DNA from: Candidatus Cloacimonadales bacterium
GTDB lineage: Bacteria > Cloacimonadota > Cloacimonadia > Cloacimonadales > JAIOQZ01
Length of the DNA stretch: 64,000 nt
NCBI GenBank assembly: GCA_963674825.1
Contig: OY771587.1
Coordinates: forward strand, 1,856,001 to 1,920,000
Reading direction: 5' to 3'
The translations under genes and the position numbers were made by a program. Shown here piece by piece: positions 1-64,000 of the stretch. How positions within the stretch are numbered: the stretch's first letter is position 1; each line of letters opens with the position of its first letter. Below the pieces are notes generated by a model. The model saw nothing but the letters and a program-made list of their open reading frames with translations, made no database searches and was not told the origin of the DNA.

Positions 1-717
1 TGCGGTGTTCAGGAGCGCTCCTGAAAGCAATGCAGACACAGGCGCTGGTGCTTCCGAATGTGCGTCGGGGAGCCAGGCGTGAACGGGAGCGAGCCCGAGC
101 TTGGTTCCGAAGCCGATAAGCAGGAACACGAAGGAAATCTTCAGCCAGAAGGGTGAAAGTTCACTTGCGTGAGTCGCCAGCCAGGAGAAGGTCAGAGACG
201 ATTCCGGAGGCATTGCGACAAACAGAAGTAGAATGCCCACGAACGCCAGCGCGATACCGATCGAGCATATGAAGATGTATTTCCACGATGCTTCCAGCGA
301 ATGGCGCGTCTGGTCGTAGTTGATCAGCAGCGCGGAAGCGAGGGTTGTTGTTTCGATGAAAACCCACAGCAGTCCGAGGTTATCGGCGAAGAATGCGCCA
401 TCCATGGAGAACACGAACATCATCAGCGCGGTAGCCGTAAGTGTATGGTGCTTTCTGCCAGGATGGGTCAGAAAACCAACTCCGTAGATAGCTGTCGCCA
501 AATAGAGCACGGAAAGGATTAAATAAAAGAAGAGACCAAGCGCATCGACGGTAAAGTAGCGGATTGCCCATGGAAAACCGGGCTGAAAGAAAAAGACCGG
601 GACCATCGCCAGATGCACAATCGCGTGCAGAATCATCAGGATGTTGTTCAACTTCGGATTGCGTATCCACCATGCGATGATGGTGAAAAGAACGGGTAAT
701 ATGAGGATGATAGGCAT
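1..717 (-). CDS. hyfF: Hydrogenase-4 component F-like / EhrD antiporter-like membrane subunit (3' end runs off the window)
   Basis: Not in the ORF track. Translated by hand from ATG at 717: MPIILILP...LGLLWVFIETTTLASALL...EASWKYIFICSIGIALA...GFGTKLGLAPVHAWLPDAHSEAPAPVSALLSG, the NuoL/M/N-type motifs. Confidence 0.9.
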   Translation of the reverse strand, partial: MPIILILPVLFTIIAWWIRNPKLNNILMILHAIVHLAMVPVFFFQPGFPWAIRYFTVDALGLFFYLILSVLYLATAIYGVGFLTHPGRKHHTLTATALMMFVFSMDGAFFADNLGLLWVFIETTTLASALLINYDQTRHSLEASWKYIFICSIGIALAFVGILLLFVAMPPESSLTFSWLATHASELSPFWLKISFVFLLIGFGTKLGLAPVHAWLPDAHSEAPAPVSALLSGALLNTA

Positions 718-719
718 AA

Positions 720-1358
720 TCAGTCCTTCAGATCCGACAGCGTGTCGATGTCTTCTTCGTCGAATGTTGATTTGATCTTATTGATGAAAAGCCCCGCTAC
801 CAGAATGGAAAGCAGGATATCCAGCGATACGCCCAGGCTGACGATATAGGGCATCTCGCGAGAGGCAGCCAGCGAGAGGAGGAATATTCCGTTCTCGAGG
901 ATCAGATAGCCCATCAGGTGGGTGATCAGTTTCTTGTTTGTGATAATGATGAAGAGCCCCTTGAGGATCGACGAAAAGGCGATACCGAAGAGCAGCGGCT
1001 CGACGTTGGGCGAGTTCTTGCCTGACCATAGCGCCATCAAAAAGCCAAAGGCGAAAATCAGCGTCATCGTGAAGAGTGAGAAGAAGTTGGAGACTTTAGG
1101 TTCCACTTCGCGTACGATATTGTTACGGCGAATCATATCCGAAAGCAGATAGGGGATCAGAATCGCTTTGAAAACCAGCGTTTCAAGCGCTACGAATGCG
1201 AGCTGAAGCCAGTTGAATTCCGTGATATTGGCCATAGTGAGCAGGAAGAGGATCACGCCCTGCACTGCCAGCACACGGATAAGCTTACCGAGCATGTTGG
1301 TCGTGGATGCGGCGAGGAGTGTCACGCCGAAGAGAATTACCAGAATATCCGACATCAT
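720..1358 (-). CDS. hyfE: Hydrogenase-4 component E-like membrane subunit (EhrC)
   Basis: 212-aa hydrophobic protein with GYLILENGIFL motif; lies between hyfC-like and hyfF-like genes. Confidence 0.85.
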   Translation of the reverse strand: MMSDILVILFGVTLLAASTTNMLGKLIRVLAVQGVILFLLTMANITEFNWLQLAFVALETLVFKAILIPYLLSDMIRRNNIVREVEPKVSNFFSLFTMTLIFAFGFLMALWSGKNSPNVEPLLFGIAFSSILKGLFIIITNKKLITHLMGYLILENGIFLLSLAASREMPYIVSLGVSLDILLSILVAGLFINKIKSTFDEEDIDTLSDLKD

Positions 1359-2272
1359 GCACCTCCGATGCCGAGAACGATCAGTGCGGTAAGCGCTAGA
1401 AGCGCTACCGAAAGCGGAACAAAAACCAACTCGGGATTACGTGTCATACGTACGCGGGGTAAGATGGATTCAACCAATCCCAAGAAGATCGCCTGTATGA
1501 TCATGATACCGACATAAAGCGCGGTTACTGCCGCGATTCCCAGTCCCCACGGAATCAGGAAATAAGCGATCAGCGATGCGAAAAGGGTCATCTTCAGCGC
1601 ATTGGCATAGAGTACGAAGCCGAAGTTCGGACCGGAGTGATCCAGCACCATCACCTCGTGTACCATGGTGAGTTCCAGATGGGTTGTTGGGTCGTCGAAT
1701 GGAACGCGCGATCCTTCCACAAGTAGCATGATGAACAGCGCGATCACGGTGAGAGCGGAGATCATCAGCGACCACTGGCTGGAAAGCTTGACCGTGTGCA
1801 TGGATATCAATTCGCTCAGGGTTCCAGCACCGGAGACGTAAATCAGGGACGCGACAATCAGGAAGAAGGCCGGCTCCAGAAACGTTGTGAACGACATCTC
1901 GCGGCTGGCGCCCATTCCTTCGAAAGCCGAGCCGGTATCCAGTGCTGCCAGTACCGCGACGAACTTGGCCAGTCCCATCAGATACAGGAAAAGGACGAAA
2001 TCGCCATGGAAGCTGATGAGCGCCCGGTATTGCCCGAATGGAATCAGGAGAGCGGCAGCGAGAATCGCAGCCAGCGACAGTGCGCCGGAGATGTCGAAGA
2101 TGAAGCTCGTCGTGCGGCTCGTCACTTCGTTCTTGCGCATCAGCCGGAAGAAATCGACATACGGCTGCCAAACTGGAGCACCACGGCGTCCAGCCCAAAT
2201 GGCTTTGGTTTTATTCACGATGCCAACGAAAAGGAGGGGCATCAGCAGGATGAATAGTATGTTTACGATCAT
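1355..2272 (-). CDS. hyfC: Hydrogenase-4 component C / NuoH-like subunit (EhrB)
   Basis: Motifs GRRGAPVWQPY, DTGSAFEGMGASRE and RVPFDDPTTHLELTMVHE. Confidence 0.9.
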   Translation of the reverse strand: MIVNILFILLMPLLFVGIVNKTKAIWAGRRGAPVWQPYVDFFRLMRKNEVTSRTTSFIFDISGALSLAAILAAALLIPFGQYRALISFHGDFVLFLYLMGLAKFVAVLAALDTGSAFEGMGASREMSFTTFLEPAFFLIVASLIYVSGAGTLSELISMHTVKLSSQWSLMISALTVIALFIMLLVEGSRVPFDDPTTHLELTMVHEVMVLDHSGPNFGFVLYANALKMTLFASLIAYFLIPWGLGIAAVTALYVGIMIIQAIFLGLVESILPRVRMTRNPELVFVPLSVALLALTALIVLGIGGA

Positions 2273-4203
2273 GATTCCCCCACGATCACCCAGATGAGAA
2301 CTGCCACCAGGAAGACAAGTCCGTAGGTGATGTAAACTTGTGTTCTACCGCTCTGGACACCCGCGAAGAGGTCGAGGAAGCGGTGAACGGAACGAACGAC
2401 TGGTGCAATCAAACTCTTTTGTACCCGGTCTCTGGCTTCGCGAACGAACGAAAGTCGGGTCGGGAAATAGCTGCTGTCAAAGTCGATCTCGCGTTGCTTA
2501 CCGGTGAACATATTCATGATGGGTTCAACCGGATGGACAAACGAGGTGCCTGTGTATTGCATCTTCGCAGATGGCTTTTCGTAGCCGCAGCCCCAGGTGG
2601 ATTCTCTCGGTGCGCGAACGCGACGGCGACGCCACAGGAACAACAACAGAAAGAACCCGATCGTGATCACCATTACCAACCGGAAAGGTTGAAAGCGTTG
2701 CAGCAGTGAAATGAAGTCAATGTCTGAGCCAGTCATCGAAGCAGGTAGAAATCCATGAAGCCAGGCGAGCATATAATCGCCTGCCATGCCACCGATAAGG
2801 CAGAGTCCGGCGAGAATGGAAGGCACGATCCACAAACCGCGTGTAGCTTCCTTCGCATGCGCAGCTTTTTCCGTGCGAGGTTCGCCCAGGAATGCCAGAC
2901 CGTACATCCTGGCGAAAGCGAAAAGGGCGATCGATGCTACGTAGGCGAGCCCGGAAAGGCCAATGATGGCAGCAATATTGAATCCGACATCATGCACCCG
3001 GAAGCCTTTGAGGATGGTCAGAAACACGAGAAATTCAGAGACAAAGCCGTTCATAATGGGCAGTCCCGCGATAGCCAACGAACCGGCGAAGAATAGCCCT
3101 CCCGTGACAGGCATGCGTTTCTGCAAACCTCCAAGGCGGTTGATATCGCGCTCATGTGCTTGATGCTGAACGTTGCCCGATAGGTAGAAGAGCATCGGCT
3201 TGAAAAGCGAATGGTTGATGCTGTGCAGGAGCGCGCCCAGGATACCGAACAGCGTGATGGCGGGAACATCGAGTTTTTGACCAAGCCAGGCAAAGGTGAT
3301 CCCCAGCCCGATAATGCCGATATTTTCGATGCTCGACCATGCCAGAATGCGCTTGATATCGGTTTCAGCCAGCGCATGAAACACGCCGGTGAGGGCGGTT
3401 ATCAGCGCGATGATGCCAAAGACGTAGAGGCTCTCGATGGAAGGCTGGAAGCAAAGCAAGATCATCAGGATGCCGTAGATACCGGTTTTAGTCAGCAGTC
3501 CCGACATCATCCCCGAAACGTGACTTGGGGCCATTGGATGCGCGACTGGCAACCACGAATGGAAGGGGAAGAATCCTGCTTTAAACGCGAACCCAACCAT
3601 GAGCATGAAAGCGGTGAATGCAGGGAGATTAGCCCAGTCGTCGAAACGAAGACTGGCGGTATTCGAGTAAGCAAGAGCAATGCCTGTCAACAGCACTGCC
3701 GCACCGGCTTGCATGAAAATCAAATAGTATTTGGCGGCCTTCCAGGTGGGTTCATCGCGCTCCACCAGAATAGCGAAGAAGGATGAGAATCCCATCAGTT
3801 CCCACGCGAAAAAGAGCATCAGCGCGTCGCGTGCAAGGACGGTAAGATGCAGGCTGATTACCAGCAGCGCCAGGAAGAAACCGTGAGAGCGAATGCCCTC
3901 TTTGTGATCCTTCAGATAAGCGTATCCGTGTGCCAGGCCGAAAATACAACCAGCGGATAGCAGGATCAGGAAGATGGAGGAGAGCCAGGTCAGGCCCAGT
4001 TCCACAACGAAACTTCCAAGCCGGAATGTGGATAGGGTAAGGACTCCATCGCCGGAAGGGTGCCACAAGATAGCTATGGATCCGAGAAATCCCGCTCCTA
4101 GCATGGCCAGAAGCGTGAATATTTTACGCCAGCCCAGCATGGATGCTGGAAGCGAGGCAATAAGAAGCAAAATACCGATAATGAAGGTGGTGTGCGGGGT
4201 CAT
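2269..4203 (-). CDS. hyfB: Hydrogenase-4 component B-like antiporter subunit (EhrA)
   Basis: Motifs AWELMG, KAGFFPFHSWLPVAHPMAPSHVSGMMSG, HSLFK and WGCGY. Start placed at ATG 4203 (GGAGG SD, ATGA overlap with the upstream gene). Confidence 0.9.
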   Translation of the reverse strand: MTPHTTFIIGILLLIASLPASMLGWRKIFTLLAMLGAGFLGSIAILWHPSGDGVLTLSTFRLGSFVVELGLTWLSSIFLILLSAGCIFGLAHGYAYLKDHKEGIRSHGFFLALLVISLHLTVLARDALMLFFAWELMGFSSFFAILVERDEPTWKAAKYYLIFMQAGAAVLLTGIALAYSNTASLRFDDWANLPAFTAFMLMVGFAFKAGFFPFHSWLPVAHPMAPSHVSGMMSGLLTKTGIYGILMILLCFQPSIESLYVFGIIALITALTGVFHALAETDIKRILAWSSIENIGIIGLGITFAWLGQKLDVPAITLFGILGALLHSINHSLFKPMLFYLSGNVQHQAHERDINRLGGLQKRMPVTGGLFFAGSLAIAGLPIMNGFVSEFLVFLTILKGFRVHDVGFNIAAIIGLSGLAYVASIALFAFARMYGLAFLGEPRTEKAAHAKEATRGLWIVPSILAGLCLIGGMAGDYMLAWLHGFLPASMTGSDIDFISLLQRFQPFRLVMVITIGFFLLLFLWRRRRVRAPRESTWGCGYEKPSAKMQYTGTSFVHPVEPIMNMFTGKQREIDFDSSYFPTRLSFVREARDRVQKSLIAPVVRSVHRFLDLFAGVQSGRTQVYITYGLVFLVAVLIWVIVGES

Positions 4204-4982
4204 TTTCTCCTCCCCATTAACGCCGTGATGCCGTGGACGATGGTCAGCGGATGGACCGGGCATCCCGGGAGATAGAGGATAGCATTGACTTTCTCCAGAA
4301 ATCTGCGTTGAAGAGCCGGTGCTTCGGTAAAGAGCCCACCGCTGATAGCGCATGCTCCTGCGAGGATAAGGATTCGCGGTGCGGGGACTGCTGCCCAAGT
4401 CTCTTCCAGGGCGTATGCCATATTCTGCGTGATCGGGCCGGTAATCACTACCGCGTCTGCGTGACGTGGCGATGCAACAATGTCTATCCCGTAGCGATTG
4501 ATGTCGAAGTTCACGTTAGTGGAGGCGTTCAGCTCGAGTTCGCATGCCGCGCAGCCACCCGCGGAAACTGAGCGGAGCTTGAAAGAGCGTCCGTACAGCC
4601 GCTTGATATCGGGTGTGGATGTGATGGATGATTCCGAATAAACTTCGGGCGTGAGCGTACCATCCAGAATCAATGTCTCGCGTCTGGAAGCTCCCATCTT
4701 GAACGAGTTGGAGAAGGTAAAAGTATCCGGGAAGTTACGCTGACAGACGCCGCAGAAAACGCAGCGTCCCAGGTCGAGCGTGCTCTCGTCGATCGCGCCG
4801 GTAGGGCAGCTTTTACGAGCTTCGTTCCAGCTTGCGTCGTCCTGCTTTTGGAATGTCGGGAATCCCGGGAAGGAGGGGTCCGTCTTCGCCTTGAGCGGAT
4901 CGGGAATAGCCTGATCTCCGTGGCGGATCCTTGCTTTTATCAGATCGATCATGGTCAATCCGGTCATTGGTTTGTGTTTCAT
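4200..4982 (-). CDS. NuoB/HycG-like small subunit (EhrS) with N-terminal 4Fe-4S ferredoxin-like segment
   Basis: Motifs GGCAACELE, SPRHAD, GACAISGG and LPGCPVHP, plus N-terminal CPTGAI...CVFCGVC. Start at 4982, 7 nt after GGGAGG. Confidence 0.85.
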   Translation of the reverse strand: MKHKPMTGLTMIDLIKARIRHGDQAIPDPLKAKTDPSFPGFPTFQKQDDASWNEARKSCPTGAIDESTLDLGRCVFCGVCQRNFPDTFTFSNSFKMGASRRETLILDGTLTPEVYSESSITSTPDIKRLYGRSFKLRSVSAGGCAACELELNASTNVNFDINRYGIDIVASPRHADAVVITGPITQNMAYALEETWAAVPAPRILILAGACAISGGLFTEAPALQRRFLEKVNAILYLPGCPVHPLTIVHGITALMGRRK

Positions 4983-4998
4983 TCGCATTCCTCCCACA

Positions 4999-6441
4999 TC
5001 ATAGGTCGTTTCCACAGTATGAGAGGTTAAAGCTTTTATTGCAGACTGGGAAATCGGAAATCCCGTTATTGCGTACAGCGAGCGCCAGCGCCATCCAGTT
5101 GTGGAATGATGGATCGTAAATCCGGTACGATACGGTTGCACCTTGCTTGTCAGTGCGGATCAGATGCACAATCTCACCTCGCCAGCCTTCGACGATCGAA
5201 GCCCCGATGACATCGTGTTTCGGTTCTGGAAGTTCAGGGGTGTGGGCTGGAGTATCGGGGAGGTCGGAAAGTAGCTGAGTGCAGAAATCGATGGATTGCA
5301 GGCACTCTTTATATCGCAGGAAAGCGCGTGCGTAGACGTCTCCCTGCGGCAATACGACTGAATCGGGGAAAGACTCGTACGGTGCGAACGGATACGCCTT
5401 GCGTGCATCGCGAAGAACTCCGCCGCTTCGTGCTGCCATGCCCACGAAATGGAGATCGCGGATCGAATCGGACGAGACATGCCCGGTTCCATCGAAACGA
5501 GAGAGTACGCCGGAATCATTGAACAGCGCTGTTCCCATGACGCGGATATCTTCGCGTATGGTGGCGAGCAGCTTGATCATGTATTTGTTCTTCTCGTTGC
5601 TGATGCCGTAATTAATGCCACCCGGACAGAGCCAGCGCTTCCCGAAACGACTTCCGCAGACATGCAGCGACAGGTTGATCACCTTGGTTCGAACGGCGGC
5701 GAAGTAATTCAATCCTGTAAGATGAGCGATGTCGCCAGCCAGGGCCGAGAGATCGGCCAGATGCATGGCTGTGCGCTCCATCTCCAGCGCGGTAGCCCGA
5801 ACACGCTGAACTTCATCCGGAACCTCCACGCCGCAGAGCGCTTCAACCGCACGGCAATAGGCCAGCCCGTGCCCGATAGCTGTATCTCCGGCGATGGCTT
5901 CGGCTAAATGTATCTTGCCGCGAATGTCTCCGGCTTCGAGCAGCTTGCGGATTCCGCGATGCTGATATCCAAGCTGGATCTCCAGATGATGGACATCTTC
6001 ACCTTCACACAGGAAGCGGAATTGCCCCGGCTCGATAACACCGGCGTGCACAGGCCCTACGGCCACTTCATGCATCGATTCGGATTGCGCTGTAAGGAAC
6101 GGATGATCCTTGAGGATCAATTCGGGATGGTCGTGTGGATATCGAACCGGCTTCAACCATGGATGCGATTCCGGGATCAGCCCGGTCTCTTCCCAAAGCT
6201 CGCGTTCGTACATATGAAACTCGCTCGATAGCGCTATCAGGCTGGGATACGATTTCCCCTCCGGAAAAGTAAAACGCATCAGATCGAGCTTGTGCGTGTT
6301 ATCGTTGCCCATCAGGCAAACAAGGCTCCTATCGGCGTCAGCATAGAATGCGAGTGGCCGGTAGCCATTTTCGAGGGCGCGTCGGATACTGCCATGCAGA
6401 TCGGTCTTCGCCTCTGGTGTAGCAAACAGGAATGGATTCAT
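4999..6441 (-). CDS. NuoC/D-like large subunit of an energy-converting hydrogenase-related (Ehr) complex
   Basis: Motifs YERELWE, GPVHAGVIEPGQFRF, GYQHRG, EGWRGE and DPSFHNW. The Ni-binding CxxC motifs are absent. Confidence 0.88.
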   Translation of the reverse strand: MNPFLFATPEAKTDLHGSIRRALENGYRPLAFYADADRSLVCLMGNDNTHKLDLMRFTFPEGKSYPSLIALSSEFHMYERELWEETGLIPESHPWLKPVRYPHDHPELILKDHPFLTAQSESMHEVAVGPVHAGVIEPGQFRFLCEGEDVHHLEIQLGYQHRGIRKLLEAGDIRGKIHLAEAIAGDTAIGHGLAYCRAVEALCGVEVPDEVQRVRATALEMERTAMHLADLSALAGDIAHLTGLNYFAAVRTKVINLSLHVCGSRFGKRWLCPGGINYGISNEKNKYMIKLLATIREDIRVMGTALFNDSGVLSRFDGTGHVSSDSIRDLHFVGMAARSGGVLRDARKAYPFAPYESFPDSVVLPQGDVYARAFLRYKECLQSIDFCTQLLSDLPDTPAHTPELPEPKHDVIGASIVEGWRGEIVHLIRTDKQGATVSYRIYDPSFHNWMALALAVRNNGISDFPVCNKSFNLSYCGNDL

Positions 6442-6594
6442 TTTACTCCCGTTACGTCAAATATTCCGCGAAAATGAAATGCTCCATTTTCGTCTCCCCG
6501 GCGCCCATCTTCTGCGCGCGTTTTCAATGTCAAGAAGTTTACATGTCAGAAATAGATGATAATTGTATGAAATTTATTCATGTATTGGTCAAGC

Positions 6595-6633
6595 AAAAAG
6601 AAAAGCCTGCTCCAGCGAACCGGAACAGGCTTT
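6595..6633 (-). terminator. Probable intrinsic terminator after the C25 protease gene
   Basis: Stem AAAGCCTG/CAGGCTTT with a U-rich tail on the minus strand. Confidence 0.65.
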
Positions 6634-6650
6634 ATGATCGTATAGTTAGC

Positions 6651-9600
6651 TTATTTCATCATCAGCATTTTACGGATGGAATCCGTATCGCCGATGCGGG
6701 TTTTATAGAAATAAACACCGCTGGAAACGTTGCGACCGTAGTTGTCGTCACCGTTCCATACGACATTGTGCATACCGGAATCGAGCCGGTCATTGAGGAG
6801 CGTCTTAACCTTTTGTCCCTTGATATTATAGATATCGATGGTGACAGGTGTATTAGGGCTCTTCACTGAGAAGTTGATCGTGGTGGTCGGGTTGAACGGG
6901 TTCGGGCTGTTGCCGAAAACCTTATCCGTGAACACCGGTGGTTCTTCTTCCGCTTCCATTCCACTGGTGATCGCCGCCATAGGCAGAAGTGCCAGCGTAT
7001 TGAACGGGTCGTTGCTGGTGAGTTCCGCGTATGCGGAGAAGTCGCCTTCCTCGGATGGAGCGAAGGTGATCTGGAAAGTCGCCATACCCATCGGGACGAC
7101 GCTGAAGCTGACCAGATTGCGTTCTGCGCGCATAGCCGAACCATTGCGTGAAGTCTGGGTGATGCTGAACGCTTCAGGCACTTCGATCGTACCGATCAGA
7201 TCGACTTCACCGACGTTGAAGAGGCTAAGTGAGCGAGAACTGGATTCGCCAACTTCAACCACACCGAAATCGAGCTGTGAGCTACCCAGCATGAGTCCGG
7301 GAACTTCTTCCGCTGCGAAAGCAGGGAAGGATATATTGTCGATCCAGGCGCAGTCGGAGCCGTCATCCATATAGACGTCTTTGCTGTAGGTCCAGGTGAA
7401 GGTGTGGATACCGGCATCGACAGCGTACGCTGACAGAGACCACGCGACTTCGCCATCCCAGCGTCCCATTTCTTCGCCGTCGATAGCAAAGAACATGAAG
7501 TCATAGTTATTGGCGGAGTCATCTTCGCAGGAGACCTTCTTGTAGAAGCTGACAGTACCGTCCATGAGGACGTTGAGCGTAACTTCGAGGGTGGTTTCCT
7601 GGTTGCCGTTGATATTGCCCGAACGAGCGCTGTACTGGCCTTCATAAGATTCGCTGGCAGTAATGAACCAATCGGCATTACCGGATGAATCCCATTCGTA
7701 TCCGCTGAAATCGCCATTCTCGAATCCTTCCAGAATCTCGCCGATCATGACGATGAACGAATCGTTGAACTCGATTCCGTTATCGCCGTCGATTTCGACG
7801 GTGAAGAGTCCGAGATAACCTTCGGTCGCATTTTCGCTTACTGTAACCGGAAGCGTGATATAATCCTGCGCTCCGGGCGTGAGTTGCGTGATTGTTCCGC
7901 TGTTGTTGTCGAATGAAATGATAGGATTGACGGTGACTATCTCGAGGTTGAGGTTGTTGGCTGTTGCACCGCCGTCGTTGGTGACATAGAGTCTAAGTTC
8001 GGCAGTTTCACCCGGTTCGAGAACCCCGTCGTTATCGTCATCGACTTCAACGCCTGTGAACATGAGTTCCGGTGCGTAGGCAATGCCGTTCATCTGTACA
8101 GTCCAGTTATTATCACCAGCTGAGATAAGTCCGCTGAGATTGAACTCGAATCCATTTGGGACGTTCTGCGACACGGTGAAGCTGAAGGCGTCCTCGAGGG
8201 TGACGCTTTCGCCGGCAGCCATATTCCCGATGGTCTCGGTGTTGTCGGTCAGCTCGATGTGCTGGCCCATGTAGGAGAGGCTCATCGAAGCATCGGACGC
8301 AGCCTGCTGCCCCATGTTCAGTAGGGTGACGGAGACAGAGACTTCTTCGCCAAATTCGATCACGTTATCGTCGCCTGCATCGAACGTAAAACCATCGATA
8401 ATGATGAACGGTTCGTCGGAGGCAACGATTGGGATCTGACCCTGGTGGATCAGGTAGTTATGAGCAGAGATGGTAATGTCGATCATGCCTGTGTTTTCAA
8501 GCGGTGAGCTGAAGTTGATGGTAGCGTTACCGTTTGCATCGGCGATCTGTGTGTCGATCGGTTCTCCATCCAGCGAAACACCGATCATTGCGCCAGCGAT
8601 ACCGGTCTGAACTTCAAATTGCATTGCACTGATGGGAATTCCGCTAGGATAGACAGGGTTCATGGTTTCGGCTTCGGCAGTCCAAAGCTCCAGTGTGGGA
8701 TCGCCAAAAACATTCAGTTCGTACACCGTCCAGCGGAACCAGGCATCGTTAACGCTCTGGTTAGCGCCGTCGATCTTGGAATCGTTGTTGGCGTCGGAAA
8801 CACGGTAGATCTCTTCAGCGAAAAGCGCGTCGTAGAACTGACGATCGAGGTACTGCGAGCTGGCGTTGGTTCCACCCGGCATGTACCAGCCATAGCGGGA
8901 ATTGCCCACATACACGGCGCATCCGTTGGCAATGGTGGTGAATTTTTCAGCGATACTATCGTTATAATCGAACGATGCCGAGTAACAACCCTGGGAATAG
9001 ATCTGGAAGTAGTTGTGGGTGATACCGTTAGCGGTAAGGTTGTTGTTGGTGACATCGCTGAGATAGAATTTCATGTTGTAGTCGGTGTTGGAGTGACCGA
9101 GGTGGTTGATCAGGTTAAGGCCGCCGTTCATCGCGTTCTGCAGATCGCTGCGTGACCAGTAACCATCGCGTTCGTAGAGTGTGTCAATGTTGAAGTTATC
9201 GGAGATGCCGGTAGTCGAGTATCCGTCATAAGTACCGCCATTGACTATTTGATCCTTGTAGTTGCCACCATAGGTGTATGGGTTGTCGTTGAGCTCTTCG
9301 CCGACCATCAGTGCGTTATCAAGCTCGTCCACAACCGGGTTGAGCTGATACATCACCTGTTTGTGCACGGCAGCGTCAAATTCGCTGTCGTTCTGCGCAG
9401 AGATACGGGCAACTGCCACTTCTGGTAAAAAGTCGGCTTCGTCTACTTCGCCCCAGTAGTTATCGTTATCGGTATTCCAGTCCGGACCAGTACCTACGCC
9501 ATTACGATCGAGCGCAGAGTAATAGAGATCGGACGGGATGGCTGTATCGGTTGTGCTTCCTGCCTGGACATAGAATCCACGATAGGGGACGATATTGACA

Positions 9601-10460
9601 TCGCCACCAAGCAGGAAGTAGCTTGAGCTGTATTCTTCGTAGCAGTACTCGATAAAGTTACGGATTTTGTCACCATTATCGACGCCATCGTAGGTACTGT
9701 AAATTTCGTCAACAGTCATTACGATAGGATTGAACCCCTGCTCACTCTTTAGTTCGATGAGCGGTTCAAAATTATCGACATAGTCTTCATCGGTGATGAT
9801 AACCAGAAGGTGCACTTCGGTGCGGTCGCGGGTCTGCATCGGGTATTGCATCAGCATGTGCTGATTCTGAACCATGCTGGATACGAACTTCTGAGTCTGC
9901 TCGTCCGCGCGGAAGAAATGATCGAAGGCATCTTGTGCCTGTTGATCATGGCTGGTCTCGATACGAACAGTCATGTCGGGATAATAGACAATCCGTTGTT
10001 CCGATGCGATATACTGAACCGGATAGACATTCACCAGCGCGATGGAGTGACCACGATAGTATTGCGTGGAGAGTCCTTCATAGAGGCTGGATGGGTAGGC
10101 CTCAGCGGAAGCGTATTGTGCGGCGTTTGGTTGAGTGAACGTCGCGGTATCACTTTGGCTGATCGGAACGGGGGTCTGGCAGGGATAGAGCATGAATTGG
10201 CCATCTATCTCCACGGGTTCGCCTGTTTCGATCACAACCGAGATCGCTTTCTCTCCTGGAGGAATAAGCAAGGATACCGGCAGCGATGGAAGCTGAGGCA
10301 TGCCCGGTTTGGTTAGATAAATTCCACCGTCGATCTGTACTCGCTGGTACGAATCGATACGGAGAATGTCGGGTCGTTGATTTTGGATTGGCTGCTCGAC
10401 TACCGTCGCGAAAAGCGGCAGCGTGGCTATGAGCAGGATCAATATGATGCTTTTTCTCAT
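6651..10460 (-). CDS. Secreted peptidase C25 (gingipain-like) with Ig-like domains and FlgD-Ig/Por-type C-terminal sorting domain
   Basis: Signal peptide; propeptide (PGMPQLP); LLGGD; SDLYY; NHLGH and QGCY catalytic His/Cys; FGDP; C-terminal NSPNPFNPTT...YNIKGQKV...WNG...SSGVYFY...RKMLMMK. Confidence 0.88.
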   Translation of the reverse strand: MRKSIILILLIATLPLFATVVEQPIQNQRPDILRIDSYQRVQIDGGIYLTKPGMPQLPSLPVSLLIPPGEKAISVVIETGEPVEIDGQFMLYPCQTPVPISQSDTATFTQPNAAQYASAEAYPSSLYEGLSTQYYRGHSIALVNVYPVQYIASEQRIVYYPDMTVRIETSHDQQAQDAFDHFFRADEQTQKFVSSMVQNQHMLMQYPMQTRDRTEVHLLVIITDEDYVDNFEPLIELKSEQGFNPIVMTVDEIYSTYDGVDNGDKIRNFIEYCYEEYSSSYFLLGGDVNIVPYRGFYVQAGSTTDTAIPSDLYYSALDRNGVGTGPDWNTDNDNYWGEVDEADFLPEVAVARISAQNDSEFDAAVHKQVMYQLNPVVDELDNALMVGEELNDNPYTYGGNYKDQIVNGGTYDGYSTTGISDNFNIDTLYERDGYWSRSDLQNAMNGGLNLINHLGHSNTDYNMKFYLSDVTNNNLTANGITHNYFQIYSQGCYSASFDYNDSIAEKFTTIANGCAVYVGNSRYGWYMPGGTNASSQYLDRQFYDALFAEEIYRVSDANNDSKIDGANQSVNDAWFRWTVYELNVFGDPTLELWTAEAETMNPVYPSGIPISAMQFEVQTGIAGAMIGVSLDGEPIDTQIADANGNATINFSSPLENTGMIDITISAHNYLIHQGQIPIVASDEPFIIIDGFTFDAGDDNVIEFGEEVSVSVTLLNMGQQAASDASMSLSYMGQHIELTDNTETIGNMAAGESVTLEDAFSFTVSQNVPNGFEFNLSGLISAGDNNWTVQMNGIAYAPELMFTGVEVDDDNDGVLEPGETAELRLYVTNDGGATANNLNLEIVTVNPIISFDNNSGTITQLTPGAQDYITLPVTVSENATEGYLGLFTVEIDGDNGIEFNDSFIVMIGEILEGFENGDFSGYEWDSSGNADWFITASESYEGQYSARSGNINGNQETTLEVTLNVLMDGTVSFYKKVSCEDDSANNYDFMFFAIDGEEMGRWDGEVAWSLSAYAVDAGIHTFTWTYSKDVYMDDGSDCAWIDNISFPAFAAEEVPGLMLGSSQLDFGVVEVGESSSRSLSLFNVGEVDLIGTIEVPEAFSITQTSRNGSAMRAERNLVSFSVVPMGMATFQITFAPSEEGDFSAYAELTSNDPFNTLALLPMAAITSGMEAEEEPPVFTDKVFGNSPNPFNPTTTINFSVKSPNTPVTIDIYNIKGQKVKTLLNDRLDSGMHNVVWNGDDNYGRNVSSGVYFYKTRIGDTDSIRKMLMMK

Positions 10461-10554
10461 GGGACCTTCCTTTGTGTATTCTTCTTCTATACTTCTTCTT
10501 CTACGTAATTAATATAGATCATGCAAGATTCGTTCCTCTGAAGGCAGTTTCAGT

Positions 10555-10583
10555 TTGACAGCCGAACGCATAGCTATTATCAT
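10555..10583 (+). promoter_or_regulatory. Sigma70-type promoter of mntP
   Basis: TTGACA (10555-10560), 17-nt spacer, TATCAT (10578-10583); ATG follows 6 nt later. Confidence 0.7.
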
Positions 10584-10589
10584 GCTCTT

Positions 10590-11150
10590 ATGAGCTTGAT
10601 AACGATGTTTATTATCGCTTTGGGACTTTCGATGGATGCGTTTGCGGTATCCATGAGTAACGGTCTGTCTTTGAAGTGCTTTCGGATCCGCTCCGCGACG
10701 ATTATAGCAATATTCTATGGCGGATTCCAGGCCTTGATGCCCGTTCTGGGCTGGCTTGCAGGACGGGGACTTCAGAGCATTCTGAGCCGCTTTGCCCCCT
10801 GGATTGCTTTCGGATTGCTTCTGTTCATCGGCGCGAAGATGATCTACGAGGCGCACTTCCTGAAAGAGGAAGAATCAAAGAGCTGCAATCCCGAAAAGTT
10901 GCTTGTAGTCTTTACCCTGGCGATCGCCACGAGTATCGATGCGCTTGCTGTAGGATTCAGCCTGGCGATGCTGGACCAATCGATATTGGTTCCGATTCTG
11001 ATCATTGGACTGGTGACATTCGTCCTTTCATACCTTGGCGTGTGGTTGGGTAATCGATTTGGAAGCAGGTTCGGAAACAAGATCGAGATACTCGGCGGTG
11101 TGATCCTGATCGGCATCGGTGTCAAGATACTGCTTCAGGCAATCTTGTAA
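10590..11150 (+). CDS. mntP: Manganese efflux pump MntP
   Basis: Motifs LSMDAFAVS, FQALMP and ATSIDALAVG; six predicted TM segments. Confidence 0.92.
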   Translation: MSLITMFIIALGLSMDAFAVSMSNGLSLKCFRIRSATIIAIFYGGFQALMPVLGWLAGRGLQSILSRFAPWIAFGLLLFIGAKMIYEAHFLKEEESKSCNPEKLLVVFTLAIATSIDALAVGFSLAMLDQSILVPILIIGLVTFVLSYLGVWLGNRFGSRFGNKIEILGGVILIGIGVKILLQAIL

Positions 11151-11156
11151 CCCTTA

Positions 11157-12215
11157 TTACCGCTTCTCGTAATTCTTCTCGATCCAGTTCTTGTATTCAC
11201 CTGTGCGGATATTATCGATCCACTGCGTGTTCTGCAGGTACCATCTAACCGTGTTCTTCATCCCTTCGCGGAAATCGACCGACGGCTCCCAGTCAAGCTC
11301 TCTCTTGATCTTCGCACAATCAATCGCGTATCGCTGATCGTGTCCGGGCCTGTCTTTAACGAAGGTAATCAGTTTCTTGTAAGTATCCGGGGCGAGCTGC
11401 TTCTCTTCGGCGACAAGTTCGCAAAGGATATGCACCAGATCGAGGTTTTTTTTCTCGCTGTTTCCGCCGATGTTGTAGGTCTCGCCGCGTCTGCCACGCT
11501 GCGCGACTTCCCAGATAGCTACACAGTGATCGCGTACGAAGAGCCAGTCACGCACATTGGAGCCATCGCCGTAAACGGGAAGTGGTTTGCCTTCGAGCAT
11601 ATTCATGATCATCAGCGGGATCAGCTTCTCTGGGAACTGGTATGGGCCGTAATTATTGGAGCAATTGGAAAGGGTGATGGGTAGTCCATAGGTGTGGAAA
11701 TAGGCTTTTACAAGGTGGTCGGACGACGCTTTTGAGGCGGAGTATGGGCTGCGCGGATCGTACGCGGTATCCTCTCGGAAGAGACCGGTATCGCCCAGGC
11801 TGCCGTAAACTTCATCGGTGGATACATGATGGAAGACCACATCGTCGCGATCTTTCCAGATGCTTCGAGCGGCTTCAAGCAGGTTGAAGGTTCCGTTGAT
11901 GTTGGTAGTGATAAAATCCTTGGGACCGAAGATGGAGCGATCGACATGGGTTTCGGCAGCGAAGTGGATAACGGTATCGGGCTGGTATTGCTCGAACACC
12001 TGCATGACCTTCTCGCTGTCCGCGATATCGACCTTTTCGAACCGGTAACGTTCCGGGAAGCGCTCTGCGATCTCGGAAAGGTTCAGTGGGTTTCCGGCGT
12101 AGGTGAGTTTATCGAGGTTGAGTATTGTGCCGTTGAAATCCGATAAGCTGAAAAGATAATGGATAAAATTTGAACCGATGAAACCGGCGCCGCCGGTGAT
12201 GAGGATCTTCTTCAA
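11157..12215 (-). CDS. rfbB: dTDP-glucose 4,6-dehydratase
   Basis: Motifs ITGGAGFIGSN, DKLTYAGN, AAETHVDRSI, STDEVYG, YSASK and DRPGHD. TTG start at 12215 after GGGAGG. Confidence 0.95.
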   Translation of the reverse strand: MKKILITGGAGFIGSNFIHYLFSLSDFNGTILNLDKLTYAGNPLNLSEIAERFPERYRFEKVDIADSEKVMQVFEQYQPDTVIHFAAETHVDRSIFGPKDFITTNINGTFNLLEAARSIWKDRDDVVFHHVSTDEVYGSLGDTGLFREDTAYDPRSPYSASKASSDHLVKAYFHTYGLPITLSNCSNNYGPYQFPEKLIPLMIMNMLEGKPLPVYGDGSNVRDWLFVRDHCVAIWEVAQRGRRGETYNIGGNSEKKNLDLVHILCELVAEEKQLAPDTYKKLITFVKDRPGHDQRYAIDCAKIKRELDWEPSVDFREGMKNTVRWYLQNTQWIDNIRTGEYKNWIEKNYEKR

Positions 12216-12229
12216 AACAGCCTCCCTTG

Positions 12230-13300
12230 CTACTTGAATCGCAGCTGGTAGTCCGGGTCCTTCGTCATGATCTGCCCGCTGGCAGGATAGTTTTCGATAA
12301 ACCACACCAGAAAAGCCGTAACGTCGATCTTGTCCGCGTAAAGCTTCTGTACTTTCTGGCGGAATTCCGCTTTGCTTTTTGGATTGGTAACGACATCCAG
12401 CGCTTTCTCTAGAACACCTTCAGACGAACGATAGTTCCATATCAAGCCGTAGCCTTTCTCCAGGTCGTCGCAATAGCTTGAGTAGATCGAGTTTACGTAA
12501 AACGCCGGCGTTCCCATGCAGCCGCATTCGGAGGCCATCGAAGCGCCTTCGCCGATGTAGAGGGAACTGTAGTAGAGCGCATCGTGCATCATGTGCGGTG
12601 GAATCTTGATTCGATAGGGTTCGTACTCGGGCGGCAGGTCTGCTTCGCTACTGATGAATACCTTCGCATGCTTCGAAAGTTCCTGGATCAGTTGTGGTTT
12701 ATGCTTGTCCAGGATACCTGATTGTCCTGAATCGTGCGTCGCCTGCCAGGAGACGAATCGCAGGATAACGAAGGGCGTGTTTTCATCGACACCGAGGATA
12801 TCGAGAACAGCGGGATCGGGCTTGAAGTGACTGGGATGTATAAACGCCAGTTCATGCGTACCGTGGTAGCGAATTTGCTTCAAACCGTGGTCACGATGGT
12901 AACTGATCGGGGTAAGAACATACTCGGTTACGGGCATATACAGCTTGATCTGCTCCATATTACCAGTATCTTCCAGAGCAATGTGTGGTTTCCGGTAAAG
13001 GAAAGCGGTGTGCGCTGCATATATTGAACCCATGCTGAGAAACAGATCCGGCTTGAACTTCAGGGCCGTCATGTACAGCATTGTAACATATTTCGCCAGT
13101 CCCCAGATTTTGCCGAATTTGCTGCGATAGCGATTTCCGAAGCATGAATAATCAAGGTTGAATGCCTTGAGAAGGTCTTCAGCAACTTCCTTTTTGCGCG
13201 TGGTGAAAAACAGCTTGTGGCCCCGATCTTTCATCCGGTCAGCAAAGTGGTGGAACAGGTGAACCTGAGCAGGATGCGTTATATCGATCAGAATACGCAC
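12230..13300 (-). CDS. DUF354-family GT-B glycosyltransferase-like protein
   Basis: Motifs IDITHPAQVHLF, HELA, LRFVSWQATHD and GEGASMASEC. Confidence 0.75.
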   Translation of the reverse strand: MRILIDITHPAQVHLFHHFADRMKDRGHKLFFTTRKKEVAEDLLKAFNLDYSCFGNRYRSKFGKIWGLAKYVTMLYMTALKFKPDLFLSMGSIYAAHTAFLYRKPHIALEDTGNMEQIKLYMPVTEYVLTPISYHRDHGLKQIRYHGTHELAFIHPSHFKPDPAVLDILGVDENTPFVILRFVSWQATHDSGQSGILDKHKPQLIQELSKHAKVFISSEADLPPEYEPYRIKIPPHMMHDALYYSSLYIGEGASMASECGCMGTPAFYVNSIYSSYCDDLEKGYGLIWNYRSSEGVLEKALDVVTNPKSKAEFRQKVQKLYADKIDVTAFLVWFIENYPASGQIMTKDPDYQLRFK

Positions 13301-13309
13301 AGTTTCCTC

Positions 13310-14320
13310 CTAACCCGCATAGCGATACAGAAGTTCTCCAACGATTCGGCAAACGATTGGCGGTGATGACGTTATCACTTTGTGCACCAGACTCATTCTT
13401 CCGGCCTTTCCAAACGAGACGGAGCCCGAAAGGTACGTGTACGTGACATCACTCTCGATCGCTCCCCAGTTGGATTTGAATCGTCGCAATCCTTCATTGT
13501 CCTTTTCGGAAATTCCATAGTCAAGGAACTTGAAGCCATCGTCAAGCGCACGCTTGATTACTTCCCAGAAGAGGATATTGTTGGGACGTAGATTAAGCGC
13601 ATCTCGATGGGAAGCCCCGTATTTATAGACAAGCGTATCTTTGTGCCTCAGGAAGATTGCCGCGGATATCGGCCTTCCCTCGTAAATTGCCAGCGCAATG
13701 AACCCATTGCCGGTTTGCATGAACGCCTTGTGGAGCTGCTTGAAGAAACCTCGTGGCTGTACAGGAAGTCCGTGGAATTTTCTTGTTTCAAGATGGAAAT
13801 CATAGAAGAAATCCATTGCTTTCTCATCCGTATGAATTTGAACGGATAAACCTTCTTTCTCGGCTTTTCGCACACCTCTACGGATTTGAGAATTTGCGTT
13901 GCCGAACAATGTATCGGCGTCTCCGGCCAATTCCAGTACATGCTTGACGTAGCCCTTGTGCAGTCGAGATTCCTCAATGCCGGGAAGCTGACTTCGGGTC
14001 TCGATCTTCGAATAGGACCGACTGTATTTCTCCTGGATGTTCTGCACGAGTATGTCCAGTACGGTGTCGTCATCAGCCAGAGGATTGACATCATCCGAAA
14101 ACGGAAGGCTGACAAGCTTCTTCTTGCCTTTAATGGTCCTGGTGACAAGAAACGGGATAGCAGCCTTAATCCGATCACCTTCGACAATCGCCGGGATAAT
14201 GGGTTTGAATCCATATTGGCGAACCATCAATTCAATCCATCGTCTATCATGGAACACGCAGCTATCGGGATGCTGATCGACGTATTCCTGCCATTGTGGC
14301 AGCGTCAGTTCATGAATCAT
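13310..14320 (-). CDS. FemAB-like GNAT acyl/aminoacyltransferase (polysaccharide-associated)
   Basis: Motifs LVSLPFSD, RRGVRKAEK, YKYGAS, RPNNILFW, LDYG and GLRRFKSNWG. Confidence 0.78.
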   Translation of the reverse strand: MIHELTLPQWQEYVDQHPDSCVFHDRRWIELMVRQYGFKPIIPAIVEGDRIKAAIPFLVTRTIKGKKKLVSLPFSDDVNPLADDDTVLDILVQNIQEKYSRSYSKIETRSQLPGIEESRLHKGYVKHVLELAGDADTLFGNANSQIRRGVRKAEKEGLSVQIHTDEKAMDFFYDFHLETRKFHGLPVQPRGFFKQLHKAFMQTGNGFIALAIYEGRPISAAIFLRHKDTLVYKYGASHRDALNLRPNNILFWEVIKRALDDGFKFLDYGISEKDNEGLRRFKSNWGAIESDVTYTYLSGSVSFGKAGRMSLVHKVITSSPPIVCRIVGELLYRYAG

Positions 14321-15110
14321 TAATCTCTCCGATCGAATCCTGCTTCTTCATCACAACAAGCTTGATTAGATTCTTAAACGATTGCCAGAGCGACAGTTTG
14401 TGCCACTTCAGCAGGTTGTCTGTCCAGTTGTGCGGATGGATGTTAAGCATTATACGGTTCGGCATTTTACCTGTCTTGATCAGGCTCATAATCTTCGGTA
14501 TTGATCGGACATCCAGATCGAACATTTCTCCGATCCAATCGCGGCGATTGGTTTTCGGATTGTTCCAGCTTCTGCCGGCGTCGGTAAGGTAGAAGAATTT
14601 CTCCAATCGCTCATCGAAATAGGGTTCGGCGATAATACCATAGTGCTTGAATTCGGGTTTTTCGCGATTCCACAACTTTCGGTTGTCCCATTTGGAGTAG
14701 GGAATTCCGTGCATGCATGCGGTTGTAATCTGGTCGATTCCGCGAAGTCGTTCTAAATTCTGTCCAAACGCCTGAATCGCTCGTTTTTTATCGCCGTTGC
14801 AGATTGCGTAATCTTCATAATGATAACCGAGTTCATGCCCAAGATGCACAATTTCATGCAGGATGTCCGGACGATAAACCTGCGGAACAATGCGGGAATA
14901 GAAGGATGAGCGAACACCCAAGCTCTTCTCGAGCCTGGCCATCTCCAGCGCACCTGGCGCATCGCGATCGATGTCATGTCGAAGGATCAGAACGCGCTCG
15001 GGAAGCGCTTCCTCATTCATGGGATAGGTTCTGTAGGGCATGATTACAAAATCGGCCTCAAGAAAAGCTTCCAGAAGTTTTCGATAGGATTGCAGGGTAA
15101 ATTCTTTCAT
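14310..15110 (-). CDS. Polysaccharide deacetylase-like protein
   Basis: Motifs LRHDID, GHELGYHYE, MHG, YLTDAG and NIHP. Confidence 0.7.
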   Translation of the reverse strand: MKEFTLQSYRKLLEAFLEADFVIMPYRTYPMNEEALPERVLILRHDIDRDAPGALEMARLEKSLGVRSSFYSRIVPQVYRPDILHEIVHLGHELGYHYEDYAICNGDKKRAIQAFGQNLERLRGIDQITTACMHGIPYSKWDNRKLWNREKPEFKHYGIIAEPYFDERLEKFFYLTDAGRSWNNPKTNRRDWIGEMFDLDVRSIPKIMSLIKTGKMPNRIMLNIHPHNWTDNLLKWHKLSLWQSFKNLIKLVVMKKQDSIGEINDS

Positions 15111-15115
15111 AGGTT

Positions 15116-16045
15116 TTATTTCTTACCACGAATCGCCGCATCGTAGATATCGATAAGGCGTTGGGCTATAATCTTGTCATCGAGGTTGCGCACTTTTTCA
15201 CGACCATTGGTCTTGCCATAGTTTACTGCTTCCGGGAGTGCTTTTGCGATATCTTTGGCGTCGGTGACAAGCCAGCAGCCATCGCAACCTTCGATTCGCT
15301 CTTTGACATCTCCCACATCCGTGCTGACGATGGGAAGGTTGCAGTAGAGGGCTTCTTTGATCACATTGGGAGAGCCTTCATACCTCGAAGAGAGTAGAAG
15401 CGCATCAGCAGCGTACATATAGACCGGGATCTGATCGTGAGGGACGCCATTGACAACGTACATAACGATCGATTTATCCTCGATCATCTCCATTGCCTCA
15501 CAAGCCATCTTGTACCGTTTGTGATATTCACGTTCCGGATTCGATACCCAGATCGCATATTTTTTGTTTGGCTCAAATCCCACTTGTTTCCGGGCTTCTT
15601 CACGGGGGATATCCTTGAAGCGATTGAAATTTAGACCATTGGGTACGACAATGGCATCCAAGCCGGTTTTCTTCCGCATGTACTCGGATTTCACGATGAT
15701 CCGGGTTGCAAAGCGGCTGTGTGTGGCATGAAGAAGTTTTGCGGGAAGCCCTGTAAGCTCTATATCGGTTCCCATAAGCGAGGATACAAGCGGTTTACAG
15801 CCAGCCATCATTGCTGTATAGGAACTGTAAGAATAATGGGCATGGAAGCAGTCGTACTTGTTATTCTTCAGGTGTTTACGTAAAAGAATGGCGTGCTGGA
15901 GATAGGCTTTGGGTCCTTTTCCCTTGATTGGGAAGCAGTCCACCTGAACTCCCGCTCGAATAAGCGAAGTTACCTGATTATACACCAGCGAGCTCATCCC
16001 GTTGGCAGTGTTGGCGTTTCCGGATCCGATAAATAATACTTTCAT
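15116..16045 (-). CDS. Glycosyltransferase family 4
   Basis: Motifs HAHY, VPNG and EGSPNVIKEA (ExxxxxxxE), STDVGDV. Confidence 0.88.
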   Translation of the reverse strand: MKVLFIGSGNANTANGMSSLVYNQVTSLIRAGVQVDCFPIKGKGPKAYLQHAILLRKHLKNNKYDCFHAHYSYSSYTAMMAGCKPLVSSLMGTDIELTGLPAKLLHATHSRFATRIIVKSEYMRKKTGLDAIVVPNGLNFNRFKDIPREEARKQVGFEPNKKYAIWVSNPEREYHKRYKMACEAMEMIEDKSIVMYVVNGVPHDQIPVYMYAADALLLSSRYEGSPNVIKEALYCNLPIVSTDVGDVKERIEGCDGCWLVTDAKDIAKALPEAVNYGKTNGREKVRNLDDKIIAQRLIDIYDAAIRGKK

Positions 16046-17778
16046 AAGGCTTGATTATACCAGAATCCCCAAGAGGATATCTTTGCGAAAAGGCGCTGTT
16101 GTGTTTGCCATTCTCCGCTGGAGATTGCTTCCTGTGTTTTATTGAAGTCCAGGTATGGATTACGGCATTGCTGAAGATAGAGCTCGAAAAACCGCAATGC
16201 GTTTCCTTTGGAGTCAAATGTGTTTTCCGGTTTTCGAAGATGCCGTCTGATATACGGTGCAACAATTGTCATGAGCCCAATGGGCGTAAGAACCGTCTTG
16301 GGGGCGTAACCTCTACCTGTCTTTATGTCAGACAGGATCGGGCTATTCTTCTTGATGATATAAGCGTAGGGAATCTGTCCTTTTTTGCGCAGAAACGGAT
16401 TGCTGGCAAACACTCTCTGATACGCAGAAGAGTAGACCGTCTGGTTAATCGTTCGAATCAGGTCTATATCGATGTAAGCCGAACGATTCTCAGCGTAATG
16501 ACTATCCGCTTTCATCTCGGTTCCGAAGTATTTTCGGAAAGATTCGGTCATCTGAAGAAGATAGAATCTCTTGGAATGACTGTAGCGTTTCAGCGGTTGC
16601 CAGATATATTTCTCAAAACTTTCCAACAGGCGATCTTTTAAATCAACTGGCGGGTTGAGCAGCGGAATCGTATCCGTCATGGTGTCGATGTATTTAGAAA
16701 ACTCGGGACGAAAATCATCCGCTTGCAACAGCTTCGCCATCAATGGTGATACAATACAACCCGTGATGTGAATTGCACGAAAAAGCTCGCTACCACAGTT
16801 ACCGCTCAGAACAACATCAACCTCTTTCCCAATATCCTGAAACGCCATCATATAATGAGCGCGCTCATATGTTGCAAGGCCATCGCTTCTAAGAATAATA
16901 TCCTTTGCTGCCTGCTCGAATTTTGTTTCGTGATAACTTGAATCAATAATGAATCTGCGATGCGTCATACCCATCTGAGAAGCGATCTCGCTTGCGACCA
17001 TCATATCGGTAACTTCCGGTGTCCCGAAAGTATAAAGTAGCAGATTGCGTGTGTCTTCAATTACAGAAAGAACGGTTCTACCGTCAAATCCGCCGGTAAG
17101 CGAAAGCGCTGTCCTGTCATGATCCGGCTTTGCCCGGGCCACAGCCTGCTTGAAAGACTTCTCGATCATGTCGAGCGCTTTGCGGCCCGAAACGGGATGG
17201 TCTGTGAAGAGTGTGTCGGGGTCGAAGTAGCAATGTTTCGAAAGCTTGTCACTTTCGAGCTCCAGATAATGCCCCGGATCGAGCAAGTGAACATCCTGGA
17301 AAAAGGTATTTTCACCCAGTGGATGATTGAATATCAGGAACTCTACGAGTGCGGTGTAATTGATCGATGGCGGATTCGATAGAATCTTCGGGAACCATGC
17401 CAGCGAGGAGGAGACAATGCAGTAGTCATCGTTGTCCAACCAGTAGAGTGGTTTGATACCAAGGTGGTCATGTGCGAAAACGACGCGATTCTTAATGCTA
17501 TCGATAATGAAGAGGTTGAACCAGCCGCGGATTTTCTCGAAGAGTGGCTCTAGTCCATGGCGATACGCTTCTACAAGCTGGGTATCATCAAGGAACATAC
17601 TTCCTTCGATGCCATAGATGATTCCATGGCTTTCAAAAGTGCGAACCTGCTTCTCCGTTCCGAAAATTAGAGCTGTTGTCCGGCCGGATTCTATCTTGTG
17701 ATATGGCTGGTTGATCGAGCTTACATCGAGATCACCGGAAGAGCCTTTCCGATGGATAACCAGAAAGCCGAGCATCAA
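16042..17778 (-). CDS. Asparagine synthetase-like ATP pyrophosphatase/amidoligase (no N-terminal Cys)
   Basis: Motifs DHLGIKPLYW, LSLTGGFDGR (PP-loop) and SGNCGSELF. Confidence 0.75.
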   Translation of the reverse strand: MMLGFLVIHRKGSSGDLDVSSINQPYHKIESGRTTALIFGTEKQVRTFESHGIIYGIEGSMFLDDTQLVEAYRHGLEPLFEKIRGWFNLFIIDSIKNRVVFAHDHLGIKPLYWLDNDDYCIVSSSLAWFPKILSNPPSINYTALVEFLIFNHPLGENTFFQDVHLLDPGHYLELESDKLSKHCYFDPDTLFTDHPVSGRKALDMIEKSFKQAVARAKPDHDRTALSLTGGFDGRTVLSVIEDTRNLLLYTFGTPEVTDMMVASEIASQMGMTHRRFIIDSSYHETKFEQAAKDIILRSDGLATYERAHYMMAFQDIGKEVDVVLSGNCGSELFRAIHITGCIVSPLMAKLLQADDFRPEFSKYIDTMTDTIPLLNPPVDLKDRLLESFEKYIWQPLKRYSHSKRFYLLQMTESFRKYFGTEMKADSHYAENRSAYIDIDLIRTINQTVYSSAYQRVFASNPFLRKKGQIPYAYIIKKNSPILSDIKTGRGYAPKTVLTPIGLMTIVAPYIRRHLRKPENTFDSKGNALRFFELYLQQCRNPYLDFNKTQEAISSGEWQTQQRLFAKISSWGFWYNQAL

Positions 17779-18707
17779 TACCCCATCGACTTGATGATTT
17801 TTCGCAGTCCGTCCTCGAAGGTGGTTTTCACTTCGAACTTGAGAATGTGTCTGGCTTTCTCGATCGACGCCAGCGAGTGCTTCACATCGCCAAGGCGCTC
17901 ATCGGCAAACTTCGGTTCGACATTGGTTCCGAGGATTTTGTTGATGAGGTTCACCAGGTCAAGCAGGGTGTAGCGCTCGTTACAGGCGATATTGAACACC
18001 TCTCCGGCAGCGCTTTCAGCTTCACAGGCGAGGAGGTTCGCATTCACGTTGTTCTCGACGTAGGTGAAGTCACGAGATTGCAAACCGTCACCGTATATGA
18101 TCGGTGATTCACCCTTGTAGATCATATTGATAAACTTCGGGATCACGGCACTGTATTGCGATGTCGGATCCTGGTTGGGTCCAAAGACGTTGAAATAGCG
18201 TAACGAGACGGTTTCGAGACCATAGATCTGATAGAACACCTGACAATACCGTTCGCCGGCATACTTGGTCACCGCATAGGGCGACATCGGTGAGACAGGC
18301 ATGGTTTCTTCTTTGGGGAGCCTTTCACTGTTGCCATAAACCGATGATGACGAAGCGAACACTACGCGCTTAACGCCAAATTCCTTTGCTGCTTCCAGCA
18401 CGTTCAGCGTACCGGAGATATTCACTTCGTTAGACGTGATCGGATCATTGATCGACCGCGGTACCGAAGGCAGCGCGCCCTGATGCAGGATGAAATCGAC
18501 ACCTTTGACGGCATCTCGTACGATATGGAAACTGCGTAGATCGCCTTCGAAGAGTTCAAACTTCGGATGCTTACGGAAGGGGAGAAGATTTTCCCGCTTT
18601 CCGGTTGAGAAGTTATCGAGAACGCGTGCAGTGTGACCACGTTCAAGGATTTCCTTAACGAGATTCGAGCCGATGAACCCCGCTCCGCCTGTAACCAAGT
18701 ATATCAT
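17775..18707 (-). CDS. NAD-dependent UDP-sugar 4-epimerase (WbpP-like extended SDR)
   Basis: Motifs VTGGAGFIGS, HQGALPSVPRS, ASSSSVYG, YAVTK and YFNVFGPNQDP. Confidence 0.9.
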   Translation of the reverse strand: MIYLVTGGAGFIGSNLVKEILERGHTARVLDNFSTGKRENLLPFRKHPKFELFEGDLRSFHIVRDAVKGVDFILHQGALPSVPRSINDPITSNEVNISGTLNVLEAAKEFGVKRVVFASSSSVYGNSERLPKEETMPVSPMSPYAVTKYAGERYCQVFYQIYGLETVSLRYFNVFGPNQDPTSQYSAVIPKFINMIYKGESPIIYGDGLQSRDFTYVENNVNANLLACEAESAAGEVFNIACNERYTLLDLVNLINKILGTNVEPKFADERLGDVKHSLASIEKARHILKFEVKTTFEDGLRKIIKSMGY

Positions 18708-18741
18708 AGTCGCCTCTGTATATTGCTCGTTTATCTGTTAT

Positions 18742-20448
18742 TTATTCAGTTAGAGAATGCTTCAATTGACTGTCGGATTCAAATAGATGAAGCATCTCCA
18801 CAATAATCCAAACTCTCAAAATGAGGGTGTTTCTGTCAATCTGTATCGGAAAAAAAGTATTACGTATCTGTTTGGCAAATTGCGGTATGAGTGGCTTGAG
18901 CAGTGCCTTAAGGCTCCTCTTCGACTTTGCCTTGGATGTGCCAGATGCTTGCGTCCACTTTAGAACATCGCGCAGCATCTTCTCTGGCAATTCCGGGTGT
19001 GGCGTGATGTTTTCCAGCCTCGAACGGATGTAACTCCGTGTCTCCTTCTCCGCCATGATGCCGGCCTGATTCTGGATCGCGCTGTAGCGTGCATAGGGGA
19101 CTTTCGGCGAGATAGCGTTCACGATTTCCTTGAAGAGCTTCTTCTCGGTCCGGTTTTTGTCACGCATGGTTCGGACAAAGTGGATGATGCTGTTGTCCAG
19201 AAGTGGATTATCGATTTCCACAAACGTGAATTTTATATCCGATAGCGCGGCGAGTACCGTGGGGGCCCGGAAGGTATGATAGAGCCTGTCCCTCCAGGTT
19301 GCCAGCGATTCTTTGCTCCGTCGCTCAAGGTCATTGGGAAATTGCCGCTTGTCGCAGCTCCAGGTCTCGAGGATCTGGTCATCCTCGAATGGTACGATCC
19401 CGATTGACTTCAGAACCATCCTCCGGCTCCAGGCTGTACCCCAACCGAAGCCTTCCTCTCCACGAACAACCTGCTGGATGTTCATGCTGTGGAGCTTGTT
19501 CCAGATATACATCCCGTCCCAGTAGCCGCCGATATTATCGATGCGTCCCTCGGAGCAGGTCAGAAAGCGAGTGAGTTTCGTTTCAGGTGATAGCTCGGGA
19601 GCCTCCGTTTTCAGAAACTGGTGATTTACGCCCAGCTCTTTCGCCAGCTTCACTGCAATCCAGGCGTCACTGTAGGGTAGAGAAAGCGCTTCCTCGACGC
19701 CCCATGTGATGGTGTGAATCTTGGATTGGTCGATCAGCTTGCGTAGCATGCAGACAATCGCCCGGCTGTCGTACCCACCGGATAGCGGGATGACGACATT
19801 CGCGCCGTCTGTCGGGATTCCACTTACAGCCTGATCAAGGAGCACGCGTAATTCTTTTTTTGTTTGCTTCTTCGAGCGTTTTAACGGTTTGAAGATGGGA
19901 GGATTCTCGTGAACGGTAACGTCCCATGTAGCGCGATCGAGAATTACGCGAGAACCGGGCTTTACCGCCTTCAAGCGCTTGTCCCATGCAATGCCTGGAC
20001 CAGTGTAGCCGGTTATCAGCATCCAGGAGATGGCCTGCCGGTTAACCTCGAAGCCTGGGATGCAGTAGAGCAAAGCGCGTTGCGATGTAGCTGCGATGAA
20101 GGTTTTCGAATCGTGATACCACCAAATGGTTCGTGAACCGGTCGCGTCGGCGACTAGCTCAATGTGGTGTTCATCCTGACGTACGATCGCGAAATTACCA
20201 TCATCTATCGACTTCCCTATTTTATCCCATTCCTTGTTCTGTGTACGTCCAAGTAGTACGGACATTCCACGGATTTCATTTGTGGAAGCGGGGTTGAACA
20301 TGAACAGCTCGGAGCCATCTTTCTCATTATAGAACGATGGACGCGGCTGCAAATTGTCCGGGCATAGCAATCCCTGGAGCTTGCCTGTTCTGGCTTGTAT
20401 GATCGGACTGGATTTATCTCTGGAACACGAAAACAGCAACTTCGCCAT
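18742..20448 (-). CDS. Asparagine synthetase-like protein (no N-terminal Cys)
   Basis: Motifs DATGSRTIWW, PLSGGYDSR (PP-loop), RGEEGFG and NPLLD. Confidence 0.72.
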   Translation of the reverse strand: MAKLLFSCSRDKSSPIIQARTGKLQGLLCPDNLQPRPSFYNEKDGSELFMFNPASTNEIRGMSVLLGRTQNKEWDKIGKSIDDGNFAIVRQDEHHIELVADATGSRTIWWYHDSKTFIAATSQRALLYCIPGFEVNRQAISWMLITGYTGPGIAWDKRLKAVKPGSRVILDRATWDVTVHENPPIFKPLKRSKKQTKKELRVLLDQAVSGIPTDGANVVIPLSGGYDSRAIVCMLRKLIDQSKIHTITWGVEEALSLPYSDAWIAVKLAKELGVNHQFLKTEAPELSPETKLTRFLTCSEGRIDNIGGYWDGMYIWNKLHSMNIQQVVRGEEGFGWGTAWSRRMVLKSIGIVPFEDDQILETWSCDKRQFPNDLERRSKESLATWRDRLYHTFRAPTVLAALSDIKFTFVEIDNPLLDNSIIHFVRTMRDKNRTEKKLFKEIVNAISPKVPYARYSAIQNQAGIMAEKETRSYIRSRLENITPHPELPEKMLRDVLKWTQASGTSKAKSKRSLKALLKPLIPQFAKQIRNTFFPIQIDRNTLILRVWIIVEMLHLFESDSQLKHSLTE

Positions 20449-20558
20449 GAATACCTCATTAAAGGACTTCTCTCAAAATCCCGTACTCTCCATACCATAG
20501 CTGTAATTGATTCCTGTCAAGCTCTTTTGGCTGTTGGGAAGAGGGATGCAAACGGTAG

Positions 20559-20592
20559 AAAAAAGGGGCAATCTCAGTGGATAGCCCCTTTT
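20559..20592 (-). terminator. Probable intrinsic terminator after the M1 peptidase gene
   Basis: Stem AAAAGGGGC...GCCCCTTTT with A/T runs on both sides. Confidence 0.7.
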
Positions 20593-20617
20593 GTTGATTC
20601 GGAGTATTAATACTCTT

Positions 20618-23563
20618 CTATTTCATAAGGATCATTTTGCGCAGAGTGTTCTGTCCCGAAGCATTTAGTCGGCAGAGATAAACTCCGCTACTTACGGGAG
20701 TACCGTTTTTATCCCGACCATCCCACTCAATAGCGTGTTCACCGCCTTGGAACATTCCTTCTGCAAGTGTCGCGATCTTTTGTCCTCGGACGTTGTAGAT
20801 CACCAATTCGACATGGCTCTCCTGCGGCAAATCGAAGCGGATTGTTGTCGATGGATTGAACGGATTGGGATAGTTGCTCAGCGCGATAGACATTGGCGGT
20901 ACGGCTTCATCGCCTTCGGCCTGAATCTCGCCGAAGTCATCCATGACCATCACCATGAACTCTTCCGCTTGCTGATCGGCCATGAAGTAGAGCGGGAAAC
21001 CAAGCAGATAGAGTTTGTAGTCACCATCGAAACGAATCGCACAGGTTTGGTTTTCCCAATCGGGGTTATCCGTTGCGGAATCGTATTGATAGAGGATTTC
21101 AGCGTCGCTGTCAGGCGTAATAGCGCAAACATAAGGGAGGAGATGATTCCAGGTTGCCAGCTCTACTTTGTCCGGGTCAACAGTTAAAGCCGGATAGCCA
21201 CCGTAGGCCAGCGCTCCGGTGAAGTCGGCGGCATTTCCGAACCATGCTTCATCAATCAGGAACGCTGAGCGGAATTCGTTGTCGCTCAAGTTCTCGAGGT
21301 GTCGCCAGGAGGAAAGAAGTATATTTCCACCGGCTGAAAGGTATGCGTAAGAAGTATAGAGGTTACCGTCGAACGGGATGCTGTTGATGTCATCGCAGTA
21401 AATGACAATGGAGGAGTATTTCGCCATTTCACTAAGTGGCACAGCTCCATCCAGATTCGTATCCCACCAGGTAACGGTGTATTCTGACAGCATGTCGTGA
21501 TAGAAGGCATCGACTTCCGCGTCGGTAGGCATGGGCGATGTCTCTGGGTAATCGTCGGTCATATCGATGGCCAGGATACCTTGATCCAGCGTGAATTCCA
21601 CAGCTTCCAGCGAAATCGGGTTGGACATCGGTGTCGTATAGGTGGCATCCTCGCCGCTAACGGCGGAAATCGCGTAGTAATACGTCTGGTTCATCTCGGT
21701 CGTATCATCGATATAGACTCCTGCAGGTGCCGGAGCATTGTTGATAACATTCCAGTCCGTTCCGTTGGTGCTACGGTAGATGTAGTAGCCTGCAGAGTTC
21801 GGATCGAAGAATTCTTGCAGCGCAAGCATAACCGAGCCATCGCGATTGCGAACCGGAGCTTCAAGCTGCGGAAGTTGTTCGTCGAATCCTCCGTCGAGGA
21901 TGCGATTGACAGGATCCCATACCAGACTGTCCAGCTCAGCGCCCATGTTAAGTGTATGATAGCTGTATCCCCCCGGTGCCCATATACGGCCTTCATTGGT
22001 GTTGAGGTGATAAGGGACATAAAGGTCGAAGGGCTCGTCGGTAAGGTTGTAGGAATTCATGGCGACCTTGATGGAGTCGTTAGCGCTCGATGTGTAGTAG
22101 CAATAATCGTAAACAGGTCTGCCGGTCTGGTAGTACCACTGATCGAAATACCAGCCCAGTTCTATGCCGGCAGCTTCTTCCATGTGTGCTTCCAGATCGT
22201 CGTTGACCGCTGTTCCATAGCGCAGGTCAGGATCGCTCGTGTAGCTCGAAACACCCTCGAAGAATACTTCATCACCAAGCATGAAGCGCAGCATATGCAG
22301 CACCCACGCGCCTTTTCCGTACACTACCCAACTCAGGACATGCCCCTGACTACCGTCTGGATCACGTTCGAGCTTATCATCGAGATTATGATCGAACTGC
22401 GTCATGTGATACAGGTACATATCAAAACCGTAAAGGTACTCGGTGTAGAGCGCTTCGGAGAATGTTGCGAAGCCTTCGTTGAGCCAGATATAGGCCCAGG
22501 TATCGCAGGTGATCATGTCACCTGTCCACTGATGCGATAGCTCGTGTAAGACAGTAGAATAGTAAGAAGGATCGGCGATCGGGTCGCCGAAGGTCGTACA
22601 AGTTTGATGCTCCATCGCTCCGCCGAATTGTGGAACAACTGCGTGTCCGTATTTCTCGGCGAGGAAGGGATAGGTTCCGTATTGGGTTGAAAGGAAATCG
22701 ATCATACTGCAGATATCGCTGAACGCGGCTGACTGAACATCGTAATCCTCGGGATAGACGTAATTGGTCACCGGCATCTCTGTTCCTTCGTGCTCGTAGG
22801 TCAGCGTATTAACCGCGTAATTGGTGCAGGCTATGGAAATCAGGTATGTGGCGATAGGGTACGATTCGTGATATTTGATCGTCCTGGTGCCGTCGCCGTT
22901 ATCGGTATCGTCGGTAATGAGTCCGTTCGCTGCCAGCTTGTAATTATCCGGCATTGTGACCCATATATCGACGGAATTGGCCTTGTCGAATGGGTAATCT
23001 TTGCATGGGAACCACTGCGGGGCGCCACGTGGCTGAACGAATGTGAACGCAATCGGTTCGTTTGCGTGCGTAAAAAAGTACAATCCGCCTCCCGCTACAC
23101 CATCAATGACTGGAATTCCCTGATATTGGATACCAATCGTTACAATGTCGCCATTATTAGCTGTCTGCGGCAGGTCGACGGTGAGGCACCGATCTTCGTG
23201 CGTGTAGGTCGCAGTTTGGCCATTAACGCTGAGTCCGGTTATCTGGAGGCTGTCGTCGAAATCGAGTTCGATCGCGTTGACATTGTCTTCCACAACCATT
23301 ACTTCAACGATGTTATCCGCGACAATCGATTCGTTCTCGAAGTCGAGCGTGAGGTTGATTTTGTAATATTGGGCGTCGTAGTTATCCATGGTCCGTAAGT
23401 CGCGCGTTGTGTATTCCTGCCAGTCTCTAGCGAATTGTTGTTTGCTTTCGCAGAGCTGCATGGTGTTTTGCGCGAGACGTTTCACATCGACCGGTGGTTC
23501 GGCCGTAATTGCTATTGTTATAAGAAGAAAGATGACAATACAGATTGCTTGTGTCCTTCTCAT
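20618..23563 (-). CDS. Secreted M1-family Zn aminopeptidase with FN3-like and FlgD-Ig/Por-type C-terminal domain
   Basis: Motifs GAMEH, HELSHQW, WLNEGFA and YGKGA; C-terminal NYPNPFNP...WDG...SSGVY...RKMILMK. Confidence 0.9.
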   Translation of the reverse strand: MRRTQAICIVIFLLITIAITAEPPVDVKRLAQNTMQLCESKQQFARDWQEYTTRDLRTMDNYDAQYYKINLTLDFENESIVADNIVEVMVVEDNVNAIELDFDDSLQITGLSVNGQTATYTHEDRCLTVDLPQTANNGDIVTIGIQYQGIPVIDGVAGGGLYFFTHANEPIAFTFVQPRGAPQWFPCKDYPFDKANSVDIWVTMPDNYKLAANGLITDDTDNGDGTRTIKYHESYPIATYLISIACTNYAVNTLTYEHEGTEMPVTNYVYPEDYDVQSAAFSDICSMIDFLSTQYGTYPFLAEKYGHAVVPQFGGAMEHQTCTTFGDPIADPSYYSTVLHELSHQWTGDMITCDTWAYIWLNEGFATFSEALYTEYLYGFDMYLYHMTQFDHNLDDKLERDPDGSQGHVLSWVVYGKGAWVLHMLRFMLGDEVFFEGVSSYTSDPDLRYGTAVNDDLEAHMEEAAGIELGWYFDQWYYQTGRPVYDYCYYTSSANDSIKVAMNSYNLTDEPFDLYVPYHLNTNEGRIWAPGGYSYHTLNMGAELDSLVWDPVNRILDGGFDEQLPQLEAPVRNRDGSVMLALQEFFDPNSAGYYIYRSTNGTDWNVINNAPAPAGVYIDDTTEMNQTYYYAISAVSGEDATYTTPMSNPISLEAVEFTLDQGILAIDMTDDYPETSPMPTDAEVDAFYHDMLSEYTVTWWDTNLDGAVPLSEMAKYSSIVIYCDDINSIPFDGNLYTSYAYLSAGGNILLSSWRHLENLSDNEFRSAFLIDEAWFGNAADFTGALAYGGYPALTVDPDKVELATWNHLLPYVCAITPDSDAEILYQYDSATDNPDWENQTCAIRFDGDYKLYLLGFPLYFMADQQAEEFMVMVMDDFGEIQAEGDEAVPPMSIALSNYPNPFNPSTTIRFDLPQESHVELVIYNVRGQKIATLAEGMFQGGEHAIEWDGRDKNGTPVSSGVYLCRLNASGQNTLRKMILMK

Positions 23564-23757
23564 TGTTGCCTCCTGTGCAGTTTTTATTTCAGATTGTTAA
23601 ATTGCATTTCTCATGCCATCCCGTTCGTGATGTTACATTCGATCTTTGCTGAGTGTAAATGTCTTGATGGAAGGACATTTAGGGTTGGGAGCAAGGGGAT
23701 ATTTAAAGCGTTTGGGCTATATCAAATAGATATGGGCAGTACCAATGAGATATGGAT

Positions 23758-24207
23758 TCACGGAGTCTCGGAGCTGGATATTGTGAAGTTTGCACACTCG
23801 CGATAAAGAGGGAGTCGATCGAGCCACATCTGGTGAATCTGCTCTTCAGTCTTGTCCTTGAGCAGAGGACGGTCGGTGTCTTTGATGCGCTGCCAGATGA
23901 GGTTCCATGGCGTATCGATGAAGATAATACGATGCGCATGATTTTTCATAAACTCGCGGTTGCTCTCACGTATGACAATACCACCTCCTGTCGCGCAGAC
24001 GCCGGTTTCGGGTAGTTTCTCCAATATGGCTGATTCAAGATTGCGGAAATAATCCTCGTCTCTTCTGATCATAATCTGGGTGATACTCATGTTGTGAGCA
24101 TCCTCGATCAAGGTGTCTGTATCGAAGAAAGGCAAGCGCATGCTATCCGCCATCTTTTTGCCAAGGGTAGATTTACCGCATCCCATGAATCCGATCAGGA
24201 AGACCAT
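23758..24207 (-). CDS. aroK: Shikimate kinase
   Basis: Motifs GFMGCGKST, DTD, ATGGG, RPLL and RLPLY. Confidence 0.92.
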   Translation of the reverse strand: MVFLIGFMGCGKSTLGKKMADSMRLPFFDTDTLIEDAHNMSITQIMIRRDEDYFRNLESAILEKLPETGVCATGGGIVIRESNREFMKNHAHRIIFIDTPWNLIWQRIKDTDRPLLKDKTEEQIHQMWLDRLPLYRECANFTISSSETP

Positions 24208-24218
24208 ATAATCACTCC

Positions 24219-24247
24219 AAAAAAAAAGGGCGGTCGAAAACCGCCCT
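24219..24247 (-). terminator. Intrinsic terminator after rpsA
   Basis: Stem AGGGCGGT/ACCGCCCT followed by a U run on the minus strand. Confidence 0.8.
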
Positions 24248-24261
24248 GTATATCAGTTCAA

Positions 24262-26346
24262 TTATTCTTTTTCTTCTTCGGGTACTTCTTCTGTTGCTTC
24301 TTCTGTCTCGGGCTCTTCAACCACCTCGTCAACTACCTCTTCAATCACCTCTTCAGTAGTTTCTTCCACTTCAGACTCTTCAACCACCTCTTCGATAGTT
24401 TCATCTGCTACGGTTTCTTCATCTTCAACCTCATCGTATTGACTGGCGTCAGGATGATCTTCGTAGTCATCGTAGTGGGTAGGAGCATCATGCTCTTCGA
24501 GTATCGGGGTCTCAGTATCTTCGGTGATTTCTTCACCGTCTTCCTTGGCTTGCTTCGCGCGCTTACGGGCAGCTTTGTTTTCTTCCCGTTTTGCCGCGGC
24601 TTCTTTACGTTCCTGGATGCGAGCTTCGTGCTCACGCAGGAATTCGGCCTTCTCGTCGCGGTTTCTTCCAAAGTAGAACGCCTTTACACTGAGAATGAGA
24701 CGACGATTTTCGGTGTCGAGTTCGATAACCTTCAGCGGCAGTTCCTCACCGATATCAAACGCGAATTGAAGCTTGTCGATGCGCGGAATCGCGAGATGCG
24801 ACATGGGAACGAATCCCTCCACGACCGAGCCGTTCGCGGGAACATCCACCAGGATTCCCTTGGGGATGAGCTTGCTGATTGTACCGGAAATTTCGGTGTT
24901 AACCGGCAGCAGGTGGTCCAGGTTTTCCCATGGATCGGAGTGCATTTGCTTCACGCCGAGAGCGATACGATGCAGCGCTTTGTCGATCGAGAGCACTTTC
25001 GCTTCGATTTCCTGGCCCACGCGATAGACTTCCTTCGGATGGTAAATACGCTTGGTCCAGGAGATGTCTGAGATATGCACCAGGCCGTCGATGTCGTCTT
25101 CGATCTCGACGAATACGCCAAACGGGGTGATACTCTTGATCTTGCGAGTAATCATTGCACCGATGGGGTAGCGTTCGTCGATGGTGAGCCATGGATTGGC
25201 TTCCATCTGCTTCATGCCGAGGGAGATGCGTTGCTCTTCCTTCGATACGGAGAGGACGATCGCGTTGATCGAGTCGCCTGCTTTGACGATCTGATTCGGG
25301 TGATTGATCTTCTTGGTCCATGACATCTCGGAGACGTGTACGAGACCTTCGACACCCGGTTCCAGCTCGATGAATGCACCGTAGTTGGTGATATTGACAA
25401 CCTTACCGGAGACCTTCGTACCCTCGGGGTACTTAGCTTCGATGTTCTCCCATGGATGCGGTACAAGCTGTTTGAGTCCGAGTGAGACGCGGTCGTTGTC
25501 TTCGTCGAATCCGATCACCTTGACTTTGAGTTTATCCCCGATGTTGAGCATTTCGGAAGGATGCTTGATGCGACCGTAGGACATATCGGTGATATGAAGC
25601 AGTCCGTCGATTCCACCCAGGTCGATGAATGCGCCGTAGTCGGTGATATTTTTAACTTCACCATCCAGCTCGGCGTTGACCTGGATCTTTTCGCGCAGCT
25701 CGTCTTTTCTTTTCTCAAGGTCCTGTTCCAGAACCTGTTTGCGAGAGACGATGATGTTGCGGCGGTCTTCATCCAGCTTGATGATCTTGAATTCGCTTTC
25801 TTTGCCGATGAATTGATCCAGATTCGGAATCGGCTTGAGCGAAATCTGTGAACCGGGCAGGAAAGCTTCGAGACCCATGATCTCGGCAATCATTCCGCCC
25901 TTTACGCGACGTTTGAGCAGTCCCTTAACCGTCTGGCGGTTCTTGTACATCTCTTTGAGCTTCTCGAGATGCATGTAGAAATCTGCTTTCTTCTTGGACA
26001 GCTTCAGCTTGCCTTCACCGTCTTCGATCGCGTTGATAAACACATGGACCTTGGTGTAGCGATCCGGCAGATCGGAATTGGAAAATTCACCGATCGGGAT
26101 CGTACCTTCAGATTTGAAGCCGATATCCACAAGGACTTCTTTCTCGTTGATGTCGATGACGATACCTTCGATGATTTGGCCGGGACGTATGTTGTTGAAT
26201 GTCTCTTCATACATCTCCATCATCTTTTCTTCATCGGTCATCGGCTTCTCGGCCTTTGCCTCCGTCGAGACTGTTTCCTGTTGCGTGTCGCTCTGCTCTT
26301 GTGTTTCGACGACTTTTTCGTTTTCGTCATGGTCCAGATACATCAT
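24262..26346 (-). CDS. rpsA: 30S ribosomal protein S1 with long acidic C-terminal tail
   Basis: Six S1 repeats (DIGFKSEG, AFLPGSQ, YGAFIDLGGIDGLLH, GLVHVSEMSW and others). Confidence 0.96.
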   Translation of the reverse strand: MMYLDHDENEKVVETQEQSDTQQETVSTEAKAEKPMTDEEKMMEMYEETFNNIRPGQIIEGIVIDINEKEVLVDIGFKSEGTIPIGEFSNSDLPDRYTKVHVFINAIEDGEGKLKLSKKKADFYMHLEKLKEMYKNRQTVKGLLKRRVKGGMIAEIMGLEAFLPGSQISLKPIPNLDQFIGKESEFKIIKLDEDRRNIIVSRKQVLEQDLEKRKDELREKIQVNAELDGEVKNITDYGAFIDLGGIDGLLHITDMSYGRIKHPSEMLNIGDKLKVKVIGFDEDNDRVSLGLKQLVPHPWENIEAKYPEGTKVSGKVVNITNYGAFIELEPGVEGLVHVSEMSWTKKINHPNQIVKAGDSINAIVLSVSKEEQRISLGMKQMEANPWLTIDERYPIGAMITRKIKSITPFGVFVEIEDDIDGLVHISDISWTKRIYHPKEVYRVGQEIEAKVLSIDKALHRIALGVKQMHSDPWENLDHLLPVNTEISGTISKLIPKGILVDVPANGSVVEGFVPMSHLAIPRIDKLQFAFDIGEELPLKVIELDTENRRLILSVKAFYFGRNRDEKAEFLREHEARIQERKEAAAKREENKAARKRAKQAKEDGEEITEDTETPILEEHDAPTHYDDYEDHPDASQYDEVEDEETVADETIEEVVEESEVEETTEEVIEEVVDEVVEEPETEEATEEVPEEEKE

Positions 26347-27242
26347 TCCTCCTTGTAACCGGGGATATCTTCGACGTTTATAGCCTTCAAATCCCTTGCA
26401 CCTATATTTTCGAGTATTTTATTATAGACATCGATTATAATCCAGTCCGGCGTCGATGCACCGGCGGTTATTCCGATATGCTTCTTCTCTTCGAACCACG
26501 CTGGATCGATCTCCTGCGCAGTTTCGATGTGATACGTGTCCGCCCAGCGTCCGCTGATTAGGGCCAGCATCTTTGTGTTGGAGCTGTTCTTGCCACCGAC
26601 AACTATCATCAGATCACTATGCTTGGCAAGCTGTAGCGTCGAATCCTGACGGATATTCGTCGCGTTGCAGATCGTATTGATCAGATGGATCTCTTCGCAG
26701 TCTGGTATCGCACGACAAACCAGTTCCTGGAATTTTTCCACGGACTGGGTCGTCTGGGAGATGATCCCCAGGCGACGATACATCCTGTTCGGAAACTCGC
26801 TCGCGTTCGCTACGATTTCTGCATCACCGTTCACGTACGATTTTAGCGCGATGACCTCAGGATGCTTCGCGTCTCCAAGGATCATTACATCGAATCCTTC
26901 TCTCTTCAGCTCTTCAGCGTGCCGGAACGTTTTGGAGACGTACGGGCAGGTCGCGTCGATGATTCTGAGATTCTTCGAATGAAGAAGATCCAATGTTTCA
27001 CGTGTAACACCGTGCGAACGGATGATCACGGTAGCGCTGGAAGGGATCTCGTCCACCGAATGGACGTGGTCGATTCCGTGCTCCTTCAATTTTTCCACCA
27101 TTTGCGGATTGTGAATGATCGGCCCCAGCGTAACAATGTTATCGCTTTCGGGGGCGGCTTTCATCGCCATATTTATCGCGCGCTTCACGCCGAAGCAGAA
27201 GCCGCTGTTACGCGCAAGACGAACCTTGACTTCAGAGCGCAT
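26343..27242 (-). CDS. ispH: 4-hydroxy-3-methylbut-2-enyl diphosphate reductase
   Basis: Motifs GFCFGVKRA, IIHN, DATCP, HPEV, NTICNAT, NSSN and GITAGASTP. Confidence 0.96.
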   Translation of the reverse strand: MRSEVKVRLARNSGFCFGVKRAINMAMKAAPESDNIVTLGPIIHNPQMVEKLKEHGIDHVHSVDEIPSSATVIIRSHGVTRETLDLLHSKNLRIIDATCPYVSKTFRHAEELKREGFDVMILGDAKHPEVIALKSYVNGDAEIVANASEFPNRMYRRLGIISQTTQSVEKFQELVCRAIPDCEEIHLINTICNATNIRQDSTLQLAKHSDLMIVVGGKNSSNTKMLALISGRWADTYHIETAQEIDPAWFEEKKHIGITAGASTPDWIIIDVYNKILENIGARDLKAINVEDIPGYKEE

Positions 27243-27870
27243 TGATCCGCTCCAATATCATGCTCGACAATTCACGATAGCCCTCTTTATCGTCTGAATA
27301 GCCAGAAATTTCCTCCACCGTAATGGGCTTACCCACGATCATGCGGAGTTTGTATCTGCGGAACATGCAGCCCCACAGACGATGCGTGTTTTCAATTCGT
27401 ACCGGTATAACTGGTTTTCCTGAGCGGACAGCCACCATTCCGATACCCGGTCTCGCTTTGAATTGCTTCCGGCTACCTTCTGGAAAGATCAATACCGATC
27501 TGCCCTCATTCAGACGATCAAGAACCGTGTTCATCGAATTCCGGTCGATCATGCCACGCCGTATAGGAATTGCATTCACGTTATGGAAAATCTTGCCGAT
27601 CAACGGATTTTTAAAGATTTCACTCTTCGCAAGGTAACCGATCTCATACGGAAGCATCGAACCGATAAATGGCGGATCAGGATACGCCAGATGATTCGAG
27701 GCGATAATGGCATTCTGCGTATGCAAAAAACGTTCCCTATTTATAACTTTACCACCAAAGATTACAAAAAAGAAGAAACGCATAATCGCTTGAATCGCTG
27801 CGTAGCCAAAGCGCGGTTTTACCACCGTTGGTTGCACGTTGTTGTCGTTCACTTTGTTATCGCTTTTCAC
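27232..27870 (-). CDS. plsC: 1-acyl-sn-glycerol-3-phosphate acyltransferase
   Basis: Motifs NHLAYPD (NHxxxxD) and FPEGSR. Confidence 0.88.
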   Translation of the reverse strand: MKSDNKVNDNNVQPTVVKPRFGYAAIQAIMRFFFFVIFGGKVINRERFLHTQNAIIASNHLAYPDPPFIGSMLPYEIGYLAKSEIFKNPLIGKIFHNVNAIPIRRGMIDRNSMNTVLDRLNEGRSVLIFPEGSRKQFKARPGIGMVAVRSGKPVIPVRIENTHRLWGCMFRRYKLRMIVGKPITVEEISGYSDDKEGYRELSSMILERINAL

Positions 27871-28540
27871 AATGATCTTTTATATATTGATAAAGAACTT
27901 TTACCTGTTCCTCGATCGACAGGTTGGTCGTATCGATTGCCACGGCGTCATCAGCCTGCTTCAGCGGTGCGATTGCACGACTGCTGTCGTTCTTGTCACG
28001 CCACCGAAGTTCTTCTTCGATCTTCTCAATGGGCTCGTTCAAGCCCTTATCCTGAAGCTCTCGCCAGCGTCTTTCCGCGCGAACGCGGACATCGGCTGTC
28101 ATAAAGAACTTGAAATCGGCGTCGGGGAACACCACCGTTCCGATATCGCGTCCGTCCATGATTACGCCACCCTTCTCGCCGAGCTTGCGTTGAAGATTCA
28201 CCATCTTCTCCCGCACAATGCCGATTACCGCAATCTCCGAAGCCAGCCGGGAAATATTCTCCTGTCTGATCTCTGAGGTTACGTCAACACCATCGAGCAG
28301 CAAACGGTTTCCTTCCGGATTGTAGCGAATGTCGATCGAGATCGAATCCAGCATCCGGGTCAGGCCGTCGAGATCGTCGAACGGAATTTCACGGTTAAGG
28401 GAGCATAGCGCGCATGCGCGGTACATGGCTCCTGTATCGATATATACATATTCAAGTTTATGGGCAAGTTTCTTCGCGGTGGTACTTTTACCGGAAGAAG
28501 CAGGGCCATCTATTGCGACGATATATTTCTCTTCTATCAT
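27857..28540 (-). CDS. cmk: Cytidylate kinase
   Basis: Motifs IDGPASSGKST, DTGAMYR and DGRDIGTVV. Start placed at ATG 28540. Confidence 0.95.
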   Translation of the reverse strand: MIEEKYIVAIDGPASSGKSTTAKKLAHKLEYVYIDTGAMYRACALCSLNREIPFDDLDGLTRMLDSISIDIRYNPEGNRLLLDGVDVTSEIRQENISRLASEIAVIGIVREKMVNLQRKLGEKGGVIMDGRDIGTVVFPDADFKFFMTADVRVRAERRWRELQDKGLNEPIEKIEEELRWRDKNDSSRAIAPLKQADDAVAIDTTNLSIEEQVKVLYQYIKDHCEKR

Positions 28541-29260
28541 ACCTATTTTTCCAGTAAAAATCAAATTGATTTCCTCGAAAATATTCGTCAATATTTTTTT
28601 ATAATCGATTGCAAAAAGATTTCTTACATACACTCCACCTCAATGATGATGCAATGCGTTCTTGTTTCTATGAGCGGATTTCATCAGTAGGCCAGTTCTG
28701 AAAAAAAATCGCTCTTCTCGTGTCGGTTTTCAATAATACTGTTTAAAGCTCTTAAGGTTTCTGTAATTGGTTTCTGCAGGGGTTGTTGAAATTGAGGTAT
28801 GCGTATGAAGAGAAATCGTGTCTTTGGAAATATCCGCGAAATGAGCTTGCTAGATTATCAAATAAGGGTTCGAGGCTGTATACTGCTTCGCTAAGAAGGA
28901 AAGAATGAACACGCAAAGCAATTTTATCACTACCATGCTAATCACAGTAATCTCCTTAGCCTGTTTTACGCAGGAAAATCCATACCGGGAGGGGTTGATA
29001 TGCCCACCGTGATAATGGAGCTGATGTTTCAGATTGGTAACCTGATAAAGCTGAATATATGTGCTATGAGGATAAGGATGGACAACGGGAAAACTTATCC
29101 AGATGATTCTATTGAGTGTTAATCGTAGCGACAATATTGACTCACTTGGTGATTTCATCGCTTTTCTTCGTATAACTGTCGTTCCGCAAAGCATGCATAT
29201 CATCCTATTCTCGGATATATAGGTTCCATTTGTGCCTTTTGCTAAAATGAAAAATGGGAT

Positions 29261-30496
29261 TTATGCTTGATCACCAAGAAATTTAGATTGCATGCCATAA
29301 GCGGCCAGTAGCGTGAATATGGGTAAAATCGGCAAGCAATAACGCATATAGGCATGAAGCAATCCGTAGAAAATCCACACGGCGAGAACTACGGCCAGAA
29401 TACTATAGTGTATAGGATTCCAGCTCCTTCTGCCTTTCAACAGGATAAACCAGAGAAGAATGAACTGGATAAGGCTAATATAGAATTCCGCCTGTATGGA
29501 TGACAGGGTAAAGAAAAATATCATACCGAAGAATACCTTGTAGAAGATGACTTCCGGGTACTCCTTGAAAAAGCGCATGATCGAGACCATGTTCGACGGA
29601 TGATCGGCTTCGTGGTTAGGCATCCAGTAGCTTTCGTAGAAATCGTATGCTCTGTATTGTGCGGAGATAAGCTCTCCGGGTTGATCGTAGGGCAAGCTGT
29701 CAACGGAGGCGCGTGAGCCTTTGGAAAACTCGAAGTGCTCGACGATCATCTTGATCATATAGCCGTCAATAATGAACATTCTGCTGAAGCGGCTGTGGTT
29801 GTGCTCGGGATTGGAATTGAGCTTGGTGAATGAAACATAACCGACAGCGCTTGAAAAAATGAGTACGAGTGTAAGGATTAATACAGAAAGATTCCGCTTC
29901 CAGAGCCCGTAAAGGGCAAAAGGTAGCGGCATGAGAACCAGGATTGGTTTAAAATTACATGTGATAACCGTAATGACCAGGATTGCGAGATAATGATACC
30001 ACTTACGATTTGCGAGCGCGAGGATAATCTCCAATGTGAGTGCAGCTACAAATGGCATCATGAAGAAGTCTGGAACTGATTGCCCACTCCAGTGCAGGAA
30101 TGGAATATTGGCTATGAGAAGGAATACGCCGAGTAGAAATCGGCGGCTATTCAGCTTGAGTTGCCAGGCAATCAGGTACATTAGAAGTACAGTCAGAGCT
30201 GCGAAAATGATCTTGGTAAACATGTAAATGTAAATATGCAAGCTTTCAGGAAAGAAGTGGTGTGGATAAAACACAAGAATCGACATGAAGCCCACGCCGT
30301 AATTGAAGAAATTTCCTGTTTCGAGCTGCTTCACGGCTGCTGCGCGATAGGTTATGATATCGCCTTTGAAAGTGAAGCTCTGGTAGTCCTTATGTTTATA
30401 CTGACAATACGCATAAGTCGCTGTGTAATATAGCGCATAATATAAAACAATTGCTGTAACTGCAATAATCAATGCTCGTCGGGTAGGCCCCATCAT
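29261..30496 (-). CDS. Polytopic membrane protein, possibly a GT-C (ArnT/PMT-like) glycosyltransferase
   Basis: Many TM segments; N-terminal loop GDIITY; late RYCLPILP motif. Confidence 0.55.
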   Translation of the reverse strand: MMGPTRRALIIAVTAIVLYYALYYTATYAYCQYKHKDYQSFTFKGDIITYRAAAVKQLETGNFFNYGVGFMSILVFYPHHFFPESLHIYIYMFTKIIFAALTVLLMYLIAWQLKLNSRRFLLGVFLLIANIPFLHWSGQSVPDFFMMPFVAALTLEIILALANRKWYHYLAILVITVITCNFKPILVLMPLPFALYGLWKRNLSVLILTLVLIFSSAVGYVSFTKLNSNPEHNHSRFSRMFIIDGYMIKMIVEHFEFSKGSRASVDSLPYDQPGELISAQYRAYDFYESYWMPNHEADHPSNMVSIMRFFKEYPEVIFYKVFFGMIFFFTLSSIQAEFYISLIQFILLWFILLKGRRSWNPIHYSILAVVLAVWIFYGLLHAYMRYCLPILPIFTLLAAYGMQSKFLGDQA

Positions 30497-30661
30497 ATTT
30501 CTCCGTTCTGTGATTCGAAACAGCAGAGATACAGGTAGCTGAAGAATGGAATAATACTTTACCTGTAATATTGCCGATTAATATAATTTCTTTTAAAAGG
30601 AACGACGGAAGTGTCAAGTCATTTTTATCAAGCTGATAATGCGTGAGGTTGATTCAAATAA

Positions 30662-30752
30662 TGGCGGAGATGTAGGGATTCGAACCCTAGACCCAGTTTC
30701 CCGGGCACACGATTTCCAATCGTGCTCCTTAAGCCAGCTCGGACACATCTCC
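30662..30752 (-). tRNA. tRNA-Ser(GGA)
   Basis: GGAGATG acceptor stem; anticodon arm CACGA-TTGGAAA-TCGTG; long variable arm; GGTTCGAATCC T-arm; encoded CCA. Confidence 0.96.
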
Positions 30753-30867
30753 GCTTAGGTGATGCAACAAAAATCAGACGGTTTTTTTTGTAAACGATTT
30801 TTTTCAGCTTGTTGAAACAAGCAAAGAGATCTGGTCCAGCTCGACGCAATCAGCAGGGATAACTCAA

Positions 30868-32415
30868 TCAATGCCTGAAATGACGAGTGCCGGTCATGAT
30901 CATCGTGATACCGTATTCGTCGCACGCGTCGATGACCTCTTGGTCACCTTTCGACCCGCCAGGTTGGATCACTGCTTTGATGCCGAGTTCGTGGATGCTG
31001 TCGATGCTATCGCGGAAAGGAAAGAATCCATCGGAACCGCATACCGATCCGTCGAGCGACAGCCCGAATTTCTCTGCCTTGCGGATGGCGATCTCGGTGG
31101 AATCAATACGGCTGGTCTGGCCAATCCCGAGTCCGATAGAGCGATCATCAAGCGTGAAGCAAACGGCATTCGATTTGAGTAAAGCGACCGTCTTCCAGGC
31201 AAATCGCAGAGCCTTCATCTCGGTCTCGTTGGGCTGGCGTTTGGTGACGATTTTCCATTGCGATTCGTCGTCGGGCAGAATGTCTTTCGTCTGGTACAGA
31301 ACGCCGTTCATGCAGCTTACAACCTGGTTAGGCTCGCTGTAGAGCTTCGAGATATCATAGCGGATCAACCGCCGGTTTTTCTTCTTTTTGAGCCGTTCGA
31401 GGGCTTCATTGGTGAAATCGGGTGCGAGGATGATTTCGGTGAACACCTCGTTGATCTTGAGCGCGCCTTCGAGCCCGAGTGTGTCATTGACGATCACGAT
31501 TCCGCCAAAAGGTGATTGCGTATCGGTGGAGAAAGCTTTTTCGTACGCTTCCGCGATGGTTGCAGCGCTGCCGATACCGCATGGATTGGTGTGTTTGAAG
31601 ATGCCGACCGTCTTCAAGTTATCTTCTTCGAGCGGAAATTTTCGGATCATACGTAGCGCGGCATCGATATCGATGTAGTTATTGTATGAAAGTTGCTGGC
31701 CATGAAGTTGCTCGATCGCTGAAAGGTCAGGATCTTCGTAAAGTGCTGCTTTCTGATGCGGGTTCTCGCCGTAGCGGAGGATTTCCTTGAGATGCGCCGT
31801 GGTTTGCAGCGTATCCGGTTGCTCAATGCCATCGATGCGATTGAAATAGCCGCTGATCATGGTATCGTAGCGTGCGGTGTGCGCATAGGCTTTCCCGGCC
31901 AGTTTCTGGCGAGCAGCAAGAGCCTGGTCTTCCGGCAGGTCGAGAATCTCAAGTGCTGTAGGATAGTCGTCGGGGTCGACGACTACAGTGATAAAACGGT
32001 AGTTCTTCGCAGCTGATCGGATCATGGTTGGACCACCGATATCAATATTCTCGATCATTTCTTCATGGGATGCGCCGGGTGTCTTGAGCGTCTTTTCGAA
32101 TGGGTAGAGGTTGACCACTACCATATCGATCCACTGGATGCCCAGCTCATCCGCTTTGGCGGTATGCTGATCGTTGTCGCGCAAACCGAGGATCGCGCCG
32201 TGGATCATCGGATGCAGCGTCTTGACTCGCCCGTCCATGATTTCGGGAAATCCCGTGATATCCGAGACGTTCGTAACCGGAATATCTGCTTCTCGCAGTG
32301 CGCGAGACGTTCCGCCGGTGGAAAGGATTTCATAGCCTTTTTGGTGGATCGCTGTCGCGAACGGAATAAGCTCCCGCTTATCCGATACGCTGATGAGAAC
32401 TCGTTTACCTGTCAT
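30868..32415 (-). CDS. purH: Bifunctional AICAR transformylase/IMP cyclohydrolase
   Basis: Motifs ISVSDK, GRVKTLHP, ENIDIGG, LRYGENPHQ, KHTNPCG, SDGFFPF and RHFRH. Confidence 0.97.
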   Translation of the reverse strand: MTGKRVLISVSDKRELIPFATAIHQKGYEILSTGGTSRALREADIPVTNVSDITGFPEIMDGRVKTLHPMIHGAILGLRDNDQHTAKADELGIQWIDMVVVNLYPFEKTLKTPGASHEEMIENIDIGGPTMIRSAAKNYRFITVVVDPDDYPTALEILDLPEDQALAARQKLAGKAYAHTARYDTMISGYFNRIDGIEQPDTLQTTAHLKEILRYGENPHQKAALYEDPDLSAIEQLHGQQLSYNNYIDIDAALRMIRKFPLEEDNLKTVGIFKHTNPCGIGSAATIAEAYEKAFSTDTQSPFGGIVIVNDTLGLEGALKINEVFTEIILAPDFTNEALERLKKKKNRRLIRYDISKLYSEPNQVVSCMNGVLYQTKDILPDDESQWKIVTKRQPNETEMKALRFAWKTVALLKSNAVCFTLDDRSIGLGIGQTSRIDSTEIAIRKAEKFGLSLDGSVCGSDGFFPFRDSIDSIHELGIKAVIQPGGSKGDQEVIDACDEYGITMIMTGTRHFRH

Positions 32416-33521
32416 AACATCTCCGTTTTCTTGACGACTTCGAAACCGGTCATCTTGTCCTGATCGATTCCCTTGTATATTTTCTTCAGCGCTTCGGCTG
32501 CTTTACGGTCAAATTGCACATCGGCATGCTTCATGATCTCAGAGATTGCCGTTTCCGCCGAGAGTGCTTTACGATATGGGCGGTCCGATGTAATGGCGTC
32601 GTAAGTATCGGCCACGGCCACGATGCGCGCCAGAAATGATATCTGGTCACCGGCGAGCCGGTTTGGATAGCCATTGCCATCGATACGTTCATGATGCTGG
32701 CCCACGATGTTGAAGACCTCCTCTTCGAGGTCGATCGGCCGGATGATCTTCACGCCGATGGTGGGATGTTCCTTCATTTCCTCATACTCGAGCGGGTCGA
32801 GCTTACGCGGAGCGCGCAGGATACGATGAGAGATACCGAGCTTGCCGATATCGTGCAGCACCGAGCCCAGGCGCAGAACCTTGAGTGTCTCGCTGTCGAG
32901 GTTCATCTGTTGCCCGATCATCATGCTGATGGCTGTGACACGCTCGGAGTGACCGCGCGTGTATTCGTCGCTGGCTTCCAGCGCGTTGATCATCGCCAGA
33001 ATCGTTCCGAGAAGGTTCTCTTCGAGCTTTTGATTGGCAACCACCAGCTCTTTGGTCTTCTCGATGACCCTTTCTTCGAGAATATCGTAGTATTGCTCGA
33101 TCTGAAGCTGTAAATCGCGCTTTTCCACGGCTTTGTCCACCGTGATAAGCAGCTCGTTCATGCTGAAGGGTTTCTTGAGGTAATCATATGCACCCAGCCG
33201 GAACGACTTCATCAGGTTGTTCAGATCGGCAAAACCTGTAATCATGATAACGGGGAGCTTCTTGTCGTACTGTTTGATCAGCTTCAGGAGGGTGAGGCCG
33301 TCCATGTGAGGCATCTGGATATCGGTGACAACAGTATCGATATCGAGCTTTTCGACCAGCTCTTTCAGCTTGGTGGGATTGGAAACAGCGGTTACTTTGT
33401 AGCCGTTGTCCTCCAGCGTTTCTTGCATGATTTCGAGGATTGTTTCCTCGTCGTCCACTAGCAGAATATGCTTCTTCTTCTTGCCGATCTGTTCCAGCAT
33501 GTTCAGTGATTGACTATTCAT
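32412..33521 (-). CDS. Response regulator with HD-GYP phosphodiesterase domain
   Basis: Receiver LVDD...TDIQMP...KPF; output HSERV, LHDIGK, HHERIDGNGYP and DRPYR. Confidence 0.92.
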   Translation of the reverse strand: MNSQSLNMLEQIGKKKKHILLVDDEETILEIMQETLEDNGYKVTAVSNPTKLKELVEKLDIDTVVTDIQMPHMDGLTLLKLIKQYDKKLPVIMITGFADLNNLMKSFRLGAYDYLKKPFSMNELLITVDKAVEKRDLQLQIEQYYDILEERVIEKTKELVVANQKLEENLLGTILAMINALEASDEYTRGHSERVTAISMMIGQQMNLDSETLKVLRLGSVLHDIGKLGISHRILRAPRKLDPLEYEEMKEHPTIGVKIIRPIDLEEEVFNIVGQHHERIDGNGYPNRLAGDQISFLARIVAVADTYDAITSDRPYRKALSAETAISEIMKHADVQFDRKAAEALKKIYKGIDQDKMTGFEVVKKTEML

Positions 33522-34746
33522 AGCGCAATGCCTTTACCGGGTCGAGATTACTTGCGTTGACCGCCGGATAGATTCCGAAAATGAGTCCCACGCTTATGGA
33601 AATGATGGTAGCCGTAATGATCAGATTGACGTCTATGACCACTTCCATGTTGATGAAAGCAGCCACCTTATCTAGGATCGAGATTCCCAGCACAACCCCG
33701 AAGATGCCTCCAAAAAACGTGGTAAGGACTGTCTGCACCAGAAATTGAATAAATATATCGAACCGCCGGGCGCCTGTCGCCATGCGGATACCAATTTCAC
33801 GCGTACGTTCCTGGATTGTCGCCAACATGATGTTGGTGATGACAATACCTCCTACGAGCAGCGAAATACCGCTGATAATGAAAAAGATCGCTTTGAAAAT
33901 GATCGTGTCCTGCATACTTCGTTCGATCTCTTCCTTGGTCGATTCGACCACAAAAATCGGGTGGCCGTGACGCAGATTCAGCAGGATCGCTTCGAGCTTT
34001 TCTTTGAGCGGTATCACTTCCGAGACGTAGCGTACTTTTACGTCGAATGTCTGGATTCGCTCATCGTTGGATATCTTCTTAAGCACTGTGCTAAGCGGTA
34101 CGAAGCAGTAGCTATTGAGGTATTCCAGTGCGTTATCATCGCCGATCTCACTGCGCGCTTTCATGTAGCGGCGCTTCATCACACCGATTACCTGAAATTT
34201 TCGGTCCATAACGTAGATGTACTTTCCGATCGGATCTTCATTTCCAAAGAGCTTTGTCTTGGCTGTCGAACCAATAACTATGACATCGTTGTAGGCATCG
34301 AGATCGAAATCGCTGATAAAACGGCCTTTGGAAACACTCCATTCCTCGATATTGGCGAAATCGGGGAAGACACCGACGGTTTGCGGCCAGTATTCATTTC
34401 CGTTGTAATAAGCACGATGCGAGGTCCATTGATTGGACGATGGATTAAAGTATTCCACTTCGGGAATCAGCGACTGAATGAGCCGTAGCTCTTTGAAATC
34501 GAAGTGCCGACGTTCGTGATGCGGCTTGGAATATTCCCCATTGCGATGCACTGAAAGCTTGGTTGCTCCACCGCGTTCCTGAAGCCATTGTTCGGTGGTT
34601 TTATTGACGCCTTTAATCAGGGAGAGCACCACGATGATGGACATCGTTCCCAGTGCGATTCCCAAAACAGTTACGATGGTTCGTACTTTGCGACTCCACA
34701 GGTCGGATAGCCCGACAATCACGCTTTCTTTAAGCGATATCGCCAT
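33514..34746 (-). CDS. MacB/FtsX-family ABC transporter permease
   Basis: Motifs LGIALG, GGIVITNIML, ERTREIGIR and GIYPA...LDPVKALRYE. Confidence 0.9.
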   Translation of the reverse strand: MAISLKESVIVGLSDLWSRKVRTIVTVLGIALGTMSIIVVLSLIKGVNKTTEQWLQERGGATKLSVHRNGEYSKPHHERRHFDFKELRLIQSLIPEVEYFNPSSNQWTSHRAYYNGNEYWPQTVGVFPDFANIEEWSVSKGRFISDFDLDAYNDVIVIGSTAKTKLFGNEDPIGKYIYVMDRKFQVIGVMKRRYMKARSEIGDDNALEYLNSYCFVPLSTVLKKISNDERIQTFDVKVRYVSEVIPLKEKLEAILLNLRHGHPIFVVESTKEEIERSMQDTIIFKAIFFIISGISLLVGGIVITNIMLATIQERTREIGIRMATGARRFDIFIQFLVQTVLTTFFGGIFGVVLGISILDKVAAFINMEVVIDVNLIITATIISISVGLIFGIYPAVNASNLDPVKALRYE

Positions 34747-35416
34747 CGGTGATTTTCCCGTCGATGATATGGATGATCCGGTTTGCCTTGCCGGCTACGC
34801 GCGGATCGTGTGTTACCATGATGACCGTGTTTCCTTTGTCATGCAATTCGGAGAAGATGTTCAAGATATCGGAGCCGGAATTGGTATCGAGGTTACCGGT
34901 AGGCTCGTCGGCGAGGATGATCGCCGGTTCGTTCACGATCGCTCTGGCGATGGCTACGCGTTGTCTTTGTCCACCGGAAAGCTCGGATGGTTTGTGCCGG
35001 AGGCGATCGCCAAGCCCGACCTGCTCCAGAATGTATGTAGCCCGTTCTTTTCGCTTCGCAGGGGATATTCCACTGTACATCAGTGGGAGCTCGACATTTT
35101 TTAGGATGTTGAGATGCGGTAACAGATTGAACGTCTGAAAGACAAAGCCGATTTTCTGATTGCGTACCGCGGCAAGTTGCCGTTTCTTGAGCTTGCTAAC
35201 TTTGTGGTCTTCCAGAATATAATCGCCACCGGAGGGAGTATCGAGGCAGCCCAGAATATGCATCAGCGTCGATTTGCCGGAGCCGGATGGCCCCATAATG
35301 GCTAAAAATTCACCGCGGTAAATCTCGATATCGACATTGTCCAGCGCGGTAACTTTGTGTTTGCCCATGTCATACACTTTATCCAGATTAACAGTCTTGA
35401 TGACAACATCCTGCAT
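34730..35416 (-). CDS. MacB/LolD-type ABC transporter ATP-binding protein
   Basis: Motifs GPSGSGKST, LSGGQRQR and LADEPTGNLD. Confidence 0.93.
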   Translation of the reverse strand: MQDVVIKTVNLDKVYDMGKHKVTALDNVDIEIYRGEFLAIMGPSGSGKSTLMHILGCLDTPSGGDYILEDHKVSKLKKRQLAAVRNQKIGFVFQTFNLLPHLNILKNVELPLMYSGISPAKRKERATYILEQVGLGDRLRHKPSELSGGQRQRVAIARAIVNEPAIILADEPTGNLDTNSGSDILNIFSELHDKGNTVIMVTHDPRVAGKANRIIHIIDGKITDGDIA

Positions 35417-35461
35417 CGTTTACCTTCCAATTCCGATTCATTCGGCGGCAAAATTCCACAT

Positions 35462-36442
35462 TTATAGCTGCTTGGCAATCTTTTCTTTTTCTAATCCCTG
35501 CATGTCGGTGAAGCGCAGGGTGATATTCATGGTTTCAGGAGCCAGATTCTTGATGATGGACGCGCTTGCGCGATTCGGAAGTGTGATGCGCACCACGGCG
35601 TCAGATGGCAGTTTTTCGAGGTCGTTCCGAAGTCGCGATTCGATGTTTATGTTATCATCGTAGTGCAGAACGATCATCGGCCTTGCGGGGAGCTCCACGA
35701 AGCTATGCGTCAGCCTGCCATCCTGCCAGGCGAAATCGAAATAGCCCTTCTCCTCGAAACGCTCGATGAACGACGTTCGCTCCAGCGATCCCGGGTAGTA
35801 TACCGGTGTTTGCCCGTGTAATATCTGCCATTTGTGGATATGTCCGGCCAGTGCTGCATCGAATTCGTGCGGGATGTCGTGTATATTCACCACATCGTCA
35901 CGGCCAAAGAAGGTGAAATTCTCGATGCGCGATCCATCCACAGCCTGATGCATGCATAGCAGACGCAGATCGGCATCGTAATTCAGCCAGCCGGTGTTTC
36001 GCACAAGATCCGGGAAATTCGTGCGGACGTGATCACGGTCGTTTGGGAAGCCGCTAATCAGGATGTTTGTCCCGCGAACATTCAGCAGGAAGCTCTGCGG
36101 TTCTTCGAAAATGAACACGCGCTCGTGCAGCGCGAAAAGCCCGTGCGGGATATTCGAACGCTCGTGGTTTCCAGGGACGATGTAGACGGGTATCCCGGCG
36201 TCGGCAACGCGAAAGAGCTTTTGGAACACCATCCAGACCAGCTGCTCAGGGATCTTGCTTCGGTAAAAGAGGTCGCCGCCGTGGATGAGGAAATCCACCT
36301 TCTCGTCGATGGCTTTTTCGAGCACAAGGTCGAAATTGCGGAAGAAGTCATCGCCTCTCCGTCGCCGCTGGGTACGTGGCCGAAACGGGTAATCGAACCC
36401 CAGATGGGAATCCGAGAAGAAGAGAAATCGTATCGCGTTCAT
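35462..36442 (-). CDS. SbcD/Mre11-like metallophosphoesterase nuclease
   Basis: Motifs DSHLG, GDLF, GNHE, GHIH and YPGSLER. Confidence 0.82.
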   Translation of the reverse strand: MNAIRFLFFSDSHLGFDYPFRPRTQRRRRGDDFFRNFDLVLEKAIDEKVDFLIHGGDLFYRSKIPEQLVWMVFQKLFRVADAGIPVYIVPGNHERSNIPHGLFALHERVFIFEEPQSFLLNVRGTNILISGFPNDRDHVRTNFPDLVRNTGWLNYDADLRLLCMHQAVDGSRIENFTFFGRDDVVNIHDIPHEFDAALAGHIHKWQILHGQTPVYYPGSLERTSFIERFEEKGYFDFAWQDGRLTHSFVELPARPMIVLHYDDNINIESRLRNDLEKLPSDAVVRITLPNRASASIIKNLAPETMNITLRFTDMQGLEKEKIAKQL

Positions 36443-36593
36443 CTGCCCATCTCGCAGGAGCGTACGGCGATTGTCAATGGATTCGTGGGAACTGTTTGAT
36501 TCGCCTGCTCGTTCAGCAGAAGAAATATCTTGCCAGAATCTAATATTAAGTGGAAATTATTAATAGAACACTTTTCCGTGCAAGGAGGGAGCA

Positions 36594-38441
36594 ATGAGAC
36601 GCGTAGTAATGATGGTACTGCTGGCGCTTGTCGTTACGACAACGCTGCTGGCGAAAGGCACCGGCTCAATCATGGGTAGTGTAAAGGATGAAGAAGGCAA
36701 TGTAGTAACTTATGCGAATGTCTTTCTGAAAGGTACTACCATTGGCAAGAACACGGATGATAAGGGTGAATATATCATCAATGAAGTTCCTGCTGGAGAA
36801 TATGACGTCGTATGCCAGCGAGCAGGATATTCTCCTGTAAGCATAAAGGCTGTCGTTCGAGAAAATGAAATCACAACGGTCAATTTCGTCCTTAAAAGGA
36901 GTTCCGCTTCATTAGATGGTCTTGACGTTGTGTCACGAAAAGAAGCTCTAAAGATATCCGGTTCCGGCTTGAGAACCACCGCGCAGTTTGTCCCGTATTC
37001 GAATGCTCCAATGGCTGAGTTCAACACCGAGGACTACCAGGGATTGACCTTCAACGGATACCGGGATGTCGCGGCCAATCCGCTTTCGACCTTTTCCATC
37101 GACGTCGATACCGCAACCTACAGCAACATCCGTCGTCTGCTCAATGAGAGCCAGTTTCCGCAACCAGACTACGTGCGCATCGAAGAGCTGATAAACTATT
37201 TCACCTATGACTACCCGCAGCCCAAGGGTGATGCTCCGCTGGAGATCGTGGTGGAATCCGGAATCTGTCCGTGGAACGAAGATCATTTACTTGCGCATAT
37301 AGGATTGCAGGCAAAAAAGATAGACCTTGAAAAAGCTCCCGCTTCGAATCTGGTTTTCCTGCTGGATGTCTCTGGCTCGATGGCCCAGCCCAACAAACTT
37401 CCTTTGGTTATCCGCTCCATGCGCATGCTGATAGACAAAATGCGTCCTGAAGATCGGATCGCTATCGTTGTTTACGCGGGTGCGGCAGGCGAGGTGTTGC
37501 CATCCACATCCGGTAATCAGAAAGAAAAGATACTCGATGCGCTCGAATCGCTGCAAGCTGGTGGCAGCACCGCCGGTGGGGAAGGAATCCGCCTGGCATA
37601 CAAAATCGCGAAAGATAATTTCAATCCCAAAGGCAACAACCGCATCATTCTGTGTACCGACGGCGATTTCAACGTCGGAGAATCCAGCGATGCCGCCATG
37701 CAGGATCTGATCGAAGAGAAGCGCAAGGAAGGCGTTTTCCTGACAGTACTCGGCTTCGGCGAGGGCAATATCAAGGACAACAAGATGGAGCTTCTCGCGG
37801 ATAAAGGAAACGGCAACTACGCCTATATCGACGACATTCTGGAAGCGAAGAAGGTGCTAGTCAAGGAGATGGGCGGAACCCTGTTCACCGTCGCAAAAGA
37901 CGTGAAGCTGCAAATTGAGTTCAATCCAGCGAAGGTCAAAGCCTACCGGCTTATCGGTTATGAAAACCGGCTGCTCAACAACGAGGATTTCAAGGACGAT
38001 ACAAAAGATGCGGGTGAGATGGGAGCCGGTCATACCGTGACAGCTCTCTACGAGATTATTCCGGCTGATTCGGACGAAGAAATTCCCGGCGTGGATCCGC
38101 TAAAATATCAGAAGACCAGATTGACCGATAAAGCCGAGTCCAACGAGCTTCTCACGGTTAAATTCCGCTACAAGAAACCGGATAGCGATACCAGCGTAGA
38201 GCTCCAGAGTGTGCTCAAGGAAAAGAAAACGAAGGTTGCGAAAACATCCGACAATTTCCGCTTTTCCGCAGCAGTAGCCGCGTTTGGAATGCTCCTGCGC
38301 AAGTCAGATTATATCGGCGATTATACATGGCAAAAAGTCATCGACCTTGCGAAATCAGCAAAGGGAAAGGACGACGAAGGGTACCGCGCCGAGTTTATTC
38401 AGCTGGTGGAAAAAGCGGAGCTGGTTGATCCCGGAAAGTAG
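36594..38441 (+). CDS. YfbK-like VWA-domain exported protein with N-terminal carboxypeptidase-regulatory-like domain
   Basis: Signal peptide; STFSIDVDTA; DVSGS MIDAS; TDGDFNVG; YRLIGYENR. Confidence 0.88.
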   Translation: MRRVVMMVLLALVVTTTLLAKGTGSIMGSVKDEEGNVVTYANVFLKGTTIGKNTDDKGEYIINEVPAGEYDVVCQRAGYSPVSIKAVVRENEITTVNFVLKRSSASLDGLDVVSRKEALKISGSGLRTTAQFVPYSNAPMAEFNTEDYQGLTFNGYRDVAANPLSTFSIDVDTATYSNIRRLLNESQFPQPDYVRIEELINYFTYDYPQPKGDAPLEIVVESGICPWNEDHLLAHIGLQAKKIDLEKAPASNLVFLLDVSGSMAQPNKLPLVIRSMRMLIDKMRPEDRIAIVVYAGAAGEVLPSTSGNQKEKILDALESLQAGGSTAGGEGIRLAYKIAKDNFNPKGNNRIILCTDGDFNVGESSDAAMQDLIEEKRKEGVFLTVLGFGEGNIKDNKMELLADKGNGNYAYIDDILEAKKVLVKEMGGTLFTVAKDVKLQIEFNPAKVKAYRLIGYENRLLNNEDFKDDTKDAGEMGAGHTVTALYEIIPADSDEEIPGVDPLKYQKTRLTDKAESNELLTVKFRYKKPDSDTSVELQSVLKEKKTKVAKTSDNFRFSAAVAAFGMLLRKSDYIGDYTWQKVIDLAKSAKGKDDEGYRAEFIQLVEKAELVDPGK

Positions 38442-38443
38442 GG

Positions 38444-39181
38444 CTATCTTCCTTCCACGTGTAGGATTCGCGTGGAGCGTTTGAGCGTACGCAACACGAT
38501 ATAGATCAGCACGCACACACCCACTGCAATCAGCCAACTGATGGACAGGCGAACCTTGTGTGTGTGAATCAGCGTGTAAACGACTCGCACGAACGCGAAA
38601 GATACGGCAAGCCCGAGCAGGCCAGAATATTCTCTTTTCAGTACGTTACGAAGCGAGAATTCGAGATCGGATTTTCGCTTCGATCTGAATTTGGGGATAA
38701 AAACCGGGGTGGTTTGTGACCATACCTCATAAGCTTTGCCGAATTTCTTCGCCAGAAATTCCTCTTCTGCCAGCATGATGCGTTCGTAATAGAGTGCGTA
38801 TAGGACGCAGAAAAAGACGATGAACCAGATGTGCTCCGTGTAGAGAATAACGCCCAGCCACATCAGGAAGTTGCCAAGGTAGAGCGGATGACGAACCATC
38901 GAATAAATACCGGTGGTGTTGAGTGTATCGGCGATTTGTGAACGCGTATTGCGGCCGGATGTCCGTTTGGGTACCTGGCCTATCGTGATGATTCTGACCC
39001 AAAGTCCGATAACGGATATAAGGATGCAGAAGCCATTGTATATCTTTTGAATTGTCGGGTAATCATCAAGCGGCATCTTCTGTATTAAAGCCAATACGAC
39101 GAAGATTGCCAGCAGCAGCGGAAGATAGCTGCGATGGCGGAACAACCAGTTCCCTTGAACGTGCAAATCTTGTGATAACAT
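38444..39181 (-). CDS. ICMT/PEMT-family membrane methyltransferase (LmtA-like)
   Basis: Motifs GNWLFRHRSYLP, TSGRNT, GIYSMVRHPLYLGN and EEEFL. Start placed at ATG 39181. Confidence 0.78.
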   Translation of the reverse strand: MLSQDLHVQGNWLFRHRSYLPLLLAIFVVLALIQKMPLDDYPTIQKIYNGFCILISVIGLWVRIITIGQVPKRTSGRNTRSQIADTLNTTGIYSMVRHPLYLGNFLMWLGVILYTEHIWFIVFFCVLYALYYERIMLAEEEFLAKKFGKAYEVWSQTTPVFIPKFRSKRKSDLEFSLRNVLKREYSGLLGLAVSFAFVRVVYTLIHTHKVRLSISWLIAVGVCVLIYIVLRTLKRSTRILHVEGR

Positions 39182-39429
39182 TTTCAACCCTCTTTTTCTG
39201 GAACGATATAGTGAACAAATTTCATATGTTGTTTCTTTTTTTGAATGCACAATAAATGCAAGGATTTTCTCGAACCGGTTCAATTCGAGACCATGAAATC
39301 TGTTTAATTAGATTGTGTATTTATAATTATAAAAGTGAGTTGGGTTATCACATACTGTGGAGGGAGGGGCTCGGAAATTATTCGCATTTTTTATTGGATA
39401 CAGGAGCGACTTGCTTACTCGCGGTTAAA

Positions 39430-40308
39430 TCACGGGTTAAGATTTATCAGCCATAAAAGTGCTGCCGGGAAACGCCTTGCCCAGGCTGCTTCATTATGCT
39501 GCGCACCACCGTCTATGACGAGACGGCAGTCCATCACGCCTTTTTGTCTCAGGATCATGCGAATCTGCGTAGCATCGCTAACGTAAGACTTGCCTTCCAG
39601 GGTACCGGAATCGATATAGATACGGAAATCGTGATCGATCGAAACCGTGTCGAGGAAATCGAGCAGCGGCTGCTTGGCATACCAGAAAGCCGGTGAGAAT
39701 AGGCCGAGTTTTGAATAGACTTCGGGGTATTTCATGCCGGCATATAGCGAGATCAGTCCACCCATGGAGCTTCCGGCGATCATGGTGTTGTCGCGGTCAG
39801 GCAGGGTTCGGTAGTGCTGATCGACCCAAGGTTTGAGCGTCTTGACCAGGAAATCGACGTACTGAGCACCTTCGCCGCCATCACCGCGATCGTTATTCCT
39901 CCATGGAGAATATTCATCTATACGTAGCGACTGACCGTTGTCGATACCGACCACAATCGCGCCGTCCCATTTTCCTTCACGCACCAGGCCATTGATGGTC
40001 TCGTCTATCTTCCACTCGCCGACATAGGATGTGTATTCATCGAAGAGATTCTGCCCATCGTGCATGTAGATTACCGGGTAGTGGTTATCCGAATTGCGAT
40101 AACCTTCCGGTAGAAAGATTCGGAGCGTGCGACTCCGGCCCAGTTCCGGCATCTCGAAATCGTCGATGATCTCGACTTCTCCGTCGATGGTGTTTGGCTC
40201 CGACTGTTCCATTTGCGCTCTCCAGTTCTGGTATTTCTGATCCTCTCCGTCTGTTGCCTGTACGCAGATCGCGAAGAGAAGCAGCAGGATCGAAAAAATC
40301 TTCGGCAT
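39430..40308 (-). CDS. Exported alpha/beta-hydrolase esterase
   Basis: Signal peptide; motifs MHDGQNLF, GSSMGG and HNEAAW. Confidence 0.85.
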   Translation of the reverse strand: MPKIFSILLLLFAICVQATDGEDQKYQNWRAQMEQSEPNTIDGEVEIIDDFEMPELGRSRTLRIFLPEGYRNSDNHYPVIYMHDGQNLFDEYTSYVGEWKIDETINGLVREGKWDGAIVVGIDNGQSLRIDEYSPWRNNDRGDGGEGAQYVDFLVKTLKPWVDQHYRTLPDRDNTMIAGSSMGGLISLYAGMKYPEVYSKLGLFSPAFWYAKQPLLDFLDTVSIDHDFRIYIDSGTLEGKSYVSDATQIRMILRQKGVMDCRLVIDGGAQHNEAAWARRFPAALLWLINLNP

Positions 40309-40428
40309 GGATTCCTCCTGCATCGATTTAGAGGCTGATGCTCATTTTGTCCACAAAATTGTAAAACCGCCCTTGACAAAACATCCCGCGTCCAGAGCAT
40401 CAAATCAAATCGAACTCGAGGATGGTAT

Positions 40429-41322
40429 ATGGCCAGGATAACACAGACCCTTTCTGATGAAGTCATCGCGCGGCTGGACCGCTTCAATCTGCGTGCTCGT
40501 CACATCGTGGAAGGCTTCATGATCGGTCTGCACAAGTCACCCTATCACGGCTTCAGCGTGGAATTTTCCGATCACCGGCAATATAATCCCGGCGACACCA
40601 TCCGCAATATCGATTGGAAGGTATTCGCCAAGACCGAACGCTACTACATCAAGCGTTACGAAGAAGAGACCAACCTCAAATCGTGGATCATCCTCGACCA
40701 CAGTAAATCGATGGGCTATACATCGGGAACGATAACCAAACTCGACTATGCCAAAACACTTGCTTCCGCGCTTTCATACCTGATGGTGTCGCAGCAGGAT
40801 GCCGTCGGCCTGCTGACTTTCTCCGATAAGATCGATGGTTATATTCCGCCGCGCGCCATGCGCAGCTATCTGGATATCATATTCAAAGAGCTTATTGAAA
40901 CCCGGCCAGACAGTGGAACCAACACCATTCAGACGCTGCACAGCCTTGCCGAACGCATCAAGAAGCGCAGTCTGATCATCCTCATCTCCGATCTACTGGA
41001 CGACCCGGACAACATCCTGCAAGGGTTACGTCACTTCCGGCACCAGAAGCACGAAGTGATTCTCTTCCACATACTGGATAAGCAGGAGCAGGAGTTCGAT
41101 TTCAAGAAGGAAACGCAGTTTGTCGATGCGGAGACCGGCGAAAAGATCACCGTGTTTCCCTGGCAGATTCGCAAGGATTACCTGGAGCAATTCCACGGCG
41201 CGGCCGACTACCTAAAGCAGAAATGCCACGAATACCGCGTGGAATACAATCCCATTACCACCGATACGCCCTTCGAACAGAACCTGATGAACTACCTGAT
41301 CAAACGCAGCCGCCTGCATTGA
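40429..41322 (+). CDS. DUF58 family protein (MoxR-associated, VWA-like)
   Basis: Motifs GLHKSP.HGFSVEFSDHRQY.PGD, IDWK, EEETN, DHSKSM and ISD. Confidence 0.9.
   Translation: MARITQTLSDEVIARLDRFNLRARHIVEGFMIGLHKSPYHGFSVEFSDHRQYNPGDTIRNIDWKVFAKTERYYIKRYEEETNLKSWIILDHSKSMGYTSGTITKLDYAKTLASALSYLMVSQQDAVGLLTFSDKIDGYIPPRAMRSYLDIIFKELIETRPDSGTNTIQTLHSLAERIKKRSLIILISDLLDDPDNILQGLRHFRHQKHEVILFHILDKQEQEFDFKKETQFVDAETGEKITVFPWQIRKDYLEQFHGAADYLKQKCHEYRVEYNPITTDTPFEQNLMNYLIKRSRLH
41111..41322 (+). repeat. Direct repeat copy 1: last 212 bp of the DUF58 gene
   Basis: Aligns without gaps to 44304-44515 with 14 mismatches (counted by hand). Confidence 0.95.
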
Positions 41323-41370
41323 AATTATTTCTTAATAACGTCTACGTTAACAACCATAATGCTAGCTTCA

Positions 41371-43758
41371 TTAATGGAAAGGCTTAATATTGGCATTCGG
41401 GCCGAAATTTTCTTTCAATGACGTAAAAATATTTCTTGACTCGTAAAAACCATTCACATCATCATTCCTATTAAGAAGAAGCGTATAGAGTCCTATGTAT
41501 CTATCGATAAACTGGTTATATTGCTGAAGTCCCCAAAATGTCTGCCTGCGCCCCCTTTTCAAAGTCTCCATAAGGTGCTTATTCTTATTGATATACTCTT
41601 TGAAGAAACGTAAATATGTAATATGCTCTGTGACGATTTGATGGATGTAAAACATCTTTGATCCACTCGCTGTTGTTGAGCACCATTTAGATTCAAGAAA
41701 TTCTTGATTTGTCAACTTGATGTCGTCTTTTAAGCAGGTAAGAATCTTATCGTATAGAATACACACTCTCTTATATACACTTTTCACCACAACAACAAAC
41801 TCGTATGTTTTTTCTGGATACTTCATGTCACGGTTCTTATCCTTGTCTTGTTCATTAGGGTAATATGGTATTTTATTAAAAGCCAGATAGAGTGGCACAA
41901 TATATTTATTTGATCTTGAGCAATTAAAGAACTCAAAATTTGTTGAAATGCGATCAATGAAATACTTTCCCAAAGGAGTCAGTCTAATAAAGACCATATC
42001 TTTCTTGGACCTAAAAATGGTGTCAATGATCTTTTCATCGCTCATATTCTTCTGGAGGCTATCAAGTTGTTTCTTTGTCCAATCCTTATAATCAAGCACG
42101 ATGAATCGCTGCCAGTCTCCCTCTTTTGCCCGATAAAGTTGCTTCAGAGTGTCCGATAGCTTGAAGAGGGCTCTATATTGATGCGAAAAATCGCTATTGT
42201 AAGAATCCTCCAAATCTTTTAAGGTAGTAGTGCATTCGTAACCTCCATACGAAGAATTCCGAATAAATGTCAGCACCATACGCTCTAGGCTACATTTCTG
42301 GTTTTTTACGCTTGAGCTTGGCAACGCTATTTGTTTGAAATTATCGTTGTTTATTAAGCTGAAAAAATATACAGTAAAGTCCATTATACTATTACACGGA
42401 AAGTTCTTTGATATTGCTTCATCCTCTGGCCGATCATTTAATGCCAGCTCTTCAAAAAGTTTACTCCACTCAGCCCCAAAGATATCGAAATTGTTTGGAT
42501 TAACGAGGGTTGTCCTTTCCCTTAGCATTTTTAATGTTGCACTTACTCTGTTTTCTTCCAAGTCGTAATCGGAACTAGCACAGCGAAGGGATTTCATAAA
42601 TTTCGTTGAATCATTATTAAAAATGGATGGAAGCCATTTGTCTCGTTTCGTATTATAACCTGCAATATTTGTCCAAGAATTGTAAAGTTTAAAGAGTCCA
42701 AGCTCTTTTTTTTCTTCACTTTGCCCATTTGTGATGTATTGATATCGTTTACGCTGGATATCAAATGTGCTTGAAAGCTTTGAGAGAGTAGATATCTGAG
42801 ATTTATTGCTATATTGTTCAGCAGCTTCAGGCGGTACCAGATTTGAGTAAACATTTCGGTAGACTAAAATAAACTTTACCCTTTCTCTCCAATCAAAACT
42901 AGACACTTTAGGAATGATCTCTTTAATATTGCTTGTAACTTCAAACAAAATTCTCCACAATGGGATTTGTAAAAACCTGAAATCGATACCATCAAGATTA
43001 TCAAATACAAGGTAACATCCCTTAAATTTAAGTAATTCAGATTCAATGACAGACGTGACGCAGAACAACAATAGTTGACCTATCGGATTTAACATGTTAT
43101 ATATTTTTTCGACTGCATCAACTTCACCTGGCATAAACTTCGACACTAAAAGAGCTTTCTTCACATCCTCTTCAGTTATCTTCTTCTGACGCCCTAGATT
43201 AGTTCTATCGTGCAATACTGAGAGAGTCAGGTTATTATAGTGGTCAATAAAATTTTCACAAAGTACCCTATCCTTGAAACGCATATCCCAAAGAAGATTG
43301 ATTACTATATCTCTAATTTCAGGATGGGCTCGAATCTTTTCTAGAAGATATATCTTAATCGTTCTGAAGAAAATAGTCTCGCTTTGCTCATTCCTTTTAA
43401 ACTCTGTTCCTCCCTGGAAAGAAAGAAGCGGATTAACAATAACAGGATTGAAATCATCTTCTAGAAACGTGTTAAAAAACTGCGCTGTTGTTTCCTTGCG
43501 AAACAAACTATTGATCAAAGTAGATTTACCAAGCTTTGCGTAGCCTGTCACAATATTTATATAGGACTTATTTGACTTCTTGTCAGTTATCGAGCTGATC
43601 AACTTCTCCCTGAAAATCCTAAAATCCCTGTCAGCAATGAAGAAGTCCTGATAAAACAATTTCTCAAACTCACTTTGCTTGGCCTCGCGTTCATCAAAGT
43701 AGTTTTTATCATATGGGCTAAACTCTAAAACATTGGAATCTTTCTGCAAGTATTTCAT
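41371..43758 (-). CDS. Large P-loop NTPase of unknown family
   Basis: Walker A IVTGYAKLGKST and Walker B-like YLVFDNLD; AT-rich codon usage. Confidence 0.7.
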   Translation of the reverse strand: MKYLQKDSNVLEFSPYDKNYFDEREAKQSEFEKLFYQDFFIADRDFRIFREKLISSITDKKSNKSYINIVTGYAKLGKSTLINSLFRKETTAQFFNTFLEDDFNPVIVNPLLSFQGGTEFKRNEQSETIFFRTIKIYLLEKIRAHPEIRDIVINLLWDMRFKDRVLCENFIDHYNNLTLSVLHDRTNLGRQKKITEEDVKKALLVSKFMPGEVDAVEKIYNMLNPIGQLLLFCVTSVIESELLKFKGCYLVFDNLDGIDFRFLQIPLWRILFEVTSNIKEIIPKVSSFDWRERVKFILVYRNVYSNLVPPEAAEQYSNKSQISTLSKLSSTFDIQRKRYQYITNGQSEEKKELGLFKLYNSWTNIAGYNTKRDKWLPSIFNNDSTKFMKSLRCASSDYDLEENRVSATLKMLRERTTLVNPNNFDIFGAEWSKLFEELALNDRPEDEAISKNFPCNSIMDFTVYFFSLINNDNFKQIALPSSSVKNQKCSLERMVLTFIRNSSYGGYECTTTLKDLEDSYNSDFSHQYRALFKLSDTLKQLYRAKEGDWQRFIVLDYKDWTKKQLDSLQKNMSDEKIIDTIFRSKKDMVFIRLTPLGKYFIDRISTNFEFFNCSRSNKYIVPLYLAFNKIPYYPNEQDKDKNRDMKYPEKTYEFVVVVKSVYKRVCILYDKILTCLKDDIKLTNQEFLESKWCSTTASGSKMFYIHQIVTEHITYLRFFKEYINKNKHLMETLKRGRRQTFWGLQQYNQFIDRYIGLYTLLLNRNDDVNGFYESRNIFTSLKENFGPNANIKPFH

Positions 43759-44186
43759 GGGCGTTGTCCTTGATTGTTGGCGACGATGTACTCGCTTAGG
43801 GCTATAATCCTTTTCCTCTTGGATTCCGTAATTTGATGGACATTTTCGATTTTAGAGGTCTCTTCGAGGAGATCGTAAAGCCCCTGGATCTCATGCTGGA
43901 TTTGTGATCGCCGCAATGGCCGGTAATGCGTTAAAAACTTGTGATATATATCGATATTATACACATTCAGTAGTCGCTCGTAATCAAGCTTGTTATCAAC
44001 AAAGATTTGTGACTTGATTTCAATATAAAGATTTGTGAGGTTATCTGCTCGGTTATCGTTCCGTTGACCGATACTTGACCAAAGACTGAATGCAACCTTG
44101 ACAAGATGCACAGTAACCATAACTATCAAAACCATGATAAGAAGAGACAGACTACCTTGAAATATTGATTTGATTAATTGATCCAT
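43755..44186 (-). CDS. Small protein with N-terminal transmembrane helix, translationally coupled to the NTPase
   Basis: Hydrophobic stretch LSLLIMVLIVMVTVHLVKVAFSLW; ATGA overlap at 43755-43758. Confidence 0.65.
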   Translation of the reverse strand: MDQLIKSIFQGSLSLLIMVLIVMVTVHLVKVAFSLWSSIGQRNDNRADNLTNLYIEIKSQIFVDNKLDYERLLNVYNIDIYHKFLTHYRPLRRSQIQHEIQGLYDLLEETSKIENVHQITESKRKRIIALSEYIVANNQGQRP

Positions 44187-44303
44187 AAGTTTATCCCCGT
44201 AAATTCAATCAAGCAGAAATGCAATTAGCACGTCAAGGAAATTTTACCGTCAATTAACATTTACTTGATATGACTTATGGTTTTTAATAGGGTTTATTCG
44301 CTA

Positions 44304-44515
44304 AAACGCAGTTTGTCGATGCGGAGACGGGCGAGAAGATCACGGTGTTCCCCTGGCAGATTCGCAAGGATTACCTGGAGCAATTCCACGGCGTGGCCGA
44401 TTACATCAAACAGAAATGCCACGAATACCGCGTGGAATACAATCCTATTACCACCGATACGCCCTTCGAACAAAATCTGATGAACTATCTGATCAAACGC
44501 AGCCGCTTGCATTGA
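44304..44515 (+). pseudogene. Direct repeat copy 2: headless 3' fragment of the DUF58 gene
   Basis: Encodes TQFVDAETGEKITVFPWQIRKDYLEQFHGVADYIKQKC...KRSRLH* with no start codon. Confidence 0.9.
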
Positions 44516-44524
44516 TGCGTTCTA

Positions 44525-45202
44525 TTACTGGTTGATAATCTCCTGTGCTTCTTCCTTGTCGTCGCTGTAGGTGAAGGCTGAGATGATATTGTGCGAATTC
44601 TCACGATCGACAACCATCGGATAAAGGAGACGCAGTGCGGCGATCTGGTCGTCGGAATAGGTCAGGACGGTGATAACACGCACGGTTTGATCCACGGTGA
44701 AATGATTGCGTTTGGCAGCCGACCGGATGACATTGAGTTGGTCGTCCGCAAAACTTTCGTTCCGAATCTGGTTCAGGAGATTGGAGAAATCGGCTTCATT
44801 CATTGCTTGTGAGGTAGGAGCGGATGTCTCCGAAATAACCGGTTCATCCGTCGTGTCGTTGAAGTTGACGTTCAACGAAATGCTCGATGTGGTCGAACTG
44901 CTTGACGTGGTAACTTGAACATGTTCGTCGGTTGGCAGGCTTCCCAGCATGGCGAAAATCTCGTCCATAAGCTTCTTTGCCTTCATGTCGCCGGTTCGCC
45001 CGAGTTTATCCTTGTAGAGCGATTCCAATTCTTCCAGCTTGAGCCCGATATTCTCGACGATCTGACCGGACGATACCGTTCCATTTTGCGTTGTACCGGA
45101 TATCTCTACACTGACTTCCCCGCCGGGTGTTTTAAAGACGATTTCGTCCGCCGTCAGCATTGCGGCGAATAGGAATAGCGCGATTATAATGGTTATTTTC
45201 AT
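44525..45202 (-). CDS. Exported DUF4476-like domain protein
   Basis: Signal peptide; C-terminal M..ADF..L...I..ESF.DD...F...Q...YP..VD..N pattern. Confidence 0.65.
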   Translation of the reverse strand: MKITIIIALFLFAAMLTADEIVFKTPGGEVSVEISGTTQNGTVSSGQIVENIGLKLEELESLYKDKLGRTGDMKAKKLMDEIFAMLGSLPTDEHVQVTTSSSSTTSSISLNVNFNDTTDEPVISETSAPTSQAMNEADFSNLLNQIRNESFADDQLNVIRSAAKRNHFTVDQTVRVITVLTYSDDQIAALRLLYPMVVDRENSHNIISAFTYSDDKEEAQEIINQ

Positions 45203-45383
45203 AGTAAACCTCCTGAGAAAAACTTAGACTGTACTTGAATTGTCTGGATTCATGCGTCAATATCTTTTTCCGTAAGGAATTATTTACAGTGATTATAAAG
45301 TCCTTAAGTTATTGAAGCCGTTATTTCAGATGACTCTTTGGCGTTTGATGTAACGATACCCCATAACATTGTATCGCATTTAT

Positions 45384-46526
45384 TTACAGCGTTGGAAGAT
45401 ATTTGTGTACCAGCCAGTTCTTCATGTTCTCGTCTCTGCCGAAAGCTTCGTAGAACATGAACAGTCGCAGGCACCCAAAGAAAAACGCCTGCTGACGGAT
45501 ATCCTCGCGTTGTTCCTCGTCTGGCGAATCGAAGTAATAGCGCTCGAACAGCTCCCATACCCGAAACGCCAGCTCTGGCTCCATACCTACGGCGCGTTCC
45601 GATATATGTGTTTGCCGGCTGCAATAGAAGATGTTGTAAATTTGCCCCACATCGAACATGGGATGGCCCAGCGAGAAGTCACCCAGGTCAATCAGACGAG
45701 GCTCACCGTCTTGTATAAGTATGTTACTGGTGTGAAGGTCTCCGTGAACGCAAGTGTCCACTTCCGGTATAGCGAGGACCTTCTCCAAGATCAATGAGCG
45801 CTGCTTATCATCGAGGAAGTCCACTGTTTGAATAGCTTTCTGACAGGCATCACGGGTTCTGGAGAAAACAGCAGGGTTTCCTTTTGTGGTGTGAATAAGC
45901 TTGCATACGTCGGAAAACATACGAACAAGCTCTTCCAGCCTATCGGGGTTTTCCACGATCAGTTGCGAAAGAGTCTTCGCGTTGAGCATCTCATACAGGA
46001 TACCTTTACGCCGTTCATGAGCCACAATATCATATGAAATAGCCGTAGGCAGTCCGGCTACGAAGGCGGCGCGCGCATATGCTTTTTCTCTTTCCGCAAT
46101 CTCGTCCGAAACGTGTTCGAAATACAGTTTGAGCAGCGTTTCATCGTCCACCCGATAGCACTCGCCCGTCACCCCACGCGCAATGCACTCCAACCCAGCG
46201 ATGGACACCTGACGCAACATCGGCTCGATATGCATGATATCTGTGAAGCCTGTGGTGGTGAATATCTCCATTATGGGGGCGGGTACGTTGATGATGCTCA
46301 AGCTTCCTTTCGCGGCCAGCTTCTTGTGAACGGCGAGCAGTACGCGCAGCCCGGCACTGGAGATAAATCGAAGATCGCCAAGGTCTGCTACCAGCCGTAC
46401 GTTGTTTTCAACCTCTTTTATGAGATCGGCTTCCAGCGCTGGCGCTGTGAAAGAGTCGATTCGACCGGCGAGGAATACTTTCAGTTGGTTGTCTGTTCTT
46501 TCTGTTTTCATTTTGTACCGATCCAT
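45384..46526 (-). CDS. STAS (anti-anti-sigma-like) domain fused to an APH/choline-kinase-like phosphotransferase
   Basis: STAS GRIDS...FISSAGLR; kinase HGDLHTSN and LIDLG. Start placed at ATG 46526. Confidence 0.8.
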   Translation of the reverse strand: MDRYKMKTERTDNQLKVFLAGRIDSFTAPALEADLIKEVENNVRLVADLGDLRFISSAGLRVLLAVHKKLAAKGSLSIINVPAPIMEIFTTTGFTDIMHIEPMLRQVSIAGLECIARGVTGECYRVDDETLLKLYFEHVSDEIAEREKAYARAAFVAGLPTAISYDIVAHERRKGILYEMLNAKTLSQLIVENPDRLEELVRMFSDVCKLIHTTKGNPAVFSRTRDACQKAIQTVDFLDDKQRSLILEKVLAIPEVDTCVHGDLHTSNILIQDGEPRLIDLGDFSLGHPMFDVGQIYNIFYCSRQTHISERAVGMEPELAFRVWELFERYYFDSPDEEQREDIRQQAFFFGCLRLFMFYEAFGRDENMKNWLVHKYLPTL

Positions 46527-46613
46527 TTTATTGATTCCTGCGTGCACTTCGTTATCAATCCGATCGAGAAAAACCAAATGAACTAACGGATCAATCGCGG
46601 TCATCTGTATAGT

Positions 46614-47354
46614 TCAATAAACCGTCGTCATCTCTTCCCACGTAATAGTGAAGCTGTTTACTCCGTCGATCATTTCCTTTCGAGTGTAACGCACATCACC
46701 TTCTGTGTCCTGGACGAAAATGAAACTGTTGGCAGAGAGGTTCATATAGCCTTCGAATTCTCCGTATTCATTGATCATGGGAAAGGCGTAGGTGCAGTAA
46801 AGACCAGGCAGGGGCTGAATGTCGTCAAACATTGCGAAGCCATCTGAAGTTGTGGTTCTGACACCGGGTACATTATCTCCGATGCATTGCAGGAGGTAAA
46901 CATACAGCGTATCCTGCATGGCGATTGCATCCTCCCACCAAACGGTTAGATGCCCTTTATACACGCCTTGCTCAACAGTTTCGCCGAGATAATTTCTACC
47001 GCTCCATATCAGGGAGTGGGCTCCCGAAGGCAGATTTTCGTCGATCGGCATACTGACGAATCGATCCCAATAATCGGTAATGACAAGCTTCGTCGGACAG
47101 GAGCCGAATCCGTAGTCATCGATTGTGAAACGAATTTGCGTAACCGGGCGTAAGCTCAGGCTGTACACATTGTAGGACGAAAGCTGTACCAGATATCCGT
47201 CAAGTGGCTCACCCAATTCGTTCTGCAATAGCACTTCGCATGAGAATGGCGCTTCGGGTACTTCGACTTCCACGATTTCGGTAACGGTCTTTTCTTTTTC
47301 GCAGGCCATGAGCAGAAAACAAAACAGTACAGTGACGATAATCATCAGTTTCAT
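46614..47354 (-). CDS. Lipoprotein with internal FlgD-Ig-like segment (paralog B)
   Basis: Lipobox LMAC; ITDYW...G.HSLIWSG...GETV..GVYK. Confidence 0.7.
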   Translation of the reverse strand: MKLMIIVTVLFCFLLMACEKEKTVTEIVEVEVPEAPFSCEVLLQNELGEPLDGYLVQLSSYNVYSLSLRPVTQIRFTIDDYGFGSCPTKLVITDYWDRFVSMPIDENLPSGAHSLIWSGRNYLGETVEQGVYKGHLTVWWEDAIAMQDTLYVYLLQCIGDNVPGVRTTTSDGFAMFDDIQPLPGLYCTYAFPMINEYGEFEGYMNLSANSFIFVQDTEGDVRYTRKEMIDGVNSFTITWEEMTTVY

Positions 47355-47357
47355 GAA

Positions 47358-48053
47358 CTATTCTTCTGCCTCGGGAGTCAACTCCTCCCACGTAATGGTG
47401 AAGCTGTTCTTGCCGTCTGTCATCTCGCGCTGGGTGTAGCGGATTTCTCCGTCGGGAGCCTGTACGATGATATAGCTGTTAGGAGACAGATCAAGAAAAC
47501 CGATGGCCTCACCGTTCTCACCATAGGCGGGAACTTGCTCCGTGCAATAGATGCCCGGCAGCGGGATGATATTCGTGAACATTGCTGAGCCCTGCTCGGA
47601 AGTGGTGAGTATGCCGGGATTGTCTTCCTCGATTCCGTAGAGGAGGTATATGAAGTCTTGCTTTTCATATTCGACAACGCCATCATTCCAGGATTTCAGC
47701 CAGTACTTGTATAGCCCCATTATGACGGTTTCACCGTCCTCATCTTTTCCGTCCCATGCCAGCGAGTGTTCTCCATTATCCTCATACTCGATTTCTCGCA
47801 CGAAATTGCCCCAGTAATCGGCGATGGTCAGGGTAATATCATTGGGATCATTAATGTCGCGCTCGGCAATGACGATCGATTCACCGTCGTATTTATTGAG
47901 CGAGGTAAGTTGGATCCGGTAGTTTTCCAATGGTGCGCCGTCGGCGTTCCGGAGCGTGACTTCGCAAGAGAATGCGGTGTTGGTTCCTGTGCTGTCGTTG
48001 CAAGCGGTCAGAATCAATGCTAAAAAGAACAATGTAAATATTGTGTACCTCAT
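47358..48053 (-). CDS. Lipoprotein with internal FlgD-Ig-like segment (paralog A)
   Basis: Lipobox LTAC; IADYWG...GEHSLAWDGKD..GETV..GLYK; shares FSCEV and NSFTITWEE with paralog B. Confidence 0.7.
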   Translation of the reverse strand: MRYTIFTLFFLALILTACNDSTGTNTAFSCEVTLRNADGAPLENYRIQLTSLNKYDGESIVIAERDINDPNDITLTIADYWGNFVREIEYEDNGEHSLAWDGKDEDGETVIMGLYKYWLKSWNDGVVEYEKQDFIYLLYGIEEDNPGILTTSEQGSAMFTNIIPLPGIYCTEQVPAYGENGEAIGFLDLSPNSYIIVQAPDGEIRYTQREMTDGKNSFTITWEELTPEAEE

Positions 48054-48193
48054 GGTCAAACCTCCATCTGTGTTAATTTAGGAACTCATCATCGAGGATG
48101 TCAAGACATTCTCACACCCGTATTTCTTGAAATAGCTTGACGGTACCACACAATTGGAAAATGGTTTCTAATCAATTTCGGTGGAGGAACCGA

Positions 48194-50452
48194 ATGCCGG
48201 AAAAAGAGCAAACACAGAATATAAATGAAATGACACCGCTTGATTTAATTGAAGCAGGAACGAAGTTAGCGGGTCGCAAAGAACTTGTGCAAGCGAACGA
48301 GATTCTATCGCTTTTAGAGAATTACTATGCAAAGCAGGAATGCCCGGTCGAATATGTCGAAATTGTGAAAGGTGCGATTTCCTTCAGTGAACATCGTTTT
48401 GACGAGGCGATTTCCAATTTCGAGCACTGTGTCCCGTATTTATCGGAGCATGAAATGATTCCCGAATTGATGTACGTCTGCAATGCACTTGGCACCATTT
48501 ATCGTACAAAAAACGAATACCACCGTGCCATCTACTGGCAACAATACGCCCTGGAAGGCAGGGAAGAAACGCTGAAGCCGTATGTCATCGGCGTACTGTA
48601 TAACAATATGGGGAACTCGTATACTCAGCTTAGCGAGTTTGATAAAGCGCTCGAATGTTGCTTCAAATCCATGAAGATTCGCGAGGAAATCGGAGATTTG
48701 ACCGGCGTGGCGAGTTGCAACCTCAATATCGCTGAGGTTTATATTGAGATGAACGAACTCGGTAACGCGGCTCAATTCGTTGAGAACGCCATTTCATTCT
48801 ACCGTGAGAATGGGAAAGAAATTCAACTGTCCAAAGCCCTCAATATGATGGGAGCTCTGTGCAAGGATTTCGGGAAACTGGATCAAGCAATAACGGTGTT
48901 GCTTGAATCGCTGGAAATCAAGGAGAAATACAACCAGATCAATCTCATTCATGTCACATTGCATACGCTGGGGCTTGTGTACCGGGAAAAGGGTGATTAT
49001 GAGAAATCGCGATCATTTTTCGAACGGTCCCTGGAGATACGCAGAGAATTGGGACATAATGACAATGTGGCGTCATCGCTGCTTGCGCTGGCATATACCT
49101 ATCTGTTAGAGGAACGGTATAACGAAGCGATCGATTACTGCATGCAGGCATCGGCGATCGAAATCCATCGCAAGGGGCTGCTGCACGATATGAATGAAAT
49201 TCTCTCCGCTTGCTACATCGAGTTGGGCGATTTCGAGCGTGCGTGCAAATATCAGAGCGAGAAGTACAACCATGCAATAGAAGTATATAAGGAAGAACGC
49301 GCAGCGAAACTGGCTGAAGCGCAGACACGATTCGACCTGGAAACCCAGAAAAAAGAAGCGGAGATCTATCGTCTGAAGAATGTCGAGTTATTGGAGAAAA
49401 ACCGGCAGATCGAAGAGCAGAAAGCATGCATCGAAGAAACACTACGTAAGCTAAGGAAAAGCGAACGATCCCTCGATTTTATCCAGGAGCGCTTTATCGA
49501 GATAGCTGGTCGTAAGATCATCGGTGACAGCGACGAGGTGAAGGGAATCCTGAACATGGTAGGGAAAGTCGCCAAGACAGATAACACAACAGTGCTGATT
49601 ATTGGCGAAAGCGGTACGGGTAAGGAGCTTATTGCACGTGCAATCCACGATGCCAGCCGTCGCTCGAAACAATTCTTTCATGGCGTGAACTCTTCCGCAA
49701 TATCCTCCACCCTTTTCGAAAGTGAGCTTTTCGGGTATGAGAAGGGGGCCTTCACTGGCGCGGTTACAGCCAGACCGGGGTGGTTTGAAGTCGCAAACGG
49801 TGGAACACTGTTCCTGGATGAGATCGGAACCATGCCCATTGATCAGCAGATCAAGCTGCTACGCGTCCTGGAAGAGCGAAATGTCATCCGCGTGGGGGCA
49901 CGTAACCAGATTGCTGTCGATGTCAGAATCATATCTGCCACCAACCAGAATCTCACCGACCTGGTAAACGAAGGCAAGTTCCGTGAGGATCTTTACCATC
50001 GTCTGGCGGCATTCGTAATCCACATCCCACCGCTCAGAGAGAGAAAATCGGACATCCCCATCTTGTTCGAGCACTACATTTCCTACTTCTCGAAGGCTAT
50101 GAATAAGTCGATCCGTCGAATTGATCCACTTGTTATCGAGATACTCATGGGATACTCGTTCCCTGGAAATATCCGCGAACTAAAAAACCTCGCGGAAAAG
50201 GCTGTTATTCTCTGCGAGAGCAGCACATTGCAGCCTGAACATATCGAGATCCACGCAAAATCACTGGCTAAGGTCACAACATCCGACGATACGCTCAATC
50301 TTGCTGATCTGGAGGAACGAGCAGTTCGTCGTGCGCTGGAATTGACGAGCGGCAATCAGGCTGCTGCCGCGCGATTGCTGGGCATTACCTCAAAGTCTGT
50401 AGAGCGCCGTCTTGTGAAGTACGGAATTCCCACTCGATTCCAGATAACCTGA
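48194..50452 (+). CDS. TPR-domain sigma54-dependent enhancer-binding protein (AAA+, Fis HTH)
   Basis: TPR repeats; coiled coil; [47 protein letters not shown]. Start ATG 48194 after GGAGG. Confidence 0.93.
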
Positions 50453-50464
50453 CGAAAACGTCAG
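50449..50464. promoter_or_regulatory. Palindrome CTGACG-N4-CGTCAG, candidate enhancer site 1
   Basis: Perfect 6-bp arms; overlaps the activator stop codon. Confidence 0.5.
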
Positions 50465-50545
50465 ATATGACGATTTGGAGAAATTAATGGAGTATGTCGT
50501 AACTAATTATATATAAGTTTCTTAAGCACATATCATACCTACATG

Positions 50546-50570
50546 CCTGACGTTTGCGTCAGGTTTTTTT
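50546..50570 (+). promoter_or_regulatory. Palindrome CCTGACG-N4-CGTCAGG plus T7; candidate enhancer site 2 and/or intrinsic terminator
   Basis: Same arms as site 1, followed by seven T residues. Confidence 0.55.
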
Positions 50571-50647
50571 ATGCATTTTGATATTATACATCCGATTTTT
50601 TATACCCGTTGTTTTTAACCTACTGATAAATAATGATGTTACGGGGG

Positions 50648-50663
50648 TGGCACAAGAAATGTA
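50648..50663 (+). promoter_or_regulatory. Putative sigma54 -24/-12 promoter
   Basis: TGGCAC-AAGAA-ATGTA: perfect -24 box, imperfect -12 box (GT instead of GC). Confidence 0.5.
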
Positions 50664-50695
50664 TTAATAGCCGGTAAATCAAAATTGGAGCGATT

Positions 50696-51055
50696 ATGAA
50701 TATTTTGTTGATCGGCTCGAACGGTATAACGTCGGAGCTTCTTGAGTATTTGCAAAAGATCGTCGATGGATCTGTTTTCCTGGCGACTTCTGTGAAGGAA
50801 GCTCTTCATCTTGTGCGAAACTACTCATTTCGTTTCATCGTGCTCAATATAAGCAGTGAACAGGATCTTCCCATCTACAGGGAGATCATGATGCACGCAA
50901 AGCAGGCGATGCAGATCGTTTGTGGTGGCGATATCCAGCAGATGAAAAAGGTACTCGAAAATGGTGCGGCGACCTGGGTTCCAGACTTCGAGACGCTTGT
51001 GACCTTCCTTGAGTTCCAAGAGGAACGGAGATATCAATCTCAACAATCACGATGA
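50696..51055 (+). CDS. Single-domain pseudo-receiver (CheY-like)
   Basis: Receiver-like pattern MNILLI...A.SVKEAL.L.....F..IVLN with the acidic residues replaced. Confidence 0.6.
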   Translation: MNILLIGSNGITSELLEYLQKIVDGSVFLATSVKEALHLVRNYSFRFIVLNISSEQDLPIYREIMMHAKQAMQIVCGGDIQQMKKVLENGAATWVPDFETLVTFLEFQEERRYQSQQSR

Positions 51056-51089
51056 GATAAGAAAACAAATAATATAATCAGGAGGAACT

Positions 51090-54000
51090 ATGAAGAACTT
51101 AGTACTACTTCTTGGGTTGCTGATGATCAGCCTGTCATTGATGGCTGATTACACACTATTACAAGAAAATTTCGAAGGCGGTGGCCTTCCTGCTGGCTGG
51201 TTCAACTTTTCGATGACCGGATCCGCGTGGGGCGTCAATTCCCCCGGCTACAACAGCAACTACAAGCTTGACCTTTCAAACAGCACCCCAAGTTCGATAG
51301 ACATGGTGGTCGTATCGACACCGGCGATCGATATATCCGGTCTGAACGGCGCACCGTTGATCATCGATTACATGCTCTATCAAGACATCGATCCGGAGAT
51401 GGTTGATATGGGAATGTTTCAGCCGCAATACTCATATGACGGCAGCACCTGGAACGCGATAACAGAAGTGATGTCTGAAGTAGTGGATACATGGCACCCG
51501 CAACAACATGTGTTCTATCCGGAAGCGCAGCCACAAATCTACATCGGCTTTCTTTGCTACATGCTGAACAACACCGGGGCATTGCTCGAATTTGGCATCG
51601 ACGATGTCCAAATATCCGCCGGAGCTCCCGAACTTACACTCAGCGCGACCTCATTCGATTTCGGTACGATCTTCGTCGGCGACTACGCACTCAATACGTT
51701 GACCGTGACCAATACCGGCAGCCTGTCACTCGAATATTCGTTCTCCGTCTCGACATACATGTATATGGACATCAACGGATTCCCCTATACCACCTATAAC
51801 GGAACACTGGGAACGGGTGCTTCGCAGAGCATCGATATCTATTACCATCCGCTAGCGCCATACAACTACATCGGAAGCCTCTTTCCAATGACCTCGAACG
51901 ATCCCAATAACGATGTTGTGAATATAATACTCTCTGCTTCAAGCTTGTATCCGGCTACGGGTTCCAATGTAATAGAGTTCAATGGTACGAACGACTGGGG
52001 CGAATCGAAAGCCCCGTTGCCCATCGGCGCTAACAGCACGGTAACCATCGAAACCTGGTTCAAGGTTACCGGAAGCAACGGTATTCAGTTCCTCACAAGC
52101 TCTGGATCGGAGAAGCTGGAAATTCATTTGGACATGACAAACAACAATCTTCGTTTCATTCCTACCACCGGCGTCTTTCTCGATACGGATCCCGGTACGA
52201 TCAGCATGAATAGCTGGACGCATCTCGCTTGCGTATATAATCCAGGTAGCGGGACTGCCGGAATATACATCAACGGCGTCGGGATGAATGTCACGAACAA
52301 CGGATATAATCCTCTGACAACACCGATCTCGACCTCGCTCGACAATGTCTATCTGGGTGTTCGCGCCGGAATAGTATATCCATTCTCGGGAGCGATGGAC
52401 GAAATCCGCATCTGGAGCTGTGAACGCACGGCCGAACAGATTCGCAACAACAAGCATTTGCCGCTTGCGCTGCCACAGCCAAATCTCATATCCTATTGGC
52501 GATGCGACGAAGTGGAAAGCAAATTCCTTTATGACCCGGTCTGGCTGAATTACTTTGAGATGTACAACTACGATGCGTCGCAGCGTGTCGCTCCGGACTT
52601 CGCGTTTGGTACCGGCGTAGCTGAATGCCTGACCGTTCCATACGGAAGTGGCGTCGTGACCAGCTCCAATACGGGTGTCTCGCTGAACGTCTCCAACGGT
52701 AACGGACAAATATTCAGCGTTACCCGTCTGGATGGCGCTCCGCTCAATCCCCCAACCGGACAGTTCTCCGTGTTCGATGCACAAACGTGGGTGATCCAGA
52801 CCTTCGGCAGTGACCAGATGACTTGTGACATTTCCTATACGCTTTCTGAAGATCTCACTTCTGATGACGAAGCAAATCCGAATAATGCCCGGTCAAACGG
52901 CAGAAACGCAAACACATCTGCTTCATTCACTAATTATGTCGGTGCGATGAATGTCAATGCGGCTACAAATCAGGTGACCTATGGCGGATTGACCGCTGTT
53001 CCTGTTGGGCAGCAGATGATTATCACGCGCCAGAACAATCCTGTTTTTCCGATCATACATCTGGATAGCACATCGCTAGATTTCGGTCAAAACTATATCG
53101 GCGAGGTCACCACGGTAGATCTCCCGATTACGAATAATGGAACAGCGCCGCTCGAATACGATATTACCATAGAAGCGCCGTTCCACTTTGTCATCAATGG
53201 TGCTGTAACCCAGACATGCTCCGGCACTGTGGGCGAAGACGGTGGTTCCGAGATAGTCGAAGTCTATTTCGCGCCGACGGAAGAATGCGTATTTACCGGT
53301 GAGTCATTCTCTATTGCTAGCAACGATCCCGAGACCCCATTTGTGAATGTATCTCTACATGGATCAGCTGTCGCGCAAACTATCGGCGCAAAGTCGGTCC
53401 AGTTCAACGGTACCAACGATTATGCAAAGACCTTCCAGCCTGTTAACTTTGCAGCAGGATCGGCGGTCACGATGGAAATGTGGTTCAACGCCTATAGCGG
53501 CGGTGGGCAAATTCAATTTCTGACGAGTTCGAGTATGGAAGTACTCGAAGCACATCTGGATCTCGAGCATAATTCTCTTATGATCATTCCTACCATCGGC
53601 GTTTACCTTAGCACACCGGAGAACTCAATTGTGCTTGATACATGGACGCACTTGGCTTTCGTTTACGATCCGACGAACTCCTACGCGAAGATATATATAA
53701 ACGGCGTAGATACGCCCTATATCCAGTCTGGCTACAATTCGATCTCTTCTCCGATCCCTACACCGCTCGGTAACACACGCTTCGGAAAAAGAAGTGATAA
53801 CACATTTCCTTTCTTCGGAGCGATAGACGAAATCCGAATCTGGTCATCAGTCCGTAGCGCGAACGATATTCGTAAAAACAAACACCTTACATTATCTCTG
53901 CCAAGTACCGGATTGCTCGCCTATTGGCGCTGCAACGAAACTGAGGGCTCTGCATTATTGGAGGAAATCAATCAGCGTCATGCACAGCTTCAATACTACA

Positions 54001-56096
54001 ATGACAGTGACCGTATCGATCCGGGATTCGTTTTCGGAAACGGTTGGAGTGAAAGCTATGTCGCACCGGCTGATGGAGGTATTCTTGACTGCTCCGGTAG
54101 CTACATTTACTTCGATTTCACTTCCTCTGACAGCCAGGATATCGTATATACCTATCTGTATGGTGCACCTGTCAATCCACCTACCGGATGCTTCACGGTT
54201 TTCAACGACAACACTCGTATCATCCAGGCCTATGGAAGCAGTAATCTGGCAGGAAGCGTAACCTTCTCGGCATTTGGTAATATGACACTGACTGATGAGA
54301 CTTATTACGACAATATCCGTCTCTACGGTCGCGATGCACGCGGTATCGCTAACTTCAATGATGTCACAGGTGCGAGCAGCGTCAGTGCTGCAACCGACAA
54401 GGCGACCTTCCCATTGACATCCACGCTCCAGAATGCGCAGCAGTTCATCATCACCCGTCAGGAAGATCCGTCATCCCCCAGCATCGACCTCAATACTACG
54501 ACACTCGATTTCGGAACCGTATTTCTGGGCTCCACGGGTGAGGCATGGCTGCAAATAACCAATACCGGCTATTCGGATCTGAACTGGACGATCACCTCCG
54601 ATTCTCTGGTTACCATCACAGATGGCGCAGGAGACGACGTTTATGAGTACTCGGCGAGTTGTGAGGCTGGTTATACCTACCATCTTCAACTGAAGTACCA
54701 TCCGACTGCGGTAGGTCCTCAAAGCGGTACCGTAGAGATCACCTCGAACGATCCGCTCCAGCCTTCGGTAAGCGTCGAATGGTCTGGTGAAGGCGATGTA
54801 ATTGAGAACGGTGAATATGCGATCCAATTCTCCGGAAGTAATCAGAATATATCCGTTCCGGCAGATACAAGCTTCTGCGGTTTGGCATACACGATCGAGC
54901 TGTGGTTCATGCGACCGGATTTCACTTCTGCACCGCTATTTATCTGCGCTCGCGATTACGAGAACTACGAGATTCACCTGAATGGTAATACCATCCGATT
55001 TATTCCAGCTTATCATGTATTTCTCGATTCGCCGGCCGACACGTTCGTCGATGGCGAATGGACACACCTCGCCTGTACCTACGATCCATACAACGGCACC
55101 GCCGCGATGTATATCAACGGTACCGAAGTGACATTGACCAACCACGGTACGAATTCCCTTACGACGTATCCCGCCCACACCAACAGCCCGTTCTATATCG
55201 GCTCACGTGCAGGGAATGCATATTGTTTCAATGGTTGCATGGATGAATTCCGCGTCTGGAGCTGCGTTCGTACAGCCGATCAAATCCGCCTTGGCATGCA
55301 TGATCAGCCATCGGTCAATTCGGAAAATCTGAGTGGCTACTGGAAGATGAACTATGGTGAAGGCACAACGGTCTACGATGCCACCCGTAAATGGGATGGG
55401 ACCATTAATGGAGCAACCTGGGTCAATTCTCCGCTGATCCTTGGCGAGAATATCACACACGTCTATCAGGCCCCAACTGTAGCCGGAACGCTGGACTGCC
55501 CGGAAGTCGATATGTCCTTCGAGTTCCCCGTGGCTGCCGACGGAACATTCTATATCACGATGTGCCCGGAGACAACCTCCCGACGCCAGCGCTACAATGA
55601 GGTCTTCGACGATCCCACACGCATCTTATACTACTACGGCAGCACAATGCCTGATGTAACAATGACCGTCGGAATCAACGATTCTTTCACGGATATGGAC
55701 GATTATGACCCGACGAACATATGTCTTGGAACTCGCACAGATGGAAATTTCGATGAATACATAATTGGACAGGGTGCATACAGTGTCTATTCTGAAACCG
55801 GTGAGGCGGTATATGAAAATCCGCTCAATGGTATGAATGGAACGCAGTTCTACCTTGTACGCGAAGGCGAACCGGAGCTTGGCAAACCGCGCGGAGTTCA
55901 GCTTACCGTTGCAGAAGGAATTGTTGAAATTACCTGGGATGCCGTTCCTGGTGCAACGTTCTATGTGGTTAAATTCGCCTCTACGCCTGATGGCGAGTTC
56001 AGTACTGCTCCGAATGGCGAAACAACCGAAACCACTTGGAGCGGTTCAGTCACCGAAGCAAAGATGTTCTATCGGATTTCTGCGATTCAAGAATAA
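51090..56096 (+). CDS. Large secreted protein: N-terminal adhesin-like domain, 3x (Ig-like/ASH + LamG + beta domain), FN3-like C-terminal domain
   Basis: Signal peptide; three DFG...TNTG/TNNG...SNDP units; three TIE.WF...WTHLA..YD/N...YING...G..DE.R.WS..R units. Confidence 0.85.
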   Translation: MKNLVLLLGLLMISLSLMADYTLLQENFEGGGLPAGWFNFSMTGSAWGVNSPGYNSNYKLDLSNSTPSSIDMVVVSTPAIDISGLNGAPLIIDYMLYQDIDPEMVDMGMFQPQYSYDGSTWNAITEVMSEVVDTWHPQQHVFYPEAQPQIYIGFLCYMLNNTGALLEFGIDDVQISAGAPELTLSATSFDFGTIFVGDYALNTLTVTNTGSLSLEYSFSVSTYMYMDINGFPYTTYNGTLGTGASQSIDIYYHPLAPYNYIGSLFPMTSNDPNNDVVNIILSASSLYPATGSNVIEFNGTNDWGESKAPLPIGANSTVTIETWFKVTGSNGIQFLTSSGSEKLEIHLDMTNNNLRFIPTTGVFLDTDPGTISMNSWTHLACVYNPGSGTAGIYINGVGMNVTNNGYNPLTTPISTSLDNVYLGVRAGIVYPFSGAMDEIRIWSCERTAEQIRNNKHLPLALPQPNLISYWRCDEVESKFLYDPVWLNYFEMYNYDASQRVAPDFAFGTGVAECLTVPYGSGVVTSSNTGVSLNVSNGNGQIFSVTRLDGAPLNPPTGQFSVFDAQTWVIQTFGSDQMTCDISYTLSEDLTSDDEANPNNARSNGRNANTSASFTNYVGAMNVNAATNQVTYGGLTAVPVGQQMIITRQNNPVFPIIHLDSTSLDFGQNYIGEVTTVDLPITNNGTAPLEYDITIEAPFHFVINGAVTQTCSGTVGEDGGSEIVEVYFAPTEECVFTGESFSIASNDPETPFVNVSLHGSAVAQTIGAKSVQFNGTNDYAKTFQPVNFAAGSAVTMEMWFNAYSGGGQIQFLTSSSMEVLEAHLDLEHNSLMIIPTIGVYLSTPENSIVLDTWTHLAFVYDPTNSYAKIYINGVDTPYIQSGYNSISSPIPTPLGNTRFGKRSDNTFPFFGAIDEIRIWSSVRSANDIRKNKHLTLSLPSTGLLAYWRCNETEGSALLEEINQRHAQLQYYNDSDRIDPGFVFGNGWSESYVAPADGGILDCSGSYIYFDFTSSDSQDIVYTYLYGAPVNPPTGCFTVFNDNTRIIQAYGSSNLAGSVTFSAFGNMTLTDETYYDNIRLYGRDARGIANFNDVTGASSVSAATDKATFPLTSTLQNAQQFIITRQEDPSSPSIDLNTTTLDFGTVFLGSTGEAWLQITNTGYSDLNWTITSDSLVTITDGAGDDVYEYSASCEAGYTYHLQLKYHPTAVGPQSGTVEITSNDPLQPSVSVEWSGEGDVIENGEYAIQFSGSNQNISVPADTSFCGLAYTIELWFMRPDFTSAPLFICARDYENYEIHLNGNTIRFIPAYHVFLDSPADTFVDGEWTHLACTYDPYNGTAAMYINGTEVTLTNHGTNSLTTYPAHTNSPFYIGSRAGNAYCFNGCMDEFRVWSCVRTADQIRLGMHDQPSVNSENLSGYWKMNYGEGTTVYDATRKWDGTINGATWVNSPLILGENITHVYQAPTVAGTLDCPEVDMSFEFPVAADGTFYITMCPETTSRRQRYNEVFDDPTRILYYYGSTMPDVTMTVGINDSFTDMDDYDPTNICLGTRTDGNFDEYIIGQGAYSVYSETGEAVYENPLNGMNGTQFYLVREGEPELGKPRGVQLTVAEGIVEITWDAVPGATFYVVKFASTPDGEFSTAPNGETTETTWSGSVTEAKMFYRISAIQE

Positions 56097-56110
56097 TTTC
56101 CCCAGCCAAC

Positions 56111-56150
56111 AAAGGGCCGGTATCTGTATTGATACCGGTCTTTTGCTTTT
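56111..56150 (+). terminator. Intrinsic terminator
   Basis: Stem GGCCGGTATC/GATACCGGTC followed by a T-rich tail. Confidence 0.75.
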
Positions 56151-56254
56151 ATATAAGGGCGTTGCATTTCCTTTGGATATCTAATCGGGATAAGTTGACA
56201 AAAAAACACGGCCTGATTTTGTCGTTTTGATACCTTAAAAATACGAGGTGCAAT

Positions 56255-57067
56255 ATGGAACAATTCAGCAAAGTTCTAACCGAATGTATCGGAATCAACC
56301 GGAAACCGGCTAATAAGGAAGCAACTCTGCGTGAGATCGCAAAGCTGGCGAAACAGCATCCTGTTCTTAAGAACCACGATGAAGAGCAGATTTACAATCG
56401 CCTGGTCGCACGTGAGAAACAAGGTTCAACCGGTTTTGGAAACGAAATCGCAATCCCGCACTGCATGATTGACGATATCGATCAATTTGTAATTGGATTC
56501 TTGACCATCCCTGATGGTGTGGAATTCGATTCACTCGACGATCAGAAAGTTCGTTTGATCGCCTATATCATCGCCCCTTCCAGTAAGCGTAACGAGCACA
56601 TCCGAATCTTGAGCGCGCTTTCCAGCGTTTTCCGTAAGAAAAACGCGGTACACGAGATGATCGGCGCGACATCTTCACAAGAGCTCATCAAACGCTTCCT
56701 GAAGCATATTCCCGCTCCGAAGAAGGGTGAAAAGACGACGGAATACAACCTTCTGCATCTTCACGTGCAGAACGAGGATGCCTTTATCGATCTGCTTGAA
56801 CTGATGGCGGAAACGCCTAATTGCTGTATGTCGATTGTGGAAGCCAACGACGCGCAGAACTACCTCCACTCCCTCCCGCTCTTTGCGAGCTTCTGGACAG
56901 AGGAGACCAGGGGATTTCACCGCATAATCGTGGCTACCATCGATAAAGCGCTTTCCAACGATCTGATCCGCAAGATCAATATGATCGTCGAGTCTTACCC
57001 GGAAGAAGCCGGGATCTTGCTTACCGTTCAGAGCCTTGTCTATCTGAACGGCTGGCTTAACCTGTAG
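56255..57067 (+). CDS. PTS IIA (Ntr/Fru-type) domain fused to a C-terminal domain, possibly P-II-like
   Basis: RE..GSTGFG.EIAIPH (phospho-His) and FDSLD; extra ~120-aa C-terminal domain. Confidence 0.8.
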   Translation: MEQFSKVLTECIGINRKPANKEATLREIAKLAKQHPVLKNHDEEQIYNRLVAREKQGSTGFGNEIAIPHCMIDDIDQFVIGFLTIPDGVEFDSLDDQKVRLIAYIIAPSSKRNEHIRILSALSSVFRKKNAVHEMIGATSSQELIKRFLKHIPAPKKGEKTTEYNLLHLHVQNEDAFIDLLELMAETPNCCMSIVEANDAQNYLHSLPLFASFWTEETRGFHRIIVATIDKALSNDLIRKINMIVESYPEEAGILLTVQSLVYLNGWLNL

Positions 57068-57076
57068 GGGTGCATC

Positions 57077-58359
57077 ATGATACCCGAAACAGTCAATATT
57101 CCAGTGCTTTTGACGCTGGGCTTCGTGATCGTTGCCGGATTCTATCTTGGCAGGAACATGAAATGGATCAAGATGCCGGCGCTGATCGGTTACATGATTC
57201 TTGGCGTACTGTTGGGACCATCGCTATTCAATCTTCTCCCGTTTGCATTACAGGATAAGCTCGAATTCATCACCAACATCGCGCTGAGCTTCGTCGCGAT
57301 CAGTATCGGTCTGGAAATGAAATACTCAGCGCTTAAGAAGTTGGGTGCCGGTATTCTCTGGATCATCCTTTTCGAGTGCGTAGGCGCATTCGTCATCGTT
57401 TTTGCTGTGCTGTACCCGCTGACAGGTGACCTTGTCTTGTCGCTGATCTTCGCATCGATCGCGCCAGCGAGCGCACCGGCAGGTACCGTCGCTGTCATTG
57501 AAGAATACAAAGCAAAGGGTAGCCTTACCAAAGCGCTTTATGCGGTTGTCGGTCTGGATGACGGTGTGGGAATCATTATCTTCGGTTTCACCGCGTCGAT
57601 CTGCCGTACTCTTCTTGTGAGAGAGGCTGGTGGTGGAGAAATCGATGTCATGATGTTGCTTTTTGAGCCATTCAAAGAGGTGGTTCTGAGCTTTCTGATC
57701 GGTGGAGCGCTTGGCTGGCTCTTCTCCATCATGGCTCGTCGCCTGAAAACCGCCGGAGACGTGTTGATTCTCCTGTTTGGATTTATGTTCATGTCTGCCG
57801 GACTGTGCGAATGGCTTGGTCTCTCTGTGATTCTGACCAACATGGTCGTTGGCGCGATTGTGGTCAACACTCAGCCGCATTCACTGGTCAGCAAAATCTA
57901 CGATCGTCTTCCGATGATCATGCCACTATTGTTCCTGCTATTCTTTACGCTTGGAGGTGCAAACCTTCAGGTGCGCCAACTCCCAGCGCTGGGTGTTCTC
58001 GGTATCGTCTATCTGCTGGCACGTAGTGCAGGGCTTATCGGTGGTGCGTATTTCGGAGGCATGGCCGGGAAGGTCGAAGAGAAGATTAAAAAATACCTTG
58101 GTCTGGGCATCCTTGCGCAGGCTGGTGTAGCGATCGGTCTTTCGCTAGTTATAAAAAACGACTTCGCCAACCTCGGTGGCATGGTTCCCGGCTGAACGGC
58201 GAGATGATCAAGCATGGTGCGCTGATCGGTCAATCGGTCATTACGACGATTACAGCAACAAGTGTGATCTTCGGTATTATCGGCCCGATCCTGGCTAAAA
58301 TCGCGCTTCAAAAAGCTGGTGAAATCACATACGATCCCTACAAATCACAGGATAAATAA
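57077..58359 (+). pseudogene. Cation/H+ antiporter (CPA family) paralog 1, interrupted by a 1-nt frameshift near 58190
   Basis: The ORF stops at 58195 (VPG*). The -1 frame continues LNGEMIKHGALIGQSVITTITATSVIFGIIGPILAKIALQKAGE to TAA at 58359, matching the C-terminus of paralog 2. Confidence 0.8.
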
Positions 58360-58364
58360 GTTTG

Positions 58365-58406
58365 GAGCTTCCGACTAAGCGATCTGCTGAAAGGAAGCTC
58401 ATTTTT
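58365..58406 (+). terminator. Hairpin between the two antiporter genes
   Basis: GAGCTTCC...GGAAGCTC followed by ATTTTT. Confidence 0.45.
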
Positions 58407-58433
58407 AACAAGATAATCGAAAAAGGACGGTAG

Positions 58434-59699
58434 ATGCTACATCTTGATCTTTCAACGTTCGTAATTATCGGTATCGTAATCATCGTTGCATATCATGCAG
58501 GCAAGAATATCCGCTATCTGAAGTTACCGTCTCTGATCGGATATATGATACTTGGGGTGCTCCTGGGGCCGTCGTTACTGAACATCCTCACAGAGTCTGT
58601 GCAGCACCACCTCAGCTTCATTACCGAGATCGCGCTCAGTTTCGTTGCCGTGAGTATCGGACTTGAACTGAAATTCTCAAGCCTGAAGAAGCTGGGCATG
58701 GGTATCATCTGGATCATCCTGATGGAATCGTTCGGCGCGTTTATTATCGTTTTTACCGGACTGTACCTATTCACAGGCGATCTTCCCCTAGCGCTGGTCT
58801 TCGGTGCGATAGCACCGGCGAGTGCTCCGGCCGGAACCGTGGCGGTCATCCAGGAATACCGTGCTCGTGGTAGCCTTACCAAGACGCTCTATGCGGTTGT
58901 CGGGTTCGACGATGGCCTCGGAATCATCATCTTCGGTTTTGCGGCCTCATTCGCGAGGATGATCCTTGATCGTGAGGGCGGCGCTGATGATATCGGGTTG
59001 ATGCAATTGCTCATGAGTCCGGTGATGGAAATCGCGTTCAGCATCCTGGTTGGTATCGCGGCAGGTTGGCTCTTCGCCATCATGTCAAGACGTCTTAAGA
59101 ATCCCACCGATGTGATGCTGCTCCTGTTCGGATATGTATTTCTTTCCACTGGTCTTTGCGAAATGCTGCATCTTTCAGTGATCCTGACCAATATGATACT
59201 CGGAATGTTGATCGTCAACACCCAGCAACACGCGCTGGTACAGAAGATTCACGATCGTCTTCCCTTGATCATGCCTCTTCTATTTCTGCTGTTTTTTACG
59301 CTCGCAGGCGCGCATCTTCACCTTTCCAACCTTCCTGCGCTTGGATTACTGGGAATCGTTTATATTATCCTGCGCACTGCTGGACTGATGGGCGGTTCGT
59401 ACCTGGGCGGTTATCTGGGTAAGGTGGAAAAGAAAATCCGAAACTACACCGGTATGGGTATCCTCTCGCAGGCAGGTGTGGCGATCGGTCTAGCGCTGAT
59501 TGTCAAACACGAATTTACTCACGTCGGAAAGATGGTTGAGACAGCATCCGGAGAAATGACACGTGGTGCGCACATCGGAGCAATCGTCATCACCACCGTC
59601 ACCGCGACCTGCATCTTCTTCGAGATTATCGGCCCCATCCTGACACGAATCGCACTTACTAAGGCCGGAGAGATACCGACTGATGCCAGTGACGATTGA
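58434..59699 (+). CDS. Cation/H+ antiporter (CPA family) paralog 2
   Basis: Motifs LPSLIGYMILG, ASAPAGT, VVGFDDG, QAGVAIGL and EIIGP. Confidence 0.9.
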   Translation: MLHLDLSTFVIIGIVIIVAYHAGKNIRYLKLPSLIGYMILGVLLGPSLLNILTESVQHHLSFITEIALSFVAVSIGLELKFSSLKKLGMGIIWIILMESFGAFIIVFTGLYLFTGDLPLALVFGAIAPASAPAGTVAVIQEYRARGSLTKTLYAVVGFDDGLGIIIFGFAASFARMILDREGGADDIGLMQLLMSPVMEIAFSILVGIAAGWLFAIMSRRLKNPTDVMLLLFGYVFLSTGLCEMLHLSVILTNMILGMLIVNTQQHALVQKIHDRLPLIMPLLFLLFFTLAGAHLHLSNLPALGLLGIVYIILRTAGLMGGSYLGGYLGKVEKKIRNYTGMGILSQAGVAIGLALIVKHEFTHVGKMVETASGEMTRGAHIGAIVITTVTATCIFFEIIGPILTRIALTKAGEIPTDASDD

Positions 59700-60891
59700 T
59701 ATCGCTTCTGCCCGTAATCTTGCGCTTAACAGCCAGTTTCCTACGCTGAAAGCAACAGGTAAGGATCTTACACAGCAAACAATCGAGCATCTCGGCTACG
59801 TACAGATCGATACTATTTCCGTGATCGAACGTGCTCATCATCACACGCAATGGACCAGAAATAACGACTATGAACACGCGCATCTCGATGCTTTACAGGA
59901 AACTGACCGTGCCGTGTTCGAATATTGGGGCCATGCTGCCAGCATCCTGCCAATGAAGGATTATCGATACTATATCCCCCTCATGAAGCGTAAATTCCGT
60001 AAAAGCGCGCGCGAATGGCTGGGCATTGATACCCATGACGTGATTATGACGGAAGTGCTGGATCGTATCAGGAAAGATGGTGCGCTCGGGTCGAAGGATT
60101 TCGAGGACGAACGTAATTCACGTACTGGTGGATGGGGTGACTGGAAGCCTGCAAAACGAGCGCTGGAATTGCTTTTCTGGAGTGGCGAACTTATGATAAC
60201 ACGTCGCGATAAATTCCAGCGAGTCTATGACCTCACAGAACGAGTTCTTCCCGATTCGGTCGATACAACGATTCCTACGGACGATGAACTGGGTCGATTC
60301 CTTGTCAGGACTGCACTCAGAGCACACGGGATCTGCACAGAGAAAGATATCTTCGATCATCTTCCTATCACTTCGAAACAGGTTATCCGAAAGGCGATCA
60401 AGGAGATGATGAAAGCCGGTGAAATCGTACATGTATCTGTCGAGTCGCTCAAGGATACGTGGTTCGTGTTGCCTGATTCTTTGGATGATAACATGTTGAT
60501 GAATACACAGCATAATGGCTGTATACTGCTCTCTCCCTTCGATAACAGCATCATCCTGCGCGATCGTTTGCTGAAGCTCTTTGGATTCGATTACAAGATT
60601 GAGTGCTATGTCCCGGCAGCGAAGAGGATTTACGGTTATTTCACTACACCGATCCTTTACAACGGCGTGTTCATGGGTCGGATCGATCCCAAAGCGGATC
60701 GCCCGAAGAAAACGCTACTTCTACGCAATGTCGTCTTCGAGCCGGATGTCGCTGTTGCTTCCGAGTTTCTGCAATCGTTAGCGCAAGCATTGAAAGATTT
60801 TGCCTTATTCAACCGATGCCATCATATTATACTTGAGAAATGTGAGCCCAAGAAGGTTCATAATCAATTACAGAGGTGGCTCGATCGATGA
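59683..60891 (+). CDS. ycaQ: YcaQ/AlkZ-family winged-helix DNA glycosylase
   Basis: Motifs VQIDTIS (QxD), FEYWGHAAS, LSPFD, YKIECYVP..KR.YGY and GRIDPKADR. Confidence 0.85.
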   Translation: MPVTIDIASARNLALNSQFPTLKATGKDLTQQTIEHLGYVQIDTISVIERAHHHTQWTRNNDYEHAHLDALQETDRAVFEYWGHAASILPMKDYRYYIPLMKRKFRKSAREWLGIDTHDVIMTEVLDRIRKDGALGSKDFEDERNSRTGGWGDWKPAKRALELLFWSGELMITRRDKFQRVYDLTERVLPDSVDTTIPTDDELGRFLVRTALRAHGICTEKDIFDHLPITSKQVIRKAIKEMMKAGEIVHVSVESLKDTWFVLPDSLDDNMLMNTQHNGCILLSPFDNSIILRDRLLKLFGFDYKIECYVPAAKRIYGYFTTPILYNGVFMGRIDPKADRPKKTLLLRNVVFEPDVAVASEFLQSLAQALKDFALFNRCHHIILEKCEPKKVHNQLQRWLDR

Positions 60892-61478
60892 GTTTAAGAT
60901 GCCTTGGCGCGTGTTTGGCCATTCTTGCCGTGGCAGGATGCGCGATTTTTATACCACCGGATATTTATTCGGTTCCAATCAGGACGGGTCTTCCGCAGGA
61001 AGCGCTGGATACGTTCAATACGATTGACCTCAATTACCGTATCGAGCTTGAGCCGTATGAGGACGCGGAAATGGTCAGCATCAAAGCGCCCAGCGGTCAT
61101 TATTATGAATTCGGCTTCTGGTCAGCACTCGATTCCACTCTCACGCGCTGGGCTGACTACAAATTCATAGGTGACAGCGAAGAACCGGATGGCGTTATCC
61201 ATGTTCGGTTCGATAAATTCATCAGTAAAACAGAGTACCTCAATAAAGGAACTCGCGATTTCCTCTATGAACTCGGGATTGTCGCCAAGCTATCCATCCA
61301 GAATCATGAAAAGACCTGGGATAAGCCGATCATTGTAAATCTCAAGATACCAGTTGAGGGCGATGAAACTTCCATCGCCCAGATAAAAGAGGGTATCGAC
61401 TACGCGCTCCTCGAATTCATTATCGATATCGATCTGTTTGTGGATCGCGAAATGTCGAACGTTACTGATTCGGATTAG
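60888..61478 (+). CDS. Putative lipoprotein
   Basis: Lipobox VAGC; ATGA overlap with the ycaQ stop. Confidence 0.6.
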   Translation: MSLRCLGACLAILAVAGCAIFIPPDIYSVPIRTGLPQEALDTFNTIDLNYRIELEPYEDAEMVSIKAPSGHYYEFGFWSALDSTLTRWADYKFIGDSEEPDGVIHVRFDKFISKTEYLNKGTRDFLYELGIVAKLSIQNHEKTWDKPIIVNLKIPVEGDETSIAQIKEGIDYALLEFIIDIDLFVDREMSNVTDSD

Positions 61479-61693
61479 TCTTTTAACTCAAATTCCGCAC
61501 ATTCCCACACCGGCAACACGATTTTCTTCTCAGCAGCAAGCGTTAGCACCTGATGAATGATCGGGCAGCCTTTATCTTCTGCTTCGGGCTTGAACTTCTT
61601 GCAATCCCAGCACATGCAGAATTCCTTCTGGCGGTTGTGTAAATCCTCGCGAACCCATATTGTTACACCATTCTTCTCAGCCTGTTTGTACAT
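61475..61693 (-). CDS. Small Cys-rich protein (72 aa), possible metal binder
   Basis: GGAGG SD; CMCWDC...GC...WEC. Confidence 0.65.
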   Translation of the reverse strand: MYKQAEKNGVTIWVREDLHNRQKEFCMCWDCKKFKPEAEDKGCPIIHQVLTLAAEKKIVLPVWECAEFELKD

Positions 61694-61812
61694 GATACCT
61701 CCAAAAAATAATATCATCTTCAAAACGACAAATATGTGATGTTGTTACGAGAGTATGTTGATAATGCAATTGGGTTAATCTGTGAACGATGAATTCGAGC
61801 GGTTAGCTTCTT

Positions 61813-62187
61813 TTAAGACTGGTCGATTTCTTCAGTACGATCAGAGAGGGCTTGCAGGATGGAGGCGTGAAGGCTATCAGGATTGGTGAGCCAGCGTGTA
61901 GCATATTCGGGGAACGCGGGAACGGTTTCGCTCTTATCGAGGTCTTCGTTGACACTCAAGCGGAACGAAGGCGGCAATGCCGGTTCAACAATCCCAAAAC
62001 GGTTACCGAGAATCATGCTTTCAAGGTGTTCGTCGATCCAGATATCAAGTGGCATGAGCTTTTCATCTGCTTCCATTGCCTTCTGGAACGTGTCCTTATC
62101 CAGATGTGAGTTCTCCATCGAGACGACCAGATCAAAAAAAAGACGATCGACCGGGAGCGAGATATCGACGCGGAATCTCCGTTTCAT
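61813..62187 (-). CDS. Hypothetical protein downstream of nrdG
   Basis: 124-aa ORF starting 10 nt after the nrdG stop, with GAGG upstream. Confidence 0.55.
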   Translation of the reverse strand: MKRRFRVDISLPVDRLFFDLVVSMENSHLDKDTFQKAMEADEKLMPLDIWIDEHLESMILGNRFGIVEPALPPSFRLSVNEDLDKSETVPAFPEYATRWLTNPDSLHASILQALSDRTEEIDQS

Positions 62188-62197
62188 TCTATTGACC

Positions 62198-62878
62198 TCA
62201 CCGAATCATGAATTCTTCGAACTGCGTAATTCCATACTCACGCAGATGATTGACCGAATTCTCGCTGAACGGCTTCATGATGGTATCGTCGAGAGTATTG
62301 GTCGGGTTGAAATTCTGGATTATATATCGTTTTACACCTTTGAGCATGGTGATAATCTCTTTTACGTCATTGGAATCGAGCAGCGTGTCCACCACAGTCG
62401 TGCGGAATTCGTAGTCCACACCCGAATGGCGAATCAGGTCTATACTGGAAGCGATCTTGTCGATATCGACACTGGCACCGGTAAGGAGATCGTACTTGTT
62501 GAACGGCGCTTTGATATCCATAGCGAAGTAATCAACGAGCTTGTGCTCGATAAGCTTGTAGATCATGCCGGGATTGGTACCGTTGGTATCGAGCTTCACC
62601 AGGAATCCCATCGCTTTGATGTCGCGAATAAAGCCGGGCAGTTCAGGATGGAGCGTAGGCTCACCACCGGTGATCACCACCGCGTCAAGCTTCCCCTTAC
62701 GCTTCTCCAGCTTTGCCAGGACGTCATCCTTTTTGAAGGGATCGACAAGACGGCAGCCGTTGACCAGTTCTGGATTATGGCAATACGGGCAGCGAAAATT
62801 GCATCCACGAGTGAATACGATTGCACAGAGCTTGTCCTGATAATCGAGCATGGAAAAACTCTGGAAGCCTCCGATCAT
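62198..62878 (-). CDS. nrdG: Anaerobic ribonucleotide reductase activating radical SAM enzyme
   Basis: Motifs GCNFRCPYCHN, TGGEP, KLDTNG and EFRTT. Confidence 0.93.
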   Translation of the reverse strand: MIGGFQSFSMLDYQDKLCAIVFTRGCNFRCPYCHNPELVNGCRLVDPFKKDDVLAKLEKRKGKLDAVVITGGEPTLHPELPGFIRDIKAMGFLVKLDTNGTNPGMIYKLIEHKLVDYFAMDIKAPFNKYDLLTGASVDIDKIASSIDLIRHSGVDYEFRTTVVDTLLDSNDVKEIITMLKGVKRYIIQNFNPTNTLDDTIMKPFSENSVNHLREYGITQFEEFMIR

Positions 62879-64000
62879 GCCTCTTTCTCCTTGATGTGGA
62901 AAGTCTTGCGAAGCTGATATTCAGCCTTCTTGCCGTCGTTCCATTGCGAAACGGGACGCAGATAGCCGGTGACGCGGGAATAGACTTCGCAATCACGGTT
63001 GCACGTCGGGCAGGTCGAATGTTCACCCGCGATGTAGCCATGCTGGGAACATACGCTAAAGGTAGGTGTGAAGGTGAAATAGGGCAGCCGGTAGTTATTG
63101 CAGATCTTTTCGACCAGATTACGCACCGTCTGATAGTTGTGAAGACGTTCTCCACCGAAGATGTGTAATACGGTTCCACCGGTGTATCGGGTCTGGATAC
63201 CGTCCTGCTTGTCGAGGGCTTCGAATACGTCGTCAGAGTAATTGACCGGAAGCTGAGTAGAATTGGTATAGAAAGGCTCAGCGCCGTTCTGCACGGCTGA
63301 TTCATTTGCCACGATGATGTTGTCGAAACGCTTTTTATCGATGCGAGCGAGCCGGTAGCTGGTGCCTTCAGCCGGTGTGGCTTCAAGGTTGTAGTTGTTG
63401 CCGGTCTCCTCCTGATACTCGATCAGTTTGTCGCGCATGAAGTCCATGACACGCTCGGTGAATTCGGTTCCTTCCTGTGTACCGATATCGGTTCCGAGCA
63501 GATTCAGGCAGGCTTCGTTCATGCCGACCAAGCCAATGGTGGAAAAGTGGTTTTTCCAGTACTGTCCAAAGCGTTCGGTGATCTTGGCCAGGTAGAATTT
63601 GGTGTAGGGGTATAGTCCGTTCTCCGTGAATCTCTCCAGCACTTTTCGCTTGATTTCAAGGCTTTGCTTGGCGACATCCATTCTGCGCACCAGCATCTCC
63701 ATGAATTCCTCTTCGTCCTTCGCCAGGTACGCGATACGAGGCATGTTGATGGTGACCACTCCGATGGATCCGGTAAGTGGATTCGCGCCAAACAGACCTC
63801 CGCCACGTGCTTCGAGCTTACGTGTGTCCAGACGAAGACGGCAGCACATGGAGCGTGCGTCCTCGGGGCTCATATCCGAATTGATGAAGTTGGAGAAATA
63901 CGGGATGCCATATTTCGCAGTAGCTTCCCACAGTGCACGCACAATGTCGCTATCCCAGTCGAAATCTTTCGTGATGTTGTAGGTCGGGATCGGGAAGGTG
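62875..64000 (-). CDS. nrdD: Class III anaerobic ribonucleoside-triphosphate reductase (5' part outside the window)
   Basis: The frame is open to the window edge (TFPIPTYN); motifs SMCCRL, EATPAE, YTGG, CSQH...CPTC and YSRVTGY (glycyl radical). Confidence 0.95.
   Translation of the reverse strand, partial: TFPIPTYNITKDFDWDSDIVRALWEATAKYGIPYFSNFINSDMSPEDARSMCCRLRLDTRKLEARGGGLFGANPLTGSIGVVTINMPRIAYLAKDEEEFMEMLVRRMDVAKQSLEIKRKVLERFTENGLYPYTKFYLAKITERFGQYWKNHFSTIGLVGMNEACLNLLGTDIGTQEGTEFTERVMDFMRDKLIEYQEETGNNYNLEATPAEGTSYRLARIDKKRFDNIIVANESAVQNGAEPFYTNSTQLPVNYSDDVFEALDKQDGIQTRYTGGTVLHIFGGERLHNYQTVRNLVEKICNNYRLPYFTFTPTFSVCSQHGYIAGEHSTCPTCNRDCEVYSRVTGYLRPVSQWNDGKKAEYQLRKTFHIKEKEA

Follow-up and report, generated by a model that had tools for sequence, protein, structure and literature searches.

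How does an ordinary chromosomal gene come to have a second copy of its own last codons some three kilobases downstream, with foreign genes in between and no recombinase among them? The question is raised by a DUF58 gene in a Candidatus Cloacimonadales bacterium, which lies in a 64,000-nucleotide stretch of contig OY771587.1 (GCA_963674825.1, positions 1,856,001 to 1,920,000; hereafter the window, to which coordinates refer). What we observed is that foreign genes lie between two coding alleles of the DUF58 end that have diverged from each other, and that a congener has the empty site. We somewhat favor reading this islet as the scar of a homology-anchored, additive recombination event, and below we weigh that reading against the alternatives.

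Two diverged alleles of one gene end

The locus comprises the following features:

40429..41322, + strand: intact DUF58 gene, 297 aa (vWA-fold, MoxR-associated family; Pfam PF01882, E 1.6e-50)
41111..41322, + strand: upstream copy of a 212-bp repeat, the functional last 70 DUF58 codons and TGA; probably the incoming allele
41323..44303, unstranded: AT-rich islet, 2981 bp, 35.9% GC (genome GC 49.6%)
41371..43758, - strand: intact gene for a 795-aa P-loop ATPase-like protein of an uncharacterised family (Walker A GYAKLGKST, Walker B-like VFDNLD)
43755..44186, - strand: small membrane-protein gene from the ORF list, 143 aa, hydrophobic segment at the N-terminus
44187..44303, - strand: AT-rich leader of the cargo operon, 117 bp, ending at the new junction 44303/44304
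44304..44515, + strand: downstream copy of the repeat, an orphan last 70 DUF58 codons and TGA without an in-frame ATG; probably the gene's former end, now displaced
44525..45202, - strand: convergent host gene, DUF4476 domain, 225 aa; adjoins DUF58 in the congener G002

Comparing 41111-41322 with 44304-44515, we found a 212-nt direct repeat at a spacing of 3193, with 93.4% identity and 0 indels, both copies terminating at TGA, and a search of the whole genome for a third copy returned none. The 14 mismatches fall in 13 codons, 11 of them synonymous and two encoding A258V and L262I, with the changed residue in both cases, judged against genomes G002 and G003, residing in the downstream copy. 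That copy ends 9 bp short of the stop of the convergent DUF4476 gene. The repeat, the mismatch tally, the AT-rich interior and this 9-bp gap were all as the initial annotation had described them. When 14 random substitutions were placed under a neutral model (20,000 simulations at each of three transition biases), the mean was 9-10 amino-acid changes, against the 2 observed, and two or fewer changes arose in at most 1/10,000 of simulations per bias (P<=1e-4). Both copies diverged as coding sequence (dS ~0.25, dN ~0.013), and neutral decay is excluded because of the synonymous bias between them, which bears out the earlier proposal that protein-level selection had acted on both and that this was no decaying duplication. 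The first 25 bp of the copies are identical, which is not significant (p=0.22 alone; 0.10 over three scars, whose identical leads of 25-37 bp are likewise not significant).

A repeated gene end could also arise from local duplication followed by decay, or from an assembly that merged two strains into a chimera, and short-read contigs do break within the repeat, so that linkage across it rests on the assembly. The synonymous bias speaks against the duplication. As for a chimera, in runs X1 and X2 the Logan contigs run across both islet junctions with 0 differing letters, at depths over left flank, islet and right flank of 38.7/41/36.1 (X1) and 43.7/43.2/42.8 (X2) that indicate single copy. X1 and X2 represent one sample, possibly the source of the assembly, and with the contigs breaking in the repeat they are not independent proof of linkage; a second sample, however, also contains the islet DNA without differences. 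We therefore consider either version next to negligible, and the strain-chimeric misassembly that would have undone the initial annotation found no support. The search for strains of the same species yielded 3 runs from 2 samples, all of identical sequence, and a metagenome scan for a same-species empty allele returned 80 loci, the best 64% identical. The earlier suggestion to look for an excised circle was answered in part: contigs of X1 and X2 list no joint that skips the islet, those of three runs show no excision joint, and contigs drop rare variants.

The cargo operon

The islet is compact, its genes being flanked by just 48 bp and 117 bp of non-coding sequence, and neither of its two ORFs belongs to a recombinase or transposase family or resembles a recombinase remnant, in agreement with the initial annotation; blastn against the rest of the genome gave 0 other matches. 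The 795-aa protein has four distant full-length relatives (19-22% identity in alignment, Walker motifs aligned), which carry weak AAA/STAND Pfam matches, and its Atlas neighbours are of the KAP/AAA_22 type (score 0.98). The 143-aa gene overlaps the start of the ATPase gene by 4 bp and is its probable operon partner; its product matched 0 Pfam families above cut-off and fell in unnamed Atlas clusters at 0.92, a recognition under the tool's threshold. A promoter scan of the 117-bp leader did not rise above shuffles, and promoter, terminator and Rfam scans gave nothing exceeding chance.

Evaluating function, we found 0 PADLOC families and 0 NCBIfam matches for the cargo proteins, and no restriction-modification (R-M) family in the islet. 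Relatives of the cargo were absent from word-indexed searches and from genome contigs, and the family was not found in 231 other genomes of the phylum or in the plasmids or phages searched. The cargo AlphaFold model (pLDDT 44) was too poor to judge fold, Foldseek returned 0 matches at E<=0.001, and PDB sequence matches were to P-loops only (E>=0.097). Judged by its composition and its absence from the phylum, the cargo is foreign, and it has probably been retained for its own benefit. Anti-phage defence as its role is a guess that we hold tentatively, and the operon is a candidate defence locus for an anti-phage screen.

Direction of change and origin of the islet

DUF58 orthologues occur in 40/41 genomes searched, and in G002 (same genus, 85% DNA identity) the gene lies 4 bp from the convergent DUF4476 gene: this is the empty site that the initial annotation had advised seeking among relatives, known from a between-species comparison only. 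Because the downstream copy has this same neighbour, it is probably the original DUF58 end, as had been proposed, and the upstream copy is probably the incoming allele, a direction that draws on G002 synteny and the low GC of the cargo. The copies differ from each other by 14 positions and from congener alleles by 24-40, so the second allele would come from a very close relative. The suggested tree of both copies and alleles, built from 11 short rows, had 0 supported branches. Allele distances do not fix the direction of replacement, and the 5' part of DUF58 sides clearly with neither copy (p=0.15 and 0.74). The reverse history, in which intact gene and cargo were resident and the orphan end arrived with the DUF4476 side from a donor of G002-type order, accordingly has the distances open to it and a G002 gene order that is exactly that of the orphan side; it is nevertheless very improbable, given a cargo foreign in composition and missing from the phylum, a DUF4476 side of host-like GC, and an orphan that in genome G222 is the native piece.

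G222 serves as a natural test. Four of 232 phylum genomes gave two DUF58 matches, two of which were dropped from the count: in G171 both genes are whole and lie on separate contigs, and in G076 contigs overlap by 127 identical bp. The orphan end is present in 2/232 genomes, this one and G222, at different codons (70 codons long here, 53 in G222). The cassette hotspot suggested earlier is not borne out, with an orphan in only 1/231 other genomes and at another breakpoint; the same DUF58 codon was never seen broken twice (one genome per species, broken assemblies). The G222 orphan faces ffh, its ancestral place by synteny in G225, G226, G227, G215, G219, G220 and G216, and differs from G225/G226 by 9-13%, much as ffh and the gene preceding DUF58 do (10-13%). 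For the intact G222 gene, divergence is 17-18% in the 5' 681 bases and 14-15% in the final 159, without a step at the orphan start (117/681 vs 15/159, p=0.015, a p-value that compares kin). The whole intact gene, not its tail alone, looks foreign by these distances, and the pattern points to a homologous crossover far upstream of the repeat and an illegitimate joint inside the gene, so that this second case allows the crossover to be placed away from the repeat. The two pieces lie on different contigs (C289, C74) in an assembly of 440 contigs, and the orphan is preceded by ileS and a toxin-antitoxin pair, so that any linkage between the pieces is conjectural and they may reflect a later rearrangement or a mixed bin.

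Two further scars occur in this genome, at unrelated genes and with unrelated junctions, and a shorter one in G003:

R-M scar, outside the window: 56-58 bp from a 105-aa gene of poor conservation, flanking an MTase and an EcoO109I-family REase; 2 synonymous changes
cas2 scar: 173 bp of cas2; 11 changes, all synonymous
G003 scar: 23-bp repeat flanking a secreted-protein gene

Downstream of each cas2 copy lies a separate CRISPR array (18 and 4 repeats). No close orthologue of the 105-aa gene was found, no empty site for the G003 scar was found in this genome, and G002 has one orphan gene end. Checking the scar sites revealed no common junction motif and no recombinase trace; among 13 junction pieces compared, only the two ends of a tRNA-Thr island matched. 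A gene-end repeat scan of the genome gave 5 downstream matches vs 6 upstream control matches, 2 of the 5 being dropped because a single shadow ORF overlying paralogues had produced them. The genome's other direct repeats are mostly tails of paralogues, tRNA ends, CRISPR repeats or repeats between genes. In G003, 45/61 downstream matches belong to one CRISPR array and 15 others, judged by eye, are short repeats, mostly at spurious ORFs; no long synonymous pair was found in its 2.34 Mb. Five of the six tRNA-bounded segments of the present genome are without an intact integrase, three of these without any trace, the smallest integrase-free one being 969 bp with one AT-rich gene, and the genome retains one intact integrase, in an island, and one serine recombinase.

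The event that we propose would run as follows. In a very close relative, a two-gene cargo would have been placed convergently right behind DUF58, and a chromosome fragment from that relative would have entered the present lineage. On its DUF58 side the fragment would have undergone homologous recombination at some point within the gene or upstream of it, while its other end would have joined without homology to the resident DUF58 at codon 228. The product would be a whole DUF58 gene with the donor ending and the cargo gained, the resident's last 70 codons shifted 3.2 kb downstream and the convergent neighbour kept intact; 41111 would be just the cut point of the resident gene, with the donor tract possibly reaching further 5'. 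A variant would give the same product, by end-joining of the fragment into a circle and then one RecA crossover, and neither route would need a dedicated recombinase. Campbell-type capture of a circle is possible and in this genome indistinguishable from one-sided capture. On the proposed route, donor and recipient share no sequence beyond the stop codon, which is why the repeat would end there. In support stand the G222 test, the varying breakpoints, the scars at unrelated genes without a shared junction motif or recombinase trace (integrase being kept at icd sites, see below), the presence of ComEC and DprA genes and a class already described in the relevant parts of PMC2853133 and PMC5361080. 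Against it count the stop-codon end and synonymous changes, which an element-borne replacement end also predicts, the frequent loss of integrase among tRNA-bounded segments of this genome, the want of a long synonymous pair in G003, and the occurrence of ComEC and DprA in 10-11/14 control genomes as well. Classical laboratory homology-facilitated illegitimate recombination (HFIR), moreover, usually deletes recipient DNA without duplicating it, which also counts against the scar.

The chief competitor is a remnant of a site-specific element or prophage that, in the manner of e14 at icd, targeted DUF58 codon 228 and carried a replacement 3' end, and that lost its integrase by internal deletion, leaving attachment-site-adjacent cargo. 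The replacement end does restore the DUF58 gene, E. coli icd/icdC offers a close parallel (PMC13626634, in the part used here), this genome has integrase-free tRNA-bounded segments as small as 969 bp, and the identical first 25 bp and an inverted repeat (6-of-8 at the right junction, 4-of-8 at the host junction) could mark an attachment site. Neither mark is significant, however, with 9% of random sites reaching 6; the islet has no recombinase trace, no element was found at DUF58 in the 231 other phylum genomes or at those loci whose downstream DNA sufficed (48 of 117), the sole other orphan has a different breakpoint without a divergence step at its start, and three unrelated coding targets would require three lost integrases. 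We consider such a remnant unlikely, though a serious contender. A live cassette without a recombinase of its own, which a recombinase encoded elsewhere would excise and move in trans with DUF58 as its hotspot, gains from the compact islet, the intact operon and several integrase-free segments alongside the one island integrase still intact and the serine recombinase. It is improbable, as the islet junctions share nothing with the intact island or the other scars, a result that also tells against the trans mobilisation suggested at first, and as no excision joint (contigs only), no repeated breakpoint and no cargo relative in other phylum genomes, plasmids or phages searched was seen. There is a slight chance that small recombinase-free cassettes circulate in this lineage as circles, each carrying the last codons of a host gene, entering by single crossover without harm to the gene and delivering uncharacterised defence operons, here a new system of P-loop ATPase and membrane protein, to ordinary gene ends throughout the chromosome.

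Comparison with known systems

The islet is probably a recombination scar of a known kind and not a new mobile element, and no new mechanism is needed. As a clean natural example, it indicates that long repeats around integrase-free inserts can be the alleles of two lineages rather than copied target, which is relevant to how chromosomes gain defence-like genes in the absence of mobile elements and cautions that island finders may label such scars attachment sites. The named class is insertion with long target duplication, integrase-free inserts with long repeats over gene stops (Furuta, Abe and Kobayashi 2010, PMC2853133, in the part used here; Nobusato et al. 2000 as cited there). In common with that class, the islet is short (2981 bp, against a criterion of <20 kb), has an imperfect repeat above 30 bp (212 bp) that spans the stop and leaves the target gene intact, lacks a mobility gene and has an empty site in a relative. 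Unlike the class as that part describes it, it carries no restriction-modification genes and its repeat consists of diverged alleles (dS ~0.25), so it was not produced by copying the target. By the same source, the R-M scar of this genome (MTase plus REase, 56-58 bp) falls within all three numbered criteria.

As described in the part of PMC5361080 drawn on here, 3'-end displacement occurs in Vibrio T6SS effector-immunity arrays, and in Rhs/CDI orphans cited there: a conserved upstream anchor acquires a new 3' end and new downstream genes, and the old end is pushed back as an orphan, with no recombinase, as at DUF58. Where these arrays gain a new toxin tip, the islet has a synonymous replaced end and adds unrelated cargo behind an ordinary gene. 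Of the HFIR-type traits, an illegitimate joint at a variable position is seen (70 vs 53 codons; unrelated junctions elsewhere), and an upstream homologous anchor gives no signal in this genome (p=0.15) and is supported at DUF58 of G222 (p=0.015). No donor sequence that might show microhomology at the joint was found in the runs, metagenome loci and phylum genomes searched. PMC2884548, PMC3636060 and PMC5812530 held nothing decisive for the islet in the parts used.

A nearly figure-for-figure likeness is e14 at icd of E. coli K-12 (NC_000913 annotation), where the 165-bp icd/icdC pair has 12 mismatches spread over 11 codons (9 synonymous, 2 Asp/Glu): an end of similar length, about 7% different, nearly all synonymous with two conservative changes, and ending at the stop. 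Cargo lies beside the attachment sites there too (PMC13626634, same part). At icd, however, all 5 two-copy sites examined in E. coli (e14 and four others) retain an integrase, whether as a gene or as a pseudogene, and many strains reuse one site, neither of which is true of the DUF58 islet.

The DUF58 allele pair and its cargo

As the initial annotation had described, the final 212 bases of the DUF58 gene are present again 3193 bases downstream with 14 mismatches and no indel, and these mismatches fall in 13 codons, 11 of them changed synonymously and two conservatively.

40429-41322, DUF58 gene (PF01882)
41111-41322 and 44304-44515, upstream and downstream copies of the gene end
41323-44303, islet

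When 14 substitutions were placed randomly in simulation, 9-10 amino-acid changes were expected, and at most 1/10,000 runs produced two or fewer. Because so few changes are this rare under random placement, we conclude that the two ends diverged while both were coding, which bears out the protein-level selection proposed earlier. The genome carrying the window is a single contig of 3.89 Mb, and read contigs speak against the strain-chimeric misassembly that had been raised as a concern: in two runs of a single sample, contigs reach across both junctions with zero differing letters and at the depth of the flanks, though they end inside the repeat, may derive from the assembly's own sample and leave rare excision invisible. 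A low-depth second sample also contains islet DNA.

The islet interior (2981 bases, 35.9% GC vs 49.6% for the genome) holds two overlapping minus-strand ORFs (143 and 795 aa), which leave 117 and 48 bases of non-coding DNA. The 795-aa protein resembles four distant proteins over its full length (E 2e-6 to 3e-4), and its Walker A and Walker B-like motifs align with theirs; these relatives have weak Pfam matches of AAA/STAND types, below or near cut-off, and its Atlas neighbours are unnamed or KAP/AAA-like. It had no PADLOC or NCBIfam match and no relative among the phylum genomes, plasmids and phages searched, and its structure model was too poor for use. A possible defence role is suggested by the composition, the kind of domain and the R-M genes carried in sister scars (further orphan gene ends beside inserted DNA).

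The DUF58 locus in relatives

The islet was not found in three congeners (G001, G002, G003). The G002 locus represents an empty site of the kind that the initial annotation proposed to look for, with DUF58 4 bases from the convergent DUF4476 gene that neighbours the downstream copy in the window; DUF58 neighbours in G001 and G003 differ from those in G002. Since the two window copies differ mutually by 14 bases and from congener alleles by 24-40, the source of the extra allele was more closely related to the window's genome than any of the genomes compared.

Matches to the last 69 DUF58 codons occur in 202 of 232 phylum genomes, with two matches in four: the window's genome, G171, G076 and G222. 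G171 was rejected as a second case for having two whole DUF58 genes and G076 for a contig overlap; the true orphan besides the window's is in G222. A second copy was absent from all 48 loci with at least 3.5 kb downstream (of 117 DUF58 loci). Because second copies are so rare, the cassette hotspot envisaged at this gene is not supported as a fixed feature, in a test weakened by fragmented assemblies and by the sampling of a single genome per species.

G222:C74:20222-20380 (L273:4723-4881), orphan DUF58 end in G222, last 52 codons and stop

This orphan faces a convergent MTase, a probable endonuclease gene and then ffh, with an antitoxin/ParE pair on its other side, behind ileS; the usual order in the family is DUF58 facing ffh. 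It differs from related genomes G226 and G225 at 15/159 and 20/159 bases, in line with ffh (12-13%) and the gene upstream of intact DUF58 (10.5%). From both of these, the intact gene is 17-18% distant in its 5' 681 bases and 14-15% in the last 159, with no divergence step at the position of the orphan start. The orphan is nearer to alleles of genus g64 than it is to the intact gene of its own genome. A crossover at the repeat start would predict one shared lineage for 5' part and orphan; in a test among kin the lineages were not shared (117/681 against 15/159, p=0.015); applied to the window's genome, this test showed no signal (p=0.15). Most simply, a divergent allele anchored upstream may have taken the place of almost the entire gene and displaced the native tail, a reading that is suggestive rather than proven, as gene and orphan sit on separate contigs. 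Separately, the gap between DUF58 and convergent ffh in family f17 (L275-L288) is a variable intergenic site with 0, 1 or 2 differing small genes per genome.

Other orphan gene ends and the possible loss of integrases

A scan of 2874 ORF ends in the window's genome (G000) found five orphan copies downstream and six upstream, including two further scars of like anatomy; orphan ends in congeners are listed with them.

G000:C1:3839099-3841022 (L130:5100-7023), outside the window, 105-aa membrane-protein gene, last 56-58 bases repeated
G000:C1:1823409-1823581 and 1837673-1838063, cas2 (type I-E), last 173 bases, copies 14 kb apart
L244:12487-18907 (G003:C4), glycosyltransferase gene end, perfect 23-bp repeat around a 6.4-kb insert
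L031 reverse complement 10356-10404 (G002:C6), last 16-17 codons of a FlgD-Ig gene, upstream of DUF4476

The integrase-free 1.8-kb insert at the 105-aa gene encodes an N4/N6 MTase and an EcoO109I-family endonuclease, and its flanking copies differ by two changes, both synonymous. The cas2 copies carry 11 changes, all synonymous and grouped within about 46 bp. Each copy has a separate CRISPR array (18 and 4 repeats) that starts 7 bp past its stop; the cas2 pair lies within a tRNA-Thr island and could instead stem from deletion between two related tandem islands. No long repeat pair was found in the 2.34 of 4.1 Mb scanned of G003, where the glycosyltransferase insert is a single gene for a 1832-aa secreted protein with no recombinase seen. 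The FlgD-Ig orphan corresponds to the gene ending at window position 46614.

Several other repeats were recorded. At G000:C1:2903238-2905402 the 3' end of a 666-aa gene recurs upstream of that gene as a 105-bp copy (93%), a mirror arrangement; a further repeat, of 64 bp, lies close by. Single AT-rich genes between 60-205 bp intergenic direct repeats (G000:C1:444726-446230, 2971306-2972371, 2785429-2786180, 3315059-3316990) are possibly REP-like elements trapping cargo, and direct repeats spaced 1351 bp at window 57260-59537 (120 nt at 72%, 27 nt at 74%) are probably tandem paralogues.

The main rival reading, a decayed element of the type of the E. coli prophage e14 that has lost its integrase, we consider possible but rather unlikely. 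The icd/icdC pair of e14 is a near twin of the DUF58 pair (165 bases with 12 mismatches; 9 codons changed synonymously and 2 exchanging Asp/Glu; PMC13626634), and integrase-free remnants do arise in the window's genome, because three of six tRNA-bounded segments gave no integrase trace in tblastn searches using its own recombinases; two others have remnants and the last an intact integrase.

G000:C1:3134427-3135427, tRNA-Gly islet, 969 bp, one AT-rich gene of ~290 aa, no integrase
G000:C1:2095324-2111341, 3598724-3632400 and 1973784-2002715, tRNA-Pro and tRNA-Arg islands without intact integrase, one of which carries a Cas9-like operon and array plus an integrase tail interrupted by a stop, and another a truncated integrase-like gene

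Against decay, however, integrase or its pseudogene is kept at 5/5 two-copy icd sites examined (MG1655 and 4 of 15 listed), and reuse of the DUF58 breakpoint was not seen. Two further features fall short of significance: the identity of the first 25 bases of the copies (p=0.22; 0.10 when all three scars are taken together) and an inverted repeat matching at 6 of 8 positions (expected by chance in 9%). The genome encodes one serine recombinase and three tyrosine recombinases, none of them within the scar islets. Mobilisation in trans, also put forward initially, now looks highly improbable: no sequence is common to the scar junctions, mutually or with the genome's intact island.

Probable homology-anchored capture and known systems

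On balance we lean towards homology-anchored additive capture at DUF58, in which a homologous crossover in or before the gene and an illegitimate joint at codon 228 would have restored the gene with the donor's end and displaced the resident old end. A limited literature search found no report of DUF58 as an integration site. The repeat is real and well supported as an allele pair, and the arrangement is a new instance of an already known kind. Insertion with long target duplication, which is described as involving no other mobile genes and often spanning start or stop sites (PMC2853133), works alike, but the DUF58 islet is not a strict member since R-M genes are absent; the 3'-end displacement in T6SS arrays (PMC5361080) also works in the same way.
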